64,000 nucleotides of DNA from contig JAHHIM010000005.1 in the NCBI GenBank assembly GCA_019358915.1, positions 32,001-96,000 of the forward strand, in the 5' to 3' direction. A model generated the notes under the pieces. It ran no database searches, was not told the DNA's origin, and was given only the letters and a program-made list of their open reading frames with translations. Position 1 is the stretch's first letter; every line of letters starts with the position of its first letter. The DNA comes from Trichormus sp. ATA11-4-KO1 (GTDB taxonomy: Bacteria; Cyanobacteriota; Cyanobacteriia; Cyanobacteriales; Nostocaceae). Position numbers and translations under genes: made by a program. Shown one piece after another: positions 1 through 64,000 of this stretch.

Positions 1-932
1 TCTGTTTTTGTCACATCACTAAAAGCTGGTGTAGCGCTTTCAGATGCCAAGCGAATTTGTTTAGCTGGATTATTCGCATACATGGCATTGTTAGCTGCAA
101 CTAACCAACGAGCGTATTCTCGGCGGGTGATGGTTTTACCAGGTTCAAATTGATTAGTTGTAGCATCATAAGAACTGCTTTTAGCTGCCTGAGACTCCAA
201 AGACAAAACACCTAAAGCCGCTAAATCTTGGATGTGTTGTCGCAATTCTTGTGGTGCTTTGTCGAGATCGTTGAATGTCTGAGATGTCTGGCTACTAGAT
301 GTGTCGCCTGGCTGTGTTGCCAAGTTGTCAGGTAGCACCGGTCCTAGAAAATTGGGATTATCTGGTTGAGGACTGATAGTTTGGGTAGATTGTGCTGCTG
401 TCGTATTGGGTACGTACTCAATGAGTAATGTGGTGGCTGTTTGTGGTTGATTGGGCTGGGGATTAGTCACTGATTGAGCTTGAATAGAAACCCTCACCTG
501 CAAATCTTGACGACGTGCCTCAAAGGTTTCTCCTGATTCATCGGTTGGCTGTTGTAAAATTTGCCAATCGCTTTTTTGAAATTGGTCACGATAAAAGCTA
601 GCAATAAAATTGCTGGGGTCATCACTCAGCCAGCGAGTTACTACTCTGTTTTCTAAGTCACTAGCAGGTGTTACTTTTTCTAATTTGGCATTGGGATATA
701 AGGGGATCTCTTGCGGAAAATCAGCAGGCAATTGCTCTGTGGGTTGGTTTTGCCCTGGTTGTAGTTGACTCTCTCTAGATTTACCAAAGTTGACTGGATT
801 ATCTTGTAATCTGGGATCTGCCGCCAAAGACTGCTCAAGGGTCTTGGCGGTTGGACTGTTACCACAGGCTGTTAATGCAGTGAGTACAACAGCCAAACTC
901 AGAAGGACAGCAGGACGTTTACAGAAAAGCAC
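1..932 (-). CDS. S-layer homology (SLH) domain lipoprotein, truncated at the left window edge
   Basis: Manual translation from GTG 932 gives VLFCKRPAVLLSLAVVLTALTAC (lipobox), then FNDLDKAPQELRQHIQDLAALGVL..FEPGKTITRREYARWL (SLH repeat). The frame is open to position 1. Confidence 0.85.
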   Translation of the reverse strand, partial: MLFCKRPAVLLSLAVVLTALTACGNSPTAKTLEQSLAADPRLQDNPVNFGKSRESQLQPGQNQPTEQLPADFPQEIPLYPNAKLEKVTPASDLENRVVTRWLSDDPSNFIASFYRDQFQKSDWQILQQPTDESGETFEARRQDLQVRVSIQAQSVTNPQPNQPQTATTLLIEYVPNTTAAQSTQTISPQPDNPNFLGPVLPDNLATQPGDTSSSQTSQTFNDLDKAPQELRQHIQDLAALGVLSLESQAAKSSSYDATTNQFEPGKTITRREYARWLVAANNAMYANNPAKQIRLASESATPAFSDVTKT

Positions 933-1009
933 AGGAAATTACTAATCGCATGTCAATTCCTACCCTAACGCAGACTATTACAATTTTATTTAAGATATGG
1001 ATTTATTGG

Positions 1010-1047
1010 GTGAACTACCCACACTGTACTTGGTACTCCAAGTCAGT
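1010..1047 (+). mobile_element. IS200/IS605-type terminal hairpin remnant
   Basis: GTGAACTACCCACACTG followed by an imperfect hairpin ACTGTACTTGG-TACT-CCAAGTCAGT, resembling cyanobacterial IS200/IS605 ends. Confidence 0.45.
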
Positions 1048-1048
1048 A

Positions 1049-1240
1049 TTCGAGAGCAAGCGAGGTTGTTGATGGCAAAATCGCTGGTAATCTTCTTTTA
1101 ATGACTGCTGTAGTGCCAGTTTTTCTTCCCATTCGGTGGCTAGTTGACGTGCTACAAGTCGATTTTCTGGTTCAACCAATCGATAGTGCCGTCCAGCTCG
1201 CTCGGCTTCAAAAGCGGCTCTTTCCAATCGCTGTTGCCAC
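1049..1240 (-). pseudogene. Internal fragment of a large serine recombinase family gene
   Basis: WQQRLERAAFEAERAGRHYRLVEPENRLVARQLATEWEEKL matches the coiled-coil motif of this family; no catalytic N-terminus is present. Confidence 0.65.
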
Positions 1241-1465
1241 AGTCAGTAGACCGAAAAGTTCTGCGATCGCTAAAAAATAGTAGTCTGTGATACCGTTTTT
1301 GGAGAAAAGTGTAAAAGCTGATTGCTTTGGACAAAATATAAGTTTAGTTTATTAATAAAGGGTAACAACGCGATTGAATTTTGAATTTTGAATTGATTCA
1401 TAGGTATTGCTCTGTGCGCGATCGCAAAAGTTTTCGGTCTACTGAATATATCTCAACTAAACGAC

Positions 1466-2683
1466 CTAAGCACTTCTTAAGGCCACAATTGGGTCAAGTT
1501 TAGCAGCGCGACGTGCAGGAACAACACCAAAGAATAAACCAATACCACCAGAAACACCAACGGCTGTCGCAATTGCTACAGGAGAAATTGCTGCTTCTAA
1601 AGGAGTAACTGCTGCTACCAAAAGAATGCCGCTCACACCAACCGCAGTCCCAACTAAGCCGCCGATAACTGAAACAATCACCGCCTCAATCATGAACTGA
1701 AGCAAAATATCTTGTTCTGTTGCGCCAATAGCTTTGCGTAGTCCGATTTCTTGGGTGCGTTCGGTGACGGAAACGAGCATAATATTCATGATGCCTATAC
1801 CGCCGACAAATAATGATATACCCGCGATCGCCGCTAGCATAATGGTTAATGCACCTGTAATTTGACCAACTGTTTGTAAGGCATCTTTTTGCGTGTTGAT
1901 GGTGAAATCATCTTCTCCAGTAATTTTGTGCCGTAAACGTAGTAAATTTGTAATTTGAAACTGGGCTGCATCCACACTCTCGGCATCGTTGGCTGAGGCG
2001 ACAATATAAGTTAACTCCAATCCATAGGGAGAAGTTCGCCCGACAATGCGGTTAGCCATAGTATTCAGTGGGATTAAGGCGGCTTCATCGTAATTGACAC
2101 CTAAGTTTGAGCCTTTACCCTCCAGCACACCAATGACTTGAAAGCTAGCGTTTTTAATCCGCAACTGCTGACCCACAGGGTTACGGTTACCAAAGAGTCT
2201 TTCTGCCAAGTCTGCACCTAGCACTACAAGTTGGTTACTGCGCCGCATGTCTATATCGTTGAAAAACCGTCCTGTGGCAGTTTCAAAGTCACGCACACTT
2301 AAGAAACTAGGAGTTGTACCAATAATATTCACATTAGTGTTTTGGTTTCGGGAGGTTACTACTTGCCGACTATTCAATTCTGCCGTGACTGCTGCTACCG
2401 TTGGTACTTGATTAGCGATCGCCTGAGCATCTTCATATACTAAAGTTTTCGGTAAATCTCGAGAGATGCGCTGTGTGGCGCGATTACCGGGAATCACAAA
2501 TAAAACGTTTGGCCCCAAAGATTCTAGTTGTTGAGAAACATACCTTTGTCCACCTTCACCAATCCCAATCATGGCAATTACTGAAGCATTGCCAATGACA
2601 ATCCCTAACATTGTCAAGGCGCTACGCAACTTATTTGATAGCAGGGTTTTTCCTGCCATTTGCACACTTTCTAGGAAATTCAT
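1466..2683 (-). CDS. ABC transporter permease (MacB/FtsX family)
   Basis: LRSALTMLGIVIG N-terminus; VGGIGIMNIMLVSVTERTQEIGLRKAIGA; PARRAAKLDPIVALR C-terminus. Confidence 0.95.
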   Translation of the reverse strand: MNFLESVQMAGKTLLSNKLRSALTMLGIVIGNASVIAMIGIGEGGQRYVSQQLESLGPNVLFVIPGNRATQRISRDLPKTLVYEDAQAIANQVPTVAAVTAELNSRQVVTSRNQNTNVNIIGTTPSFLSVRDFETATGRFFNDIDMRRSNQLVVLGADLAERLFGNRNPVGQQLRIKNASFQVIGVLEGKGSNLGVNYDEAALIPLNTMANRIVGRTSPYGLELTYIVASANDAESVDAAQFQITNLLRLRHKITGEDDFTINTQKDALQTVGQITGALTIMLAAIAGISLFVGGIGIMNIMLVSVTERTQEIGLRKAIGATEQDILLQFMIEAVIVSVIGGLVGTAVGVSGILLVAAVTPLEAAISPVAIATAVGVSGGIGLFFGVVPARRAAKLDPIVALRSA

Positions 2684-2685
2684 AA

Positions 2686-2718
2686 TAATTCGTAATTCGT
2701 AATTCGTAATTCGTAATT
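2686..2718. repeat. STRR heptamer tandem repeat (TAATTCG)x4
   Basis: Read directly. The same heptamer occurs at about 6598-6612, 29265-29316 and 49066-49097. Confidence 0.9.
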
Positions 2719-4191
2719 TTATTGGTTGTTCTGCTGTCTGGCTCTTTCGATGATGTAGTCTTTTGGTGGGTTGATAAAGACGCGATCACCTTGTTGGAGT
2801 CCTTGTAAAATCTGAGTTTGGTCTTGGATTTGTGCCCCGATAGTGACTTCCCGGAACTGGGGTTGATTTTTTTCATCTGCTACCAATACGCCATTTTTGC
2901 CTCGTTCCGTGACAATTGCTACCGTTGGTAACACCAAAGCATCACTGAGGCGATCGCCTAAGAAAGTCAAATCTACATTTAAGCCAGAACGCAGTTGCTC
3001 TGTACCTGTATCGAGCGCCACTCGCACTTGAAAGGATGTCACGCCTTGTTCCACCACGGCTTCGGGAGCAATCAAACGTACAGTACCTTTAAATACTTGA
3101 TCAGGATAGGCATCAGCGACAATTTCCACCTGTTGTCCCTGTTGGATTCTGCCGATATCAACCTCTGGGACTTGCGCTAGTACTTCTAAACCCTGTGCAA
3201 CTGCAACAATTGAACTGGAAGTTGCTGATGCACTTGTAGACGCGGAAGTTGTAGGTGTAACAAATGCACCGATGTTAGCGTATTTCTGCGTCACAATTCC
3301 GGAGAAGGGCGCACGAATCACAGTGTCTTGTAACCTCACTTCTGCGGCCTGAATTTGCGCTTCAGCTGCTTTCACAGCTGCTTGACGTTGCGCAATTTCT
3401 TCTGGACGGCTGCCATTTTGTAACAGTACTAATGCGGCGCGTGCTTCAGTTACAGCAGCTTCCCTAGCTGTAATTTCCTCGTTGCGGCTACCACTTTCTA
3501 ATAGTGATAGTCGTTTTTGTGCTTCTTCTAAACTAGCTTTTGCCCTTTGGTCTTCACTAATGTATTGTTCTAATTGGTCTTGAGAAGTTGCCCCTTGCTG
3601 CGTTAATTCTCGATAGCGGTTCACCCGTGATTGCGTGAGAGTCACCTGTGCTTGGGCGGAATTCACCTGTGCTTGGGCTTGGGCAATTTCTTGAGCGCGA
3701 TTTCCGGCACGCGCTTGGTCTAATTGTGCCTCTGCTTGGGCTAATTTTGCTCTGGCTTGGGCAATTTCTTGGGGACGACTCCCTGCACGCGCTTGGTCTA
3801 ACTGTGCCTGTGCTTGGGCTAAATTGGCACGGTATTGCAGGATTTGCGCTTGAATGTCACCTACATCCATCCGGGCGAGAACTTGTCCTTGTTCCACGCG
3901 ATCGCCCTGTTCTACATATAACTGTGCCAGTTCTCCGGGGTTTTTCGGACTGACATTCACACTTTGCACTGGCTCCACCTTACCACTGGCAGTAATTCGC
4001 AAAGTGATATTTTTTGCTTCCACAGGAACAGTTAATTGGGTAATATCTTGTTTGCTTGTTTTTCCATTAATCAGGTTGTAAGTAGCAGTTGTTGTGCCCA
4101 CAACCAAGGAACCTGCTGCTATTAGCCCCATCAGCCAGCGTAGGGGATATTTTACTTTGCCAATAACAGGAACTTCTATTTGCGTAATCAT
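2719..4191 (-). CDS. Efflux periplasmic adaptor subunit (HlyD/MacA-like)
   Basis: N-terminal TM segment, lipoyl half-motifs (LYVEQGDRVEQGQVLA; IRAPFSGIV), long coiled coil, co-oriented with the permease. Confidence 0.93.
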   Translation of the reverse strand: MITQIEVPVIGKVKYPLRWLMGLIAAGSLVVGTTTATYNLINGKTSKQDITQLTVPVEAKNITLRITASGKVEPVQSVNVSPKNPGELAQLYVEQGDRVEQGQVLARMDVGDIQAQILQYRANLAQAQAQLDQARAGSRPQEIAQARAKLAQAEAQLDQARAGNRAQEIAQAQAQVNSAQAQVTLTQSRVNRYRELTQQGATSQDQLEQYISEDQRAKASLEEAQKRLSLLESGSRNEEITAREAAVTEARAALVLLQNGSRPEEIAQRQAAVKAAEAQIQAAEVRLQDTVIRAPFSGIVTQKYANIGAFVTPTTSASTSASATSSSIVAVAQGLEVLAQVPEVDIGRIQQGQQVEIVADAYPDQVFKGTVRLIAPEAVVEQGVTSFQVRVALDTGTEQLRSGLNVDLTFLGDRLSDALVLPTVAIVTERGKNGVLVADEKNQPQFREVTIGAQIQDQTQILQGLQQGDRVFINPPKDYIIERARQQNNQ

Positions 4192-4396
4192 AAATATACA
4201 AATATTGCTTTGTTTGATTAGCCTTTAGTGGGATGGCAACTTGAGGAATGTGAAAAACTTCTGGATTAAATAAATATTTATCAATAAAATCAACATCTAA
4301 ATGAACCAGTAATTGCAAAATCTGCTTACATACTAGCCTTTAGTATTTCTATATGCCTTCACCTGATTGGGTGACTATACTTATGTAACACAAATA

Positions 4397-4571
4397 CTCG
4401 ACTTTATCCATTTTTTTCGCAACGCGATTGCCCAAGCTGAAACCTATGTGGGACGGTAGTTTTATTCTTTGAACTTCATCGATACTCTGTGACGTAGAAA
4501 AAGTATTTGCCAAAAAGACAGGATTTTTGCCAGATAAAGAAATCGAGTTCTTAATTTTGGATAAAGTCGAG
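4397..4571. mobile_element. MITE-like element with 14-bp terminal inverted repeats
   Basis: CTCGACTTTATCCA (4397-4410) and TGGATAAAGTCGAG (4558-4571) are perfect reverse complements; the interior is non-coding. Confidence 0.7.
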
Positions 4572-4628
4572 CTTAGAACTTACACATTGACAAAATTTAA
4601 TATCAATTTATCCAGCAGTAATCCTTGC

Positions 4629-4676
4629 ATGACCGCAGTCATTAGTAATTCTAAAATTATGTATGACCAAAGTCAT
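4629..4676. promoter_or_regulatory. Paired ATGAC-N4-GTCAT palindromes (site pair 1)
   Basis: ATGACCGCAGTCAT at 4629-4642 and ATGACCAAAGTCAT at 4663-4676. Confidence 0.6.
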
Positions 4677-4912
4677 CAATTTATGAACTAGATTTGCTAA
4701 ATTAAAAACCTGCTAATTTGTGTAGTTTTTTTATAAGCTTAGTTATGTAACTTGGCGATCGCCTGTATTTATTTTCTCAATAAAGTACCCTCCAAAAATA
4801 AAATTGGAGGGGTATATATTAAAGGAAATTATGACACGACCTTCTAAACGTGACAGCGTATAGCAAAAATTGTTGTGGTGAGATGAGCGATATTATACTC
4901 AAGTGGAAACTG

Positions 4913-5308
4913 CTATATTTGGATAATCATGCCATTGGGAAGTCTGATGAGGCCGTTCCTCAGTCTAACTGTGCTTCTCACAGGAACAATTTCCTGACTG
5001 GGAAGAAGAAAATCACCGTTGGGTAATCTCCAGTAACCATGATTACGCAGTCTGACTAATTTCCTCCGAGAGACAATTTGCCCGTTAGGCAGTCTGAGAT
5101 CACCATTAGAAAGTCTAACTACTCTTCCTCTTCTGTTGGGAGTAACAACTTTTCTGCTAGGAGTAACTACTCTCCTGGGGGTAACAACTCTAGCGCGGCT
5201 GGGTATATAATGGTGTCTTGGTCTAGCACTTGCAGGTGTGGACAAGAAAATTGGTGAAACTATCAGAGCCACAGCCAAAAGCATGGCTGAGCGAATTTGT
5301 TTCAACAT
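4913..5308 (-). CDS. Secreted Arg-rich hypothetical protein with RLPNG repeats
   Basis: ATG 5308 gives MLKQIRSAMLLAVALIVSPIFLSTPASA (signal peptide), followed by VVTP repeats and RL(P/S/R)NG repeats. Confidence 0.75.
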   Translation of the reverse strand: MLKQIRSAMLLAVALIVSPIFLSTPASARPRHHYIPSRARVVTPRRVVTPSRKVVTPNRRGRVVRLSNGDLRLPNGQIVSRRKLVRLRNHGYWRLPNGDFLLPSQEIVPVRSTVRLRNGLIRLPNGMIIQI

Positions 5309-5415
5309 AAAATTGACTCCATTATTTGCACAAAATCTCAATTGTGTTTAATTCCCCATCGGGAAATTGGCAATTGACTTGAAGTCATTATCTACTAAAA
5401 AGTGCCACGCTGTAT

Positions 5416-5464
5416 ATGACCAAAGTCACTAAATAACTCAGAAATAGAGTATGACTAAAGTCAT
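5416..5464. promoter_or_regulatory. Paired ATGAC-N4-GTCA(T) palindromes (site pair 2)
   Basis: ATGACCAAAGTCAC at 5416-5429 and ATGACTAAAGTCAT at 5451-5464. Confidence 0.6.
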
Positions 5465-5715
5465 TAATATTCTTATCTTTCTGCAAATATAATCAACGAC
5501 TAATACTTTAAACGTCAACCCTTCTCAACTCCTACACTCTGCGCCTCTGCATGATCCAAATCTTCTCTCCTGTCAATGGTGATGTCAACAGGTAAATTAG
5601 GTTAAGGTGATTGATGCAGCCAGCGCTAACGACTTGAAACTTTACCTTTCGTCTAAAGCAGAGATCGTTTAAGCTAGCTGGAAGATTCTTTGATTTGTGG
5701 CTAAGAGGCGGTAGT

Positions 5716-6585
5716 GTGCCCAAACATGTTAGTTTGATTTCTTTTCTCGTTGTCTGTAGTTTGTGGAGTCTGCCCAGAGCAGCTCAGGCACAGGCATTGA
5801 TCCCCCATACACTGCAATTAGATGCAGCAAAATTGGAGAAGCAAGGGTTGAGCTTAGCACAAGAGGCAGCTCAACTCGGTCAATTTCAGCAGTTTGAGTT
5901 GGCTTTGCCACGTGCTCGACTGGCTAGTCAACTGGCGCCCCAGAATGATAAAGTTTGGTTTCTGTTAGGTGGTTTGCATTTGCAAACTAAGGATTTTGAT
6001 GGGGCTATGGCCGCATTGAAAAAAGCACAATCTCTCAATCCCAAAAATCCTGACATTCTGTTTGCTTTGGGTTCGGTCAATTTCCAACAGCAAAAGTACC
6101 AAGCTGCGGCAGATAATTACAAAGCAGGTTTGAAGTTAAAACCTGATAATGCAGAAGGGTTGTTTGATTTGGGTAACGCTTACTATATGTTAGGTCGATT
6201 GCCAGAGGCGATCGCCCAGTATAATAAATCCTTCTCTCAAGATAAAAAATTCTGGCCGGCGATTAATAACATTGGCTTAATCAACTATGAACAGGGTGAT
6301 GTCGAAGGAGCGATTAAGCAATGGCGCACCTCTGTTAGCATTGACAAGCAAGCCGCAGAGCCTTTATTAGCATTAGCCGTAGCACTGTATACTAAAGGCG
6401 ATCGCCAACAAGGCCTAACAATGGGAGAAGCTGCTATCCGCATCGATCAGCGCTATGCCGATTTGGATTTCCTCAAGGAAAACCTCTGGGGCAAACGCCT
6501 ACTGTCTGATGCCAAAACATTCCTAGAATTGCCACCCATTCAAGCTGCTCTACAGCAACAGGAAAACTCACCAGATCCCAGGTAA
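5716..6585 (+). CDS. Tetratricopeptide repeat protein with signal peptide
   Basis: Multiple TPR units (e.g. NPKNPDILFALG, KPDNAEGLFDLGNAY); likely GTG start at 5716. Confidence 0.9.
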   Translation: MPKHVSLISFLVVCSLWSLPRAAQAQALIPHTLQLDAAKLEKQGLSLAQEAAQLGQFQQFELALPRARLASQLAPQNDKVWFLLGGLHLQTKDFDGAMAALKKAQSLNPKNPDILFALGSVNFQQQKYQAAADNYKAGLKLKPDNAEGLFDLGNAYYMLGRLPEAIAQYNKSFSQDKKFWPAINNIGLINYEQGDVEGAIKQWRTSVSIDKQAAEPLLALAVALYTKGDRQQGLTMGEAAIRIDQRYADLDFLKENLWGKRLLSDAKTFLELPPIQAALQQQENSPDPR

Positions 6586-6923
6586 GGGGATAATTACTAA
6601 TTCGTAATTCGTAGTGTCTCTTTTCCTGCAAAACCCTAAGTGCCAAAGGCGCATACTGGATGGATGAATGCTCTCAGCGCCGCTATGCCGCAGGCGTAGT
6701 TCGTAATTTGTCATTACAGGCGTTGTCCTTGTGATTTAACAAATACGAATTTTAGTGACAACCTACCCAAGAGGCAAAAATTTAAAAATCTTTACTTTTT
6801 GCCTCATCCACTTAAACTACTTGCCGAACACTGTCATTTTATAGTACATATATACTAAACAAAGCAAGAATATTTACCCATAAAATACTTTGGGCGAATC
6901 TTCCTGACAACGGTCGTCAGTAC

Positions 6924-7328
6924 TTAGTGGATATCTGTGGGGAGAAGTGCAATGATTTGTTCAACAAACTGTTGATGATCTACAACAGGCTTAGAGATGT
7001 AGCCATCAGCACCGCTTTGATGAAGGAAGTTTTCGCGATCGCCTTCCATGGCATGTGCCGTTACCAGAATAACAGGTAAGTTTGCCGTTTGTGGGTCAGA
7101 TTTCAACATTTGTGTAATTTTGATGCCATCAACAGACTGACCTTGGTAAACGCTTCTTGACAAAGAGACATCCATCAAAATTAGGTCAGCTTCTCCTGAC
7201 TGGGCAATCTTAATTACTTCTTCCACATTTTCTGTGTGTTTCACATCCAAGCCACCCCGCTTGGTCAAAATTTTGGAAAAAACGCGAGCATTAATCAGAT
7301 CGTCTTCAACAATCAAAACGGTTTTCAT
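6924..7328 (-). CDS. devR: Single-domain response regulator (DivK/DevR-like)
   Basis: MKTVLIVEDD, LILMDVSL, VILVTA, YISKP receiver motifs; 134 aa from ATG 7328. The devR name is from recalled size and similarity and is tentative. Confidence 0.65.
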   Translation of the reverse strand: MKTVLIVEDDLINARVFSKILTKRGGLDVKHTENVEEVIKIAQSGEADLILMDVSLSRSVYQGQSVDGIKITQMLKSDPQTANLPVILVTAHAMEGDRENFLHQSGADGYISKPVVDHQQFVEQIIALLPTDIH

Positions 7329-7555
7329 GAGAATTTTATTTATAGAGGTGAGGGAGATTACAACCTGACCAAAACAGTTGTCTAGTTTCTTTTTAATCAT
7401 CAATTGGCATCCCCGTCATCAAGGATAATACTACTGCTTTTTACCCTTTTGTTATCAAGATTGTGTCAGGAATCTCATTTCATCCGTTATGCTGTGTTTG
7501 CTGCGGTGTTCAATTCAAGCGACCTTTGTGTAATTAAATTTCAGGGAAAAAACTC

Positions 7556-10066
7556 ATGGCAAAACAGTTAAACCTTCTCTCATCGGGACAGGTCATCACA
7601 ACAGCCCTGCACACGGAGATGCAACGGTCTTATCTAGAATATGCCATGAGTGTGATTGTTGGGCGGGCACTACCAGACGTGCGTGATGGCTTAAAGCCAG
7701 TGCATCGGCGGATTTTATATGCCATGCATGAACTAGGCCTGACACCAGATAGACCTTATCGTAAGTGCGCCCGTGTAGTAGGGGATGTGCTAGGTAAATA
7801 CCATCCCCACGGTGACCAAGCAGTTTACGATGCCTTAGTGAGGCTAGTACAGGAATTTTCCAGTCGCTATCCCTTACTGGCAGGACATGGCAACTTTGGT
7901 AGTGTCGATAATGATCCACCAGCAGCGATGCGTTATACCGAAACGCGTCTCGCACCCATCAGCCATGAGGGCATGTTGGCAGAAATTGGCGAGGAAACGG
8001 TGGAATTTGTCGGTAACTTCGATAATTCCCAGCAAGAACCTACGGTATTGCCTGCTCAGTTACCTTTTCTGTTGCTTAATGGCTGTGCTGGTATTGCCGT
8101 AGGGATGGCGACAAATATTCCCCCGCACAACTTGGGAGAATTAGTGGATGGCTTAATTGCCTTAATCGATCAGCCTGATTTGTCAGACGAGAAGTTATGG
8201 GAAATAATTCCCGGACCGGACTTTCCTACTGGTGGAGAAATAGTTGGTAATTTAGGGATTCGCGAAGCATACGCCACTGGTAAAGGTGGAATTTTGCTGC
8301 GAGGAGTCGCCAATATGGAGGAAATTGCACCTACTAGGGGTAGCAAGCGCCGGATGGCAATTATTATTACCGAATTGCCTTATCAAGTGAATAAAGCAGG
8401 CTGGATTGAAAAAGTAGCAGACTTAGTAAATCAAGGTCGCCTGCAAGGAATTTCCGATCTGCGGGACGAGAGCGATCGCGAAGGGATGCGAGTGGTAATT
8501 GAACTTAAACGCGATACTAATCCCCAAGAAGTTCTCCAGCACTTGTATCACCAAACCGCCTTACAAAGCAACTTTGGGGCAATTCTCTTAGCCTTGGTAG
8601 ATGGACAACCCCGCCAGTTAAGCTTGCGCCAGATGTTACAGGAGTTTTTAAAATTCCGGGAGCAAACCCTAAATCGTCGCTACAGCTATGAGTTGGGTAA
8701 GGCGGAAAGTCGGCTGCATATCGTCACAGGTTTGCTCAATGCACTGTCTCAACTAGATCAGGTAATTGAAATTTTACGGCAAGCAGCTGATGGTAGTACG
8801 GCAAAAATGACTCTATGTAGTCGCCTGGATTTGAGCGAAGAACAAGGAGATGCAATTCTCGCCATGCCATTACGCCGCCTCACTAGTTTAGAACAGCGCA
8901 ACTTGCAGCAAGAATTTGAGCAACTCAGCGAGCAAATCGCTTTATTGCAACGATTACTCAGCGATCGCCGCGAATTACTGAAAACACTGAAAAAAGATTT
9001 GCGATCGCTCAAGCGTAAGTATAACAATCCCCGGCGTACCAAGCTCTTACCTAACATTAGTGAGGAGTTACCCAAAAGTAAAGGAGCGGAAAAACTTAAA
9101 AGCAAAGCAGCCGCAGCAGAACTGCAAAATTTACCATCCTCTGAACCCGCAGAAGAAGTAATTTTGGAGTTTACCCAACGTGGATATGTGCGTCGAACTC
9201 AGCCATCAGGGAAAAAGTCGAAAGCTGAAAATGGTCTACACGACCATGACTTCATGATCCAAACCGAGTTGACTGACACACATAAAGAGTTGCTGGTACT
9301 AACTAGTAGTGGCAAAGTCTACCCTGTGAATGTGGGAGATATTCCCCCCACCACTGGACGTTCTCCACGGGGAACACCACTGATTACTATGCTCACTAGT
9401 ACCGCTCAAGGTGCCCAAGAAGCCGTTGTCAGCCGCTTAATACTGCCGGAAAATCTCGAAACTAGGCAGATCGTTCTCCTGACAAAGCAGGGACGAATTA
9501 AGCGCCTGTCTTTGGGAGAATTTACTAACTTGACTCGTCGAGGAATTACGATTTTAAAGCTTAAAGAAGATGATGAGTTGTTATTTACCCAGTTCACTAC
9601 TCCCAAGGAAAATCTAATTTTAGCCAGTTCAGGCGGACGCTTATTGAAGTTCGCCGCAGATGATCAACAACTCCCCGTTATGGGACGGACGGCGATGGGT
9701 TTACAAGCTTTTCGACTGCTGAAACATCAACAAATGGTTGGCTGTGTAACTGTGACTGGAGAAGATAACTTGTTGTTGGTGACTGAAGAAGGATATGCCA
9801 AACGTCTGCCTGCAAGTAATTTAAAACGAGCTAATCGGGGAGATTTAGGGACACAATCGCTGAAATTTGCTAGTAAAACGGATAATTTAGCTGGTATGGT
9901 TAAGGCGATCGCCTCTAGCGAAGTGGCATTGGTGACTAATAAAGAGCGCGTCGTGCGGATACTGATGGACACAGTACCTATCTTGAGTAGAGATAGTAAG
10001 GGTGAAAGTATCCTGCAACTCCACCGCGATGAAAAAATCGTCACTGTCGCCGAAGTGCAATCATAA
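7556..10066 (+). CDS. DNA gyrase/topoisomerase IV subunit A
   Basis: [41 protein letters not shown] active-site Tyr, C-terminal beta-pinwheel repeats. Confidence 0.95.
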
Positions 10067-10093
10067 TTGGCACAAACAAAATTAGAACTTATG

Positions 10094-10130
10094 GGAACCT
10101 CACACGACTAGAAGCCGTGTGAGGTTTTTT
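10094..10130 (+). terminator. Rho-independent terminator after the topoisomerase gene
   Basis: AACCTCACACG...CGTGTGAGGTT stem followed by a T-run. Confidence 0.75.
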
Positions 10131-10592
10131 GATGAAGTATTACAAAGTGCTGAGTATAAACCCAATTGTTTCATGGTTCCGAGTAATTAACTCTGTCTTA
10201 AATTATAAGGAAGGAGGAAGAAGGACGAATTTAGTAGCTTGGTCGCGATTCGTCAAAGGGAAGACTTCTTACGTATTCCCTCTGACTTCTGACTTTGTTA
10301 AACTATGTGATTACGGCTATAAATGATAAACTTTCCCAAAATTTTATCCAGTGACTAAATTTTCATTGGTGATGGTAAATACCGATTAACTTGCATTTTT
10401 AGTCAAAGCTTTCCAGCCAAATGGTAAGATAATTAATAATTTATCTTAATAGAGAGATTTTTCAGAAAAAACTTCTTTAACCCTCAGTAACTCTATCCGG
10501 GGACAGATGCTTTTTTATAAATGACTAATTTGTGAATAAGTCAATATTTAGCAATAAAAGTATAAATTAACCTGGCATTTCTCAAAAACTTT

Positions 10593-10610
10593 GTTATATT
10601 AGTTTACATA
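10593..10610 (+). promoter_or_regulatory. HLR1 (RpaB-binding) direct repeat overlapping the -10 of the hli gene
   Basis: GTTATATT-AG-TTTACATA fits the (G/T)TTACA(T/A)(T/A)-N2 repeat known from hli promoters. Confidence 0.65.
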
Positions 10611-10650
10611 AAGCAATAATCCTTCGTAAACCTAATTTGGAGTGCCAACC

Positions 10651-10830
10651 ATGACAAACGCAACCAACGTTAACGCTCAAGTAACCGAAGATCGCAACTC
10701 TTGGCGTTGGGGCTTTACACCCCAAGCAGAAATCTGGAACGGTCGCTTGGCAATGATTGGCTTTTTAGCAGCTGCATTAGTTGAGTTCTTTTCTGGTCAA
10801 GGCTTTCTTCATTTTTGGGGAATTCTGTAA
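10651..10830 (+). CDS. hli: High-light-inducible protein (HLIP/SCP, CAB/ELIP family)
   Basis: [19 protein letters not shown] chlorophyll-binding motif. Confidence 0.95.
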
Positions 10831-10868
10831 GTTTCATTACAGAGAATTAGCTACATAAAAAAATAAAT

Positions 10869-10906
10869 AAAAACCTGGTAGTTAATTACTACTACCAGGC
10901 TTTTTA
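10869..10906. terminator. Bidirectional terminator between convergent hli and sigA
   Basis: A-run, CCTGGTAGT...ACTACCAGG stem, T-run. Confidence 0.75.
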
Positions 10907-10942
10907 ATTGTTTGTCATCAGACAGTTGTTTCTAGCTAATGA

Positions 10943-12115
10943 CTACCGAATATATTCCTTAAGAACACTGTTGCGATTTGGGTGACGTAACTTGCGGAGT
11001 GCTTTCGCCTCAATTTGACGAATCCGTTCGCGAGTAACGTTGAAAATCTGCCCAATTTCCTCAAGTGTTTTCATGCGACCGTCATCCAAACCATAGCGGA
11101 GTCTGAGTACATCACGTTCACGAGGACTGAGGCTATCGAGGACTTTTTCTAAATCTTCACGCAGAAGATTTTTAGAAACCTGATCTTCAGGAGTTTCACC
11201 ATCGGATTCAATAAAATCGCCCAATCGAGAATCTTCTTCTTTACCGATGGGTGTTTCTAGTGAAATAGGCAACTGGGCAGATTTAGCGATAAACCGCAAC
11301 TTCTCGATGGTCATTTCCATGCGAGTAGCGATTTCTTCTTCTGTGGGTTTGCGACCCATTTCTTGAGATAGTAACTTGGTAGTCTTCTTGATCCGCGAGA
11401 TGGTTTCATAGAGGTGAACCGGGAGGCGGATAGTGCGGGATTGATCAGCGATCGCACGGGTAATTGCTTGACGAATCCACCATGTAGCGTAGGTAGAAAA
11501 CTTATAACCTTTTTCGTGGTCAAACTTTTCCGCAGCGCGAATCAAACCGAGACTGCCTTCCTGAATTAAGTCTTGGAAAGACAAACCACGATTCATATAT
11601 TTCTTGGCAATTGACACCACAAGACGCAGGTTTGACTGCACCATTTTATCTTTTGCCCTGCGACCAATATGCAGTCGATAACGAAATGCTGGCAAAGGTA
11701 GTTGTACTGCTTCTGCCCATTCGCTGTCTCGAGGATCGCGTTCTAACTGCTCGGAAAGCCTTTCCCTTACCCTCTCTAATTCCAACAAATCGGCGATTTT
11801 GCGCGCTAATTCAATTTCTTCATCTGCCCGCAACAGACGAATTCGACCAATTTCTTGTAAATAAAGGCGAATCGAGTCTTCGGTGTAGTGCTTTTTCTTG
11901 CTTTGTGTCCGACGACGCGATTTAGCGGCTTTTCCAGACTTTGCGTCGTCCTCATCAGACTGAGGCTCTAAAAATTCATCTTCGCCATCATCGTTAATCA
12001 GCAAGTCCTCTTCTTCTTCTTCGTCGATTAAGAGTTCTAACTCGAGCTCAGGCTGATTCATTATTTCTAGGTCAGGCTGATAAATGCTTTCGAGTACGTT
12101 GTTAGCCTGGTTCAT
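10943..12115 (-). CDS. sigA: Principal RNA polymerase sigma factor SigA/RpoD
   Basis: [71 protein letters not shown]. Confidence 0.98.
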
Positions 12116-13690
12116 GCCGCGTTCCTCATGCTCCTTGCAGAATCAATTACTCAACATGTGTTTACTGCTCTTTTTAAATGAGCTAGTTAACAACCGAAAA
12201 TAGGGTTTTAGGCTGATTTCCCTGGAATGTTTTCGGAAGTTTTGCTCCCCTTTTAGAGGATTTCTTAACTGTATGTGGAAAGTCGCAGTTACTGCTGACT
12301 TACTCACCTTAGTTAAAAGCCATATGTGTTGCTAAGGCACACAACTTTTAACTGGTTCGTCTAAAAAGACTTGTCTTGATCTAGAAATCTACCACTCCAT
12401 ATAAATGAAATATGACTGTTGGCATATTTTCCGATAAAGACTGTTCCGATTGTAGCCTGTTTCACAAAAATTGCACTCTTTTTGTGTATTAATCATGATG
12501 TCATTAAGCAAGGTAAAGCCACTATTATCAAAAAGATATTGGAAATGGTAGTCAGACCCTTAAATTTTTTCTAAAACTTTTTGGAATTCTAGTGGCATCA
12601 TCTTTACATTCAAAGGAAACTACACTCGCCCTTACACAATTTTAGGTATTATGTACAACATTAATTACCTAGAAACAGTGCTTTTTATATTAACTTAGGC
12701 GAGAAATATTAATGCACCCATTTTTACATTTCCTTCATAAATGACTCATTTCTAAAAGTTGTACGGAACTCTCCATAGCTTAGATACAGCAAGAATGGTG
12801 ATACTTGTCTCAATATACTTAACCTTTCGTATGCCAAATACCTGAACTAGGGAGTTGAGGCTGTGGCAGGATCAGCCAGACGGCCAACAATTAAGATTTG
12901 ACTGATTTGGTCTTATTCACACATTAGCGCACTGTTGAGATTTCAACCCTATGAAACTTGACAAACTGTTCTTATTGTATACACCGATATTTTAATCAAT
13001 TCAGCAGAAATTTGACAGTGAAAATTACAGATATTAGCTTACTGAAGGCAAAACTTTATCGGATACAGACAAAATAACAGTCTTGACGCCAGCAAGACGG
13101 AAAGATGTTAGCAAGCTTTGATCTGCTGTTAGTAGTGAGAAGTTTAGAAGAGACAAAAATCGGATTGTTGGTTTAGAAGCTACTTGCAAATTAGATTTAC
13201 GTAATAAACTGGTTAAATTTAATACTTGAATTTCAAGAGAAATATTGTAATTTTGTGATATTCAATCTTGAAGATATTCAGCTCATTTTGCTTGGTAGAC
13301 AAGATTGAGCTTTGCTATTCAAGGATAACAAATGCTTCTCTAACTTGTGGGAGAAATCAACCCAAGAGTGATAATTCTGTACTTTTGTCTCTGACCGAAG
13401 TGCCGACCCATTTGGCATCTATAAATAATTCTCAAGCGCTGTCAGAAAATACTTGACAATAAGTTAGTTCTATGCAATGACACATATTGGAAAAATTGAT
13501 AGTTTTGCTAATCTAATGTTTATGTATTCTATCAAACAATTTTCACTGAACAAAAAGTAGCAAAAAAATTTCCCCGGTCTTTGTTGTTGCTGAGCTTGAA
13601 CTCAAACCGGGGAGTTTCGTGTTTTCTAAGGGAACTCCAAAAAATAAATTATCCAATTGTTACATCTAATACAACTCTTAAATCCTTAAA

Positions 13691-14347
13691 TTACTGTGGT
13701 GTGGGGCTTGTGTTCACAGTGGCTGGGAAGTTTGGTGGCAGAATAACTCTGTCAACTACATGAACAACGCCGTTGCTAGCTGGGATGTCTGCCTGAGTCA
13801 CCTTAGCATCGTTGACGGTGATTGCGCCAGGAGCATCAGCTTTTACCGTGACAGGATTACCCTCAACTGTTTTAACTTCACCAGATGTCAGTTGGCTAGA
13901 GGTAATTTGTCCAGGTACAACGTGGTAGGCAATCAGCTTCACTAATTGGTCTTTGTTTTCTGGTCTCAAGAGGTTGTCTAAAGTATCTTTTGGTAATGCG
14001 GCAAAAGCGGCATCAGTAGGGGCAAATACTGTGTAAGGACCTGGCGTTGCTAATTGTTCCTTTAAACCTGCGGCTTCCACTGCCCGTGTTAGTGTTTGAA
14101 ATTGTCCTTCTTTAGCTGCTGCCTGTGCTAGTTCTGCCAAATTGAGGTCAGCAGTTGTTTCTGTACGAGTATCGGCAACGGGAGGGGCAGTAGTGGTAGG
14201 AGTTTCCGTGACGGGAGGAGCGGCAGGTGGAGCTTGTGTGACAGGCTGGGCACAGGCAGATAGAGCAACCAGGCTGCCTACACCAATAATATTGAATAAT
14301 GTTTTTTCTACTATGCTTTGACTCACTTTCATAGTTTTGGGTAACAT
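13691..14347 (-). CDS. Fasciclin (FAS1) domain lipoprotein
   Basis: Lipobox LSAC; GPYTVFAPTDAAF, YHVVPG, ASNGVVHVVDRVILP. Confidence 0.93.
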   Translation of the reverse strand: MLPKTMKVSQSIVEKTLFNIIGVGSLVALSACAQPVTQAPPAAPPVTETPTTTAPPVADTRTETTADLNLAELAQAAAKEGQFQTLTRAVEAAGLKEQLATPGPYTVFAPTDAAFAALPKDTLDNLLRPENKDQLVKLIAYHVVPGQITSSQLTSGEVKTVEGNPVTVKADAPGAITVNDAKVTQADIPASNGVVHVVDRVILPPNFPATVNTSPTPQ

Positions 14348-14625
14348 CCAGTTCAGTAGAGAATTACTGACAATAGTTAATAATTTTATGGATATCGTCC
14401 CTCAGCCTAACGACGTAGTTTAAAAATACATAAATTGAGTTGTAAATTTTAGCACTTAAGATCAATAAAATATTTAGACAAAATGAATTTTACACCTGCT
14501 CTTGGCTGAATAAGCGTTTGAGTCGATTTTGATGGGTAATTTTAAGTTGTGCAAATACTTAACATTTCCTAGAGATGCATCAGTCAAAAGAAATAAGCTA
14601 TCGTACCAAAACTTTCCTACTTGAT

Positions 14626-14921
14626 ATGACCTACGAATAGGTAAAGAGCCTAAGGTCAGAAGACTTTAAACGCTTGTGTGGTGTACATCCAGATACTTTT
14701 AACGAGATGGTAGAGGTAGTGCGATAAGCCTAACGGCATAGCTTCGCTTACCGCTTGAGCGAACAAAACAGAAAACAGGCCGACCGGGTAAATTAAGCTT
14801 ACAAGACCAATTGTTGATGACATGAGAATACTGGAGAGAGTACCGTACCTATTTCCATATAGGTCAATCTTGGGGAGTAAATGAGTCTACAGCTTACCGA
14901 ATTATCCGAAAAATAGAAGAT
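14626..14921 (+). pseudogene. Degraded IS5-family (IS702/ISL2-like) transposase N-terminus
   Basis: Manual translation MTYE*VKSLRSEDFKRLCGVHPDTFNEMVEVVR/LERTKQKTGRPGKLSLQDQLLMT*EYWREYRTYFHIGQSWGVNESTAYRIIRKIED shows two stops, a frameshifting insertion and truncation. Confidence 0.85.
14721..14754. repeat. Small dispersed repeat inserted in a HIP1 site
   Basis: GCGAT[AAGCCTAACGGCATAGCTTCGCTTAC]CGC; removing the 26 nt restores both GCGATCGC and the transposase frame. Confidence 0.75.
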
Positions 14922-15132
14922 AGTACAAACCTTATTTTGTCTGTCTTGTAGCCTTATTGTCGCCCCCTCAGGGTAATATCATGACCTTTTTTATTGGCAT
15001 TTACACATATTCGTCCTGTCCAACCAAGACAATCAGGGTCGCCTGCACCATTAACAAATGACTCGCTCAGAAAACAAATTCTAATTTGATGTCCAGATTT
15101 TAAGCCACTAAACTTTCTCTTCTTTACTAAGT

Positions 15133-15939
15133 TTACCTGGGATTAGCTAATAACCAACTAACTGCAAAATCAACAGCATTTATGATAGAAAATAGCTTTG
15201 TTTGTGCAGAGCCAACTGTCGAGACTTTGACATGACCAGCTTGCTCAAAAGCTTCACCCATGTCCACAAAATTTTCACTGTCTAATTCAATGTCTGTATA
15301 TAATTTCCAGACTCGCTCTCCCGTCTCTACAATAGGTGCACCTTTGTTAACTCGCTTTGTTTGACCAACTCGATACTCACCTAGATGAAAACTGGTACAA
15401 TTGTCGTACCCAACCCCCAATAACATCACCCAACCGTTCAATTCATAGAGACGAGCTAACGGCGAACTTTCTCCCAGGGAGTTATCAAGAGTATGATCTG
15501 AGGTGATTTCTTCGGCGTGCTTTCCCCAAGCAGCAAACGAAACTGCTGGATGAGAACTCCGTACTACATTTTGCCAAGTTCGGAAAGTTTCAACAATCTT
15601 ACCCATACCTCTTGTAGGAGTTATCCTTGGGTCAAAAGCTGGCATGGTTTTACGAATAATTGACCACCAGTCACTGGGAACAGAAGGTGCTTGCCACTCA
15701 GCCGGGTCAGATAAATCACCAGAATGGGTAGGCATTACCAAAGTCCCTGCTGGCGTAATTACATCCATCAGTGCCTGAACCACTGCAACTGAACCTCCAC
15801 AAACCCATCCTAGAGAACTGAGAGAAGAGTGTACTATCACAGTCATACCTGAAGTTAAACCTGCATTGAAAAATTCTGTAGCCAGATTCTGACGAGTGCG
15901 AGGTGATGCTGTGCTCAAAATTATTTTTGATTTACTCAT
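15133..15939 (-). CDS. AAC(3)/YokD-family acetyltransferase
   Basis: VIVHSSLSSLGWVCGG, GTLVMPTHS, RSSHPAVSFAAWG, LLGVGYDNCTSFHLGE; likely ATG at 15939. Confidence 0.9.
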   Translation of the reverse strand: MSKSKIILSTASPRTRQNLATEFFNAGLTSGMTVIVHSSLSSLGWVCGGSVAVVQALMDVITPAGTLVMPTHSGDLSDPAEWQAPSVPSDWWSIIRKTMPAFDPRITPTRGMGKIVETFRTWQNVVRSSHPAVSFAAWGKHAEEITSDHTLDNSLGESSPLARLYELNGWVMLLGVGYDNCTSFHLGEYRVGQTKRVNKGAPIVETGERVWKLYTDIELDSENFVDMGEAFEQAGHVKVSTVGSAQTKLFSIINAVDFAVSWLLANPR

Positions 15940-16060
15940 GTAAATTCTAAGTAAGTTTTCTGTATACAAAAAATACTTAAAAATAAGAGAGGCAGATAAT
16001 TCTACCTCTCTATCAAGGGAAAAATTAATTTAATTTCCCCAAAATTAATTCAGCTTATTT

Positions 16061-16390
16061 TTAGTATCTGCTGGGTTTGTGAACAATAAAGCTGAGAATT
16101 TGGCACTGCTTGATGTTGTCAAAACCCACAACACGGATATAGCAGTTGCTATATTGAGAACGGCAAGATTGTACTTCGTTCAGTACTTCTTGAGTGGATT
16201 TAGCGCCAAACAAAGGTAATTTCCACATTGTCCAGAACAATTCGGTTGGTTCAGAAGTTTCGTTGAACTCAACAGCTGGAATATAACCTTGAGTCAAGAT
16301 GTACTGAATCTGCTTGGCAATTTGCGCATCAGAAAGAGGTGGTAGATAAGAAAGGGTTTCGTAACGACGCTCTTTTGGTAAAGTTTGCAT
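16061..16390 (-). CDS. rbcS: RuBisCO small subunit
   Basis: [37 protein letters not shown]. Confidence 0.99.
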
Positions 16391-16447
16391 AGCTTTTGAT
16401 AATGGGTGGGGATTGATACTAGTTTTCAGCTATCAGTGAATAACTAT

Positions 16448-16846
16448 TCACTGTTCACTGTTGGAATCTGAACTTGTCTGCTGTTCTGGTTGCGGACTGG
16501 GGTGAGATGTATCTATGAGTGTGATGCGTTCTAGATGCTGGCGACGTTGTTCCATATTGGCTTGCTGAATGCCAGTAAGAACCATTTCTGGAAGAAATTC
16601 GGCGACTTCTACTGCTATATGTTCTCTGACAGTCATGATCCGCAATGCCAAATCTGGCTTTTCTTGAAACAGTTGCTCAAGATACGCTTCTCCATCCTGG
16701 ATTTTGCCGACGGAAAAGTTATGTAACCAAAGTTCCAATGGTGGATTTGTTTCGCCTAGCTGTACCAGTACTGTCTTCAGCGCCTGATAAGTCAGGTAGC
16801 TTTGCAGTGTCTTGGCTGTATCCTTGGCAATTTGCTTAAGATTCAT
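16448..16846 (-). CDS. rbcX: RuBisCO assembly chaperone RbcX
   Basis: MNLKQIAKDTAKTLQSYLTYQA; lies between rbcL and rbcS. Confidence 0.98.
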   Translation of the reverse strand: MNLKQIAKDTAKTLQSYLTYQALKTVLVQLGETNPPLELWLHNFSVGKIQDGEAYLEQLFQEKPDLALRIMTVREHIAVEVAEFLPEMVLTGIQQANMEQRRQHLERITLIDTSHPSPQPEQQTSSDSNSEQ

Positions 16847-16910
16847 GTTTGACCCCAGCCCATAAAAAGTAAAAAGTAAAGAAAAAGAATGTTTATTTCT
16901 TCTACCCTTC

Positions 16911-17003
16911 GGGTTCGCAGTCGCTCATGGGGGAAACCATGCCAGTTGCTCATGGGGGAAACCCCCAAGACCGCACTGTCTCCCCAAGACCGCGCTGTCT
17001 CAC
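16911..17003. repeat. Nested small dispersed repeat in the rbcL-rbcX spacer
   Basis: Outer GCAGTCGCTCATGGGGGAAACC|CCCCAAGACCGCGCTGTCTC is interrupted by an inner near-copy GCCAGTTGCTCATGGGGGAAACCCCCAAGACCGCACTGTCT (16939-16981). Confidence 0.8.
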
Positions 17004-17032
17004 CTTTTAACTTTTTACTTGTTACCGGAGGA

Positions 17033-18463
17033 TCAGACAGTATCCATGGCCTCGAACTCGAACTTGATTTCTTTCCACAGTTCGCAAGCTACAGCTAGTT
17101 CAGGACTCCACTTAGCAGCTTCGCGGATCACGTCGTTACCTTCACGAGCCAAGTTGCGACCTTCGTTACGAGCTTGGATACAAGCTTCTAATGCTACACG
17201 GTTAGCGGTTGCACCAGGTGCGTTACCCCAGGGGTGACCAAGAGTACCACCACCGAATTGTAGTACAGAGTCATCACCGAAGATTTCTACAAGTGCAGGC
17301 ATGTGCCATACGTGGATACCACCGGAAGCAACTGCCATGACACCAGGCATAGAAGCCCAATCTTGGGTGAAGTAGATACCGCGAGACTTGTCTTGCTCAA
17401 TGTAATTTTCGCGTAACAGGTCAACGAAGCCCATTGTGATCCCACGTTCACCTTCCAATTTACCAACTACGGTGCCGGTGTGGATGTGGTCACCACCAGA
17501 CATGCGTAGGGTTTTAGCCAAAACGCGGAAGTGGATACCGTGGTTCTTTTGACGATCGATAACAGCGTGCATCGCCCGGTGAATGTGTAGCAACAAACCG
17601 TTGTCACGACACCAACGAGCCAATGTGGTGTTGGCGGTGAAACCTGCTGTCAGGTAGTCGTGCATGATGATGGGCATTTTGAGTTCTTTAGCGAACTCAG
17701 CCCGTTGCAACATTTGTTCACAGGTGGGAGCGGTGACGTTGAGGTAGTGACCTTTGATTTCACCAGTTTCTGCTTGTGCTTTGTGGATGGCTTCTGCGAC
17801 AAACAAGAAGCGATCGCGCCATCTTTGGAAAGGTGCAGAGTTGATGTTTTCGTCGTCTTTGGTGAAGTCCAAACCACCGCGCAAGCACTCGTATACAGCG
17901 CGTCCGTAGTTCTTAGCAGATAAACCTAATTTGGGCTTAATGGTACAACCCAGCAACGGACGACCATATTTGTTTAACTTGTCACGTTCAACTTGAATAC
18001 CGTGAGGAGGCCCTTGGAAGGTCTTCAGGTAAGCTACAGGAATCCGCAAGTCTTCCAAACGCAGTGCCCGCAAAGCTTTAAAACCAAATACGTTGCCGAC
18101 AATAGAGGTCAACATATTGGTGACGGAGCCTTCCTCGAACAAATCTAGAGGATAAGCAACGTAGCAGATGTATTGGTTATCTTCACCAGCAACGGGTTCG
18201 ATGTCGTAGCAACGACCTTTGTAGCGGTCTAGGTCGGTGAGCAAGTCTGTCCACACAGTTGTCCAAGTACCGGTGGAAGACTCAGCCGCCACAGCAGCAC
18301 CTGCTTCTTCGGGGGGAACTCCAGGTTGGGGAGTCATCCGGAATGCCGCAAGAATATCTGTATCTTTAGGTGTGTAATCTGGGGTGTAATAAGTTAGTCT
18401 GTAATCTTTTACCCCGGCTTGATACCCTGATTTGCTCTGGGTCTTCGTTTGAGCGTAAGACAT
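17033..18463 (-). CDS. rbcL: RuBisCO large subunit, form IB
   Basis: [10 protein letters not shown] catalytic motif; full 476 aa. Confidence 0.99.
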
Positions 18464-18961
18464 AAATTCCCTTCCAAGAAGTCACTCTATTAATTACTTA
18501 ATCAAATCACGTTCTGTGCAACTTCTTCTGACTCCTACTCCTTCCCTCAATTAATTGAAGGGAAAAATCAGGAAAAATTTTTTGTTAGAGGTTGCCTTTG
18601 GCAAAGGATAGCGGTTTTCTGGCAACGAACAATTTGTGACAAATGTTCTATCCACGCAAAGGTACATGACCGAGCGCTTTCGCTTTTCCCTCATCCTGTG
18701 AATAAAAATTCTCTTTTATCTCTTTCTCTTGCCCCGCTAAATTTTTGTATTTCCAGCAAAAACTCCGCACTTTGCGGAAAGTATTATATTATTCCCCTAC
18801 ACATCGGGTTTTTTAGGGGATTGGGCTTGCTGACACGCATTCCCACCTCCGCACTCTTGATATGTCCCCTAATAATGGAGTACAGACCAAGAGAGAACTT
18901 GCTTGACAGAAATTCAGCAGAGTGGTAAGTGAAAGAAAAAGAAATTGCACACCACGTAATT

Positions 18962-18983
18962 TGTAACTTGTCTCACAATATAT
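18962..18983 (-). promoter_or_regulatory. rbcL promoter -10 (TATATT) with adjacent NtcA-type site TGTGAGACAAGTTACA
   Basis: GTG-N8-TAC about 500 nt upstream of rbcL, matching the arrangement known for the Anabaena rbcL promoter. Confidence 0.7.
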
Positions 18984-19280
18984 CAAGAATTTGATAAGTT
19001 ATTCTTTGAAAGTTTTTAACTTATTTATTTAAATTTGTTATTACATAAAGTTTTAAACATTTTGTTAAGAGTAATTTACAAAAAAACAGTAAGGGAGTAG
19101 AGAAGAGGCAGGGGGTAGGGTGCCGGGAGGAAAAGAAGGGGTGAAGTTATTTTCCCAATGACTAATTTAAAAAAATGTGTTGGTGACGTTTAAAACACAT
19201 TCACTAGGGGAACACTGAAATTAACCGCCAGCCTGTTTAGGTAATGGTTATAAGTACTATCTCCAAAGGAGAATGTCACC

Positions 19281-20405
19281 GTGGTATTGTTTCACAAGCG
19301 AACTAAATTATTGCTTACTTCTATATTTCTGGGGTTGATAACTTTGCCAAGCATTGGTATTGTAACCATGACAAATGCGGCAAGGGCAGACAAAATTGGT
19401 ACTAGTGTACCGCCACAAAAAACCCCTGACATCGATTCATCCGAGTTAACCCCTTCTTATCCGGCTGTACCACCACCACCGCGAGTAGACCCTTTACCTG
19501 ATGAACGGGGAATCCAAGAGAGGTCGATAGAAACAGATTATCGTGTTAACAACCTACTAGGCGATTTTACAGGTAATCTCTGGGTGGGTTCCTGGCGAGG
19601 ATTATCGCGAATTGACCCAAACACAGGCAAAATTTTAGCTCGTGTTAGTTTACCAAATATTGCCATTGGTGATTTGGCCCAAGACAAAGTGGGACGCTTG
19701 TGGGTAGGGACTTATGAGGGACTGAAGCGAGTAGACCCCCGCACTAGTGAAATTACAGCGCAGAATTTATTTTTGCCCTCCAAGCGGGTTTTGTCGTTGT
19801 TGATTGACAAGCGAGGCTATTTATGGGCGGGAACTGATAATGGCTTAGCTCTAATTAGTCCTGACCAAGGCTTAATTATGACCACATTAAAAAAGTTGCC
19901 TGGGGTTAGCGCCAACGCCATGACTTTAGATGCCGAAGGTCAATTGTGGATTGGCACACTGGATGGACTAGTGCGGGTGAATACTGCCAGCGCTATGATC
20001 ATAAAACGGATTAACGAGTTACCAGGAACAACCGTACAAGCTTTAGCCATTAGTCCAGAAGGGTTAATTTGGGCAGGAATGCCAAATAATTTGCTAGTGA
20101 TTAACCCAAAAACTGGTGCAGTCCTGAGGTCTGTAACTCGCCTGCGGGGACGGAATGTTACAGCAGTGCGTTTTGCCCAAGATGGTAGTGTATGGGTAGG
20201 AACTCACAATGGTTTGTTACGATTAAATCCAAATACAGGAGCTGTATTAGACGAAGTTGCTGGACTTCCTTCTAGTCGAGTTCTTGCCCTTGCGCCCGAC
20301 ATCGGCAATAAATTATGGGTTGGCACTAGTGAAGGTCTAGCTTGGTTAATGCCCAAAATGGAAAAAGCAAAACCTCATCTGGCTTTCAGTCGGGCTGTTC
20401 AATGA
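19281..20405 (+). CDS. Secreted beta-propeller protein (two-component regulator propeller repeats)
   Basis: Signal peptide; repeated D..G.LWVGT..GL motifs. Confidence 0.85.
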   Translation: MVLFHKRTKLLLTSIFLGLITLPSIGIVTMTNAARADKIGTSVPPQKTPDIDSSELTPSYPAVPPPPRVDPLPDERGIQERSIETDYRVNNLLGDFTGNLWVGSWRGLSRIDPNTGKILARVSLPNIAIGDLAQDKVGRLWVGTYEGLKRVDPRTSEITAQNLFLPSKRVLSLLIDKRGYLWAGTDNGLALISPDQGLIMTTLKKLPGVSANAMTLDAEGQLWIGTLDGLVRVNTASAMIIKRINELPGTTVQALAISPEGLIWAGMPNNLLVINPKTGAVLRSVTRLRGRNVTAVRFAQDGSVWVGTHNGLLRLNPNTGAVLDEVAGLPSSRVLALAPDIGNKLWVGTSEGLAWLMPKMEKAKPHLAFSRAVQ

Positions 20406-20498
20406 GGGAATAGGGGACAGGTTACAGATTACAGGGAATTAAATTTTTTCTCAGATTCCTCTATCCCCTATCTCCTATCCCCTATCACCTAATTAAAA

Positions 20499-21269
20499 AT
20501 GGCAATCACTACCCAGCAATTAATTCAATGGAAACAACAGGGACGGTCAATTGTGGCATTGACCGCCTGGGATTATGCGATCGCCCAACTGATCGATGCG
20601 GCTGGGGTAGACTTAATCCTAGTCGGAGATTCGATGGCAGCTGTTTTAGGGTATCAAACCACACTGCCAATTACCCTAGACGAAATGCTGTACCATGCTA
20701 AAGCTGTGCGTCGTGGTGTGAAACAAGCTCTAGTTGTGGTTGATTTGCCGTTTTTGACTTATCAAGAAAGCTTCCAACAAGCAATGCACTCGGCTGGGTT
20801 AGTCTTGAAGGAAACGGGCGCTCAAGCGGTTAAGTTGGAGGGTGGTTATCCAGCGATGGTAGAAACTATTACGCGTTTGGTACAAGCTGGAATTCCGGTC
20901 ATGGGTCATGTAGGTTTGACACCCCAATCAGTTCATCAATTGGGACTGCGACAACAGGGGAAAACTGAGGAGGCTGGTGAGAGGATTTTCAAAGAAGCGA
21001 TCGCCCTTGAACAAGCTGGTGTATTTTCGATAATCTTAGAGCATATTCCCGCAGATTTGGCAATGCAGATTACACAAAAATTAAGTATTCCCACAATTGG
21101 GATCGGTGCGGGAGTCCATTGTGATGGTCAGGTGTTAGTTACCTCAGATGTCCTGGGACTGACACAAAAGCAGCCACCATTTGCCAAAGTATACACAAAT
21201 CTGCGCGAGACTATTACCAAAGCTGTAGAAGATTATGCTGGGGAAGTGCGGGAACGAAAGTTTCCCTAA
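20499..21269 (+). CDS. panB: 3-methyl-2-oxobutanoate hydroxymethyltransferase
   Basis: [42 protein letters not shown]. Confidence 0.97.
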
Positions 21270-21290
21270 CTAAATACTAGGAGTAGTTTT

Positions 21291-22046
21291 ATGGTTCTAC
21301 AAGTTCACCCTACTCAAAAAACTCAAAAAGAACTAAATATTACTTGGGAGGCACTTCCAGCCGACTACATTTTACCTGACGAGCCAGTGGAAAATATTCA
21401 ACAACCACCTTTAGCCGCAGCGCTTACCGATGCTTTGGGAGCAACAAAACGTATTCAACCTCAAATGCTAATTGGCTCTAATTTTGGACTGGTAGCCACA
21501 GTTAATAAAAAAATTGTTGTCAAAGCACCTGATTGGTTTTATGTCCCTCAAGTGCAGCCTATAGCCGCAGGTGTAATTCGCCGTAGTTATACCCCAAATT
21601 TAGAAGGCGATGCGGTTGCTGTAGTCATGGAATTTTTGTCAGATACAGATAATGGAGAACTATCAGTCCGGTCAACTCCACCCTATGGCAAACTCTATTT
21701 TTATGAACATATTCTCAAGGTTCCCACTTACGTTACATACGACCCCTACGAACCAAGTTTAGAGGTGCGGTGTTTGCAGAATGGTCAATATAGTTTGCTG
21801 TCAGCAAATACCAATGGACGTTTCTGGATTCCTGAGTTAGAGCTATTTCTAGGAATCTGGCAGGGTGAAAGACTATGCCAAACTATGAATTGGCTGCGGT
21901 GGTGGGATCAAGCAGGAAATTTACTTTTGTGGAGTCAAGAACAAGCGGAACAGGAACGCCAACGCGCGGAACAGGAACACCAACGCGCGGAAATATTAGC
22001 CGCTAAGTTACGTGAGTTAGGTGTTGACCCTGAGGCGATCGCTTAA
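21291..22046 (+). CDS. Uma2 family endonuclease (DUF820)
   Basis: APDWFYVP, VVMEFLS, WLRWWD, and the AEQERQRAEQ..LRELGVDP tail. Confidence 0.92.
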   Translation: MVLQVHPTQKTQKELNITWEALPADYILPDEPVENIQQPPLAAALTDALGATKRIQPQMLIGSNFGLVATVNKKIVVKAPDWFYVPQVQPIAAGVIRRSYTPNLEGDAVAVVMEFLSDTDNGELSVRSTPPYGKLYFYEHILKVPTYVTYDPYEPSLEVRCLQNGQYSLLSANTNGRFWIPELELFLGIWQGERLCQTMNWLRWWDQAGNLLLWSQEQAEQERQRAEQEHQRAEILAAKLRELGVDPEAIA

Positions 22047-22084
22047 ATAACTTCCGCATAAATCTTTTGGTAAATCTTGAATAT

Positions 22085-23590
22085 ATGCACTTACTTGATC
22101 TTTTAGCCGGAGAAAACAATCATCCATCTTTGGGCACACCGGATCAACCGACTCTCACCTATCAGCAACTACGAGAAAATATAATTTCCTTGGTTTCCCA
22201 GTTAAACAGCTTTGGTTTGGGTCGAGGAGACAGAATCGCCATTGCGATGGCTAACGGTTCGCCGATGGCAATTACATTTCTTGCAGCTGCTATGTGTGGT
22301 GGTACTGCTGCACCCCTCAATCCCAAATACAAGCAAGATGAATTTGCTTTTTACTACGAAGACTTGCAAGCCAAAGCATTAATTACCTTACCGGGAACTC
22401 AAGAGGCGGCTATAGCAGCGACTACACCCGATATGCTGTTAATCAACGCCGTAACGAATTCTGACGGCACATTAAGGTTAGAATTGCACCGAGGGACTCC
22501 TCAACAGCCAAAAAATCCTCATTTTTCCTTCCCGAATGCTGATGATGTGGCAATTATTCTGCATACCAGTGGTACCACCAGCCGCCCTAAACGAGTTCCC
22601 ATTCGACACCGTAATTTGATCGCTTCTGCCCACAATATCATCGGTGTCTATAACCTCACAGCCAACGACATTAATTTATGTCTCATGCCGTTGTTTCACA
22701 TTCATGGATTAGTGGGATGTCTGCTGGCAACTTTAGCATCAGGAGGGACATTCATCTGTCCTAGTGGGTTTAATGCGTTGGAATTTTGGAAATTAGTTGA
22801 ACAGTACAAACCGACTTGGTACTCTGCTGCACCCACTATGCACCAAATGATTCTCGCTAGAGCCAGTCGTAATCAAGATATTATCAAAGCTAATACATTC
22901 CGCTTCATTCGTTCTAGTAGCGCGCCTCTACCACCAGTAATTATTGAACAAATGGAATCAGTTCTGAATGCACCAGTGGTGGAATCTTACAGTATGACTG
23001 AAGCTGCACACATGATGACTTCTAATCCCTTACCGCCCCAAGTGCGTAAACCAGGTAGTGTCGGCTATGGTTTTGGGGTAGAAGTGGGAATTATGGATGA
23101 GGATGGCAATTTGCTTCCGCAAGGTAGTCTCGGTGAAGTAGTAGTGAAGGGAGCAAATGTTGTTGATGGCTACGAAAATAACCCCCAGGCCAACACCACA
23201 GCTTTTGTTAACGGCTGGTTTCGGACTGGTGATCAAGGTAAGTTAGATGCAGATGGTTATCTTTACCTCACAGGCAGAATTAAAGAACTAATTAATCGCG
23301 GTGGTGAAAAAATATCGCCTTTGGAAGTAGATAATTTGTTGCTGCGTCATCCTGCTGTGGCTGAAGCTTTAGCGTTTGCTGTACCTCACAAATCCCTAGG
23401 GGAAGAAATTCATGCTGCTGTTGTCCTCCAGGGTAAAACTAATGAACAAGAGTTAAAATCTTACTGCTCAAATCTCTTGGCAGAGTTCAAAGTACCTAAG
23501 CAAATTCATATTTTAGAAGCATTACCCCGTGGCGCTACTGGGAAATTACAACGGCTGAATATGGCGAAGTTATTGAATTTGGGGAAATAG
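22085..23590 (+). CDS. Acyl-CoA synthetase, oxalate--CoA ligase-like (AAE3/Pcs60 type)
   Basis: LHTSGTTSRPKRVP, MPLFHIHGL, RFIRSSSAPL, YSMTEAAHMMTSNPLPP, KELINRGGEKISP. Confidence 0.85.
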   Translation: MHLLDLLAGENNHPSLGTPDQPTLTYQQLRENIISLVSQLNSFGLGRGDRIAIAMANGSPMAITFLAAAMCGGTAAPLNPKYKQDEFAFYYEDLQAKALITLPGTQEAAIAATTPDMLLINAVTNSDGTLRLELHRGTPQQPKNPHFSFPNADDVAIILHTSGTTSRPKRVPIRHRNLIASAHNIIGVYNLTANDINLCLMPLFHIHGLVGCLLATLASGGTFICPSGFNALEFWKLVEQYKPTWYSAAPTMHQMILARASRNQDIIKANTFRFIRSSSAPLPPVIIEQMESVLNAPVVESYSMTEAAHMMTSNPLPPQVRKPGSVGYGFGVEVGIMDEDGNLLPQGSLGEVVVKGANVVDGYENNPQANTTAFVNGWFRTGDQGKLDADGYLYLTGRIKELINRGGEKISPLEVDNLLLRHPAVAEALAFAVPHKSLGEEIHAAVVLQGKTNEQELKSYCSNLLAEFKVPKQIHILEALPRGATGKLQRLNMAKLLNLGK

Positions 23591-23618
23591 GTACTAGGGA
23601 CTGGGAATTACGAATTAT

Positions 23619-24605
23619 ATGAAAATTTGTATTGTAGGTGCAGGTGCTATCGGCGGTTATTTGGGGGGTAAACTTTCCCTGGCTGGAGAGGACGTGACTT
23701 TAATTGCTCGTGGTCAGCATTTGCAGGCTATTCAAAGCAAGGGACTGGAGCTAATTATGGCAGATGGGTCAAGTCAAGTGGTGACTCCATCTCTGGCGAC
23801 TAGTGATATCACTGAGGCTGGTGTGCAAGATGTGGTAGTTCTGGCTGTGAAGGCTCAGAGTTTACCTGCGATCGCTCCTTTGTTATCATCGCTTTACAAC
23901 CCCCATACAATGGTTGTCACTGCCCAAAATGGTATTCCTTGGTGGTATTTCTACAAACATGGTGGTGAATATGCAGGACAGCAAATTCATGCTGTTGACC
24001 CAGATAATACAATTGCTGCTCATATTGGAGTAAATCGGGTAATTGGTTGTGTAATTTACCCAGCGACAACCTTGACAGACCCTGGAGTCATTCGACATAT
24101 TGAAGGCGATCGCTTTAGTTTGGGAGAAATCGACAACTCCAAAACTGAACGCATTCAACAACTTGCCCAAAGCTTCAAATGTGCAGGATTTAAAGCCCCC
24201 ATCAGGACTCAAATTCGTACAGAAATTTGGATCAAGCTCTGGGGAAACTTAGCATTTAATCCTATTAGCGCCTTGACTCGCGCCACTTTAGAGCAAATTT
24301 GTCAGTATCCCTTAACCCGCAACCTGGCAAAGCAGATGATGACTGAAGCCCAAATGATTGCTGAGAAACTGGGCATTGAATTTGGCATCTCTTTAGAACA
24401 GCGTATCAATGGAGCAGAAAAAGTTGGCGCTCACAAAACCTCTATGCTGCAAGATATCGAAGCAGGTCGTCCTACAGAAGTGGAAGCTATTCTAGGGGCA
24501 GTAATTGAACTAGGCAGATTAACTCAGATTCCTACGCCTTACATGGATACAGTCTATGCTAATGTCAAGTTATTAGAAAATATATTGGTGAAAATCGGCG
24601 AATAG
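23619..24605 (+). CDS. Ketopantoate reductase family protein (PanE/ApbA; PanE2-like subgroup)
   Basis: GAGAIGG Rossmann motif, QNGIPWWYF, WIKLWGNLAFNPISALT, KTSMLQDIEAGRPTE. Confidence 0.88.
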   Translation: MKICIVGAGAIGGYLGGKLSLAGEDVTLIARGQHLQAIQSKGLELIMADGSSQVVTPSLATSDITEAGVQDVVVLAVKAQSLPAIAPLLSSLYNPHTMVVTAQNGIPWWYFYKHGGEYAGQQIHAVDPDNTIAAHIGVNRVIGCVIYPATTLTDPGVIRHIEGDRFSLGEIDNSKTERIQQLAQSFKCAGFKAPIRTQIRTEIWIKLWGNLAFNPISALTRATLEQICQYPLTRNLAKQMMTEAQMIAEKLGIEFGISLEQRINGAEKVGAHKTSMLQDIEAGRPTEVEAILGAVIELGRLTQIPTPYMDTVYANVKLLENILVKIGE

Positions 24606-24948
24606 CACAATCCAAAAAATTTCGCAAGTAAAAAAACTCTATCCCCACGTCCAACTCCCTAACGCCACATGGCAGTAACTCTGAACTATTAATAAAATAT
24701 ATGGGTTTTTCGCGCTATTCTTGGTTTATATTTACCGGAAGGTGGCACAAATAACCACTCATTCTCAAATACCAGGGGACAGCGCCAGACTATCTCTGCA
24801 ATTGATACTTTGTACCACTATCACGAGACGTGAGTGAGGACGAGGTTGATATTAAAACAAATACTTTTTGCTGAATTGCCACAGATAAGGACTAAACTAA
24901 AAAGTCTTGTGCAGCAAAACCTGTAACTTTAAAAGAAATGAAGTAATC

Positions 24949-26529
24949 ATGTCTAAGGTTCTCGTCTCCGATCCTATTGACCAAGCTGGAATTGACATTC
25001 TCTCCCAAGTTGCCACTGTAGATGTCAAAACAGGTCTAAAACCAGCAGAACTGATAGAAATTATCGGTGATTATGACGCACTGATGATTCGTTCTGGTAC
25101 GCGCGTTACACAAGAAATTATTGATGCTGGCACTCAGTTAAAAATTATTGGTCGTGCCGGTGTAGGTGTGGATAATGTGGATGTTCCCGCAGCCACTCGC
25201 CGAGGAATTGTTGTTGTCAATTCACCAGAAGGTAACACCATCGCCGCCGCCGAACACGCTTTGGCAATGATGTTGTCCTTATCTCGTCACATCCCTGATG
25301 CTAACGCTTCAGTCAAACGCGGTGAGTGGGATCGCAAAAGCTTTGTGGGTGCGGAAGTCTATAAAAAAACTTTGGGAATTGTTGGCTTAGGTAAAATTGG
25401 CTCCCACGTTGCTACTGTGGCGAAAGCAATGGGGATGAAATTACTAGCTTACGATCCCTTTATTTCCACAGAACGAGCAGAACAAATTGGCTGTCAGTTA
25501 GTAGATATGGATTTACTAATGCAGCAAGCAGACTATATTACACTGCACATCCCTAAAACTCCAGAGACTACCCACTTAATCAACGCCACCTCCCTGGCAA
25601 AAATGAAACCCACAGCCAGGATTATTAACTGCGCTCGTGGTGGCATTATTGATGAAGCAGCGTTAGCAGCAGCGATTAAAGAAGGTAAAATTCTGGGTGC
25701 AGCTTTAGATGTGTTCGAGTCAGAACCACTAGGCGAATCTGATTTGCGATCACTCGGTAAAGAAGTCATCCTCACCCCGCATTTGGGAGCCTCAACAACA
25801 GAAGCTCAAGTGAATGTAGCCATTGACGTAGCTGAACAAATTCGCGATGTCATCTTAGGATTACCCGCACGTTCAGCCGTCAATATTCCTGGACTCGGCC
25901 CTGACGTGCTAGAAGAACTCAAACCCTACATGCAACTAGCCGAAACCTTGGGTAAGTTAGTAGGACAGTTAGCAGGGGGACGAGTCGAATTACTCAACGT
26001 CCGACTACAAGGTGACTTGGCAACCAACAAAAGTCAACCTTTAGTGGTAGCATCTCTCAAAGGACTACTTTACCAAGCCCTACGGGAAAGAGTAAATTAT
26101 GTCAACGCCAGCATAGAAGCGAAAGAACGGGGAATCAGGGTAATTGAAACCCGCGACGCCTCAGCCCGTGACTACGCCGGCTCACTGCACCTAGAAGCTA
26201 CAGGTACTTTAGGTACTCACTCTGTCACAGGTGCTTTGTTAGGCGATAAAGAAATTCACCTTACCGACGTTGACGGTTTCCCCATTAACGTCCCCCCCAG
26301 CAAATATATGCTGTTTACCCTGCACCGGGATATGCCAGGAATTATTGGCAAACTCGGTTCCTTGCTCGGCAGTTTTAATGTCAACATTGCCAGTATGCAG
26401 GTAGGCCGTAAAATTGTCCGTGGCGATGCAGTCATGGCTTTGAGTATCGATGACCCCTTACCCGATGGCATTTTGGCTGAAATTACCAAAGTACCGGGAA
26501 TTCGAGATGCGTACACAGTAACTCTGTAA
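24949..26529 (+). CDS. serA: D-3-phosphoglycerate dehydrogenase
   Basis: MSKVLVSDPI, GRAGVGVDNVD, TPHLGASTTEAQ, C-terminal ASB and ACT domains. Confidence 0.97.
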   Translation: MSKVLVSDPIDQAGIDILSQVATVDVKTGLKPAELIEIIGDYDALMIRSGTRVTQEIIDAGTQLKIIGRAGVGVDNVDVPAATRRGIVVVNSPEGNTIAAAEHALAMMLSLSRHIPDANASVKRGEWDRKSFVGAEVYKKTLGIVGLGKIGSHVATVAKAMGMKLLAYDPFISTERAEQIGCQLVDMDLLMQQADYITLHIPKTPETTHLINATSLAKMKPTARIINCARGGIIDEAALAAAIKEGKILGAALDVFESEPLGESDLRSLGKEVILTPHLGASTTEAQVNVAIDVAEQIRDVILGLPARSAVNIPGLGPDVLEELKPYMQLAETLGKLVGQLAGGRVELLNVRLQGDLATNKSQPLVVASLKGLLYQALRERVNYVNASIEAKERGIRVIETRDASARDYAGSLHLEATGTLGTHSVTGALLGDKEIHLTDVDGFPINVPPSKYMLFTLHRDMPGIIGKLGSLLGSFNVNIASMQVGRKIVRGDAVMALSIDDPLPDGILAEITKVPGIRDAYTVTL

Positions 26530-26594
26530 AATGAAAAATTAAAGATTAAAAATGAAAATTGTCTTCATTTTTAATTTTTAATTTTTAATTACTT

Positions 26595-27515
26595 ATGGCA
26601 AACACCTGGTGGGAATTACAGATTTTATGTGAACCAGCGCTAGAAGATTCTGTCTTTTGGCGACTGGAAGATTTTGGCAGTCGTGGTACAGCGAGTGAAA
26701 CTAAAGGTAACTCCTGTTTAGTAAAAGCTTACCTGCCGAGATTTCAAGCACAGCTACTAGATTTGGCGGCGCTGTCGTTGTGGTTGCGTCAAGATGCCCT
26801 TTGTGTAGGATTATCCGTTCCTACCCTGCACTGGGGATTAATTGATGAAGAAGATTGGTCTACTAGCTGGAAACAGTACTGGAAACCTGAAGAAATAGGC
26901 GATCGCTTCCTGATTAACCCTGCATGGCTACCCTTACCAGAAGCATCAGAACGGTTGGTAATCCGTCTTGATCCCGGTGTAGCATTTGGTACAGGGAATC
27001 ATGCCACAACCCAATTGTGTTTGGCATCTTTAGAAATGCGGCTGAGTGAATTACCTCAATCTTTTGCTGGTACAGGTAACAAACACGAACCTCTAATAAT
27101 TGCGGATATTGGTTGTGGTTCCGGTATACTTTCCGTTGGTGCTGTATTACTAGGGGCAGAGAAAGTCTATGCAGTCGATACTGACCCCTTAGCCGTACAA
27201 TCGACCTTTAGCAATCGCGCTTTGAACGATATTAGTCCAGAACGCCTGATCCCAGCAGAAGGCAGTGTAGATATTTTAACGAAACTGGTAAAAAAACCAG
27301 TAGATGGTATCGTCTGCAATATTTTAGCTGACGTGATTATTCAGTTAATTCCCGAAATGAGTGCGATCGCTAAACCCAGTACTTGGGCAATTTTTAGCGG
27401 GATTTTACTAGAACAATCCAAAGCTGTTGCTGATGCGCTAGAACAAAATGGTTGGGTGGTTGCTACCCTCTGGAAACGGAAAGAATGGTGTTGCTTGAAT
27501 GCGCGGCGTTCTTAA
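26595..27515 (+). CDS. prmA: Ribosomal protein L11 methyltransferase
   Basis: [29 protein letters not shown]. Confidence 0.96.
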
Positions 27516-27638
27516 GTATAAATTGCATAATCAATTTGTGTATCTCAATTCTCCTAATAACTTATGCCTGCAAAAATATCGAAAGAACAATATTTTTGTT
27601 AACAATAATTGACAAAAACAATAGATAAATGATAATAC

Positions 27639-27872
27639 TTTGAAATTGTAGAAAAGGATGATCAAAGGACATTTGCTGATGCACAATCATCTCGAAGATA
27701 TACTCTTATTAATACTTTTATTATTTTAATATTTTTTACATTTTTAACAACTTTTTTAGTCAATAAAGATGTAGAAATTTATAGAGAGTTACTAAAACTA
27801 CTAATTAAATTTGCGGGAGGGTTAGGGAGCGGCTTCGGCCTTAAAGGTTATTTAGACAGGAAAAACCAGTAG
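27639..27872 (+). pseudogene. AT-rich 3' remnant of a small membrane-protein gene
   Basis: A 77-codon open frame with no start (FEIVEKDDQR..TLINTFIILIFFTFLTTFLV..LLIKFAGGLGSGFGLKGYLDRKNQ*) preceded by in-frame stops. Confidence 0.45.
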
Positions 27873-27995
27873 CTTCATCTGAAAAATCCGAAAAAGAATA
27901 TGGAAGGCTCTCATGTAGATAATGATGAGAGCAAAATTTAATCTCTACATTATCGCGACAAAGTTAAGAGAACCTCCCAAATTAGTATTGGTAGT

Positions 27996-28313
27996 TTAAA
28001 TGAAATTTTGCAGATGTTGCACCAATTGAGGTGCTTGCATCACGCCTTCAATTTTATCCACAGGCTGACCCTGCTTAAACAGTACTAATGTTGGCAGGGC
28101 GGCAATTTGGTATTGACTTGCTAATTCAGCATACTTTTCCGTGTCAATCTTAACAATTCGCAAACGGTCTTTCAATTGGGCGTTAACTTGTTCTAAAATC
28201 GGCACCATCATCTGACAAGGGCCACACCAATCAGCATAGAAATCTACTAAAACAGGCACATCTGAACCAGATAACATCTCTTCAAAGCTATTGAATTGTT
28301 TTTTTGTAGTCAT
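27996..28313 (-). CDS. Thioredoxin (probably y-type)
   Basis: VLVDFYADWCGPC; ATG at 28313. Confidence 0.95.
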   Translation of the reverse strand: MTTKKQFNSFEEMLSGSDVPVLVDFYADWCGPCQMMVPILEQVNAQLKDRLRIVKIDTEKYAELASQYQIAALPTLVLFKQGQPVDKIEGVMQAPQLVQHLQNFI

Positions 28314-28523
28314 GTGACACACACCAATTTACTGTTGATTGCTTTCAATGGTAATGCGTGCCTCAAAGAATCGGTGTAACATCATTTTGTTTTTATTGTT
28401 GCCTCATTTTGCACCTGATCCCAAAGGTATAGATGTCTGATGAACAGACAAATTACTTAAATTCTAGACACAAATCACCATAAGATCATGAGCGCGGTAA
28501 TTTGCAATCTTGAGGAAAATTAA

Positions 28524-29267
<744 letters not shown>

Positions 29268-29307
29268 TTCGTAATTAGTAGTTCGTAATTCGTAATTGAG
29301 CTAGTAA

Positions 29308-30390
29308 TTACGAATTATGAAAGTTTCTTCTCCAGACAGTGAAGCCTAAAAGAAAGATGATGCTGATGGCAGTGGCGATAATCACCATCCCAGTCATCCC
29401 TTGTATTCTCATGGCCAGCAAATTAAAAACTAAAGTGATTGCCCAAAGGGTTAATGCGGCATGAGGCTGGGAAAATCCCCAAGCGAGTAAACGGTGGTGT
29501 AGATGGTCTTTACCGGGGGTACTGAGAGGGTTTTTACCTGCCAATAATCTGCGGACAAACACTTGTGTCGTGTCCAGCACTGGCAACAATAAGAACAACA
29601 CCGTGGGGCCAAGGGCAAAGATTGTACTTTCTTGCAGGTTACCTAAAATACTGGTTGCAGCCAGCACATAACCAAAAAAGTATGCTCCAGCATCACCCAT
29701 GATGATTCGTGAGGGGTGGAAGTTATGGCGCAAAAAGCCTAACGCACCACCCCCTAAAGCTGCCAGCACTAAAATAGCTGCTGCTCGATTGGGAAATTGG
29801 GCAGCTACCCCTAACAAACTCATAGCAGTAATAAAACTGACTCCCCCCGCTAATCCATCCATACCATCCATCAAGTTGATGGCATTGGTGATCCCTACTA
29901 CCCAAAGTACAGTCACCGACATTGACAGCAGCGAGTCAATAGGTGTATTAAAACCAACCTCGATGCTGATGCCATTAGCAAACAGCAACAATGCCGTGAC
30001 AATTTGTGCCCACAACCGAACAGAGGGGGGTAAACCGAACTGATCATCGATAAAACCGACAAGCACTAGGATGGAACCTCCTAGTAGAATAGTTAGCACC
30101 TGAGCTAACACGTTTTGCAGGGCGATAGGTCGCAAAAGGCTAGCTAGTACCATTGCGGCAATTACTCCCGCATAGATAGCTAGACCCCCTGCATTTGGCA
30201 AAGGTTCTCGATTGAGTCTGCGTGCATTTGGTTGGTCAGCCCAACCTACACGCAGGGCGAATTTGCGGACTGTGGGAATTAAACGCCACGTTACCAGCCA
30301 AGCTAAGAGAAACGTGCCTACTACTGCCAACCAGCCGGTGCCGCTAGGGTCGGCAATGCCGAGGGACTTAAGGAAGTTGTCTAGGTTCAT
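29308..30390 (-). CDS. MraY/WecA family undecaprenyl-phosphate GlcNAc-1-P transferase
   Basis: GFIDD, NAINLMDGMDGLA, IMGDAGA, HLHHRL; multi-TM. Confidence 0.92.
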   Translation of the reverse strand: MNLDNFLKSLGIADPSGTGWLAVVGTFLLAWLVTWRLIPTVRKFALRVGWADQPNARRLNREPLPNAGGLAIYAGVIAAMVLASLLRPIALQNVLAQVLTILLGGSILVLVGFIDDQFGLPPSVRLWAQIVTALLLFANGISIEVGFNTPIDSLLSMSVTVLWVVGITNAINLMDGMDGLAGGVSFITAMSLLGVAAQFPNRAAAILVLAALGGGALGFLRHNFHPSRIIMGDAGAYFFGYVLAATSILGNLQESTIFALGPTVLFLLLPVLDTTQVFVRRLLAGKNPLSTPGKDHLHHRLLAWGFSQPHAALTLWAITLVFNLLAMRIQGMTGMVIIATAISIIFLLGFTVWRRNFHNS

Positions 30391-30487
30391 CCCTCAATTC
30401 AACCATTACTGCCAGTCTCCTATATGAGGATCAACTGTATATTAATCAATTTTTTTTATTTACATTTATAATCTGAGCTTAGGGTGA

Positions 30488-30514
30488 TTAGCACTCTTGT
30501 CCTGTGAGTGCTAA
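30488..30514 (+). promoter_or_regulatory. CIRCE element (HrcA operator)
   Basis: Perfect TTAGCACTC-N9-GAGTGCTAA directly upstream of groEL. Confidence 0.97.
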
Positions 30515-30543
30515 ATTGTCTAATGGAAGCGCTAGAGAGATGA

Positions 30544-32226
<1,683 letters not shown>

Positions 32227-32255
32227 TCTCTGCTTCCTCATGTAAATATTTTGTC

Positions 32256-32290
32256 AGCAGTTTGCCGTCACTAGGCAAACTGTTTTTTTA
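32256..32290 (+). terminator. groEL terminator
   Basis: CAGTTTGCC...GGCAAACTG stem followed by a T-run. Confidence 0.8.
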
Positions 32291-32435
32291 TACCCTTGCT
32301 GACTCAAAGAGCATGAAGTGATCTGATAACCGCTTGCATACTGATGTTATCTTTGACAAATCTAGGTCATCTATAAAATGACATCTGGATATTAAATATT
32401 GTAAAATTTTTGACAATAGACCAAATAGATACAGT

Positions 32436-32532
32436 TATAGCAGTCCTAAATGAGTCACGAACCAAAAGATCCCCGATTTCTTCAAGAAGTCGGGGATCTA
32501 AGCCTCTCGTCAAATCAAATAGGATTGCTATA
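32436..32532. mobile_element. MITE with TATAGCA(G/A)TCCTA terminal inverted repeats and an internal palindrome
   Basis: Left TATAGCAGTCCTAAATGA, right TCAAATAGGATTGCTATA; inner AGATCCCCGATTTCTT-C-AAGAAGTCGGGGATCT at 32467-32499. Confidence 0.8.
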
Positions 32533-32615
32533 CTTTTCTCACATTAAGGAGCAAAAGTCTCAAATTAAAAGTTTTTGACCCTTGACTAATAACTATTAAG
32601 TATTAGGAAAAAATC

Positions 32616-33764
32616 ATGGTAAGAAAACTTCGCCGTATACCCAAAGCAGTGAAGAAGTTCTACAAAAAGGAATTTTATCACCAACCAGGAAATTTGCCAG
32701 GGACTATCATCGTTGATGAAAATGCTGAAGCTCCCATAATTTTTTTGTTTGACTATAACCCAAATAACTTCATTCGTAAACAAATAGAAACCCCTGAGGA
32801 ATGTAGCACTTATCTGGATCAGGAATCTGTCTCTTGGGTAGATGTACAAGGATTAGGAAATCAAGACATATTACAACGATTGGGTAAAGTTTTTGATTTG
32901 CATCCTCTAGTTTTAGAAGATGTAGTCAATATGGGAGAACGCCCCAAAGTTGAAGAATATGAAGACCAATTACTCATAATTGCTCACATGGTAGTGCCAA
33001 TGGAAAAAAACTGTGGGTTTTACAGCGAGCAAGTGAGTTTTGTTTTGGGGAAACATTATCTGCTCACAGTGCAGGAAGAACCAGAACATGATTGCTTTGA
33101 AGGCGTGAGGTTACGAATTGATAGAGGTAAAGGTATCATTCGCAAACAGGGGGCTGATTATTTAGCTTATGCTTTGTTAGATGCAATCATTGATGGTTTT
33201 TTCCCAGTTTTAGAAATGTACGGGGAGCGACTGGAAGAATTAGAAGAGGAAGTAATACTCAACCCTACCCGAAAAACACTACAACAAATCTATCAAATTA
33301 GACGAGAACTTCTGCAACTACGTCGTGCTATCTGGCCTCAGAGAAATGCCATTAATTCTTTAATTCGAGATGGCAGTGAACTAATAGGAGCGGAAGTGCA
33401 AATTTACCTGCGAGATTGTTACGACCATGCAGTGCAAGTAATGGATATGGTAGAAAATTACCGGGAACTAGTATCTGGATTAATGGATGTTTATTTATCG
33501 GCAGTGAGTAACAAAATGAATGAAATCATGAAGCTGCTAACAGTAGTTTCTTCGATTTTTATTCCCTTAACTTTTGTGGCGGGAATCTATGGGATGAATT
33601 TCAATACCGAAAAATCTCCATATAATATGCCTGAACTGAATTGGTATTGGGGTTACCCAATTTGCTTGGCAGTAATGGCAGCGATCGCCTTGGGTTTGCT
33701 ATTCTTTTTCTGGCGACGTGGCTGGCTGAAAAATTCTTCCATGATTAAGCAAGACGGGAAATAG
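32616..33764 (+). CDS. corA: Magnesium/cobalt transporter CorA
   Basis: YGMNF signature, MPELNW, two C-terminal TM helices. Confidence 0.96.
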   Translation: MVRKLRRIPKAVKKFYKKEFYHQPGNLPGTIIVDENAEAPIIFLFDYNPNNFIRKQIETPEECSTYLDQESVSWVDVQGLGNQDILQRLGKVFDLHPLVLEDVVNMGERPKVEEYEDQLLIIAHMVVPMEKNCGFYSEQVSFVLGKHYLLTVQEEPEHDCFEGVRLRIDRGKGIIRKQGADYLAYALLDAIIDGFFPVLEMYGERLEELEEEVILNPTRKTLQQIYQIRRELLQLRRAIWPQRNAINSLIRDGSELIGAEVQIYLRDCYDHAVQVMDMVENYRELVSGLMDVYLSAVSNKMNEIMKLLTVVSSIFIPLTFVAGIYGMNFNTEKSPYNMPELNWYWGYPICLAVMAAIALGLLFFFWRRGWLKNSSMIKQDGK

Positions 33765-33814
33765 CTAATGAGTCACATATACAAAATTATTCCAGGGAGT
33801 TAATATTCTGATTT

Positions 33815-34519
33815 ATGAGGAACGGCGACCAAAATTTAGTTATTTTGACCCTTTATATTATTGGCGTTGCTTACGTCTTTAACCGGATGGTTGAATCTAT
33901 TGATGATCAAGTTAAGTTTGAGTTTAAAAAAGATGTTGTTGATGAACAACTCAAAGAACAAAATCTCCAAGACAAAATTGGGATTTCTTTTAAATTCAAA
34001 TCCTCATATCCTGTAGACGACCTCAAAGATTTATCGCTGAGTATTGAAAATAAGTCTGAGAACATTGCTATATATGTTGACTGGGACAATAGCTCTTTAG
34101 TCGTCGAACATAGCAAGCAATCACGCCGAGTTATTCGTAAATCACCTGATTTAACCCGTGACTTAGCTGTACCCCAAAGTCCTAGCCTGATTGCTCCCCA
34201 GAAAACCCTTTCAGAGACAGTAACAGCAGAAGATGTTTTTGTACGTGATGCCGTAGCTGGAACTTACTCAGCCACAAAACCCATAATTGATATTACTGGG
34301 CTAGGCAAAGCTGGCCCACCACAAAAAAAGTTATATAACGACTTTATGAATGAAAAAAAGGAGTTAGCATTTTCACTACAACTAGTGCTACGTATCTCTG
34401 AAGTACGTGTAGGTCTAGCTCCAGGTGTAAATATCCCGCCAATGTGCATTATCAATTGTCCCTTCACCATCAGAAAATTACCTTGGACTTACGCCCTACC
34501 TTGGAATAAAAAGAAGTAA
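33815..34519 (+). CDS. Hypothetical protein with N-terminal membrane anchor
   Basis: 234-aa ORF co-oriented after corA; no motif recognised. Confidence 0.75.
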   Translation: MRNGDQNLVILTLYIIGVAYVFNRMVESIDDQVKFEFKKDVVDEQLKEQNLQDKIGISFKFKSSYPVDDLKDLSLSIENKSENIAIYVDWDNSSLVVEHSKQSRRVIRKSPDLTRDLAVPQSPSLIAPQKTLSETVTAEDVFVRDAVAGTYSATKPIIDITGLGKAGPPQKKLYNDFMNEKKELAFSLQLVLRISEVRVGLAPGVNIPPMCIINCPFTIRKLPWTYALPWNKKK

Positions 34520-34562
34520 TCCGCACCGGACACATAATGCCATCCCAGATTACACTGGAGTT

Positions 34563-35014
34563 AGGGAGAGAGTAGGCGCAGGCAGTTGCAGATCAGTCAT
34601 GCGACTGGTTTGAGGAAAGTCCGGGCTCCCGAAAGACCAAACTTGCTGGATAACGTCCAGTGCGAGCGATCGTGAGGATAGTGCCACAGAAAGATACCGC
34701 CAAAGTCAGTGCTGAGCAATGAGTGCTGAGCACTGAGTTGTCTTTACTCAGCACTCAGCACTCAGCACTCAAAACTATTTTGGTAAGGGTGCAAAGGTGC
34801 GGTAAGAGCGCACCAGCACGACCGAGAGGTCGTGGCTCGGTAAACCCCGGTTGGGAGCAAGGCGAAAGGAGACTATGGTTGGTCTTTTACCAGTTTCCTA
34901 AAGTAGAGCCGCTAGAGGCGTTTGGTAACAAACGTCCCAGATAGATAACTGCCCTCAAAGGTGCTTTTAAACACTTTTGAGAACAGAACCCGGCTTATGT
35001 CCGACTCTCTCCCC
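34563..35014 (+). ncRNA. rnpB: RNase P RNA (class A)
   Basis: GAGGAAAGTCCGGGCT, AGTGCCACAGAAA, GGTAAACCCC, ACAGAACCCGGCTTA; P1 pairing GGGAGAGAG/CTCTCTCCC. Confidence 0.98.
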
Positions 35015-35041
35015 TCTTTTTAGTGCTGAGTGCGCTTCTTG

Positions 35042-35061
35042 CCCTGAGCGAAGTCGAAGGG
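35042..35061. repeat. Small palindromic dispersed repeat inside an STRR
   Basis: CCCTGAGCGAAGTCGAAGGG flanked by AGTGCTGAG units. Confidence 0.6.
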
Positions 35062-35107
35062 GAGTGCTGAGTAGTTAATTCTCTAGTCCCCAGTCCCCAC
35101 CTCCTTG

Positions 35108-35827
35108 ATGACACTTGTTTATCCCCGCCGTCAAAGGCAGCTTGAAAGTTTAGTGAGAAAGTTAGGTTTGCCAACAGGGTTACCCATTAAGTGGGAACTG
35201 TTGGATTTGGCGCTAACTCATCCGACTGTTTCGGAATCAGCAAATTATGAACAACTAGAGTTCGTCGGTGATGCAGTGGTGCGACTAGCGGCGGCGGTTG
35301 TGTTGTGGGAAACATATCCTGATTGTCCAGTGGGGGATTTTGCGGCGATTCGTTCGGTGTTAGTGAGCGATCGCATTCTCGCTCAACTGGCTAGAGAATA
35401 TGGTTTAGAGTTATATTTACTAGTTGCAGGTAGTGCTACCAGTGATAAAGTCGGTCAAGAATCACGATTGGCAGATGCTTTTGAAGCTGTTCTGGGTGCG
35501 CTTTATCTCAGCACTAACAATTTGGACTTAATTCGCCCATGGTTAGATGATCACTTCCAAAAACTAGCAACAGAAATTCGCCTCGATCCGGCTAGACTTA
35601 ATTACAAAGCTGCCCTACAAGAATGGACACAGGCACAATTTAAGGTCTTACCTGAGTATCGGGTCGTAGAGATCAGTCAAACTAACCAAAATCAAGAGCG
35701 TTTTGCGGCTGAAGTCTGGTTGCATGACAATAAATTAGGTGAAGGCAAAGGACGCTCAATCAAAGCTGCTGAACAAGCCGCAGCTAAAGTAGCTTTTTTA
35801 GCGATCGCCAATCAGGAAAATCCCTGA
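35108..35827 (+). CDS. rnc: Ribonuclease III
   Basis: ALTHPT, YEQLEFVGDAV, LADAFEAVLGA, dsRBD NYKAALQEW..GKGRSIKAAEQAAA. Confidence 0.95.
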   Translation: MTLVYPRRQRQLESLVRKLGLPTGLPIKWELLDLALTHPTVSESANYEQLEFVGDAVVRLAAAVVLWETYPDCPVGDFAAIRSVLVSDRILAQLAREYGLELYLLVAGSATSDKVGQESRLADAFEAVLGALYLSTNNLDLIRPWLDDHFQKLATEIRLDPARLNYKAALQEWTQAQFKVLPEYRVVEISQTNQNQERFAAEVWLHDNKLGEGKGRSIKAAEQAAAKVAFLAIANQENP

Positions 35828-35905
35828 ATTCAATTTTATATTGAGTAAAATATCAGTTGTTAGTTGTTGGTAATTTTTGTACTAATAACTAATGACTATT
35901 GACTA

Positions 35906-36973
35906 ATGACTAATATAATGACTAACCAAATTAAAATCGCTGTTATTGGTGTTGGGCGTTGGGGAGTGCATTTACTGCGGAACTTTTTAGCACATTCCCA
36001 AGTGAGTGTTGTAGCTGTAATAGACCCCCATGCAGAAAGATTAGCGGCAGTGAAGCAGCAGTTTAACTTAGATGAAAACATTTTATTTAGTACTCAGTGG
36101 TCAGCTTTACAGCAAGTACCAGGATTAACAGCAGTAGCGATCGCTACTCCAGCTACTACTCACTACGCCTTAATCAAGGACTCCCTCAAGCAGGGATACC
36201 ACGTTTTGGCAGAAAAACCCTTAACTCTAGATCCAGTTGAATGTCTGGAACTTTGCCAGTTGGCAGAGCAACAGCATTTAATACTGATGGTTGACCATAC
36301 TTATTTATTTCATCCAGCCGTTGCACAAGGGCAAGCTGTAGTTAAAGCTGGTAAATTAGGTGATTTACTTTATGGCTACGCCACCCGCACCCATTTAGGG
36401 CCAGTTCGCCAGGATGTAGATGCTTTGTGGGATTTAGCCATTCATGATATTGCCATTTTTAATAATTGGCTGGGTCAGATACCCGTGAAAGTACAAGCTA
36501 CGGGTACAGTTTGGTTACAAAGTCAAGGAAGTGGGGAACTTACACAATCCCTATCAGGCTTGGCTGATTTAGTTTGGGTTACACTGACGTACCCGGATGG
36601 CTTTCAAGCATATATCCATTTATGCTGGCTTAATCCCGATAAACAGCGACGACTTGGGGTTGTGGGTAGCCTGGGAAGTTTGATTTTTGATGAAATGTCA
36701 CCCTCATCGCCTTTAACTTTGTTACATGGTGAGTTTGAACGTCAGGGGAATCAATTTTTGCCTGTGAATCAAAGGCGAGAGGTGTTAGAACTAGAAACAG
36801 GCGAACCATTGCAGAGAGTATGCGATCGCTTTGTTATTTGTGTTATTAATAATACTTCACCAGCAGTTTCATCTGGCTGGGTAGGCACAGAGTTAGTACA
36901 AATTCTCTCTGGTATTACAGCATCTCTCAACCAGGGCGGACAGCCTGTTGTTTTAAAATCAACGAATATCTAA
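35906..36973 (+). CDS. Gfo/Idh/MocA family oxidoreductase
   Basis: GVGRWG, HVLAEKP, WDLAIHD. Confidence 0.92.
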   Translation: MTNIMTNQIKIAVIGVGRWGVHLLRNFLAHSQVSVVAVIDPHAERLAAVKQQFNLDENILFSTQWSALQQVPGLTAVAIATPATTHYALIKDSLKQGYHVLAEKPLTLDPVECLELCQLAEQQHLILMVDHTYLFHPAVAQGQAVVKAGKLGDLLYGYATRTHLGPVRQDVDALWDLAIHDIAIFNNWLGQIPVKVQATGTVWLQSQGSGELTQSLSGLADLVWVTLTYPDGFQAYIHLCWLNPDKQRRLGVVGSLGSLIFDEMSPSSPLTLLHGEFERQGNQFLPVNQRREVLELETGEPLQRVCDRFVICVINNTSPAVSSGWVGTELVQILSGITASLNQGGQPVVLKSTNI

Positions 36974-37503
36974 TTACTATTTCGGATGAGAACGTTAGTA
37001 TCTGTCCACCCATAAGCAACTTCTTTGAGTTGAGAATTACCTCTCTCGATGAGCTGTTCATCAACTTTTTGCCCACCTAGAGCTTGATAAAATTTACAGG
37101 CTGGATTGTCTGCTAGTACCCATACCAGCATTGAATGAATATCTACTTGAGCAAGTCGCTTCATAACCATCCTGACGAGTTGGCGTCCAATACCTTGTTG
37201 TTGGTAGCTATCCAAAATGTAGATAGCATTGAGTTCGCCCTTGTAAAGAGAATTTCCTGTACGTTCTGGGCCGCCATGAGCAAAACCGACAACTTGTCCT
37301 GCCTGATTTTCAACTACATAGGTAAACTGTCCTTGAATTGCTGCCTGGCTCAAAATTTGTTGCCAACCCTGTTCACGTTTTTTATAGGACAGTTGAGCGA
37401 GATAATCTTCTGGGATCATACCTCGGTAGGTTGTCCGCCAAGTGTCTATGTGAATTTGAGCAATTCTGGTTACATCATTGAAGTGAGCTTCTCTCAAGAT
37501 CAT
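36970..37503 (-). CDS. GNAT family N-acetyltransferase
   Basis: YQQQGIGRQL acetyl-CoA motif; NPACKFYQALG. Confidence 0.92.
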   Translation of the reverse strand: MILREAHFNDVTRIAQIHIDTWRTTYRGMIPEDYLAQLSYKKREQGWQQILSQAAIQGQFTYVVENQAGQVVGFAHGGPERTGNSLYKGELNAIYILDSYQQQGIGRQLVRMVMKRLAQVDIHSMLVWVLADNPACKFYQALGGQKVDEQLIERGNSQLKEVAYGWTDTNVLIRNSN

Positions 37504-37571
37504 GGGATAGATTTCTATGTAAGCAAGCTGTGAATATATTTTTTAACCCCAATTTCTCAAATGAAAATTTT

Positions 37572-39716
37572 CTATCTCTCCGTGGTTCGGTTAGCATAAG
37601 CTTCTCCTGATGGTAAGCGGGGAAGGGCAGGCTGCGGCAGGAGATCAAGCTCATAATTATTCTTCACAAGTGGCAGTTCGCAATTTTTTCCATCTAACCC
37701 AGCTTTGTTAGATTCATTGATCCCGTTAGAGTCTTGAAGGGTGTCTTCCTGATGAATAGGACATGAGTTGAACTCTCTTACCGCCTCATCTCCAGAATTA
37801 ACTCCCAGATTCGGGAAACCTTTTTCCTCTGTTGGATCTGTTAATGAAGCACCATCAATTAACGGTAAAGTAATCTTCACCGTTGTACCTTGATTCAGTC
37901 CGGCACTTTCTAGAATAATGCTACCTCCCATGAGTTCAATCAAGTTCCGTGAAATCGCCAATCCTAGTCCCGTACCTTCAAACTTGCGTGTTGTGCTACC
38001 ATCAACCATCACGAAGGGACGAAATAGTTTGTGCTGTTGGGCAGGTTCTATACCTAAACCTGTATCTGTGACTTTAACAACTACCTGAGATTTATGATCA
38101 CTATTTTTCTGTATCGCTGTAGCGATCGTGATGCTGCCTTCGTCGGTGAATTTAGTGGCGTTGCCAATGATATTAATTAGTACTTGCTTCAGTTTTGCTG
38201 CGTCCGCCTTCACGGGAATGGAATCATTACCCAAGTTAATTTTTAACTTTAAGCCTTTTTGTTGAACATTCACTGACTGTAAATTGATTACTTCCAGTAG
38301 GATTTGCCTGAGATCAATCGGTGCTGTAACTACTGAAAGCTTACCTGCTTCAATTTTGGAAATATCTAGTAGCTCATTAATAATACCTAGCAAATGAATA
38401 GCTGTCTCATCTGCGCGTTTGAGGAATTCCAGTTCTTCTTCTCGGTTATCGCACAAACCATCGTGAACTAGGCGCACACAGTTAATAATGATATTTAGTG
38501 GGTTTCTCAATTCATGAGAAGTTGTTGCTAAAAACTGACTTTTAATGTGGTTGGCGGTTTTAGCCTCTTTCCAAGCAATTTCTAGTTCTTCTGCCCAAGC
38601 TTTGAGTCGCTCGACCATTTGGTCTATTGCTTGCGCCAGTTGATTGAACTCTCGGATTTTGAAGTTGTGGGGTACTGGTTGTGTGGCGTGGTGGCTGTGA
38701 AGATTTAGGGCATAGTCTCGCAATTCTTCTACAGGACTGGCTAAGTAAGGAGCCAGATACAGGGATGCCAACAAGCTTGCACCAATCAAACCAACTGTCA
38801 ATACAATAAGGATCAGTTTTATTTCCTCTAAACCAAACAAAGCATTGTCCACAGTTGTCACAGCTAGGATGATCCATTTTTGTCCTTGCTGTTGTGTAAT
38901 GGGATTGGCAATAGCTGTATAGCCAGCTACTAATTCTTCACCCTCTCGAAAAGATAAATTTATGGGACTACTTTCCCCAGTAATGCCTGCGATGGGCTGC
39001 GCCAAGGCATTTTTGACAATGCTTTGTAGTCGGGAAGCGTCTGGGTGCTGTTGGATATTATTACCCACTCGCGCTGCCAATGGGTGTGCTAAAATTGTCC
39101 CGTCTTCAGCAATTACTAAGGTAGAGCCTGCTAGTGACCCTGGCTGATTTCTGTTTTGCTTGTATAGCGCTGATTGGAGATTCAAGGCATATGCTAATTC
39201 CCCACTACGATTGTAGACTGGGGCAGAAAACACCAACTTTAGTTGGTTATGTTTATTTACTTGACCAGTTGTTCCGGCTTTGGGCGGTAATATTTTCTGG
39301 ATATCAACCCCGTAACTAGGCAAAGGTAAACTTAGTTCGGCAATTAATTTATTGCCACAGCTACTAGCAATGATTTCCCTACTTTGGAGATTAATTAATT
39401 GTAGGCACTCAATATGAGTTGGCAATTGTTGTGCCATCTGAGTGAGATACTGTTGTACTTCAGTCCGTGAACCCGATTGTACAACTGTTGTTTGACTGAT
39501 AGTTAGCAAGTGAGTTTTGAGGGTAGCGATCGCATTGGCAATCTTCTCACCTTTAGCGATGGCGCTTTCTGTTAAATTTTGGCGGGCTGTTTTCAGCAGG
39601 CTAGATCGCGCCTTATTCAAAGCCACAATTTCCCCCAGTAACAAAACTGGGACAAACAAAAGCAAAATTCTTGTTACTAAAATACGTCGAAAGGATGATT
39701 GACAGGGCTTAGCCAT
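37572..39716 (-). CDS. Membrane sensor histidine kinase (Cache-like sensor, HAMP, HisKA, HATPase)
   Basis: Two TM helices; FLATTSHELRNPL, NIIGNATKFT, DTGLG, GTGLGL; likely ATG at 39716. Confidence 0.94.
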   Translation of the reverse strand: MAKPCQSSFRRILVTRILLLFVPVLLLGEIVALNKARSSLLKTARQNLTESAIAKGEKIANAIATLKTHLLTISQTTVVQSGSRTEVQQYLTQMAQQLPTHIECLQLINLQSREIIASSCGNKLIAELSLPLPSYGVDIQKILPPKAGTTGQVNKHNQLKLVFSAPVYNRSGELAYALNLQSALYKQNRNQPGSLAGSTLVIAEDGTILAHPLAARVGNNIQQHPDASRLQSIVKNALAQPIAGITGESSPINLSFREGEELVAGYTAIANPITQQQGQKWIILAVTTVDNALFGLEEIKLILIVLTVGLIGASLLASLYLAPYLASPVEELRDYALNLHSHHATQPVPHNFKIREFNQLAQAIDQMVERLKAWAEELEIAWKEAKTANHIKSQFLATTSHELRNPLNIIINCVRLVHDGLCDNREEELEFLKRADETAIHLLGIINELLDISKIEAGKLSVVTAPIDLRQILLEVINLQSVNVQQKGLKLKINLGNDSIPVKADAAKLKQVLINIIGNATKFTDEGSITIATAIQKNSDHKSQVVVKVTDTGLGIEPAQQHKLFRPFVMVDGSTTRKFEGTGLGLAISRNLIELMGGSIILESAGLNQGTTVKITLPLIDGASLTDPTEEKGFPNLGVNSGDEAVREFNSCPIHQEDTLQDSNGINESNKAGLDGKNCELPLVKNNYELDLLPQPALPRLPSGEAYANRTTER

Positions 39717-39976
39717 CGAGTGTCTCACTTCGCATCTGTAAACCACAAAAGCAACGATATGCAATTAGAACGGCTAAATGAGACATTCTATTGAGTTATC
39801 AGAATTTTCTTGTCAACCCCTAAAAGTATCAAGTATTGAAGATATAACCAGAAACATGCTGTGCCAAAGCTTGTATAAGGTAGATGTGAAAGTGACTTGT
39901 GTTGCATATAGATACAGTTATGAAATTAGAATCAACACACTAGCAAGCAAAATATCAAGACTATCAAACCAACCCA

Positions 39977-40717
39977 ATGATGCAACGTCGTCCTCACACC
40001 ACAGTAGTTTTGGCAATGAGTGCAGATGGCAAGATAGCAGATTATAGGCGATCGCCCGCTCGTTTTGGCTCAGGGGCTGATAAAGCGCACCTGGAAAAAC
40101 AAATTGCTGCCTCTGATGCCGTTTTACTAGGTGCTGGCACCCTCCGTGCTTACGGTACAACACTTACCGTATCACAACCAATTCTGCTGCAACATCGCAT
40201 ACAGGGGGGCAAGCCCGCCCAGCCGGTTCATATAGTCATTACACACTCTGGTGACCTCAATCCGGAAATTAAGTTTTTTCAACAGCCAATCGAACGCTGG
40301 TTGTTTACAACAACAATGGGGGCACGTTCATGGCAAAAACGAGAACAGATACTTCATTCAACAGAGAAATCTGCTGCACAGAAGTATTCTCCAAAATTTG
40401 AGCAGATCATAGTTTTTGATACACCAACGGGAAAGGTTGATACATCCACTGCTTTGCAACACCTGGCATCTCTACATATAACACGCTTAGCAGTATTGGG
40501 AGGCGGTGAATTAGTAGCTTCTATGCTGGAATCAGATTTAATTGATGAACTCTGGCTGACAGTTTGCCCTTTAATTTTAGGCGGTGCCACTGCACCCACA
40601 CCAGTAGAAGGCGGAGGATTTTTATCTCAATTAGCTCCCAAATTAGAACTTCTAGAAGTTCATCAAGTAGAGCAGGAAGTATTTTTGCACTATCGGCTGC
40701 AACGATTAGCAGATTAG
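39977..40717 (+). CDS. RibD C-terminal (reductase) domain protein
   Basis: AMSADGKI, DAVLLGAGT, VLGGGEL, LIDELWLTVCPLILGG. Confidence 0.9.
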   Translation: MMQRRPHTTVVLAMSADGKIADYRRSPARFGSGADKAHLEKQIAASDAVLLGAGTLRAYGTTLTVSQPILLQHRIQGGKPAQPVHIVITHSGDLNPEIKFFQQPIERWLFTTTMGARSWQKREQILHSTEKSAAQKYSPKFEQIIVFDTPTGKVDTSTALQHLASLHITRLAVLGGGELVASMLESDLIDELWLTVCPLILGGATAPTPVEGGGFLSQLAPKLELLEVHQVEQEVFLHYRLQRLAD

Positions 40718-40803
40718 ATTACGCTATTAGTCATTAGGCATTGGGCATAGAGAAAATTTTTTCCTTGTCCCCCCAGTCCCTCATTCCCTTAAACAGCCCC
40801 ACG

Positions 40804-41982
40804 ATGGTGGAACAAATCAAGCCTCGCTACTATAGCGTTTGGATCAACAAAATCGCGGAAGTACCCCAAGGTGCTTGGGATGCTTTAGCAATACCACTCA
40901 AAACGCCGTTTTTAGAATGGGAGTGGCTGAATAATCTAGAAATCTCCCAGAGTGCTACAGCTAAAACCGGCTGGTTGCCAAATCACTTACTATTGTGGCG
41001 AGACAGGACTTTGATTGCAGCCGCCCCACTTTACCTGAAAGGACATAGTTATGGTGAATTTGTCTTTGATCACCAATGGGCAGAGTTAGCTGATCGCATT
41101 GGAGTCCAATACTATCCCAAATTACTGGGAATGACACCATTTACCCCGGCTGAAGGTTATCGCTTCTTAATTGCGCCGGGGGAAGATGAGGAGGAAATCA
41201 CCGCGATGATGGTGCATGAAATTGATGCTTTCTGCATTAAACAGCGAATTTCTGGTTGTCATTTTCTCTATGTCGATCCCCAATGGCGTCCTGTGCTGGA
41301 ACGGCAAGGTTTTACAACTTGGTTACACCATAGCTACATTTGGGAAAATGTGGGTTTTAAAACTTTTGATGATTACTTAGCATTATTCAACGCCAATCAG
41401 CGCCGCAATATCAAGCGAGAACGTAAAGCCGTGGAGAAAGTGGGTTTACGACTACAACCATTGACTGGTGATGCAATTCCTCAGTCTTTATTTCCTTTGA
41501 TGTACCAGTTCTACGCTGATACTTGTGATAAGTTTGGCTGGTGGGGTAGCAAATATCTCACCAAACGATTTTTTGAACAGCTACATACCAATTATCGGCA
41601 TCGCGTGTTATTTTTCGCGGCATATACAGAACAAGATGAACGCCAACCTGTAGGTATGTCCTTTTGTTTGTATAAAGGCGATCGCTTATATGGGCGTTAC
41701 TGGGGTAGTTTTCAAGAAATAGATTGCTTACATTTTGATGCTTGTTATTATGCACCAATTGAGTGGGCGATCGCTCACGGTATTCAAACCTTTGACCCTG
41801 GTGCTGGGGGACGACACAAAAAACGCCGAGGTTTCCCGGCTATGGCTAATTACAGTTTGCACCGTTTTTATAATGGTCGTTTAGAACAAATTCTCCGCCC
41901 CTATATTCGGGAAGTCAATCAACTAGAACAGCAGGAAATGGCGGCGATTAATCAGGATTTGCCTTTCAGTAAACGTGATTAA
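40804..41982 (+). CDS. GNAT/FemAB-like protein (DUF482 type)
   Basis: PLYLKGHSYGEFVFDHQWA, LYGRYWG, LHFDACYY, GAGGRHKKRRGF. Confidence 0.9.
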   Translation: MVEQIKPRYYSVWINKIAEVPQGAWDALAIPLKTPFLEWEWLNNLEISQSATAKTGWLPNHLLLWRDRTLIAAAPLYLKGHSYGEFVFDHQWAELADRIGVQYYPKLLGMTPFTPAEGYRFLIAPGEDEEEITAMMVHEIDAFCIKQRISGCHFLYVDPQWRPVLERQGFTTWLHHSYIWENVGFKTFDDYLALFNANQRRNIKRERKAVEKVGLRLQPLTGDAIPQSLFPLMYQFYADTCDKFGWWGSKYLTKRFFEQLHTNYRHRVLFFAAYTEQDERQPVGMSFCLYKGDRLYGRYWGSFQEIDCLHFDACYYAPIEWAIAHGIQTFDPGAGGRHKKRRGFPAMANYSLHRFYNGRLEQILRPYIREVNQLEQQEMAAINQDLPFSKRD

Positions 41983-42021
41983 GAAATTACAAAATAACTA
42001 GTAAGACTTAATAAAATCAAA

Positions 42022-42087
42022 GTTCGTAGTAAGTAGCTCTAACTCTTTAAAACCTTGTAAGAAAGCGATAAATCGCTCACTACGAAC
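42022..42087. repeat. Small inverted-repeat element GTTCGTAGT...ACTACGAAC
   Basis: 9-bp terminal inverted repeats read directly. Confidence 0.65.
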
Positions 42088-42114
42088 AAAAATTTATCTT
42101 AAGACAGGAATGTT

Positions 42115-42237
42115 TGGCGTTGCTGATTGATGGGATGATTTTTTTCTCACGCAAAGACGCAAAGGCGCAAAGACGCAAAAAATCTACCTTTAGCTTTGGT
42201 CAAAAATATCAATTAATTCCGCAAATATGCAACGCCA
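42115..42237. mobile_element. MITE-like element with TGGCGTTGC termini and internal (CGCAAAGA/G) octamer repeats
   Basis: TGGCGTTGC...GCAACGCCA ends; internal CGCAAAGACGCAAAGGCGCAAAGACGCAAA. Confidence 0.7.
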
Positions 42238-42305
42238 CAAACTTTTATTAAGTTGCTGTATTAGATTAGGATGGTGCGGCGCTTGGCGACAACACACCCT
42301 ACTGG

Positions 42306-43367
42306 CTATTTCATCATTGGCTGTTGATCAAAAGAAACTGGCACATCATTACCTGTAGGCGTTGGATTCTCGGCAGGAGTAGCTGTTTGAGTGGCTTGAC
42401 GCTGTTGTTCTAGCACCTGGGCAATTTGCTGCATTAGCTGTTCAATTTTTTGGGTTTCTTCTAAGTTGCCTTGCTCTTGATATATTGTGTGGGCACGTTT
42501 CAATACTCCACTGGCTTTCTTGAGTTCACCCTGTTTATATAGAATGACTCCCAAGTTATAGTAAGCTGAAGCATTCTGGGGATTTTGGCGAATAGCTTGC
42601 CGATAAACAGAAATTGCTTCTGAAGTTTGACCTTGAATTGCCCTCAAGCTTCCCATGTTGTTATAAGCTGTGGCATTTTTCGGATCTAACTCTAAGGCTT
42701 GTTGATAAGCAGCGATCGCTTCTGGTATCTGTCCTTGTCCTTGCTGGGCGATCGCTAAGTTAAAATAAGCATCAGCATTGGTTCTATCTAAATTAATTGC
42801 TTGCTCGTATGCCGCGATCGCTTCTTGAGCCTGTCCTAATTCATACAGTAATAAACCCAAATTATACTGGGCTGCGGCTCTTGTTGGATCTACCACTAAG
42901 GCTTGACGGTAAGCTGTAATCGCCGCTTCTTTTTGTCCTTGTCGATGCAAGGCTAACCCAAGGTTGTAATAAGTTTCACTCAGATTAGGATTAATTCTCA
43001 GCGCTTCTCCGTATTCTTGGACTGCTACATCCAAGCGATTTTGCATCAGTAGAATATTACCTAAGTAATTACGTGCCATACCCAGAGTAGGATCACGCTG
43101 CAACGCCCGACGAAAGGCAGATTCCGCACCCTGTAAGTCACTACGGTTATAGCGTGTGACTCCCTGCTGGTAAAAGCTAGCTGCTTCCAAATCCTGAGAA
43201 ATGGCATTTTGTGCCAGCAACTTGCTTCCTGGTAAATCCATAATTGTCGGTGCAGCCAACACCAAAAATGCAGAGGCAGCACAGAGAAGTCCCAGATGTG
43301 GCTGCCGCCAGGAGAAAACCGGAGGAAAGCAGCAAAACCACTGACCAATTTGATGCTGTTTATACAT
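42306..43367 (-). CDS. Tetratricopeptide repeat protein
   Basis: About seven TPR units (AYYNLG..QG..EAI.AY.QA). Confidence 0.92.
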   Translation of the reverse strand: MYKQHQIGQWFCCFPPVFSWRQPHLGLLCAASAFLVLAAPTIMDLPGSKLLAQNAISQDLEAASFYQQGVTRYNRSDLQGAESAFRRALQRDPTLGMARNYLGNILLMQNRLDVAVQEYGEALRINPNLSETYYNLGLALHRQGQKEAAITAYRQALVVDPTRAAAQYNLGLLLYELGQAQEAIAAYEQAINLDRTNADAYFNLAIAQQGQGQIPEAIAAYQQALELDPKNATAYNNMGSLRAIQGQTSEAISVYRQAIRQNPQNASAYYNLGVILYKQGELKKASGVLKRAHTIYQEQGNLEETQKIEQLMQQIAQVLEQQRQATQTATPAENPTPTGNDVPVSFDQQPMMK

Positions 43368-43455
43368 AAATGGCAACTCTGTACTTTTTGTATATCCTTA
43401 TAAGTCAGAGTACCCACCATGAGATGAAAAATTAAAAGTTAAAAATTAAAAATTT

Positions 43456-44646
43456 CTAACTCAGAACTTCTATGGCTTCTGGCAAAATTAGCATAGCATC
43501 ACCAAAGGAATAAAAGCGATATTGAGAGGCGATCGCTTCTTTGTATATATTTAACAAGCGTTGTCTACCAATCAAGGCACTCACCAACATTAGCAAACTG
43601 GAACGCGGCAGGTGGAAATTAGTAATCAGACCTTCGACTACCCGCCATTGGTAACCAGGATAAATAAATAAGTCTGTTTTGCCACAAAATGGTTGTAAAT
43701 CTCCAGATTGAGCTGCTCCTTCTAAGGCGCGGACTACTGTTGTTCCCACGGCAATAATCCGACCACCAGCTGCTTGAGTGGCACGGATTTGCTCTACTGT
43801 TTCCGGGGGAACTTCAATCCATTCTTCATGCATCTGGTGACTTGTCACGTCTTCCACTTCCACGGGACGAAATGTGCCCACGCCAACGTGTAATGTCACA
43901 AAAGCTTGATTAATTCCGCGATCGCGCAACTTTTCTAGCAATTCTGGAGTAAAGTGTAATCCTGCTGTAGGCGCAGCGATCGCTCCTGGCTGTTGAGCGT
44001 AAACTGTTTGATATTGTTCATCAGCAGCCGTCGATGCCGTAATATAAGGTGGTAGGGGTATTTCACCGAATTCATCTAACAGTTGTACCAAAGATTGTCC
44101 TTCGGGCACATCAAATTGCAATAAACGCCCTCCAGTCGCTGCATCTGTTTCTAGGACTGTGGCGGTTAGCTGAGTGGGGCGTGAGGAAGAATATTTTTGA
44201 CCACTAATCACCAGTCCCCTTGGTTTAAAAATAATCTTGGTTCCTCGTTTGAAGCGTTTTCCTGGCTTGACTAAGGCTAACCAACAGTTATGTTGGCGTT
44301 CTTCCACAAGCAAAACCTCTATTTCTGCACCAGTAGATTTACGCCCATACAGACGCGCTGGAATAACTTTAGTATTATTTATAACTAACAAGTCGCCAGT
44401 GCGTAGTAACTCTGGTAAGTCTCGAAAAATGTGGTTTAGAGGTGCTGTTTCTTTACCTGTAGTGGGAGAATTGATCACCAATAAACGCGAGCTATCTCTG
44501 GGAAATACGGGATTTTGAGCAATGAGTTCAGTTGGTAGTGCGTAGTCATACCCAGCTAATGAACAGTCTAAATTCACATCTTTTGGCTCTTGTTGAGAAA
44601 GCTTATCTAAATTAGTATGTGCTATTTGTGGCTTCATTGAATTCAT
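43456..44646 (-). CDS. queA: S-adenosylmethionine:tRNA ribosyltransferase-isomerase
   Basis: [49 protein letters not shown]. Confidence 0.97.
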
Positions 44647-44868
44647 CCCGCCTTCAACAATTTAGTTGGAGATTTTCCAGAGAAATGCTCAATTTCATCT
44701 TGAGACTATTAAGATTGATCCTATTAGGTTAGGTAACACGGAAGCATCACGATAAAAATTGGGTAAACCTCCCCATACGAAAACGGGGGCTTTTACCCTA
44801 CCGGGAACAGCGATCTATTGACGAAGATAGATATGTAGGATTGGCTTTGATCCCAAGCAGCAACCAAT

Positions 44869-45258
44869 ATGGAATATTTGTATTACCTGGCAAATGCCAG
44901 TCTAACTCTGAGGGTCGTTCAACATCTGCACGCCAGACCCCAGATGCCCGTTTCTTTCGTCACCGTTATTCATCAAATTGATGGCTGGGTGGTGAGGATC
45001 AAACTCAAAAGTCAAATTTCTCCCCAAGAGGATGGTGACTTTCGGGCTTTTCTCAATGAATTAGGAATTACCTATGAGCCACCAATGCGGGTGCAAATGG
45101 CACTTTGGAGCTTAGAAGCGGGACAGTGCCCAGTGGACGTAATGCGCCGCTATCAAGTAGCGATCGTTTCTCATGGTAGCCCAGAGAGAGAAGAAATTGA
45201 AGCGTTCCGCCAACAATTCGTCCGGGGGCTGGGCTACTGTCCAGAAACACTGGCGTGA
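44869..45258 (+). CDS. Hypothetical protein, apparently conserved in cyanobacteria
   Basis: Clean 129-aa ORF beginning MEYLYYLANASLTLRVV; no catalytic motif recognised. Confidence 0.8.
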   Translation: MEYLYYLANASLTLRVVQHLHARPQMPVSFVTVIHQIDGWVVRIKLKSQISPQEDGDFRAFLNELGITYEPPMRVQMALWSLEAGQCPVDVMRRYQVAIVSHGSPEREEIEAFRQQFVRGLGYCPETLA

Positions 45259-45371
45259 TATTGTTCGGTGGCAGCGCTGATACTAGAGAATTGGTATTGG
45301 TAATTGGTAAACAGAGATATTTGATCCATGACTAATACCAGTCAGCCAATTTGAGAATTAGGCTACAGTCA

Positions 45372-45878
45372 TCAGCTCTCACTGGAAAAGTCAAAAGCTG
45401 CTGGAATATACTCTTGCAGTTCAAATTGGTATCCGGATGTTGAGAAGCTAGCTAAAGCTGTTGGAGTCGGTGTCAGCTCAGTACTCTGTTTTAATATTCG
45501 CTGACAGTAAACAATGGCAACGTCAAAGCGACAGGGGTAGTCAGCTTTTTCAGGATACTTAACTAAAAACATTCCCGCCGTCCGCCAGATTTTTGCTTGC
45601 TTTTGTGGTGTGATAGCACTTCTACCTCCTGCATCCCAACTGCCTTGACTGCGAGTTTTCACTTCGACAAATGCCACTTGGGGCAATTGGCTGACAGAAA
45701 GATTTTTTTTACTGCTTGGTTGCTTTCCCTGTTGTTGGGCAATAATATCGATTTCTCCCCATCGGCTCGAAAAGCGACGCTGCAAAATCATCCAACCTGT
45801 AGACTGTAACCATTGTGCTACCAGGTCTTCTCCTAATTCACCAATATCGGGATAATGAGAGGGAGGAGGGTTCGCCAT
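45372..45878 (-). CDS. YraN family (UPF0102) protein
   Basis: [30 protein letters not shown]. Confidence 0.92.
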
Positions 45879-45887
45879 TGGTTCAAA

Positions 45888-46403
45888 ATGATGATAAATT
45901 TTAAATTAAGTAATCGAATTTGGACAAGCATACTCAGTGTATTGCTTTGGGCAGTAGTTGGCATGACAACAACTGTAGGGTTTGTGCCAACAGCTTTAGC
46001 CCTTGAATATAACAAAGAAATTTTGGTAGAAGCTGATTTTTCCGGACGTGATTTAACAGACTCTAGTTTTACCAAAGCTAATCTCCGCCAGAGTGACTTT
46101 AGCAATGCTAATTTGCGCGGTGTGAGTTTCTTCGCGGCAAATTTAGAGTCGGCAAATTTGGCAAATGCTGACCTCACAAATGCCACTTTAGATTCAGCTC
46201 GCTTGATTAAAGCAAATTTGACAAATGCGGTGCTAGAGGGTGCGTTTGCGGCTAACGCTAGATTTGATGGTGCAACTATCGATGGCGCAGATTTTACAGA
46301 TGTGCTGCTACGCCAAGATGAGCAAAAAAAATTGTGCCAACTGGCTAAAGGTACTAATCCAGTTACAGGAAGAGATACACGGGATACGTTGTTTTGTCCG
46401 TAG
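45888..46403 (+). CDS. Pentapeptide repeat protein (secreted or lumenal)
   Basis: Signal peptide; A(D/N)LXX repeats; [21 protein letters not shown]-terminus. Confidence 0.92.
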
Positions 46404-46536
46404 TGGAAATCAGGGGATGGAGGGAGATTTTTGTACTCTCCTGTAATCCTCTTCTTAAAAATTAAAAGATAGTGGTTCAGTGGTGTGAGATCATTATCAT
46501 TAAAGATTATCAATATGGTCTAAAGACGATCAATGA

Positions 46537-47514
<978 letters not shown>

Positions 47515-47679
47515 TCTTAAGCTTACTTGGTTAGTGAGCAAATCTGAAACTCTGCCCCGCTTTTAGCTGGCGTTAAAACCGCCCTTGATCGCAAGCGGGG
47601 CTAAATCATGGGTAAATGGCTCTAAATTCTGGTAACTTTGGCTAACTGCATCGTCATAGCCTTGAAGATCATCTTTCCT

Positions 47680-48291
47680 TTACTTTTGAGGCCAGCGCCA
47701 ATTGTAGCGATTCCATTCATAGATACCTTGAATTTCGTACTCAGCGCCATTGTAGAAGCGGACGACGCAATTAGTAGGAAAACCATCGCCATCGTGAATT
47801 TCATCCACTTGCAGCACCATGCAGGGAAACCATTCACGCTTACAAGGGCCATCGTCTTGTACCCATTCCCACATAGCGTTGGAAACTTCAATGCGATCGC
47901 CTACTCTCAGCTTTAGTGCATCCTCATAGTAAGAATACTTATCAAAATGACATGATTCTACACGATTGAGCCACTGCAAACCGTAGCTTTGACGAATAAA
48001 TTGTACTTCTCCAGAGTCGTTATTATGCAGCCAGTCATTGAGTAATTGCACTTTCCACGTGCGATTTTGTTGTTCCTCTATTTTAACGAACTGTAAAAAC
48101 GCCTCCAATTCCTCAGGAGTCAGTTCGTCTAAGGGATTGGCAATATCTGACATCCTGGAGTGAGAATTTCCAGGAATTTGCTCAACTACTCGCAGTAATA
48201 TCTGTTTCTGCATATCAGTGAGAGGACAACTAGCTGCATCACAACTATTAAAGGCTGCTTGCAAGGCTGTTTCAATCTCATCTGGAGTCAT
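47680..48291 (-). CDS. Hypothetical protein (C-terminal Tudor/SH3-like segment)
   Basis: 203-aa ORF; LRVGDRIEV..WFPCMV suggests a Tudor/Agenet-like barrel. Confidence 0.75.
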   Translation of the reverse strand: MTPDEIETALQAAFNSCDAASCPLTDMQKQILLRVVEQIPGNSHSRMSDIANPLDELTPEELEAFLQFVKIEEQQNRTWKVQLLNDWLHNNDSGEVQFIRQSYGLQWLNRVESCHFDKYSYYEDALKLRVGDRIEVSNAMWEWVQDDGPCKREWFPCMVLQVDEIHDGDGFPTNCVVRFYNGAEYEIQGIYEWNRYNWRWPQK

Positions 48292-48391
48292 AAGTTAATC
48301 GCAATTGAAGGGATTGTTTTTCTAATTATTACAAAAGATAAATAAAAGTCTCCAACCTCCAAGTCGTAAAATTCAGGTAAGCTGATGTTAC

Positions 48392-48598
48392 GGTACAGTG
48401 AGGCACACCGAAACCTCTCTCAAAAATGGGAGAAAAGCTTGAGGAAATCAAACCCTCTAGCTTAAACTTAAACCGAACCGACTGATAGATTCGTTTTATA
48501 TACGCTCTAATTGGTTAGGAGATTGCCGCAAGGACTTTTTAAGTTAAGTTGGGTCGCTGAACCAAGAATCCCCTACTCTTAAGAGTGGGGAATGTCAA
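48392..48598 (+). ncRNA. Orphan IS200/IS605 right end / TnpB omegaRNA-like scaffold
   Basis: GTACAGTGAGGCACACCGAAAC...GCTTGAGGA...GGGTCGCTGAACCAAGAATCCCC-hairpin-GGGGAATGTCAA resembles cyanobacterial tnpB 3' ends; no tnpB ORF is present. Confidence 0.7.
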
Positions 48599-48636
48599 AA
48601 GTTGCATGTTTTTTGGATGAAGTTACGGGGTCTTTT

Positions 48637-49068
48637 ATGCGGTTGCGCTCACTCACCGTCATTTTTATTTCCTGCTTGATTACATTTATCTCGTGGGTGT
48701 TTACGCCTCAGTCCATAGCGTTGACACAGATTAAACTATTTGATGTTTCCTATAAGGATTGTCCACCAGAACTAGCAGAAGGTGCTGTGATTAGTAGTGG
48801 TAGTGCAGCTGCCAATTGCTTTATTGTCACTGGTAAGGCAGAAAATGGTACTTACAAAACAGTTTATGACGCAGATATCTTTGGACGCATCTATGATGCC
48901 AATAATAACCCGGTGATGCAAAATCGCACCCGTCTGGGATCTATTACTGAGGTTCCGCCTGGTGTCAGTGATTTTGAATTGAGAATTTCTGTGCCGGCAA
49001 ATCAGCCAGAACCTTTAAAACTGAAGCAGTTTAAAGCTGCTGGATTTAGCGGCCAAGTGCGGAGGTAA
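48637..49068 (+). CDS. Secreted hypothetical protein
   Basis: Signal peptide from ATG 48637, two Cys, beta-rich mature part. Confidence 0.8.
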   Translation: MRLRSLTVIFISCLITFISWVFTPQSIALTQIKLFDVSYKDCPPELAEGAVISSGSAAANCFIVTGKAENGTYKTVYDADIFGRIYDANNNPVMQNRTRLGSITEVPPGVSDFELRISVPANQPEPLKLKQFKAAGFSGQVRR

Positions 49069-49225
49069 TTCGTAATTCGTAATTCGTAATTCGTAATCAA
49101 TTACCGTCTTCAGTCATCTATTGGGTTGACGTCAGGAAACCTAACATTATTACCAGCGTTGGTTTTTGCCACGCTACTATCCATTTATTCTTCATCTACC
49201 CAATCCCCTGTGTCCATAATAAAAA

Positions 49226-49260
49226 TTGTAGAGACGATTTTACCCTGAACGTCTCTACAA
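49226..49260. repeat. REP-like palindrome TTGTAGAGACG...CGTCTCTACAA
   Basis: Perfect 11-bp inverted repeat downstream of the YggT gene. Confidence 0.75.
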
Positions 49261-49291
49261 AAGTTGGTATTGGAGTAATAACGAGTAATAA

Positions 49292-49570
49292 CTAAAATCC
49301 TTGTACAAATGACATGGTAGTGAGGGTTCTCAGTAAGCCACCAATTAAATTAAGTGCCAAAAAGGCCAGGATAGGGGATAAATCTATACCGCCCAATGGA
49401 GGAATAATTGAGCGGAAAAGATTAAGATAAGGGTCAGTTACCTGGCTCAAAGCTGCAAAGGGCTGATTGTACCAGTTGATTGTTGGGAACCAGGTTAGTA
49501 AAACTCGAATAATCAGCAAATAGCTATAGAAGGTGATGAAGGTCGCCAAAGTGGTAAACAGTAAATTCAT
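49292..49570 (-). CDS. YggT/Ycf19 family membrane protein
   Basis: IRVLLTWFP..TDPYLNLFRSIIPPLGGIDLSPILA. Confidence 0.93.
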   Translation of the reverse strand: MNLLFTTLATFITFYSYLLIIRVLLTWFPTINWYNQPFAALSQVTDPYLNLFRSIIPPLGGIDLSPILAFLALNLIGGLLRTLTTMSFVQGF

Positions 49571-49701
49571 GGATAAGTTAGTTTCCTGCTAAGTGTCAAA
49601 AATGGTCTTATTATTGATTTTAATTTAGTCTATGTCATGAAATGTGCGGATTGCCGCATTGAATAACCACATTTAGCATCTTCACTAAATCTCAGCCAGC
49701 C

Positions 49702-50052
49702 TCAGGAGTCTTTGGTGAGTGAGCGGTCATTAACTGACTGGGTGGAACTGCCATTAACATTTCCCAGTTGCTGCCGAACTTCATCAATTGTGGCATTCAG
49801 CTGGGCAATTTTATCTTCTAGCGATCGCCTTGCTGTTTCCATTTCCATGCCTTCACTATCTGAAGCGAACATTTGTCGTCGTTTCGCCGCTACTTTCTTA
49901 GTCGCTGTTTGGCCATTAATCAGTTCGGCTTCTTCTGCTGTTAATTCGCCATCCCGTCGGGAAGCAATCACAGCCCCAAGAATCCCACCTACTACGCTAC
50001 CAAAAACCGCTCCTGCCAAAAAACCACTGGCAAAACCATCACGTTGACTCAT
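49702..50052 (-). CDS. Hypothetical protein with N-terminal TM and coiled coil
   Basis: GFLAGAVFGSVVGGILG; ARRSLEDKIAQLN; co-oriented between upp and yggT. Confidence 0.85.
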   Translation of the reverse strand: MSQRDGFASGFLAGAVFGSVVGGILGAVIASRRDGELTAEEAELINGQTATKKVAAKRRQMFASDSEGMEMETARRSLEDKIAQLNATIDEVRQQLGNVNGSSTQSVNDRSLTKDS

Positions 50053-50128
50053 AACTTTACCGCCTTGAAGAAATTTTGCAACTTTTACATTTAGTTAAGC
50101 TATTTTCCTTCCCTAGCTGCATACTAGC

Positions 50129-50779
50129 TTATGTCCCAAAGGTGCGATCGCCTGCATCTCCTAATCCCGGTACAATATACCCCTTGTCATTGACTATTTC
50201 GTCAATAGTTGCAGTGTAAATTATTAAACCTGGGTATGCCGCGCTCAGTTTTTGCAAAGCTGGCGGAGCTGCCACTACACAAACAATTCGCGTCAATGCC
50301 GGATCAATACCCCGTTGTGTTAATTCTGCCATTGCCGTCATCATGGACCCACCCGTTGCTAACATCGGATCGGTAATTAACACCCTTGTTTGAGGGTCAA
50401 ATTTTTCTGGCAATTTATTTAAATAACAATTTGGTTGCAGCGTTTCTTCGTTTCGCACCAAACCCAGATGGTAAATTGCAGCCAAAGGTAGTATGGTTTG
50501 CGCTCCCTCTAGTAATCCTAGTCCTGCCCGGAGAATCGGCACAACTGCCACAGGTACTTCTGGATTAATCAAAGTTGCTGGACAGGAATCTAAAGGACTC
50601 TGCACCATTGTTTCTAAAGTCGGCAACCATTCTCGCGCCGCTTCGTAAGTCAGCCATCGCCCCAACTCAGTCATGGCACTACGGAATAATACTGTAGGTG
50701 TGGCAGCATCACGGGCAACTGCCAGCCAGTGCTTGATTAAAGGATGGGGTGGAACATAAACACGCAGTTGTACCGTCAT
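50129..50779 (-). CDS. upp: Uracil phosphoribosyltransferase
   Basis: VPILRAGLG, DPMLATGGS, YIVPGLGDAGDR. Confidence 0.98.
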   Translation of the reverse strand: MTVQLRVYVPPHPLIKHWLAVARDAATPTVLFRSAMTELGRWLTYEAAREWLPTLETMVQSPLDSCPATLINPEVPVAVVPILRAGLGLLEGAQTILPLAAIYHLGLVRNEETLQPNCYLNKLPEKFDPQTRVLITDPMLATGGSMMTAMAELTQRGIDPALTRIVCVVAAPPALQKLSAAYPGLIIYTATIDEIVNDKGYIVPGLGDAGDRTFGT

Positions 50780-50874
50780 AGCCAGAATTAGGCACTTTTA
50801 TTCTATAAGAACTGAAACATCATAATACTCTTTCCTGCGTACTGCTGACAGCTAAAATCAGCACCGCCAAAATT

Positions 50875-50930
50875 ATTGAAAATATTTTTCATTAATAGTT
50901 GACATCTATTCTCAATCAAAGTTATATTAT
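50875..50930 (+). promoter_or_regulatory. isaR1 promoter with Fur-box-like AT-rich palindromes
   Basis: ATTGAAAATATTTTTCATT upstream of TTGACA (50899-50904), TATTCTCAAT in the spacer, -10 TATATT/TATTAT at 50923-50930. Confidence 0.7.
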
Positions 50931-50934
50931 TAAT

Positions 50935-51004
50935 CAGTGTTCTCCTCTCTTTAAGGATCGGCAGACGGGATTAGCCAGCAGTTGCAGGCTTGTCCCTCTT
51001 TTTT
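50935..51004 (+). ncRNA. isaR1: Iron-stress activated RNA 1 homologue
   Basis: CAGTGTTCTCCTCTCTTTAAGGATCGGCAGACGGGA..TCCC followed by a U-tract, about 70 nt; divergent from upp (known synteny); Fur-like promoter. Confidence 0.85.
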
Positions 51005-51194
51005 GTGTATGGGAAGCAATAAATTCAAAACTTTCAAATCCAATTGTGACAAGTATCTTGTTCGCTGAATTTTAGCTAATTCAATACAAAGCAATACTTC
51101 TAGGAATATAAAGAATAAATTACGTATAATTGATTTAATTCAAAGTTATATAAAATACTATTTTATTGGTTAATTTTATCTAGTATCTGGCTCT

Positions 51195-52703
51195 ATGTCT
51201 CCATCCTCGAATCCTGAATTTGATGTAATTGTCATTGGCTCTGGTATTGGTGGCTTAGTAACAGCAACCCAGCTAGTAGCCAAGCAAGCTAAGGTGCTGG
51301 TACTAGAATGTTATTTAATTCCTGGTGGCAGTTCCGGCTATTTTGAACGCCAAGGCTATCGATTTGATGTTGGCGCGTCAATGATTTTTGGATTTGGGCA
51401 AAATGGTACTACGAATTTACTCACCCGTGCCCTTAATGCTGTGCATGTTAGCCAACAAACAATTGTTGATCCTGTACAGATTCACTATCACTTGCCCAAT
51501 CAATTAAACCTGAAAGTTGAGCGGGTTTATGATAACTTTTTGCAAAATCTTATTGCTTATTTCCGCCATGAAGAAAAAGGTATTCGTCGCTTTTATGACG
51601 AATGTTGGCAGGTTTTTAATTGCCTGAACAGCATAGATTTACTGTCGTTAGAAGAACCTCGGTATCTCATGCGGACATTTTTTCAGCATCCTTTGGCGTG
51701 TCTGGGTTTAGTCAAATATCTCCCGCAAAATGTGGGAGATGTGGCACGGCGCTACATTAAAGACCCTGAATTATTGAAATTTATTGATATGGAGTGTTAT
51801 TGCTGGTCTGTGGTTTCAGCCGACATGACACCAATGATTAATGCCGGCATGGTCTTTTCTGATAGACACTATGGTGGAGTTAACTACCCCAAAGGAGGGG
51901 TAGGGCAAATAGCTCAAAAATTAGTAGAAGGTTTAGAAAAAGCAGGCGGTAAGATTCAATACCAAGCCAAAGTCACAAAAATTCTCACCGAAAGGGGACG
52001 AGCCATCGGTGTACAATTAGCTAATGGTAAAGTTTATCATGGTAAATGCATAGTTTCTAATGCTACACGTTGGGATACTTTTGAAAAATTACTACCTGTA
52101 GAGGAAAAACCTCGTAATGAGAAAAAATGGCAACAATGCTATCAAAAATCGCCAAGTTTTCTGAGTTTGTATATGGGGGTAAAAAGATCAGTATTGCCTG
52201 ATGGGACAGAGTGCCATCATATAATTCTGGAAGATTGGCAAAAAATGGCAGCACCAGCAGGGACTATTTTTGTTTCAATTCCCACATTGCTTGACCCAGA
52301 TTTAGCACCAGAGGGATATCATATCCTTCACGCCTTCACACCTCACTGGATTGATGATTGGCAAGGACTATCTGCAAGTGAGTACGAGGCGAAGAAAGAA
52401 GAGGCTGCTTGGCAAATTATCGACAGGCTCGAAAAGATTTTTCCTGGTTTAGACGCTGGCTTAGATTATCTGGAAGTAGGGACACCCCGCACTCATCGCC
52501 GCTTTTTAGGGCGGGAGGATGGGACTTATGGGCCAATTCCCCGGCGTAAGTTACTGGGGTTGTTAGCCATGCCATTTAATAGAACAGCTATTCCTGGACT
52601 TTATTGTGTGGGTGATAGTACCTTTCCAGGACAGGGGTTAAATGCGGTGGCATTTTCTGGTTTTGCTTGCGCTCATCGTATAGCCGTTGATTTGGGATTG
52701 TAG
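51195..52703 (+). CDS. crtH: Carotenoid isomerase
   Basis: IGSGIGGL, FDVGASMIFG, FSDRHYGGVNYPKGG, GDSTFPGQGLNAVAFSG. Confidence 0.95.
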   Translation: MSPSSNPEFDVIVIGSGIGGLVTATQLVAKQAKVLVLECYLIPGGSSGYFERQGYRFDVGASMIFGFGQNGTTNLLTRALNAVHVSQQTIVDPVQIHYHLPNQLNLKVERVYDNFLQNLIAYFRHEEKGIRRFYDECWQVFNCLNSIDLLSLEEPRYLMRTFFQHPLACLGLVKYLPQNVGDVARRYIKDPELLKFIDMECYCWSVVSADMTPMINAGMVFSDRHYGGVNYPKGGVGQIAQKLVEGLEKAGGKIQYQAKVTKILTERGRAIGVQLANGKVYHGKCIVSNATRWDTFEKLLPVEEKPRNEKKWQQCYQKSPSFLSLYMGVKRSVLPDGTECHHIILEDWQKMAAPAGTIFVSIPTLLDPDLAPEGYHILHAFTPHWIDDWQGLSASEYEAKKEEAAWQIIDRLEKIFPGLDAGLDYLEVGTPRTHRRFLGREDGTYGPIPRRKLLGLLAMPFNRTAIPGLYCVGDSTFPGQGLNAVAFSGFACAHRIAVDLGL

Positions 52704-52787
52704 AGTATTCCCAAGAAAACATAATTCAAAAATTCAGCACAAGTAGGATACTATCGGTTTTTGGAGAATAAAAATGTGAACGTAACA

Positions 52788-53129
52788 ATGAGAGCTGAAG
52801 CAGAAAGCGATCGCAGGCTGACTTGTGAAGTTGAAACTACACTAAAACTAATTGGCGGACGCTGGAAGGTTTTGATTATTCGAGAATTAATCACAGATGT
52901 AAAACGCTTTGGGGAATTACAGCGAGCTTTGCCTGGAATTACGCAAAAAATGCTCACTCAGCAACTCAGAGAAATGGCAGAACATGGTATCATACACCGA
53001 GAAGTTTATGCACAAATTCCCCCCAAGGTAGAATACTCATTGACAAGCTTGGGGGAAAGTTTAAAACCGATTCTTTATGCAATGCATGAATGGGCTATTC
53101 AGCACTCTTCGCAAATCAACAAAAAGTAA
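52788..53129 (+). CDS. HxlR family winged-helix transcriptional regulator
   Basis: IGGRWKVLI, RFGELQRALPGITQKMLTQQLREM, PPKVEYSLT. Confidence 0.93.
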   Translation: MRAEAESDRRLTCEVETTLKLIGGRWKVLIIRELITDVKRFGELQRALPGITQKMLTQQLREMAEHGIIHREVYAQIPPKVEYSLTSLGESLKPILYAMHEWAIQHSSQINKK

Positions 53130-53141
53130 ATTGATTGTGAT

Positions 53142-53537
53142 TTATCCGTTGCTTTGTAAATATTCAATCGCCGCCTCTAATTTGGAGGGGTAACTTTCAG
53201 AAAATCTTTCAAACCAAAGTCCTTCTGGCGAGAAGGGATCTAATTTTTCTAACCATTCTTGTGCCTGATGTTTTAAAGCTTCTAGTTTTTTGGCTTGGAT
53301 TTGTACTTGTCTAATTTTTTCTTGTTCTAGTTCTTGCTGTCTTCTCAAATCCTCAGCTTCATCCTGTGCGGCGAAATCAGCTTTAACTTCTGCCAACAGG
53401 TTATCTACTATAGATAAAGATTTTGGTAGCTGTGGAGTCAATGATTTGGCTGTATTTGGTTGTGGTTGTTTTGCTGCGGGTGTTGCTTCATCATATTCAG
53501 CCTTGAGTTGAGCTAGCAGCTTATCAATAGAGTCCAT
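53142..53537 (-). CDS. Coiled-coil hypothetical protein (Slr1339-like)
   Basis: MDSIDKLLAQLKAEY..WLEKLDPFSPEGLWFERFSESYPSKLEAAIEYL; family name is from recall. Confidence 0.75.
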   Translation of the reverse strand: MDSIDKLLAQLKAEYDEATPAAKQPQPNTAKSLTPQLPKSLSIVDNLLAEVKADFAAQDEAEDLRRQQELEQEKIRQVQIQAKKLEALKHQAQEWLEKLDPFSPEGLWFERFSESYPSKLEAAIEYLQSNG

Positions 53538-53564
53538 TATGCTAAATCTTAATAACAGCGATCG

Positions 53565-54170
53565 CTAGTCAGTGATGGCATTCAGCAAGATTTCTGATAG
53601 GCTGTAATCTTCCATATCGTCCATGGTAATGGTGTCACAGATATCAAATTTAGCCCCAGCACTTTGCATTTCGTCATCCAAGACTTTGAGAAAGCGGGTA
53701 GCTTGCTGATCTGTGCCAACTTGAATAAAGGAAATGCCTAATTCTTCATCTCGATCCATCCGGCGAGACGCTTCAATAATTACCTTCATTACTGCTTTGC
53801 GATCGTCTGGTTCACCATCAGTAACAACTAAAATTGTTTCACCATTCGGTTTGGTTTGACCCGCACCTTTACGTTGAAAGTAATCATCTGTTGCGTGTTT
53901 TAACACAGCAGCTAAATCTGTAGTTCCAGCAGGATCATTTTCTTTAAATATTTGTCCTACCTTACTAGCTGTGACATTTTCATAACGTTTGAATCTACCA
54001 GAAAATAAATAAACAGTGATGCCATCAGGATCATATTGTTCGCACTTACTAGCTAAGGCTAAGGTAGATTCTTGTGCTGCTACCCATCTGCTTCTACCAC
54101 CTTTTTGATCTGGGGTGGCCATGCTACCACTTTTGTCGATAATCAAGGTGTAATCTCGATTTTCTAGCAT
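53565..54170 (-). CDS. vWA domain protein (copy 2)
   Basis: MIDAS DKSGSM, GTTDL, VTDGEP. Confidence 0.93.
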   Translation of the reverse strand: MLENRDYTLIIDKSGSMATPDQKGGRSRWVAAQESTLALASKCEQYDPDGITVYLFSGRFKRYENVTASKVGQIFKENDPAGTTDLAAVLKHATDDYFQRKGAGQTKPNGETILVVTDGEPDDRKAVMKVIIEASRRMDRDEELGISFIQVGTDQQATRFLKVLDDEMQSAGAKFDICDTITMDDMEDYSLSEILLNAITD

Positions 54171-54226
54171 TTTCCAGGCTCCAGTTATTTAGTTAATAGC
54201 CAATATTGAATAGATTCTGGACTGAT

Positions 54227-54832
54227 TCAATCAGTAATTGCATTCATCAATACATCTGCCAGACTCATATCTTCTAAGTCATCTAAGGTGACGGTATCAC
54301 AAATATCGAATTTAGCACCAACACCTTGCAACTGCTCATCTAAAGCTTTGAGAAACTTAGTAGCCTGGGGATCTGACCCGACTTGAATTAAGGAAATTCC
54401 CAATTCTTCATCCCGTTCCATCTGGCGAGTAGCTTGAATAACTACCTCAAATACTGCTCTGCGATCGTCTGGTTCACCATCAGTAATCACTAAAATTGTC
54501 TCGCCATTGGTTTTAGTTTTACCTGCGGCTTTGCGTTGAAAGTAATTATTAAGTGCATCTTGAAGTACACCTGCTAAGTTTGTTGTGCCAGCAGGGTCAT
54601 TTTCTAAAAAAATTTGCGCGACTTTGGCGGAGGTAACATCGTCATAGCGTTTAAATCTGCCAGAAAATACATAAACAGTAATACCATCTGGGTCAAACTG
54701 TTCGCATTTTCTGGCTAAAGCAAGAGTAGACTCTTGGGCTATTTCCCATCGACTTCTACCACCCACTTGGTCAGGGGTAGACATACTACCACTTTTGTCA
54801 ATGATTAATGTGTAGTCGCGATCGCTCATCAT
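54227..54832 (-). CDS. vWA domain protein (copy 1)
   Basis: MIDAS DKSGSM, GTTNL, ITDGEP; close paralogue of its neighbour. Confidence 0.93.
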   Translation of the reverse strand: MMSDRDYTLIIDKSGSMSTPDQVGGRSRWEIAQESTLALARKCEQFDPDGITVYVFSGRFKRYDDVTSAKVAQIFLENDPAGTTNLAGVLQDALNNYFQRKAAGKTKTNGETILVITDGEPDDRRAVFEVVIQATRQMERDEELGISLIQVGSDPQATKFLKALDEQLQGVGAKFDICDTVTLDDLEDMSLADVLMNAITD

Positions 54833-55371
54833 AATTTTCCTAAAATTGCTACCCTGCGGTTACTAGTCTAACTGTTGAGTTGTCACACGGCATCTGTTGC
54901 AGATGCTTTGGAATTGAGATTTTCCATATGTTTACAGGTTTGGCTGACGTTCATCCAGGTAAACCTCATACTCACCCTGCTTAAGGCGAAGTGTCAGAAA
55001 ACTTAACCAATTTTGCATTGACCCTAACACCAGAGAAAGCTGCTGGCAAATTTTGGATTGTCAATTTTTAGATTGATTCCTACATCTAGAGTCGGCACAT
55101 CTACCAGAAACCCCAATCCAAAATTCGTCTGGGAAAATTTGCCAGGTCGGGCTAACCATGCTGATAACTTGCCGTAAAATCTCAAATTTCCCAGTAAAAC
55201 CTCTTTTTTCCGACTTCCTTTACCCCTCCATCCCTTTGCTCCTCTACTCCTCTGTATGTCTTAATCTCCGAACTTTGAATCAACTTAGTATGACTTCTCT
55301 CCCCAGTGAAACTACACAGTTCAGCCACAATCAGAATTAAAGTTGCAGTTTATTTGATCAACTTTCTTAAA

Positions 55372-55581
55372 TCATGCTGATTTATTACTCTTTTTACTTG
55401 TGGGTGAGGATGAGCTTTTCTGGGAATTTGGCAGTTCTATCTCATTTTTCGCTAACCAATCTTCAATCAATTCTGCTGAAACGTCAGACATATTCAGTCC
55501 TTTAAAAAAACAAACTGTTTTAAACCTGTCTTTTGTTTCAGGGGGCAGGTAAACCCGAATCGAAGCTTCTCCTTGTGCCAC
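55372..55581 (-). CDS. Ribbon-helix-helix (ParG/CopG-like) DNA-binding protein
   Basis: SIRVYLPPETKDRFKTVCFFKGLNMSDVSAELIEDWL is a beta-alpha-alpha pattern; GGAG lies 6 nt before GTG 55581. Confidence 0.8.
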   Translation of the reverse strand: MAQGEASIRVYLPPETKDRFKTVCFFKGLNMSDVSAELIEDWLAKNEIELPNSQKSSSSPTSKKSNKSA

Positions 55582-55605
55582 ACTATACTCCAACGAATAA
55601 ACTTA

Positions 55606-55684
55606 TTCACTAGTTTATTGGTGTAATGGTTCATCGAGAAAAATTATACATTGGTTGACTAATGCACTAGTGCATTGGTATAGT
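55606..55684 (+). promoter_or_regulatory. Sigma70-type promoter (TTGACT-N18-TATAGT) overlapped by 8-bp tandem repeats
   Basis: -35 at 55655-55660, -10 at 55679-55684; octamers TTCACTAG TTTATTGG TGTAATGG TTCATCGA and TACATTGG TTGACTAA TGCACTAG TGCATTGG. Confidence 0.65.
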
Positions 55685-56070
55685 ATCACCTATGCCCAAA
55701 GAAAGAGTCACAACTCTACCTCAAGAATGACACGCAACAAAGGCAATAGACGCCAGAAAGTGTCAGGACGGGCAGACATATAGAATAAGAGTAAAAGCGG
55801 TCAATTTTGCCTAAAATTGGCTTAATTAAGCATGAAATAAGACAAAAATAGATGATGATTTGCCAAAAGATTAGATGGAAAAAAATAAATAAAAGTTTCT
55901 AGTGAGTTACTCTAGCCTTTCAACTCTTTGAGAGTTAGAGCCACTTAACTACAAGCCAAACAAGAAACCACATTTTGCACCAGCTTCAGAAACTCAGTTT
56001 TTCCGACCTAATCGTTCAGTATAAAAAAACCCTTTAAATTCAGTCATTTAGGATATTTAGGTACTTAGGG

Positions 56071-57138
56071 ATGCTCAAAAACTTCTGGTATGCTTGTGAA
56101 TTTAGCTCAGCTGTTACCAACCAGCCCAAGCGAATTGTGATGTTAAATCAGAAATTTGTCCTCTATCGTAATTCTCAAGGGCAAGTAGTAGCACTGAAAG
56201 ACCAATGTTCCCATCGTGGTGCAGCATTATCTATGGGTTGGATAGAAGACAATTGTATCCGTTGCCCCTATCATGGATGGAAATTTCAAGCTGATGGGAA
56301 ATGCCTGGAAATCCCTTCCAATGAAATTGACATGCCCATCCCTAAAAGAGCTAATATCAACAGTTACCCAGTACAGGAAAAATATGGTTTTATCTGGCTA
56401 TTTTATGGAGAATTACCGACACAAAAGTGTCCACCAATTCCTCCCTTGCCAGAATATGAAGACCCCAACATGCATCCTATTTATGTAGAATACGAGATGA
56501 AATCTCACTACACTCGTGTCATCGAAAATGCTCTTGATCCGGCTCATCTTTATGCAGTCCATGCTAATTCCTTCGGAGCAGGATTTGCACAAGATCCAAG
56601 AGTTGAAGACTATGTAGTTGAAAATGAAGATTGGGGTATAAGTACTAAAATCATCTACAAGAATTACACTAAACCTAAAAATGGCATATTTAAATCATTT
56701 TTTCGCCCAAAAAAGACACAGTTAAATGCCAAAATTTGCTTTTACCCTCCTAACATAACTAAATTTGAAAGTGACTTTGGTCGTGGCAAAATTATTAATT
56801 ATGCCATCCACATTCCTGTTGATGATCATACGACCATTAGTAAGCGCATCCAATTACGTAATTTCTTCACCTATTCTTGGGCAGATAACTTATTTGTGAA
56901 GTTTCACCATAAAGTAGGTTTAGAAGATAAAGTAGTAACTGAGTCTCAATATCCCAAGTTGATACCTGACACTTTATCAACGGAAGTTCATGTTCCTGCT
57001 GATGCTTTAACTCTGGCTTATCGACAGCTGCGTCAAAAATATTTAGCTATGGGCTGGGGTTTGCAATCTCATAAAAATAAATCAGACAATTGTCACCAAA
57101 ATCAAGCACGACCTATTTACACCTCATTGATGAACTAA
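56071..57138 (+). CDS. Rieske non-heme iron oxygenase alpha subunit (VanA/CAO-like), copy 1
   Basis: CSH-X16-CPYH Rieske motif; ENALDPAHLYAVH mononuclear Fe site; distal ED. Confidence 0.95.
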   Translation: MLKNFWYACEFSSAVTNQPKRIVMLNQKFVLYRNSQGQVVALKDQCSHRGAALSMGWIEDNCIRCPYHGWKFQADGKCLEIPSNEIDMPIPKRANINSYPVQEKYGFIWLFYGELPTQKCPPIPPLPEYEDPNMHPIYVEYEMKSHYTRVIENALDPAHLYAVHANSFGAGFAQDPRVEDYVVENEDWGISTKIIYKNYTKPKNGIFKSFFRPKKTQLNAKICFYPPNITKFESDFGRGKIINYAIHIPVDDHTTISKRIQLRNFFTYSWADNLFVKFHHKVGLEDKVVTESQYPKLIPDTLSTEVHVPADALTLAYRQLRQKYLAMGWGLQSHKNKSDNCHQNQARPIYTSLMN

Positions 57139-57273
57139 ATTTATAGCTTCTACAGGGTCGTTTTGACGGAAATAATTCCTGCTTCACCATCTATTGTGTT
57201 GATGGAAAGCTTTTGAGTGCAAGTTGGTATGAAATCGCCAAGACAACATATCTAAAAAGAATCGGAGACAAAT

Positions 57274-58341
57274 ATGTTGAAAAACTTTTGGTATGCTTGT
57301 GAATTTAGCTCGGCTATTACCAATAAGCCTAAGCAAGTTGTCATGTTTAATCAGAGATTTGTCCTGTATCGCGACTCTCATGGAAAAATCATCGCGTTGC
57401 AGGATCAGTGTCCCCATCGTGGTGCTGCTTTTTCTCTTGGTTGGATTGAAAAAGATTGTATTCGTTGTCCCTATCATGGATGGAAATTTCAAGCTGACGG
57501 GAAATGTGTAGAAATTCCTTCTAATGCACATGGAACTCCTATCCCCAAAAAATCTCGTGTAGATAGCTACCCAGTCAAAGAAAAGTATGGTTTCGTCTGG
57601 CTATTTTATGGGGACTTACCAGAAGCAGAACGTCCTCCCTTGCCAACTTTTCCCGAATACATGGTCGAGACCATGCGTCCTGTTTACGATGATGGGATAG
57701 ACCATGCTAACTATGCTCGTCTCATGGAAGCTAATCTTGATTTTACTCATGTCATAGCAGTCCATAGAAAATCTTTTGGTCAAAGAATCCCTATCAATAA
57801 AACTATCAATTATCAAGTTGATAAATACGATTGGGGTGCAGTTGCCAAAGTTAATTATGAGTCCTTAGGTAATTCCAAAAGTTTCTTAAACTTTTTACTT
57901 GGTGGACGCCCCGAATTAAAGACAAAATTGACCTTGTATCTGCCCAATGTTACCCTCGCAGAAATTAATGTAGGTAGAGGTGGCAGATTTGATATTAAGT
58001 TTGGAATTTTAGTTGCCCACTTGCCCATTGATGAAAATACCACTCGTGTAAAACGCGTTTTGTATCGCAATATTTTACCCGTACCTTGGTTAGATGGTTT
58101 TTTTAGGAAAATTGACCACAAACTTGCTCAAGAAGACACCGTAGTAGTAGCAACTTTAGATTCTCAACCAATGCCAAAAATATCAGATGAACTTCATGTT
58201 GCTGCTGATGCTTTGGATATTACTTTTCGTAAGTTTCTGCAAAAATCTCAGGCTTCATTTTCTGAGTCGAACCTGGATAACCAAAACCACCTTGTTCATG
58301 AATCTTCAAAACTAGTTCATGTGATAGGTGACAGGGGATAG
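57274..58341 (+). CDS. Rieske non-heme iron oxygenase alpha subunit, copy 2
   Basis: CPH-X16-CPYH; EANLDFTHVIAVH; distal ED. Confidence 0.95.
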   Translation: MLKNFWYACEFSSAITNKPKQVVMFNQRFVLYRDSHGKIIALQDQCPHRGAAFSLGWIEKDCIRCPYHGWKFQADGKCVEIPSNAHGTPIPKKSRVDSYPVKEKYGFVWLFYGDLPEAERPPLPTFPEYMVETMRPVYDDGIDHANYARLMEANLDFTHVIAVHRKSFGQRIPINKTINYQVDKYDWGAVAKVNYESLGNSKSFLNFLLGGRPELKTKLTLYLPNVTLAEINVGRGGRFDIKFGILVAHLPIDENTTRVKRVLYRNILPVPWLDGFFRKIDHKLAQEDTVVVATLDSQPMPKISDELHVAADALDITFRKFLQKSQASFSESNLDNQNHLVHESSKLVHVIGDRG

Positions 58342-58427
58342 GGAAAGAGATTTTCCTCTGATTGCGGAATTATTGGTAAAGCAACAGACATACATAGACG
58401 TACTTCATCAATAGTGGGGAGATAAAT

Positions 58428-59432
58428 ATGACTGATGTCCTAGAAAGAACAGTGACACAACAACCAACAATGCGTGGGGTAATAGACAAGATTTTCAGAC
58501 AGATGTTTGAAAATACTTGCCAAGCACTGGTAGCTATGGATGGTAAAGAGCTTCGTGAACAGTCCTGGAATCGAGATCAAAAGGGCATCTGGACAGTTGG
58601 TAAAAGTAGTGAAGATGCTATCTATATTGATCGTGCGTTGCACAATGGCAATGTCTTTGAAAAGATGGGAGCCAACTATGTAGCGATAGAGGGTGAGTTA
58701 CCTCCGGGAATGTCTTTTCAGCAATCAGGTGCGCTGGCTACAGGTGCAGCAGATCAAATGATTACGACTAGAGGTAATCGCTTCTTCGCCACAGGTTCTA
58801 GCTTTGTGATTCATCCCCACAACCCGATGGCACCGACGGCGCATGTCAACTACCGTTATTTTCAAATTAGTAACGGCAATCAACCTGTTTATTGGTGGCT
58901 TGGCGGCGGCGCAGACCTGACACCGGCATACCTATTTGAGGAAGATGCAGTGCATTTTCATCAGGTGCATAAAGAGGTTTGTGACAAGTACGATCCTGCT
59001 TATTACCCACGTTTTAAAAAGTGGTGTGACGAGTACTTCCACATCCCACATCGAGCTGAAAGCCGGGGTATAGGGGGAATTTTCTTCGACCATCTCAATA
59101 ACGGCAATCCTCAAAAACTGCTGTCATTTGTGACAAATTGTGCTGATGCTTTTATTCCTGCCTATCTGCCGATTGTCGAAAGACGTAAAGATATGTCCTT
59201 TACAGAAGCAAATAAGAATTGGCAACATCTGGTGCGGGGGCGCTATGTGGAATTTATCTTGTCCTGCGATCGCGGCATCCGTTTTGGTTTAGCCAGTGGT
59301 ATGGTGAAGCAGCAAAGTGTGTTTAATTGTATGCCTCCTGCTGCTAGCTGGGAATATGACGATCAACCTGTCCCTGGTAGCAAAGAAGCGATGCTCAAAG
59401 AAGTTTTGCAAAATCCTCGAGATTGGCTATAA
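58428..59432 (+). CDS. hemF: Divergent oxygen-dependent coproporphyrinogen III oxidase homologue (HemF-like)
   Basis: GNVFEK, HPHNPMAPTAHVNYRYF, WWLGGGADLTP, FKKWCDEYF, RGIGGIFFD, RGRYVEF. Confidence 0.9.
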   Translation: MTDVLERTVTQQPTMRGVIDKIFRQMFENTCQALVAMDGKELREQSWNRDQKGIWTVGKSSEDAIYIDRALHNGNVFEKMGANYVAIEGELPPGMSFQQSGALATGAADQMITTRGNRFFATGSSFVIHPHNPMAPTAHVNYRYFQISNGNQPVYWWLGGGADLTPAYLFEEDAVHFHQVHKEVCDKYDPAYYPRFKKWCDEYFHIPHRAESRGIGGIFFDHLNNGNPQKLLSFVTNCADAFIPAYLPIVERRKDMSFTEANKNWQHLVRGRYVEFILSCDRGIRFGLASGMVKQQSVFNCMPPAASWEYDDQPVPGSKEAMLKEVLQNPRDWL

Positions 59433-59802
59433 ATTTGCCGAGCCTGATCATTTGAATTAAGACAATTGAACATAGCAAATAAGATAGTCATACTTGAGAT
59501 GAGAAAAACAAAATCGCTGAACACAAGGCAATCTAAAGCCAAAAGTACGTTTCAACAGCCACTACCAATAATGGCAAATAGTTTTACTTCTTACAAAACA
59601 AGAAGGTACAGACACACTACAAGTGAACTGGAAATAGATATTGCCTTATCTTGTCTTAATGCTTGTAAGTATGTGCTGATTTGGATAATTGGCCTTTGCT
59701 TGTATTCGAGCATGTAAATACTACTCCTCTTTTGTTTCAAGAATACTTATTTCAAGTAACCACAAATACACAAAGGAAAATTAGGTGTAGGAAAAGATAA
59801 CA

Positions 59803-60429
59803 ATGAGCATGGAAACTGAACTGGTTACAGGCAATCTTCGCATGGAAGATATCATCAATCTAGATGAATCAAAAGCCATGAATTTGTTTAGGAAGAGATT
59901 TCAAAGATACAAAAAGCTGGCAGAGGAAATAGGAGATGCAGCCGCTTTTGAAAAGATGATGGAAAAATATCCTGAACAACAAAAGGCGTTGATGGGTACT
60001 TTCATTGATCACAATACTCTAGCGCAAGGTTTCCAGGAAGCTGCTCCTTTGTTAGGATTGATGGGTTTTGTCATGGATATAGTAGATGTCTCGCAAAACG
60101 GGACAGATGCAGCATTAGAAATTCAAAGGGTTTGCCCAGTTTTATCTATCGCTAAAGAATACGGTTTTGATCAGCCGTGTCGTGTTTTTTGTGAGATGGA
60201 ACAAGAAGCGACTAGAAGAGCTTTTCCTGGGATAAAAGCTGCGATTTTGAGTAAACAAGCAGAAGGAGACTGTGTTTGTGTATTTAAGTATGAAAGATTG
60301 ACTAATCAGTCGTTAATCTCAAATACACAAACATCAAGTTTAATACATGGTTTTTTGACTTTAATTGGACTAATTCCCAACTTGCTTAAGATTGGTGTCA
60401 AGATGGTCAAATTGCGGTTATTTAATTAA
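59803..60429 (+). CDS. L-2-amino-thiazoline-4-carboxylate hydrolase-family protein (TolI-like)
   Basis: CP..(X)..CRVFCEME...GDCVCVF cysteine pattern; located directly after hemF. Confidence 0.7.
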   Translation: MSMETELVTGNLRMEDIINLDESKAMNLFRKRFQRYKKLAEEIGDAAAFEKMMEKYPEQQKALMGTFIDHNTLAQGFQEAAPLLGLMGFVMDIVDVSQNGTDAALEIQRVCPVLSIAKEYGFDQPCRVFCEMEQEATRRAFPGIKAAILSKQAEGDCVCVFKYERLTNQSLISNTQTSSLIHGFLTLIGLIPNLLKIGVKMVKLRLFN

Positions 60430-60589
60430 TTGCAATTAGCAATTTTGGCAAGTATTTAGTTTGTAGCCGTTGCCAAAATAATTCACTAATAAACATAAGC
60501 AACGGCTTGATAAATCATTTTCAAAAACATTTATTTCTCATCTCTCCGTGTACTCTGTGTCTCTGTGGTTTTATTAAAACTTTAAACTT

Positions 60590-62005
60590 ATGAACAGCAT
60601 TATTTCAGATTTAAAACAAATTATTGCAGGTGAAGTTAGTAACTTAGAAGCAGAATTAGCAGCAGTTTCTCAAGATTTTGGTGGCATTATTCAAAAACGA
60701 CCTCAAATTGTAGTTCGTCCGCAAAATTCTACTGATGTTGCTCAAGTAATTCAGTATGCTGCTAAACAAGGATTAACTGTTTCGTCACGAGCTGCGGGAC
60801 ATTCACTAGGTGGTCAATCTTTGAATCAAGATGGAATTCTTTTAGATATGCGGAATCTCAATCAAATTCACGAATTCCGTCCCGATGAACTTTGGTTTAA
60901 AGCTGATCCTGGTGTGACGTGGAAGCAGGTAGTTGATATTTCTATACCTCATGGTGTAATTCCGCCTGTACTCACAAATAACTTTGAGGTTACTTTGGGA
61001 GGAACTCTATCTGCGGCTGGTTTAGGCTTGAGTTCTTTTCGTTATGGTTCTCAAGCTGATAATTGTTTGGGTTTGGAAGTTGTTACTGGTACAGGAGATA
61101 TTGTCTGGTGTACACCAGAAGCAAATAGTGAACTTTTTTATCATGTGCTTTGTGGTTATGGGCAGTTTGGCATTATCACGAAAGTTCAAAATCGCCTGAG
61201 AAAATATCGTTCTTACACTCGCAGTTATTTTCTTTGCTATGACGATTTAGATACTCTTTTAAATGATGAGCGTCGCCTTGTTTCTGAAGGTTGTATTGAT
61301 GGTTTAGTATCTTTGTTCTCTCCTTGCCTACTAGGAATGTCTAGGCTAGAAACGAAGATTAAACCCCTAATTCAGTGGTTTTACAGAATGCAAATTACTT
61401 TAGAAGTGGATTCTGTTAATGATATAAATGAAGAAAAATTGCTTTCTGGTTTAAATTTTTATCGTCACATCCACACCGAAGACCTAACTTTTGATAAATT
61501 CATTCAACCAATGGGGCAAGTATCTCATCCTGTAGGTACTGCTAACACCTGGATAGATATTCTTTTACCAGGAGCAAAGGCAAAAGAATTTATCGATATT
61601 GCGCTTCAGTACATACCTTCCTTTATTGACTTCCGAACTATACCTGTAGGTTCCTTTTGTCTTAATTCTCGCAATCATCAAACGCCCATGTTTCCTTTAC
61701 CAGAAGATGATTTAATTATCGGGTTAGGTATGTATCCAACTATCCCTAAATCTCAGCTTAAACCTGTGCTAGAGCAATTAAATCTACTCACTGATCTGGG
61801 CTTCCAAATGGGTGGCAAAAGATATATGGCTACCTGGGTAGAATTTGACCTACCAAGATGGCGACTGCAATTCGGTGATTACTGGCCTAAAGTCAATGAA
61901 ATGAAAAGGAAATATGACCCTCATGGGATACTCAATCCTGGTTTCTTCAAGTATGAACAGGTTGAACAGGCGAATCTCAAAAGTATTTATGTCCCGTCCC
62001 ATTAA
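60590..62005 (+). CDS. FAD-binding oxidoreductase (VAO/cytokinin dehydrogenase-like)
   Basis: RAAGHSLGGQS (putative covalent-FAD His), TLGGTLS, LEVVTGTG, GQFGIIT, KRKYDPHGILNPG. Confidence 0.92.
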   Translation: MNSIISDLKQIIAGEVSNLEAELAAVSQDFGGIIQKRPQIVVRPQNSTDVAQVIQYAAKQGLTVSSRAAGHSLGGQSLNQDGILLDMRNLNQIHEFRPDELWFKADPGVTWKQVVDISIPHGVIPPVLTNNFEVTLGGTLSAAGLGLSSFRYGSQADNCLGLEVVTGTGDIVWCTPEANSELFYHVLCGYGQFGIITKVQNRLRKYRSYTRSYFLCYDDLDTLLNDERRLVSEGCIDGLVSLFSPCLLGMSRLETKIKPLIQWFYRMQITLEVDSVNDINEEKLLSGLNFYRHIHTEDLTFDKFIQPMGQVSHPVGTANTWIDILLPGAKAKEFIDIALQYIPSFIDFRTIPVGSFCLNSRNHQTPMFPLPEDDLIIGLGMYPTIPKSQLKPVLEQLNLLTDLGFQMGGKRYMATWVEFDLPRWRLQFGDYWPKVNEMKRKYDPHGILNPGFFKYEQVEQANLKSIYVPSH

Positions 62006-62020
62006 TCAGGCGTAAAAACG

Positions 62021-63241
62021 ATGTTGCGAAATTCTGAGGAAATGAAGAAATCATCTCTATTTCCTACTAATTTGCGTTGGTTAGCTGCTGTGGGTATTAC
62101 CTGTATGATGGCGATGGGAGCGGGAGTAGTATATGTCACTCGTCCACCAGCTACTACGAAAAATCCAGTCGTCACTGCACAAGTGAGCCAACCAGTTATT
62201 CCCAAGGTGAATGCATTAGGAAGATTAGAGCCAGCAGGTGAAGTAATTAAGATTTCGGCTCCAACTAATCCCAGTGCTGGTAGTGGTAGCCGTGTTACTC
62301 AATTGTTAGTTGAGGAAGGTACGCAGGTACGAGCAGGACAGACGATCGCCATTTTGGATAATCGCGATCGCCTACAAGCTAATTTAAAAGAAGCACAGCA
62401 GCAAGTCCGAGTGGCTCAATCCCGACTGACTCAAGTCAAAGCCGGGGCCAAACAAGGTGAAATAACCGCTAGACAAGCAACTGTGAGCAATCTGCAAGCA
62501 CAGTTAGATGGTGAAATCCAAACCCAACAAGCTACTATTGCTCGCTTAGAAGCAGGGTTACAGAACGCAGAGATAGAATTTCGCCGCTATGAAAGTCTTT
62601 ATCAAGAAGGCGCGATCGCGGCTGCGGATCTCGATGGTCGGAGATTAACTTTAAGAACCGCTCAAGCAGAATTGAATGGTGCTAAAGCCAGCTTACAAAG
62701 AACACAACGCACCATCACAGCCCAAATTCAAGAAGCCAAAGCCACCTTGGAGCAAACAGCAGAAGTGCGTCCTACAGATATAGCCACAGCACAGGCAGAA
62801 GTAGATAGTGCGATCGCCTCAGTTGAGAAAATGCGAGTTGAACTCGACTCAGCATATATTCGCGCCCCAAAAGCAGGTCAAATTCTGCGAATTCAAGCTC
62901 GTCCCGGCGAAACTATCGATGAAGCAGGAATTGTCGAACTTGGTCAAACAGAGCAAATGTATGCTGTAGCTGAAATCTACGAAAGTGATATCGCTAAAAT
63001 TCGCCCTGGTCAAACTGCCAGTATTACTAGTCCTAGCAATGCCTTTGAGGGTAAGTTAAGCGGCACAGTTGATCGTATTGGTTTAAAAGTGGCGAAAAAA
63101 GATGTCTTAGACAGCGACCCCACGGCGGCCACAGATGCCAGGGTAATTGAAGCCAAAATTCGTTTAGATCAAACAGCAAGCCAGCAAGTGGCTAACTTTA
63201 CTAACCTTCAAGTCAATGTCGAAATAGTCATTGGTCAATAG
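62021..63241 (+). CDS. devB: DevB family ABC exporter membrane-fusion protein
   Basis: ALGRLEPAGEVI, MYAVAEIYESDI, DARVIE, TNLQVNV. Confidence 0.92.
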   Translation: MLRNSEEMKKSSLFPTNLRWLAAVGITCMMAMGAGVVYVTRPPATTKNPVVTAQVSQPVIPKVNALGRLEPAGEVIKISAPTNPSAGSGSRVTQLLVEEGTQVRAGQTIAILDNRDRLQANLKEAQQQVRVAQSRLTQVKAGAKQGEITARQATVSNLQAQLDGEIQTQQATIARLEAGLQNAEIEFRRYESLYQEGAIAAADLDGRRLTLRTAQAELNGAKASLQRTQRTITAQIQEAKATLEQTAEVRPTDIATAQAEVDSAIASVEKMRVELDSAYIRAPKAGQILRIQARPGETIDEAGIVELGQTEQMYAVAEIYESDIAKIRPGQTASITSPSNAFEGKLSGTVDRIGLKVAKKDVLDSDPTAATDARVIEAKIRLDQTASQQVANFTNLQVNVEIVIGQ

Positions 63242-63325
63242 TCATTGGTCATTGGGTATTGGTTATTTCCCCCACTCCCCTGCTCCCCTGCTCCCCCACT
63301 CCCCCACTCCCCCATCCCCCATCCT
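63225..63325. repeat. STRR cluster (GTCATTG)n and (CCCC(A/T)(C/G)TC)n
   Basis: Read directly between devB and devC. Confidence 0.8.
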
Positions 63326-63328
63326 CTC

Positions 63329-64000
63329 ATGTTCAAACCCAAAATCCCCTTGGCTTGGCGGCAACTAATGAAACAAAAAGGGCGGTTTCTCGTTGCCCTT
63401 TGTGGAATTACATTTGCCGATTTTCTCATGTTAATGCAGTTGGGCTTTCAGTCGGCTTTATATGATAGTAATACCCGCTTTCATGAACTTTTACAAGCAG
63501 ATTTAGTATTAATGAGCCGCCAAGGGCAAAATCTAGGATTACTCAGTAGTTTTCCTCGTCGGCGGTTGTTTCAAGCTGCTAATCTATCTGAGGTTGAGTC
63601 AGTTAATCCTTTGTATATTCGTATAGGAGTTTGGAAAAGTCCCCAAACTAAGTTAGATGAATCAATTTTAGTAATCGGCTTTAATCCAGAAAAACCTGCG
63701 TTTAATTTACCAGCAGTCAATCAAAAATTAGATCAGATTAAATATCCCAACACACTGTTATTTGACCGTAACGCCAACGGGAAATATGAACAGGCGATCG
63801 CTCAAATATCTGAAGGTAAACCTGTCACGACAGAACTGCAAGGACGTAAAGTTAAAATTGGCGGTTTGTATGAGGTTGGTGCATCTTTTGTAGCTAATGG
63901 CAGTGTAATTACTAGTGACCAGAACTACTTGCGAATTTTTTCGGCACAGCAACCAGGTAACGTCAACCTGGGTTTAATTAATCTTAAATCGGGTAGTGAT
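63329..64000 (+). CDS. devC: DevC family ABC exporter permease, truncated at the right window edge
   Basis: Manual translation MFKPKIPLAWRQLMKQKGRFLVALCGITFADFLMLMQLGFQSALYDSN..SFPRRRL; open to the window end. Confidence 0.92.
   Translation, partial: MFKPKIPLAWRQLMKQKGRFLVALCGITFADFLMLMQLGFQSALYDSNTRFHELLQADLVLMSRQGQNLGLLSSFPRRRLFQAANLSEVESVNPLYIRIGVWKSPQTKLDESILVIGFNPEKPAFNLPAVNQKLDQIKYPNTLLFDRNANGKYEQAIAQISEGKPVTTELQGRKVKIGGLYEVGASFVANGSVITSDQNYLRIFSAQQPGNVNLGLINLKSGSD

Follow-up and report, generated by a model that had tools for sequence, protein, structure and literature searches.

The window, by which we mean the whole 64,000-nucleotide stretch of Trichormus sp. ATA11-4-KO1 that was analysed, ends in a compact cassette of eight co-oriented genes with a divergent regulator gene at its head. 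The regulator (55372-55593, minus strand) is a ParG-like RHH protein whose true start may be a GTG at 55581. On the plus strand follow two Rieske oxygenases with Rieske and VanA_C domains, Rieske-1 (56071-57138) and its paralogue Rieske-2 (57274-58341); a HemF2-type non-canonical porphyrinogen oxidative decarboxylase (58428-59432; Coprogen_oxidas, E 7e-111); a 72-aa protein of no known family with one C-terminal hydrophobic helix (59499-59717); an orthologue of TolI (59803-60429; ATC_hydrolase-like), by orthology an Fe-S vinyl-cleaving hydrolase; an orthologue of TolJ, a cytokinin-dehydrogenase-like flavoenzyme (60590-62005; FAD_binding_4 and Cytokin-bind); a DevB-family membrane fusion protein (62021-63241; TIGR02971 above cut-off); and a DevC ABC permease (63329-64000; TIGR01185 above cut-off). 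An ORF check found the co-oriented frames and the divergent RHH gene of the sequence-only reading all present and intact, and its gene list stood apart from the 72-aa gene, which it had overlooked. Its view that the run continues past the window edge held for devC, which extends 486 bases further to window-equivalent position 64486 and is the last cassette gene; a CHRD/PEP-CTERM gene comes next, then unrelated genes. The devA, hem, P450 and glycosyltransferase genes for which it advised looking beyond 64000 did not appear: the ORFs read, which reach about 20 kb beyond the window, include no devA, hem, P450 or TolD-like gene. The CHRD/PEP-CTERM gene and the vWA genes on the left were dropped as cassette members, because the former was not seen at other loci and the latter occur only in the two closest ones.

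The same stripped layout forms one clade of 26 loci, in Nodularia, Anabaenopsis, Umezakia, Komarekiella, Halotia and others. The gene run does not reflect chance, since its order recurs in 25 of these 26 loci (the 26th is interrupted by a contig end) and dN/dS against eight relatives is 0.00-0.31 for every gene; judged by these ratios, the cassette genes are under purifying selection. TolJ is split in one compact locus, and DevB was not called in another.

A predicted sigma-70 promoter (55655-55684, plus strand; TTGACT, 18 nt, TG-extended TATAGT) precedes the Rieske genes and would start transcription near 55691. With 10 of 12 consensus matches it ranks first among the 12 sites predicted in 10.5 kb, a scan that is weak alone because shuffled sequence yields more sites overall; across 25 aligned loci both hexamer regions are conserved and the distal spacer is not. 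The spacer is filled by a perfect 16-bp palindrome (55661-55676), which is kept with some substitutions in the 25 aligned loci and, when up to 2 mismatches are allowed, recurs just once elsewhere in the genome. We infer that this palindrome is a candidate operator for the RHH protein, itself a Pfam ParG match (E 1.4e-4) whose gene is 79-100% identical in all 25 compact loci having that region and shows a dN/dS of 0.00-0.22. The predicted 5' leader carries a two-stem hairpin (55728-55765, plus strand) with 92.9% of cells paired and two-sided changes in 3 of 9 pairs over 25 aligned copies, which is weak covariation given that the sequences are related. It matches no Rfam family, with nothing near threshold, and a like hairpin also adjoins divergent RHH-like ORFs on plasmid-like contigs.

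The HemF, called divergent in the earlier reading, falls in the HemF2 clade of a quick tree (SH-aLRT 100), and a separate housekeeping HemF lies on contig C1. The protein is 72%, 58% and 63% identical to the HemF2 of HT-58-2 BGC-2, HT-58-2 BGC-1 and Oculatella, respectively, whereas HemF1 and the housekeeping copy of this genome each reach 39%. All 41 of its diagnostic columns show the HemF2 state, which is defined by 67 rows, the window's own sequence being one of them. Decarboxylation of the ring C/D propionates of protoporphyrinogen IX has been shown only for the HT-58-2 HemF2, according to PMC10548856. The relationship to TolI suspected for the protein at 59803 is clear, with 66%, 60% and 62% identity over about 200 residues to TolI of BGC-2, BGC-1 and Oculatella LEGE 06141. 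Its Pfam ATC_hydrolase match (E 2e-5, 26 bits) lies below the cut-off of 28.1; C111, C126, C130 and C159 are invariant in 73 of 73 sequences, and the window protein has an amphipathic C-terminal tail. It had no match among solved-structure sequences, and Foldseek returned nothing for its model at E 0.001; the model resembles H-NOX/V4R/Bet3/BcsD folds at Z 6-10. The Oculatella TolI is described in PMC10459692 and PMC10548856 as having an Fe-S cluster and cleaving vinyl groups with release of acetaldehyde. At locus L056, TolI coincides exactly with the tolI coordinates tabulated in the review. The 72-aa protein found no match in Pfam or Atlas and has 38 representatives in 1.84 billion proteins; its dN/dS is 0.12 over the last 33 codons (12 relatives), and 68 of the 70 tol-type loci have a similar small ORF ahead of tolI. 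This small membrane protein probably plays an accessory part in the HemF2/TolI step.

Rieske-1 is orthologous to the first 'hcaE' of tol BGC-2 and 62% identical to the HT-58-2 BGC-2 and Oculatella copies, with C46, H48, C65, H68 and H159, H164, D286 invariant in 59 of 59 sequences. Rieske-2, which belongs to a separate clade, is about 72.5% identical to the BGC-2 copy and retains every metal ligand in 45 of 45. The pair thus has the CxH...CxxH cluster ligands and the DxxH..H..D iron site of the alpha-3, VanA-like type. CAO and PaO are functional comparators for such tol enzymes; the Pfam PaO domain marks pheophorbide a oxygenase, which opens the macrocycle and is paired with RCCR. Membership of the PaO/RCCR system was rejected, with no PaO domain at E 0.1 and no RCCR in tol loci; this lowers kinship, not the chance of like chemistry. 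The 'hcaE' label was also rejected, the two proteins scoring 28 and 26.6 bits against the NF042946 cut-off of 830 for the HcaE phenylpropionate dioxygenase. The role of the 'hcaE' pair is called unknown in PMC8401325 and PMC10459692, and neither review (PMC10459692; PMC10548856) reports activity of the pair or of TolJ.

TolJ is 75%, 58% and 70% identical to the BGC-2, BGC-1 and Oculatella proteins. Among solved proteins it is most closely related to cytokinin dehydrogenases (E 2e-42), and it retains His71 of the RxxGH motif; PMC10459692 reports no new product from co-expression of TolJ with HemF2. DevB is 49% identical to the BGC-2 DevB, no closer than to the genome's other DevB paralogues, and devA is missing here as in 13 of 24 complete compact loci. 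DevBC is likened to the tol exporters by family and position, a likeness that stops short of establishing orthology.

The absence of P450 and glycosyltransferase genes, noted at first for the window, extends for the TolD and TolG/H types to the whole genome, which is 99.9% complete. Three TolD queries gave no tblastn match at E 1e-10, a search at E 1e-30 likewise found none, and all 6 P450s of the genome fall outside the TolG/H clade (SH-aLRT 100). TolD or TolG/H enzymes acting in trans from elsewhere in the genome were therefore dropped, and the earlier guess of a non-glycosylated product gains from the missing TolD. Because none of the 6 P450s belongs to the TolG/H clade, the Rieske pair represents the only cassette-linked oxygenases. 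The only hem gene of the cassette is hemF2; hemA, hemE and hemC are single copies on other contigs.

The distribution of the genes was surveyed after removal of two tail-less Chlorobiaceae loci (L083, L084), the tail-less G080 and the 51-residue fragment G092. Among 389 genomes of the host's heterocyst-forming family, 71 hold a tol-type TolI; 66 of these also hold a Rieske gene and only 6 hold TolD, although kin are not independent. At 70 tol-type loci with flanks of up to 10 kb, HemF was found in 68, TolJ in 67, Rieske in 62, P450 in 13 and a TolD-type gene in 8. HemF2-TolI-TolJ-Rieske is thus the family core. A sample across the phylum gave TolI in 3 of the 45 genomes from the family and in none of the 355 from elsewhere; outside the family it is rare rather than absent, because named Leptolyngbyaceae/Oculatellaceae tol loci exist. 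Four named loci (L056, L057, L074, L075) have a P450 but lack the Rieske, and together with L110 they suggest that the two oxygenase types can replace each other. The Nostoc clusters L059-L073 and L079 have a single Rieske and would be expected to give a mono-oxidised product. However, they are not simple substitutes, since nine loci hold both the Rieske pair and a P450. In N. spumigena CCY9414, which has the genes in the same order, one data set puts their transcript levels some 10-40 times lower than that of housekeeping hemF, with no response to phosphate limitation. The searched supplements of PMC5853447 (12 of 17 files) held no match, and cassette-related terms are absent from the main text of PMC3610870.

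On this evidence the cassette has an even chance of being a conserved, stripped-down relative of the tolyporphin pathway, one that would strip protoporphyrinogen IX and oxidise the result to an exported, sugar-free hydroxy-oxo pigment. The entry step is the firmer part: by analogy with the HT-58-2 and Oculatella orthologues, whose activities are described in PMC10459692 and PMC10548856, HemF2 and TolI very probably convert protoporphyrinogen IX to tolyporphyrinogen P. Protoporphyrinogen IX would be diverted from the housekeeping haem/chlorophyll route, HemF2 would turn its last two propionates into vinyls, and TolI would remove all four vinyls as acetaldehyde to leave a bare tetramethyl-porphyrinogen. 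Given that step, oxidation by the Rieske enzymes and TolJ to a sugar-free hydroxy-oxo pigment appears somewhat favoured. Each Rieske paralogue may oxygenate the methyl/H beta-beta bond of one ring, probably with host ferredoxin since the cassette encodes no reductase, and TolJ may carry out the two-electron oxidations still needed, turning an alcohol into a ketone, aromatising the product, or both. As neither TolD nor an acyltransferase is present, a hydroxyl rather than a sugar or acetate would stand beside the oxo group, giving a pigment of the tolyporphin Q/J type. Hydroxyl-bearing tolyporphins J and Q do exist among the 18 known, and TolH yields a hydroxy-oxo product in E. coli according to PMC10459692. 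The hydrophobic product would leave through DevBC, for which another locus would supply the DevA, and the divergent RHH protein may bind the palindrome in the promoter spacer and hold the operon nearly off until some signal arrives. We infer both the Rieske route to an oxo-chlorin or bacteriochlorin and the export of the product.

The main rival to the hydroxy-oxo pigment is ring opening, in which the same entry steps would be followed by cleavage of the macrocycle by the Rieske pair to an exported linear tetrapyrrole or dipyrrole, serving as a pigment, a signal or a disposal route for phototoxic porphyrinogen. In four loci a sister Rieske clade (about 50% identity) has genes of the bilin-reductase fold and for RCC-reductase (PF06405, E 9e-21) as neighbours, and it also adjoins aromatic amino-acid catabolic genes; the host genome has an RCC-reductase homologue on C12, and linear products would evade the assays at 676 nm by which Oculatella scored negative (PMC8401325). 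However, three of the four linked loci are metagenome contigs, perhaps not independent, and no RCC-reductase-fold gene lies at any fetched tol-type locus. The tol Rieske enzymes, without a Pfam PaO match, branch separately from the RCCR-linked clade, and clusters combining Rieske with TolD/TolC better fit a decorated intact ring; ring opening is unlikely. C-H bonds are the target of chlorophyllide a oxygenase and of SxtT-type monooxygenases, and after the same entry steps the Rieske enzymes could instead hydroxylate methyls, yielding porphyrins that bear hydroxymethyl, formyl or carboxy groups, while TolJ would oxidise the porphyrinogen or the alcohol. The nearest solved relatives of Rieske-1 are mostly C-H monooxygenases (SxtT/GxtA, E 5e-34; NdmA), the best NCBIfam match is methylsterol monooxygenase, far below cut-off, and such chemistry would explain why nine loci keep both oxygenase types. 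But the likeness is at the level of fold, the same match lists include alpha-3 dioxygenases, and no such compound is among the known tolyporphins though HT-58-2 has the pair, which makes methyl oxidation improbable. It is hardly likely that the cassette ends at tolyporphin P, handles a non-tetrapyrrole substrate with Rieske enzymes and exporter serving another compound, or is a near-silent remnant: the very low transcription, the tail-less TolI-like proteins (46-51% identity, in unrelated contexts) and sister Rieske pairs that occur without HemF2, the loss of devA in a sub-clade, the split TolJ and the uncalled DevB would suit this, but most dN/dS values lie at 0.04-0.22, with dS reaching about 1, gene order and promoter are fixed in 25 loci, and the association of Rieske with TolI recurs among related genomes.

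If a Rieske-based branch of this kind operates, the glycosylated tolyporphins would be an uncommon extension of a widespread pathway, and the Rieske enzymes would perform new chemistry on a metal-free macrocycle. The TolI route turns up here in many genomes of the family, usually with no TolD, and well-studied bloom formers conserve an eight-gene version that has a single promoter and a single regulator. On balance we lean toward a cryptic branch in about a fifth of the family's genomes (Nodularia, Anabaenopsis, Umezakia and Chrysosporum included), where the Rieske pair would make an undescribed secreted tetrapyrrole, whether a chlorin/bacteriochlorin of the hydroxy-oxo type or the outcome of ring opening. 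The cassette is the smallest system for finding what the Rieske pair, TolJ and the small membrane protein do; the candidate operator is a handle for turning on a quiet pathway, and there are defined masses to seek in extracts of Nodularia already made, calculated as 366.18 for tolyporphin P (C24H22N4), 398.17 for an oxochlorin (C24H22N4O2) and 430.16 for the tolyporphin J formula (C24H22N4O4). Should blooms produce it, such a photoactive, exported tetrapyrrole would add to their chemistry a component that has been overlooked.

The cluster is tolyporphin-like, as the sequence-only reading proposed; of the three conditions that this reading set against itself, the two on TolI kinship and HemF grouping were checked, and neither refutes it. 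That reading was also right that tol clusters with ring-hydroxylating oxygenases were already catalogued (PMC8401325). The Rieske pairs noted there by Jin et al. 2021 always had hem, P450 and sugar genes as neighbours; besides HT-58-2 the survey covers seven further strains, all with these genes. Tolyporphins are known from one culture, HT-58-2 (PMC8401325, PMC10459692), and three strains that carry full tol clusters, the Rieske-bearing Oculatella among them, were negative for tolyporphin in three assays (PMC8401325). Of the features by which Jin et al. 2021 define tol BGCs, the cassette has TolI and TolJ homologues (58-75%) and DevB/DevC at its edge, and lacks clustered hemABCEF, TolD and a TolG/TolH P450. 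With the clusters of BGC-2, Oculatella sp. LEGE 06141 and Nostoc sp. FACHB-892 it shares orthologous HemF2, TolI, TolJ and both 'hcaE' proteins (62-75%), DevB/DevC at the edge and the small ORF between hemF2 and tolI. Unlike them, it lacks hemA/B/C/E/F1, the TolH P450, TolD and TolC, places its Rieske genes first, and forms a separate clade in the HemF2, TolI and both Rieske trees; the RHH/promoter/leader module is its own and was not found in those three loci. HT-58-2 BGC-1 (tolA-K, hemABCEF1F2) has the same HemF2-TolI-TolJ order at 58-60% identity, with tolI of 624 bp and tolJ of 1413 bp against 627 and 1416 bp here, and differs in having two P450s and sugar genes and neither Rieske pair nor small ORF. 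The Rieske proteins share the domain architecture and all metal ligands of the alpha-3 oxygenases SxtT/GxtA, NdmA and DdmC, to which they are distant matches only (best E 5e-34). The assays of Ushimaru et al. 2023, as summarised in two reviews, cover enzymes of other clades, with the Rieske enzymes absent from the review's list of tested genes; the HemF2 and TolI characterised there and those of the cassette are alike in clade, diagnostic residues, the four invariant cysteines and the amphipathic tail.

The cassette at 55372-64000 was carried by intact open reading frames at the positions proposed in the sequence-only reading, and the families named there were confirmed with Pfam and NCBIfam. 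The ATC-hydrolase match of the TolI-like protein was slightly below the family cut-off in these searches; its assignment was settled by direct comparison with TolI proteins. The source genome (5.97 Mb) is 99.9% complete; the window sits on contig C5, and 15-160 bases separate the co-oriented cassette genes. The run had been expected to continue past the window edge. This holds only for devC, which extends 486 bases further. Behind it lie a CHRD/PEP-CTERM gene and then unrelated genes, and none of the ORFs listed to ~20 kb beyond the edge is a devA, hem, P450, or TolD-like gene. The CHRD-domain PEP-CTERM gene (L001:12674-13252 in the window's own region; 672 bases past the window, directly after devC) is not kept with the cassette. 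To the left (53142-54832), a separate unit consists of a tandem pair of vWA/TerF-like genes plus a coiled-coil gene; apart from the window, it was seen next to the cassette in the closest relative alone.

Scanning genomes with a TolI alignment yielded 71 loci, including both HT-58-2 tolyporphin clusters (BGC-1, BGC-2), Oculatella LEGE 06141, and Nostoc FACHB-892; the TolI of BGC-1 (L056) at 2,604,869-2,605,492 matches the tolI coordinates tabulated in PMC10459692. The sequence-only reading had allowed that the 59803 protein might be unrelated to TolI and that HemF might be the housekeeping, sole copy; neither is the case. Identities to BGC-2, BGC-1, and Oculatella, respectively, are 66%, 60%, and 62% for TolI, 72%, 58%, and 63% for HemF, and 75%, 58%, and 70% for TolJ. 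HemF is only 39% identical to HemF1. A second, housekeeping HemF lies on contig C1 (39% identical to the window's HemF, 78% to BGC-1 HemF1). In a quick IQ-TREE analysis of 82 HemF proteins, the window's copy fell within 67 HemF2, separate from 15 HemF1/housekeeping proteins (SH-aLRT 100), and it matches HemF2 at all 41 columns that separate the two groups. Four TolI cysteines are invariant in 73/73 rows, and the TolI tail is amphipathic, like that of the assayed enzyme. The predicted TolI structure (pLDDT 72) showed a moderate likeness (Z 6-10) to BcsD, Bet3, V4R, and haem-binding H-NOX domains, which is not indicative of function. The nearest relatives of TolJ are cytokinin dehydrogenases; the histidine of the RxxGH motif has a role in covalent FAD attachment. 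Proteins resembling TolI but lacking its tail (160-186 aa, 46-51% identical) occur without HemF2 in Chlorobiaceae, in an HT-58-2 hydrogenase cluster, and elsewhere (L083, L084, L088:8708-9268, L089:8390-8935), and keep the same cysteines in the rows aligned.

The compact cassette is real and conserved. Gene maps were built from our own ORF calls, clustered by BLASTP and labeled from the window, HT-58-2, and N-terminal sequence. The order RHH, Rieske, Rieske, HemF2, TolI, TolJ, DevB, DevC was found in 26 loci (the window, L014-L035, L066, L076, and L082) from Nodularia, Anabaenopsis, Umezakia, Chrysosporum, Cyanocohniella, Komarekiella, Halotia, Atlanticothrix, Dendronalium, Amazonocrinis, and other genera, and in seven further stretches. 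Contig ends cut three of the 26 (L033, L014, L019), TolJ is split in L024, and DevB was not called in L028. These loci cluster together in the HemF2 (support 99) and TolI (98) trees, as do the 25 rows of the Rieske-2 tree (100) and 24/25 rows of the Rieske-1 tree, where L018 falls with the BGC-2 type. dN/dS was 0.00-0.31 for all genes against eight relatives. No hemA/B/C/E, P450, or TolD-type gene was found in the flanks of any of the 26; an unrelated glycosyltransferase of family 2 lies ~5 kb on, beyond opposite-strand genes, in several Nodularia-type loci. Of the 24 complete loci, 11 carry devA after devC and 13, among them the window's, lack it; six DevA-like genes, 67-72% identical to a cassette DevA, are present in the source genome. 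A second frequent architecture, in Nostoc (L059-L073, L079; one on a plasmid), comprises HemF2, TolI, TolJ, HemA, a single Rieske-1, and hemE/C/B/F1, accompanied by an RHH-like gene in divergent orientation and an ORF resembling haem oxygenase; its flanks hold no P450 or TolD.

A 72-codon ORF ending in a hydrophobic helix (59499-59717, between hemF2 and tolI) had been missed. A like ORF lies upstream of tolI in 66/68 loci, where it was picked by eye as the longest one; with L062 and L066, the total is 68/70. A stricter pattern retained 58/70. BGC-1 and L110 lack the ORF, and L081 is truncated there. Its conserved end has a dN/dS of 0.12. Pfam and Atlas gave no match to it, and a large protein library contains 38 representatives; the 2013 annotation of Nodularia spumigena CCY9414 has a reverse-strand call at this place. 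Upstream lies the region's best sigma-70-like site (55655-55684), within which sits a 16-bp palindrome; site, palindrome, and RHH gene are all conserved in 25/25 loci. A two-stem hairpin (55728-55765) is conserved with modest covariation and degenerate in L022. The same RHH-promoter-hairpin layout occurs on plasmid-like contigs (C39 of the source genome; genome G014), where a leader hairpin with a longer stem, not in Rfam, a -10 box after a palindrome, and a divergent RHH-like ORF head operons (C39:1517-1566, L111/L113; L123-L125). This shared layout suggests that a mobile element was probably the source of the regulator module.

In CCY9414, NSP14530-14600 reproduce the cassette's products and gene order (the match rests on order, names, and a 78% identical N. 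spumigena TolI, not on alignment of the tagged genes). In PMC9846622 supplement 2 (12 samples), enzyme-gene values were ~1-7e-4 and devB ~1e-3, versus 3.6-9.6e-3 for housekeeping hemF, and the cassette showed no significant change under phosphate limitation. Thus, it was nearly quiet in the conditions sampled.

Rieske-1 is 62% identical to both its BGC-2 and Oculatella counterparts, and Rieske-2 73% and 66%, respectively; BGC-1 has neither. Trees resolve them as two old clades spanning Leptolyngbyaceae to Nostocales. All cluster and iron ligands are kept (59/59 and 45/45), and the closest solved relatives are alpha-3 enzymes, e.g., SxtT/GxtA and NdmA. Host ferredoxin would be the electron donor to the pair. 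Judged by the curated HcaE model, the two are not HcaE, contrary to the published label 'hcaE'. Six Rieske-1 copies (L039, L040, L045, L046, L049, L058) have Cys instead of the bridging Asp156. In some compact cassettes (L018:6345-7397; G183, G189, G179), Rieske-1 shares only 67-68% identity with the window's copy; that of L018, the sole one put in a tree, groups with the BGC-2 type, which suggests gene replacement. A TolI-less unit in about ten genomes (L085, L094-L102, L086, L126), mostly beside an RTX-repeat protein gene, has a pair of sister Rieske genes flanking one for a 212-242-aa membrane protein without a Pfam family.

TolI matched 73/389 family genomes, or 71 once a tail-less homologue and a fragment are removed; 34 of them show at least 71% identity, the compact-type range. 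Rieske-1 (E 1e-60) matched 74/389 genomes, 66 of them among the 71, and TolD six, all among the 71. Thus, most TolI pathways have Rieske enzymes and no C-glycosyltransferase. Three of the five TolI genomes without Rieske have TolD, and L110, the one inspected, has two P450s. Among named loci, 51 have Rieske without P450 or TolD in the fetched flank, which can be too short for long clusters; four have P450 without Rieske, and nine have both. In an even phylum sample, TolI occurred in 3/45 family genomes versus 0/355 others. Kin are not independent, so these counts are descriptions rather than tests.

HemF2 converts protoporphyrinogen IX to a tetravinyl compound, from which TolI removes four vinyls as acetaldehyde, according to PMC10459692 and PMC10548856. 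Because the cassette lacks HemF1, HemF2 and then TolI would act on protoporphyrinogen IX from the housekeeping route. In PMC10459692, TolH yields a hydroxy-oxo product, and in the known tolyporphins without sugars the oxo group is neighbored by OH or OAc (OH twice in J, once in Q). Without TolD, TolC, and TolG/H, two Rieske enzymes and a flavoenzyme would be a fitting set for one or two hydroxy-oxo rings, and we give such a pigment an even chance of being the product. Against it stand the nine loci holding both oxygenase types and the lack of a tolyporphin signal when Oculatella and two further strains were assayed (PMC8401325). A sister Rieske clade (~50% to the tol pair) also weighs against it: in four loci (L087:4212-6834 in genome G045, L126, L130, L131), it adjoins RCC-reductase and/or second bilin-reductase-fold genes, a possible bacterial PaO/RCCR-like tetrapyrrole-opening pair. 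This neighborhood supports a tetrapyrrole substrate for the wider Rieske family, yet points to ring opening, which we consider improbable for the cassette's pair. PaO opens the macrocycle, and CAO oxygenates a methyl group of chlorophyllide; methyl oxidation by the pair is more doubtful still, as is some other outcome.

Jin et al. 2021 reported seven further strains with tolyporphin clusters (PMC8401325). As the sequence-only reading anticipated, tol-like clusters with ring-hydroxylating oxygenases were already catalogued: that paper notes duplicate 'hcaE' in BGC-2, Oculatella, and FACHB-892, its relevance left open by the authors. The spread of the TolI pathway is much wider than published. 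No description of the compact cassette was found in literature on tolyporphin or porphyrinogen-linked Rieske oxygenases (most subscription journals lay outside the search), and the part seen of PMC13299783 has nothing on bacterial distribution. According to PMC8401325, every cluster contains a group of hem genes together with tolB, tolD, and a P450; the window cassette lacks three of these features and is therefore not a member by that definition. It is predicted to resemble a tolyporphin BGC at the HemF2/TolI step. In sum, these entry enzymes are already known, the finishing steps are putative, and the spread exceeds what had been published.

Follow-up and report, generated by a model that had tools for sequence, protein, structure and literature searches.

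A hemF2 gene in a reduced tolyporphin-type gene cluster of Trichormus sp. ATA11-4-KO1 and other Nostocales

HemF2 of strain HT-58-2 is reported to decarboxylate protoporphyrinogen IX at rings C and D (PMC10548856), TolI of Oculatella to strip all four vinyls (PMC10459692), and the P450 TolH to turn tolyporphyrinogen P into a hydroxy-oxo product (PMC10548856, PMC10459692). HT-58-2 carries two tolyporphin (tol) clusters, BGC-1 and BGC-2. The assays of HemF2 probably used the BGC-1 copy, because a tolyporphin review places the focus of the work on BGC-1. All tol clusters considered by Jin et al. 2021 are stated to have clustered hem genes, tolB, tolD and a P450 (PMC8401325). The same study reports that in three strains with fuller tol clusters tolyporphin was undetectable in three assays (PMC8401325), and therefore such clusters can be silent in culture. 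For tolyporphins, a non-axenic culture is the only producer known and no physiological role is on record (PMC10459692).

The window considered here is a stretch of 64,000 nucleotides from Trichormus sp. ATA11-4-KO1. Its forward strand contains an open reading frame at 58428..59432 (334 aa, ATG to TAA) that encodes a HemF2-type coproporphyrinogen oxidase paralogue and holds both segments quoted in the initial annotation, KGIWTVGKSSEDAIYIDRAL and LVRGRYVEFILSCDRGIRFGLASGMVKQQSVFNCMPP. The protein passes the cut-offs of Pfam PF01218 (370 bits against 31.8) and of the NCBIfam HemF equivalog NF003727 (316 against 297), and its predicted fold matches solved coproporphyrinogen oxidase structures (Foldseek E 2.5e-26 to yeast Hem13). 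The genome, whose completeness is 99.89%, contains one other HemF (C1:255337-256383), which is canonical in all motifs and 39% identical to the window protein. The window gene is a paralogue, the second HemF copy of the genome. Enzymes of this kind are already known, and the cluster around the gene is an undescribed variant.

The hemF2 gene belongs to an operon read from one strand in the order Rieske-Rieske-hemF2-tolI-tolJ-devB-devC, with a divergent gene for a 69-aa ribbon-helix-helix (RHH) protein. The first gene, at 56071..57138 (+), encodes a 355-aa Rieske non-haem iron oxygenase (Rieske A) with the Pfam domains Rieske and VanA_C; it resembles HcaE of tol BGC-2 and is 62% identical to the first HcaE of both HT-58-2 BGC-2 and Oculatella. 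The second, at 57274..58341 (+), encodes Rieske B, also of 355 aa, which is 49% identical to Rieske A, 73% to the second HcaE of BGC-2 and 66% to that of Oculatella. Judging by their sequences, the two are old paralogues maintained side by side. Both have an intact Rieske motif CxH...CxxH and an intact His-His-Asp iron site, and the corresponding residues (C46/H48/C65/H68, H159/H164 and D288 in the numbering of Rieske B) are conserved in at least 97% of 105 tol Rieske proteins. Among solved structures no close characterised relative was found, the best match (E 1e-27) covering the N-terminal half only.

Downstream of hemF2 lies an orthologue of the vinyl-cleaving Fe-S enzyme gene tolI (59803..60429, +, 208 aa, weak Pfam match ATC_hydrolase). 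Its product is 62% identical to the assayed Oculatella TolI over 206 aa and 60% and 66% identical to the HT-58-2 copies, and it has four invariant cysteines (111, 126, 130, 159) and a long C-terminal helix. A fold search returned middling matches of the V4R/H-NOX/TRAPP type (best Z 9.6, rmsd 3.4, 135 aligned residues) and gave no functional lead. It is followed by a tolJ orthologue (60590..62005, +, 471 aa) encoding an FAD-binding oxidase of the cytokinin-dehydrogenase type, 58%, 75% and 70% identical to TolJ of BGC-1, BGC-2 and Oculatella, respectively. The last two genes encode a DevB-family ABC exporter membrane-fusion protein (62021..63241, +, 406 aa, TIGR02971 361 bits against a cut-off of 129) and a DevC-family permease (63329..64000, +, continuing past the window to position 64486). 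No devA follows devC at this locus, where the contig goes on with unrelated genes; several DevA paralogues at about 70% are encoded elsewhere in the genome. Two tandem 201-aa vWA/TerF-like genes (53565-54832, -), common only to the closest relative (L001), mark the left edge of the cluster. A short-chain dehydrogenase gene (Pfam adh_short, 46549-47514, +), whose product is presumably protochlorophyllide-reductase-like, lies about 8.5 kb upstream; it is absent from related loci and probably unrelated.

The initial annotation had proposed an altered specificity, such as that reported for the tolyporphin HemF2, and suggested a phylogeny to examine it. In the careful tree, which took 33 of 102 rows, the window protein, both HT-58-2 copies and the Oculatella protein form a HemF2 group with support 100/99. 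The same clade is recovered with SH-aLRT 98 in the quick tree of 102 rows, from which five truncated HemF ORFs were excluded. The union of the window protein with cyanobacterial housekeeping HemF and HemF1 is rejected (p-AU 6e-05). The proposal is thus supported by the tree, and also by shared signature residues and by the position of the gene directly upstream of the TolI orthologue. The window protein is 58% identical to HemF2 of HT-58-2 BGC-1, to which it aligns without gaps, 72% to that of BGC-2 and 63% to that of Oculatella LEGE 06141. The computed identities of Oculatella HemF2 to the two HT-58-2 copies, 56% and 68%, match the 56 and 67 given in a published table of the tolyporphin review; therefore the HemF2 assignments are confirmed.

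The HemF2-wide signature, defined here from the alignment and not taken from a publication, is present in the window protein, both HT-58-2 copies and Oculatella. Among the 22 residues listed, 13 are common to the window protein and the BGC-1 copy: F27, W55, G58, Y66, D68, I277, R285, V293, Q296, N300, C301, M302 and D312. Within the clade, 48 of 66 proteins, including those of the window, BGC-2 and Oculatella, form a subtype with valine at the position of human R388, set apart by 14 diagnostic columns on a branch with support 100/99. The BGC-1 protein belongs to the sister subtype, which retains the R388 equivalent and differs in the 14 columns, and so the HtHemF2 that was assayed and the window protein probably belong to different subtypes. 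The HemF2s of reduced clusters such as that of the window form one branch (SH-aLRT 100) that includes a protein named in its source as Nodularia spumigena (P0008).

In a homologue search, about 100 clusters at 55% identity or more precede the first canonical-type sequences. The closest HemFs by score (P0105-P0120) have canonical motifs, are of a non-cyanobacterial type and show 50-54% identity; cyanobacterial HemF shows 39%. Proteins named in their sources as Gloeobacter kilaueensis (P0090) and Trichocoleus (P0093) also fall into the HemF2 clade, the Gloeobacter one branching deepest. The trees suggest that HemF2 may have originated outside cyanobacterial HemF and may not be a duplicate of cyanobacterial hemF, the node concerned having weak support (76/64) with an outgroup chosen from the best matches.

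Human CPOX numbering was taken from the alignment with 2AEX, with an offset of 108 inferred from D400/R401/K404. A variant map of human CPOX lists S244, H258, N260, R262, D282, R332, D400, G402 and G406 as intolerant to change or substrate-recognising (10.64898/2026.07.02.735896). All these residues are kept in the window protein, as S125, H139, N141, R143, D163, R213, D281, G283 and G287, and the catalytic core, including human R401 (R282), is present in the alignment. The retention of the core HemF motifs noted initially therefore extends to every essential catalytic residue. On the other hand, the 66 HemF2-type proteins depart from 29 canonical HemFs in 26 columns that are at least 85% conserved in the latter, and therefore these changes are not drift.

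The replacements fall into two regions. The segment GGG..SRV had been described as replaced. It is indeed changed, but by an insertion of about 11 residues, which extends a beta-hairpin with strands predicted at 43-49, 55-57 and 64-72 in the model; the arginine of SRV is kept (R69) and the serine is changed to Asp68. The second region is the helix and loop at approximately 388-421 of human CPOX, including the active-site loop 400-413. Here the C-terminal consensus (EFNL.YDRGT...R.ESILMSLP) was correctly seen to be altered, and its motif columns are replaced in the alignment: V269 stands for R388, I277 for N396, C280 for Y399, K294 for R413, Q296 for E415, and NCM (300-302) for MSL.

It had also been argued that loss of propionate-binding arginines would alter specificity. 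The only arginines lost are the equivalents of R388 (V269) and R413 (K294), which agrees with the argument, but R143, R209, R213, R270, R272 and R282 are kept, the catalytic arginines among them, and R388 is lost only in the subtype of 48/66 HemF2s and retained in the BGC-1 copy. R413 is named as propionate-engaging, yet tolerant to change, in the human variant study (10.64898/2026.07.02.735896). At this column arginine occurs in 29/29 canonical HemFs, while the 66 HemF2s have mostly Lys, Asn or Ser. The pattern of residues is consistent with a live enzyme whose pocket would be re-shaped and less basic. In the AlphaFold model, the C-terminal loop that is remodelled is predicted with low confidence (53-68 for blocks 281-320).

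The features that define published tol clusters were searched for at the locus. No clustered hem genes were found in the window or in the same contig up to 39 kb beyond it; single dispersed matches to hemA, hemC, hemE and hemL occur elsewhere in the genome. Neither the glycosyltransferase gene tolD nor tolB was found at the locus, and the best TolD match in the genome is at 24%. A TolD orthologue was found in 0/25 related genomes and in 0/14 further genomes with tolI, as against 3/3 controls positive at 62% or more. No TolG/TolH P450 was found at the locus either. The six P450s of the genome, up to 49% identical to TolH, fall outside the TolG/H clade (SH-aLRT 99), and those of the 25 relatives reach at most 51%, compared with 52-66% for cluster-borne copies, a thin margin based on identity and not on a tree. 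All these absences of TolD and P450 refer to draft genomes, which may hide genes. The window cluster departs from the published tol definition on three tested features, yet it shares the core. No description of the reduced cluster was found in the literature searched, although subscription papers, among them the JACS paper and its supplement, may mention it. Nodularia is not named in the text of the tolyporphin review or in the supplement of Jin et al. 2021.

A scan of species-representative genomes for TolI yielded 76 loci, 67 cyanobacterial and nine distant non-cyanobacterial ones, whose neighbours were counted within 10 kb on each side; kin are not independent in any of these counts. The hemF2 gene lies upstream of tolI in 66/67 cyanobacterial loci, the lone miss being cut by a contig end. 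The same 67 loci contain tolJ in 66 cases, a tol-type Rieske gene in 61, hemA in 36, a TolG/H-like P450 in 15 (13 full length) and a TolD-like gene in eight. Six loci have no Rieske gene: four have a TolG/H P450 instead, one is truncated where its contig ends, and in one tolJ is absent as well. Ten loci have a Rieske gene and a full-length TolG/H P450 together.

The arrangement of the window recurs in 25 other Nostocales loci, 24 with both Rieske genes and one cut by a contig end. The carriers are Nodularia, Anabaenopsis, Umezakia, Chrysosporum, Cyanocohniella, Komarekiella, Halotia, Dendronalium, Amazonocrinis, Atlanticothrix and Nostoc records. Each of the two Rieske proteins of these loci forms a branch matching the HemF2 branch. 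The devA gene follows devC in 11/24 loci with devC and is missing in 13/24, including the window. TolI occurs in 50/301 genomes of the family at E 1e-20, one of the 50 being merely a distant homologue, and, in a sample of the phylum, in 3/45 members of the family and 0/355 others; its prevalence in the family is roughly 7-16%, depending on the sampling. Median dN/dS is 0.09-0.16 for all seven genes in 14-15 pairs, which share the window and thus are not independent. The reduced cluster is under purifying selection across genera. Fifteen RNA-labelled runs from five studies contain part of the orthologous cluster of one genome (G197). Four of them were mapped: two cover the operon by long contigs together with intergenic and flanking DNA, and two are patchy; all these data are contigs, in which DNA and transcript are indistinguishable.

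Other arrangements were observed in the same scan. Fourteen Nostoc records (L046-L048, L050-L052, L054-L060, L065), several labelled as Peltigera cyanobionts or similar, share a second undescribed tol architecture in the order RHH, hemF2 (BGC-1 subtype), tolI, tolJ, hemA, one Rieske gene, hemE, hemC, hemB, an alpha/beta hydrolase gene, hemF1, devB. No P450 or TolD gene was found within the span examined, and the copy of L065 is on a plasmid. Repeat-rich proteins of one cluster (c27), with a secreted calcium-binding look by eye, are encoded in or beside several tol loci (L023, L033, L037, L045), and between tolJ and hemA in three (L032, L033, L036). Shorter TolI-like proteins, with 43-51% identity over the core and without hemF2, were found at L089:7708-8268 (G099), L090:7390-7935 (G270) and L067-L075, others occurring in Chlorobiaceae and Deltaproteobacteria records. 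The G099 gene lies between hoxH-like and hydrogenase-maturation-protease-like genes of a bidirectional hydrogenase cluster, labelled so by reading the sequences. Proteins of this kind possibly represent the family from which TolI was recruited.

The divergent RHH gene (55372..55581, -) encodes a ParG-like protein of 69 aa (Pfam ParG 22.4 bits, cut-off 21.4) and has a GTG start with GGAG 6 nt upstream. It is present in 25/26 reduced-cluster loci, 88-100% identical over 50 aa, and its product is 35-44% identical to that of the tandem RHH gene found next to hemF2 in Oculatella and in 15 further tol loci. Just upstream of its start, at 55596..55619, there is an inverted repeat AATAAAC-N10-GTTTATT, a candidate operator. 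Among the matches listed, this repeat was found in 21 of 77 scanned loci, all with reduced clusters; the genome has a single exact match. A candidate sigma-70-type promoter of the operon, TTGACT-18 nt-TATAGT (55655..55684, +), is the best-scoring site (10/12) and lies within a conserved block. Its spacer contains a 16-bp palindrome (55661-55676), unique in the window and found, among the matches listed, in 20 reduced-cluster loci; the site is also a candidate operator. The scanned region contains fewer consensus sites (10) than shuffled sequences (19.9), and for this reason it is conservation, rather than the scan, that supports the promoter call. The operon is probably regulated by the RHH protein via the shared promoter region. 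In the 500 nt upstream of the first Rieske gene, NtcA boxes (2/25 loci) and the heterocyst DIF1 motif (1/25 loci) are not conserved, the patterns scanned being what we take to be the consensus.

The window gene is an orthologue of tolyporphin hemF2, and its product likely decarboxylates the C and D propionates of protoporphyrinogen IX to vinyls, which would commit this intermediate to a reduced pathway of the tolyporphin type as its first step. Protoporphyrinogen IX would come from the housekeeping Hem enzymes, because hem genes are absent from the cluster. HemF2 would very probably convert it to tetravinyl-tetramethylporphyrinogen, and TolI, a step placed almost as firmly, would remove the four vinyls as acetaldehyde to give tolyporphyrinogen P. 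The next step is tentative, with slightly less in favour than against: the Rieske pair may stand in for the absent P450 TolH and introduce into this core the hydroxy-oxo pyrroline motif seen in tolyporphins Q and J, which carry no sugar. The favoured target would be the methyl-bearing pyrrole double bond. The Rieske proteins and the P450 may fill the same step, as hinted at by the P450 present in four of the six loci without a Rieske gene. However, the ten loci with both mean that they are not simple alternatives, and the six other P450s of the genome could act in trans. TolJ is predicted to oxidise the macrocycle or a secondary alcohol, and DevBC, using a DevA encoded at another locus of the genome, to export the sugar-free pigment.

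The main alternative has the same entry through HemF2 and TolI, with the Rieske pair oxidising methyls (to hydroxymethyl, formyl or carboxyl) or opening the ring, so that the product would be a tetrapyrrole outside tolyporphins A-R. Such chemistry on tetrapyrroles is carried out by two other Rieske enzymes, chlorophyllide a oxygenase and pheophorbide a oxygenase. The best NCBIfam match of both window Rieskes is SdmA, a sterol methyl monooxygenase (116-121 bits, far under the cut-off of 600), their look-alikes in the structure Atlas are of the VanA/TsaM type, the nearest named models being methyl or O-methyl oxidisers, and two old paralogues suggest two different reactions. However, the other Rieske oxygenases of the genome, which we take from their sequences to include PaO/Tic55-like ones, are only about 24-40% identical to the window pair over partial stretches, and four Rieske-free clusters have a P450 instead. 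Moreover, both Rieske orthologues are present in BGC-2 and Oculatella, and the available descriptions of tolyporphins contain no such product. We regard this reading as unlikely, although methyl oxidation deserves serious attention.

The second alternative, which we regard as quite improbable, is that the subtype with valine at R388 differs in specificity, removing one C/D propionate or acting on another porphyrinogen, so that the product would keep an acid side chain. The 14 diagnostic columns and the 100/99 branch set this subtype apart, and we know of no member that has been assayed. On the other hand, the HemF2-wide signature residues are all common to both subtypes, and the additional loss of an arginine would fit a less charged, not a more charged, substrate. 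Oculatella, the source of the assayed TolI, has a HemF2 of the same subtype, and this TolI is reported to remove four vinyls (PMC10459692). Finally, the gene could encode an ordinary second coproporphyrinogen oxidase for use in special conditions, or belong to the decaying remains of a full tol cluster. Such a reading would agree with the HemF equivalog score, the retained catalytic core, the missing hem, P450 and sugar genes and the loss of devA in 13/24 loci with devC, but it is highly improbable given the phylogeny, the fixed linkage to tolI, open frames with dN/dS of about 0.1 across genera, and the conserved regulator and candidate operators.

If the preferred reading, with HemF2 and TolI leading into a sugar-free tolyporphin-type product, is correct, a porphyrin pigment without sugars that has gone unrecognised is likely made by many filamentous cyanobacteria, bloom-forming genera among them. 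A bolder version, held still more tentatively than the role of the Rieske pair, is that the Rieske-based sugar-free route would be the commonest tolyporphin biosynthesis and the glycosylated pigments of HT-58-2 the exception. In that case, bloom-formers of brackish and fresh water (Nodularia, Anabaenopsis, Umezakia, Chrysosporum) would turn protoporphyrinogen IX, via the five-enzyme module, into an undescribed exported metal-free tetrapyrrole, and the Rieskes would be the first of their kind to convert a porphyrinogen into an oxochlorin or bacteriochlorin. The pigment predicted in common bloom-formers could have escaped earlier assays aimed at the 676-nm band of dioxobacteriochlorins. The minimal cluster of five enzymes and a small regulator makes testable the roles of the HcaE-like Rieske pair and of TolJ, the simplest tolyporphin-type product, and its purpose; it would also provide a compact route to beta-unsubstituted porphyrin scaffolds. 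The chemistry of the gene itself was anticipated. The initial annotation had overlooked the genes around it, which are the main finding, and it is this reduced, widespread and regulated cluster that brings the tolyporphin questions to tractable strains.

Compared with canonical HemF, CgdC and CPOX, the window protein has the same fold and catalytic residues, but it is only 39% identical to the canonical copy of its own genome, differs in the 26 replaced columns and falls into a separate clade. With HemF2 of HT-58-2 and Oculatella it shares the clade, the length of 334 aa, the N-terminal insertion, the remodelled C-terminal loop and the place upstream of tolI-tolJ; it differs in belonging to the valine subtype of BGC-2 and Oculatella and, within it, to the separate branch of the reduced clusters. 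At the level of the cluster, hemA/B/C/E/L/F1, the sugar and acyl genes tolA-F, the P450s TolG/H and devA, known from the clusters of Jin et al. 2021, are absent from the window, the Rieske pair sits at the head of the operon, and, as compared with other tol loci, a single-domain RHH gene replaces the tandem one. The paired HcaE-like Rieske genes are common to the window, BGC-2, Oculatella and FACHB-892, and hemF2, tolI, tolJ, devB and devC are shared with BGC-1, BGC-2 and the seven other clusters of Jin et al. 2021.
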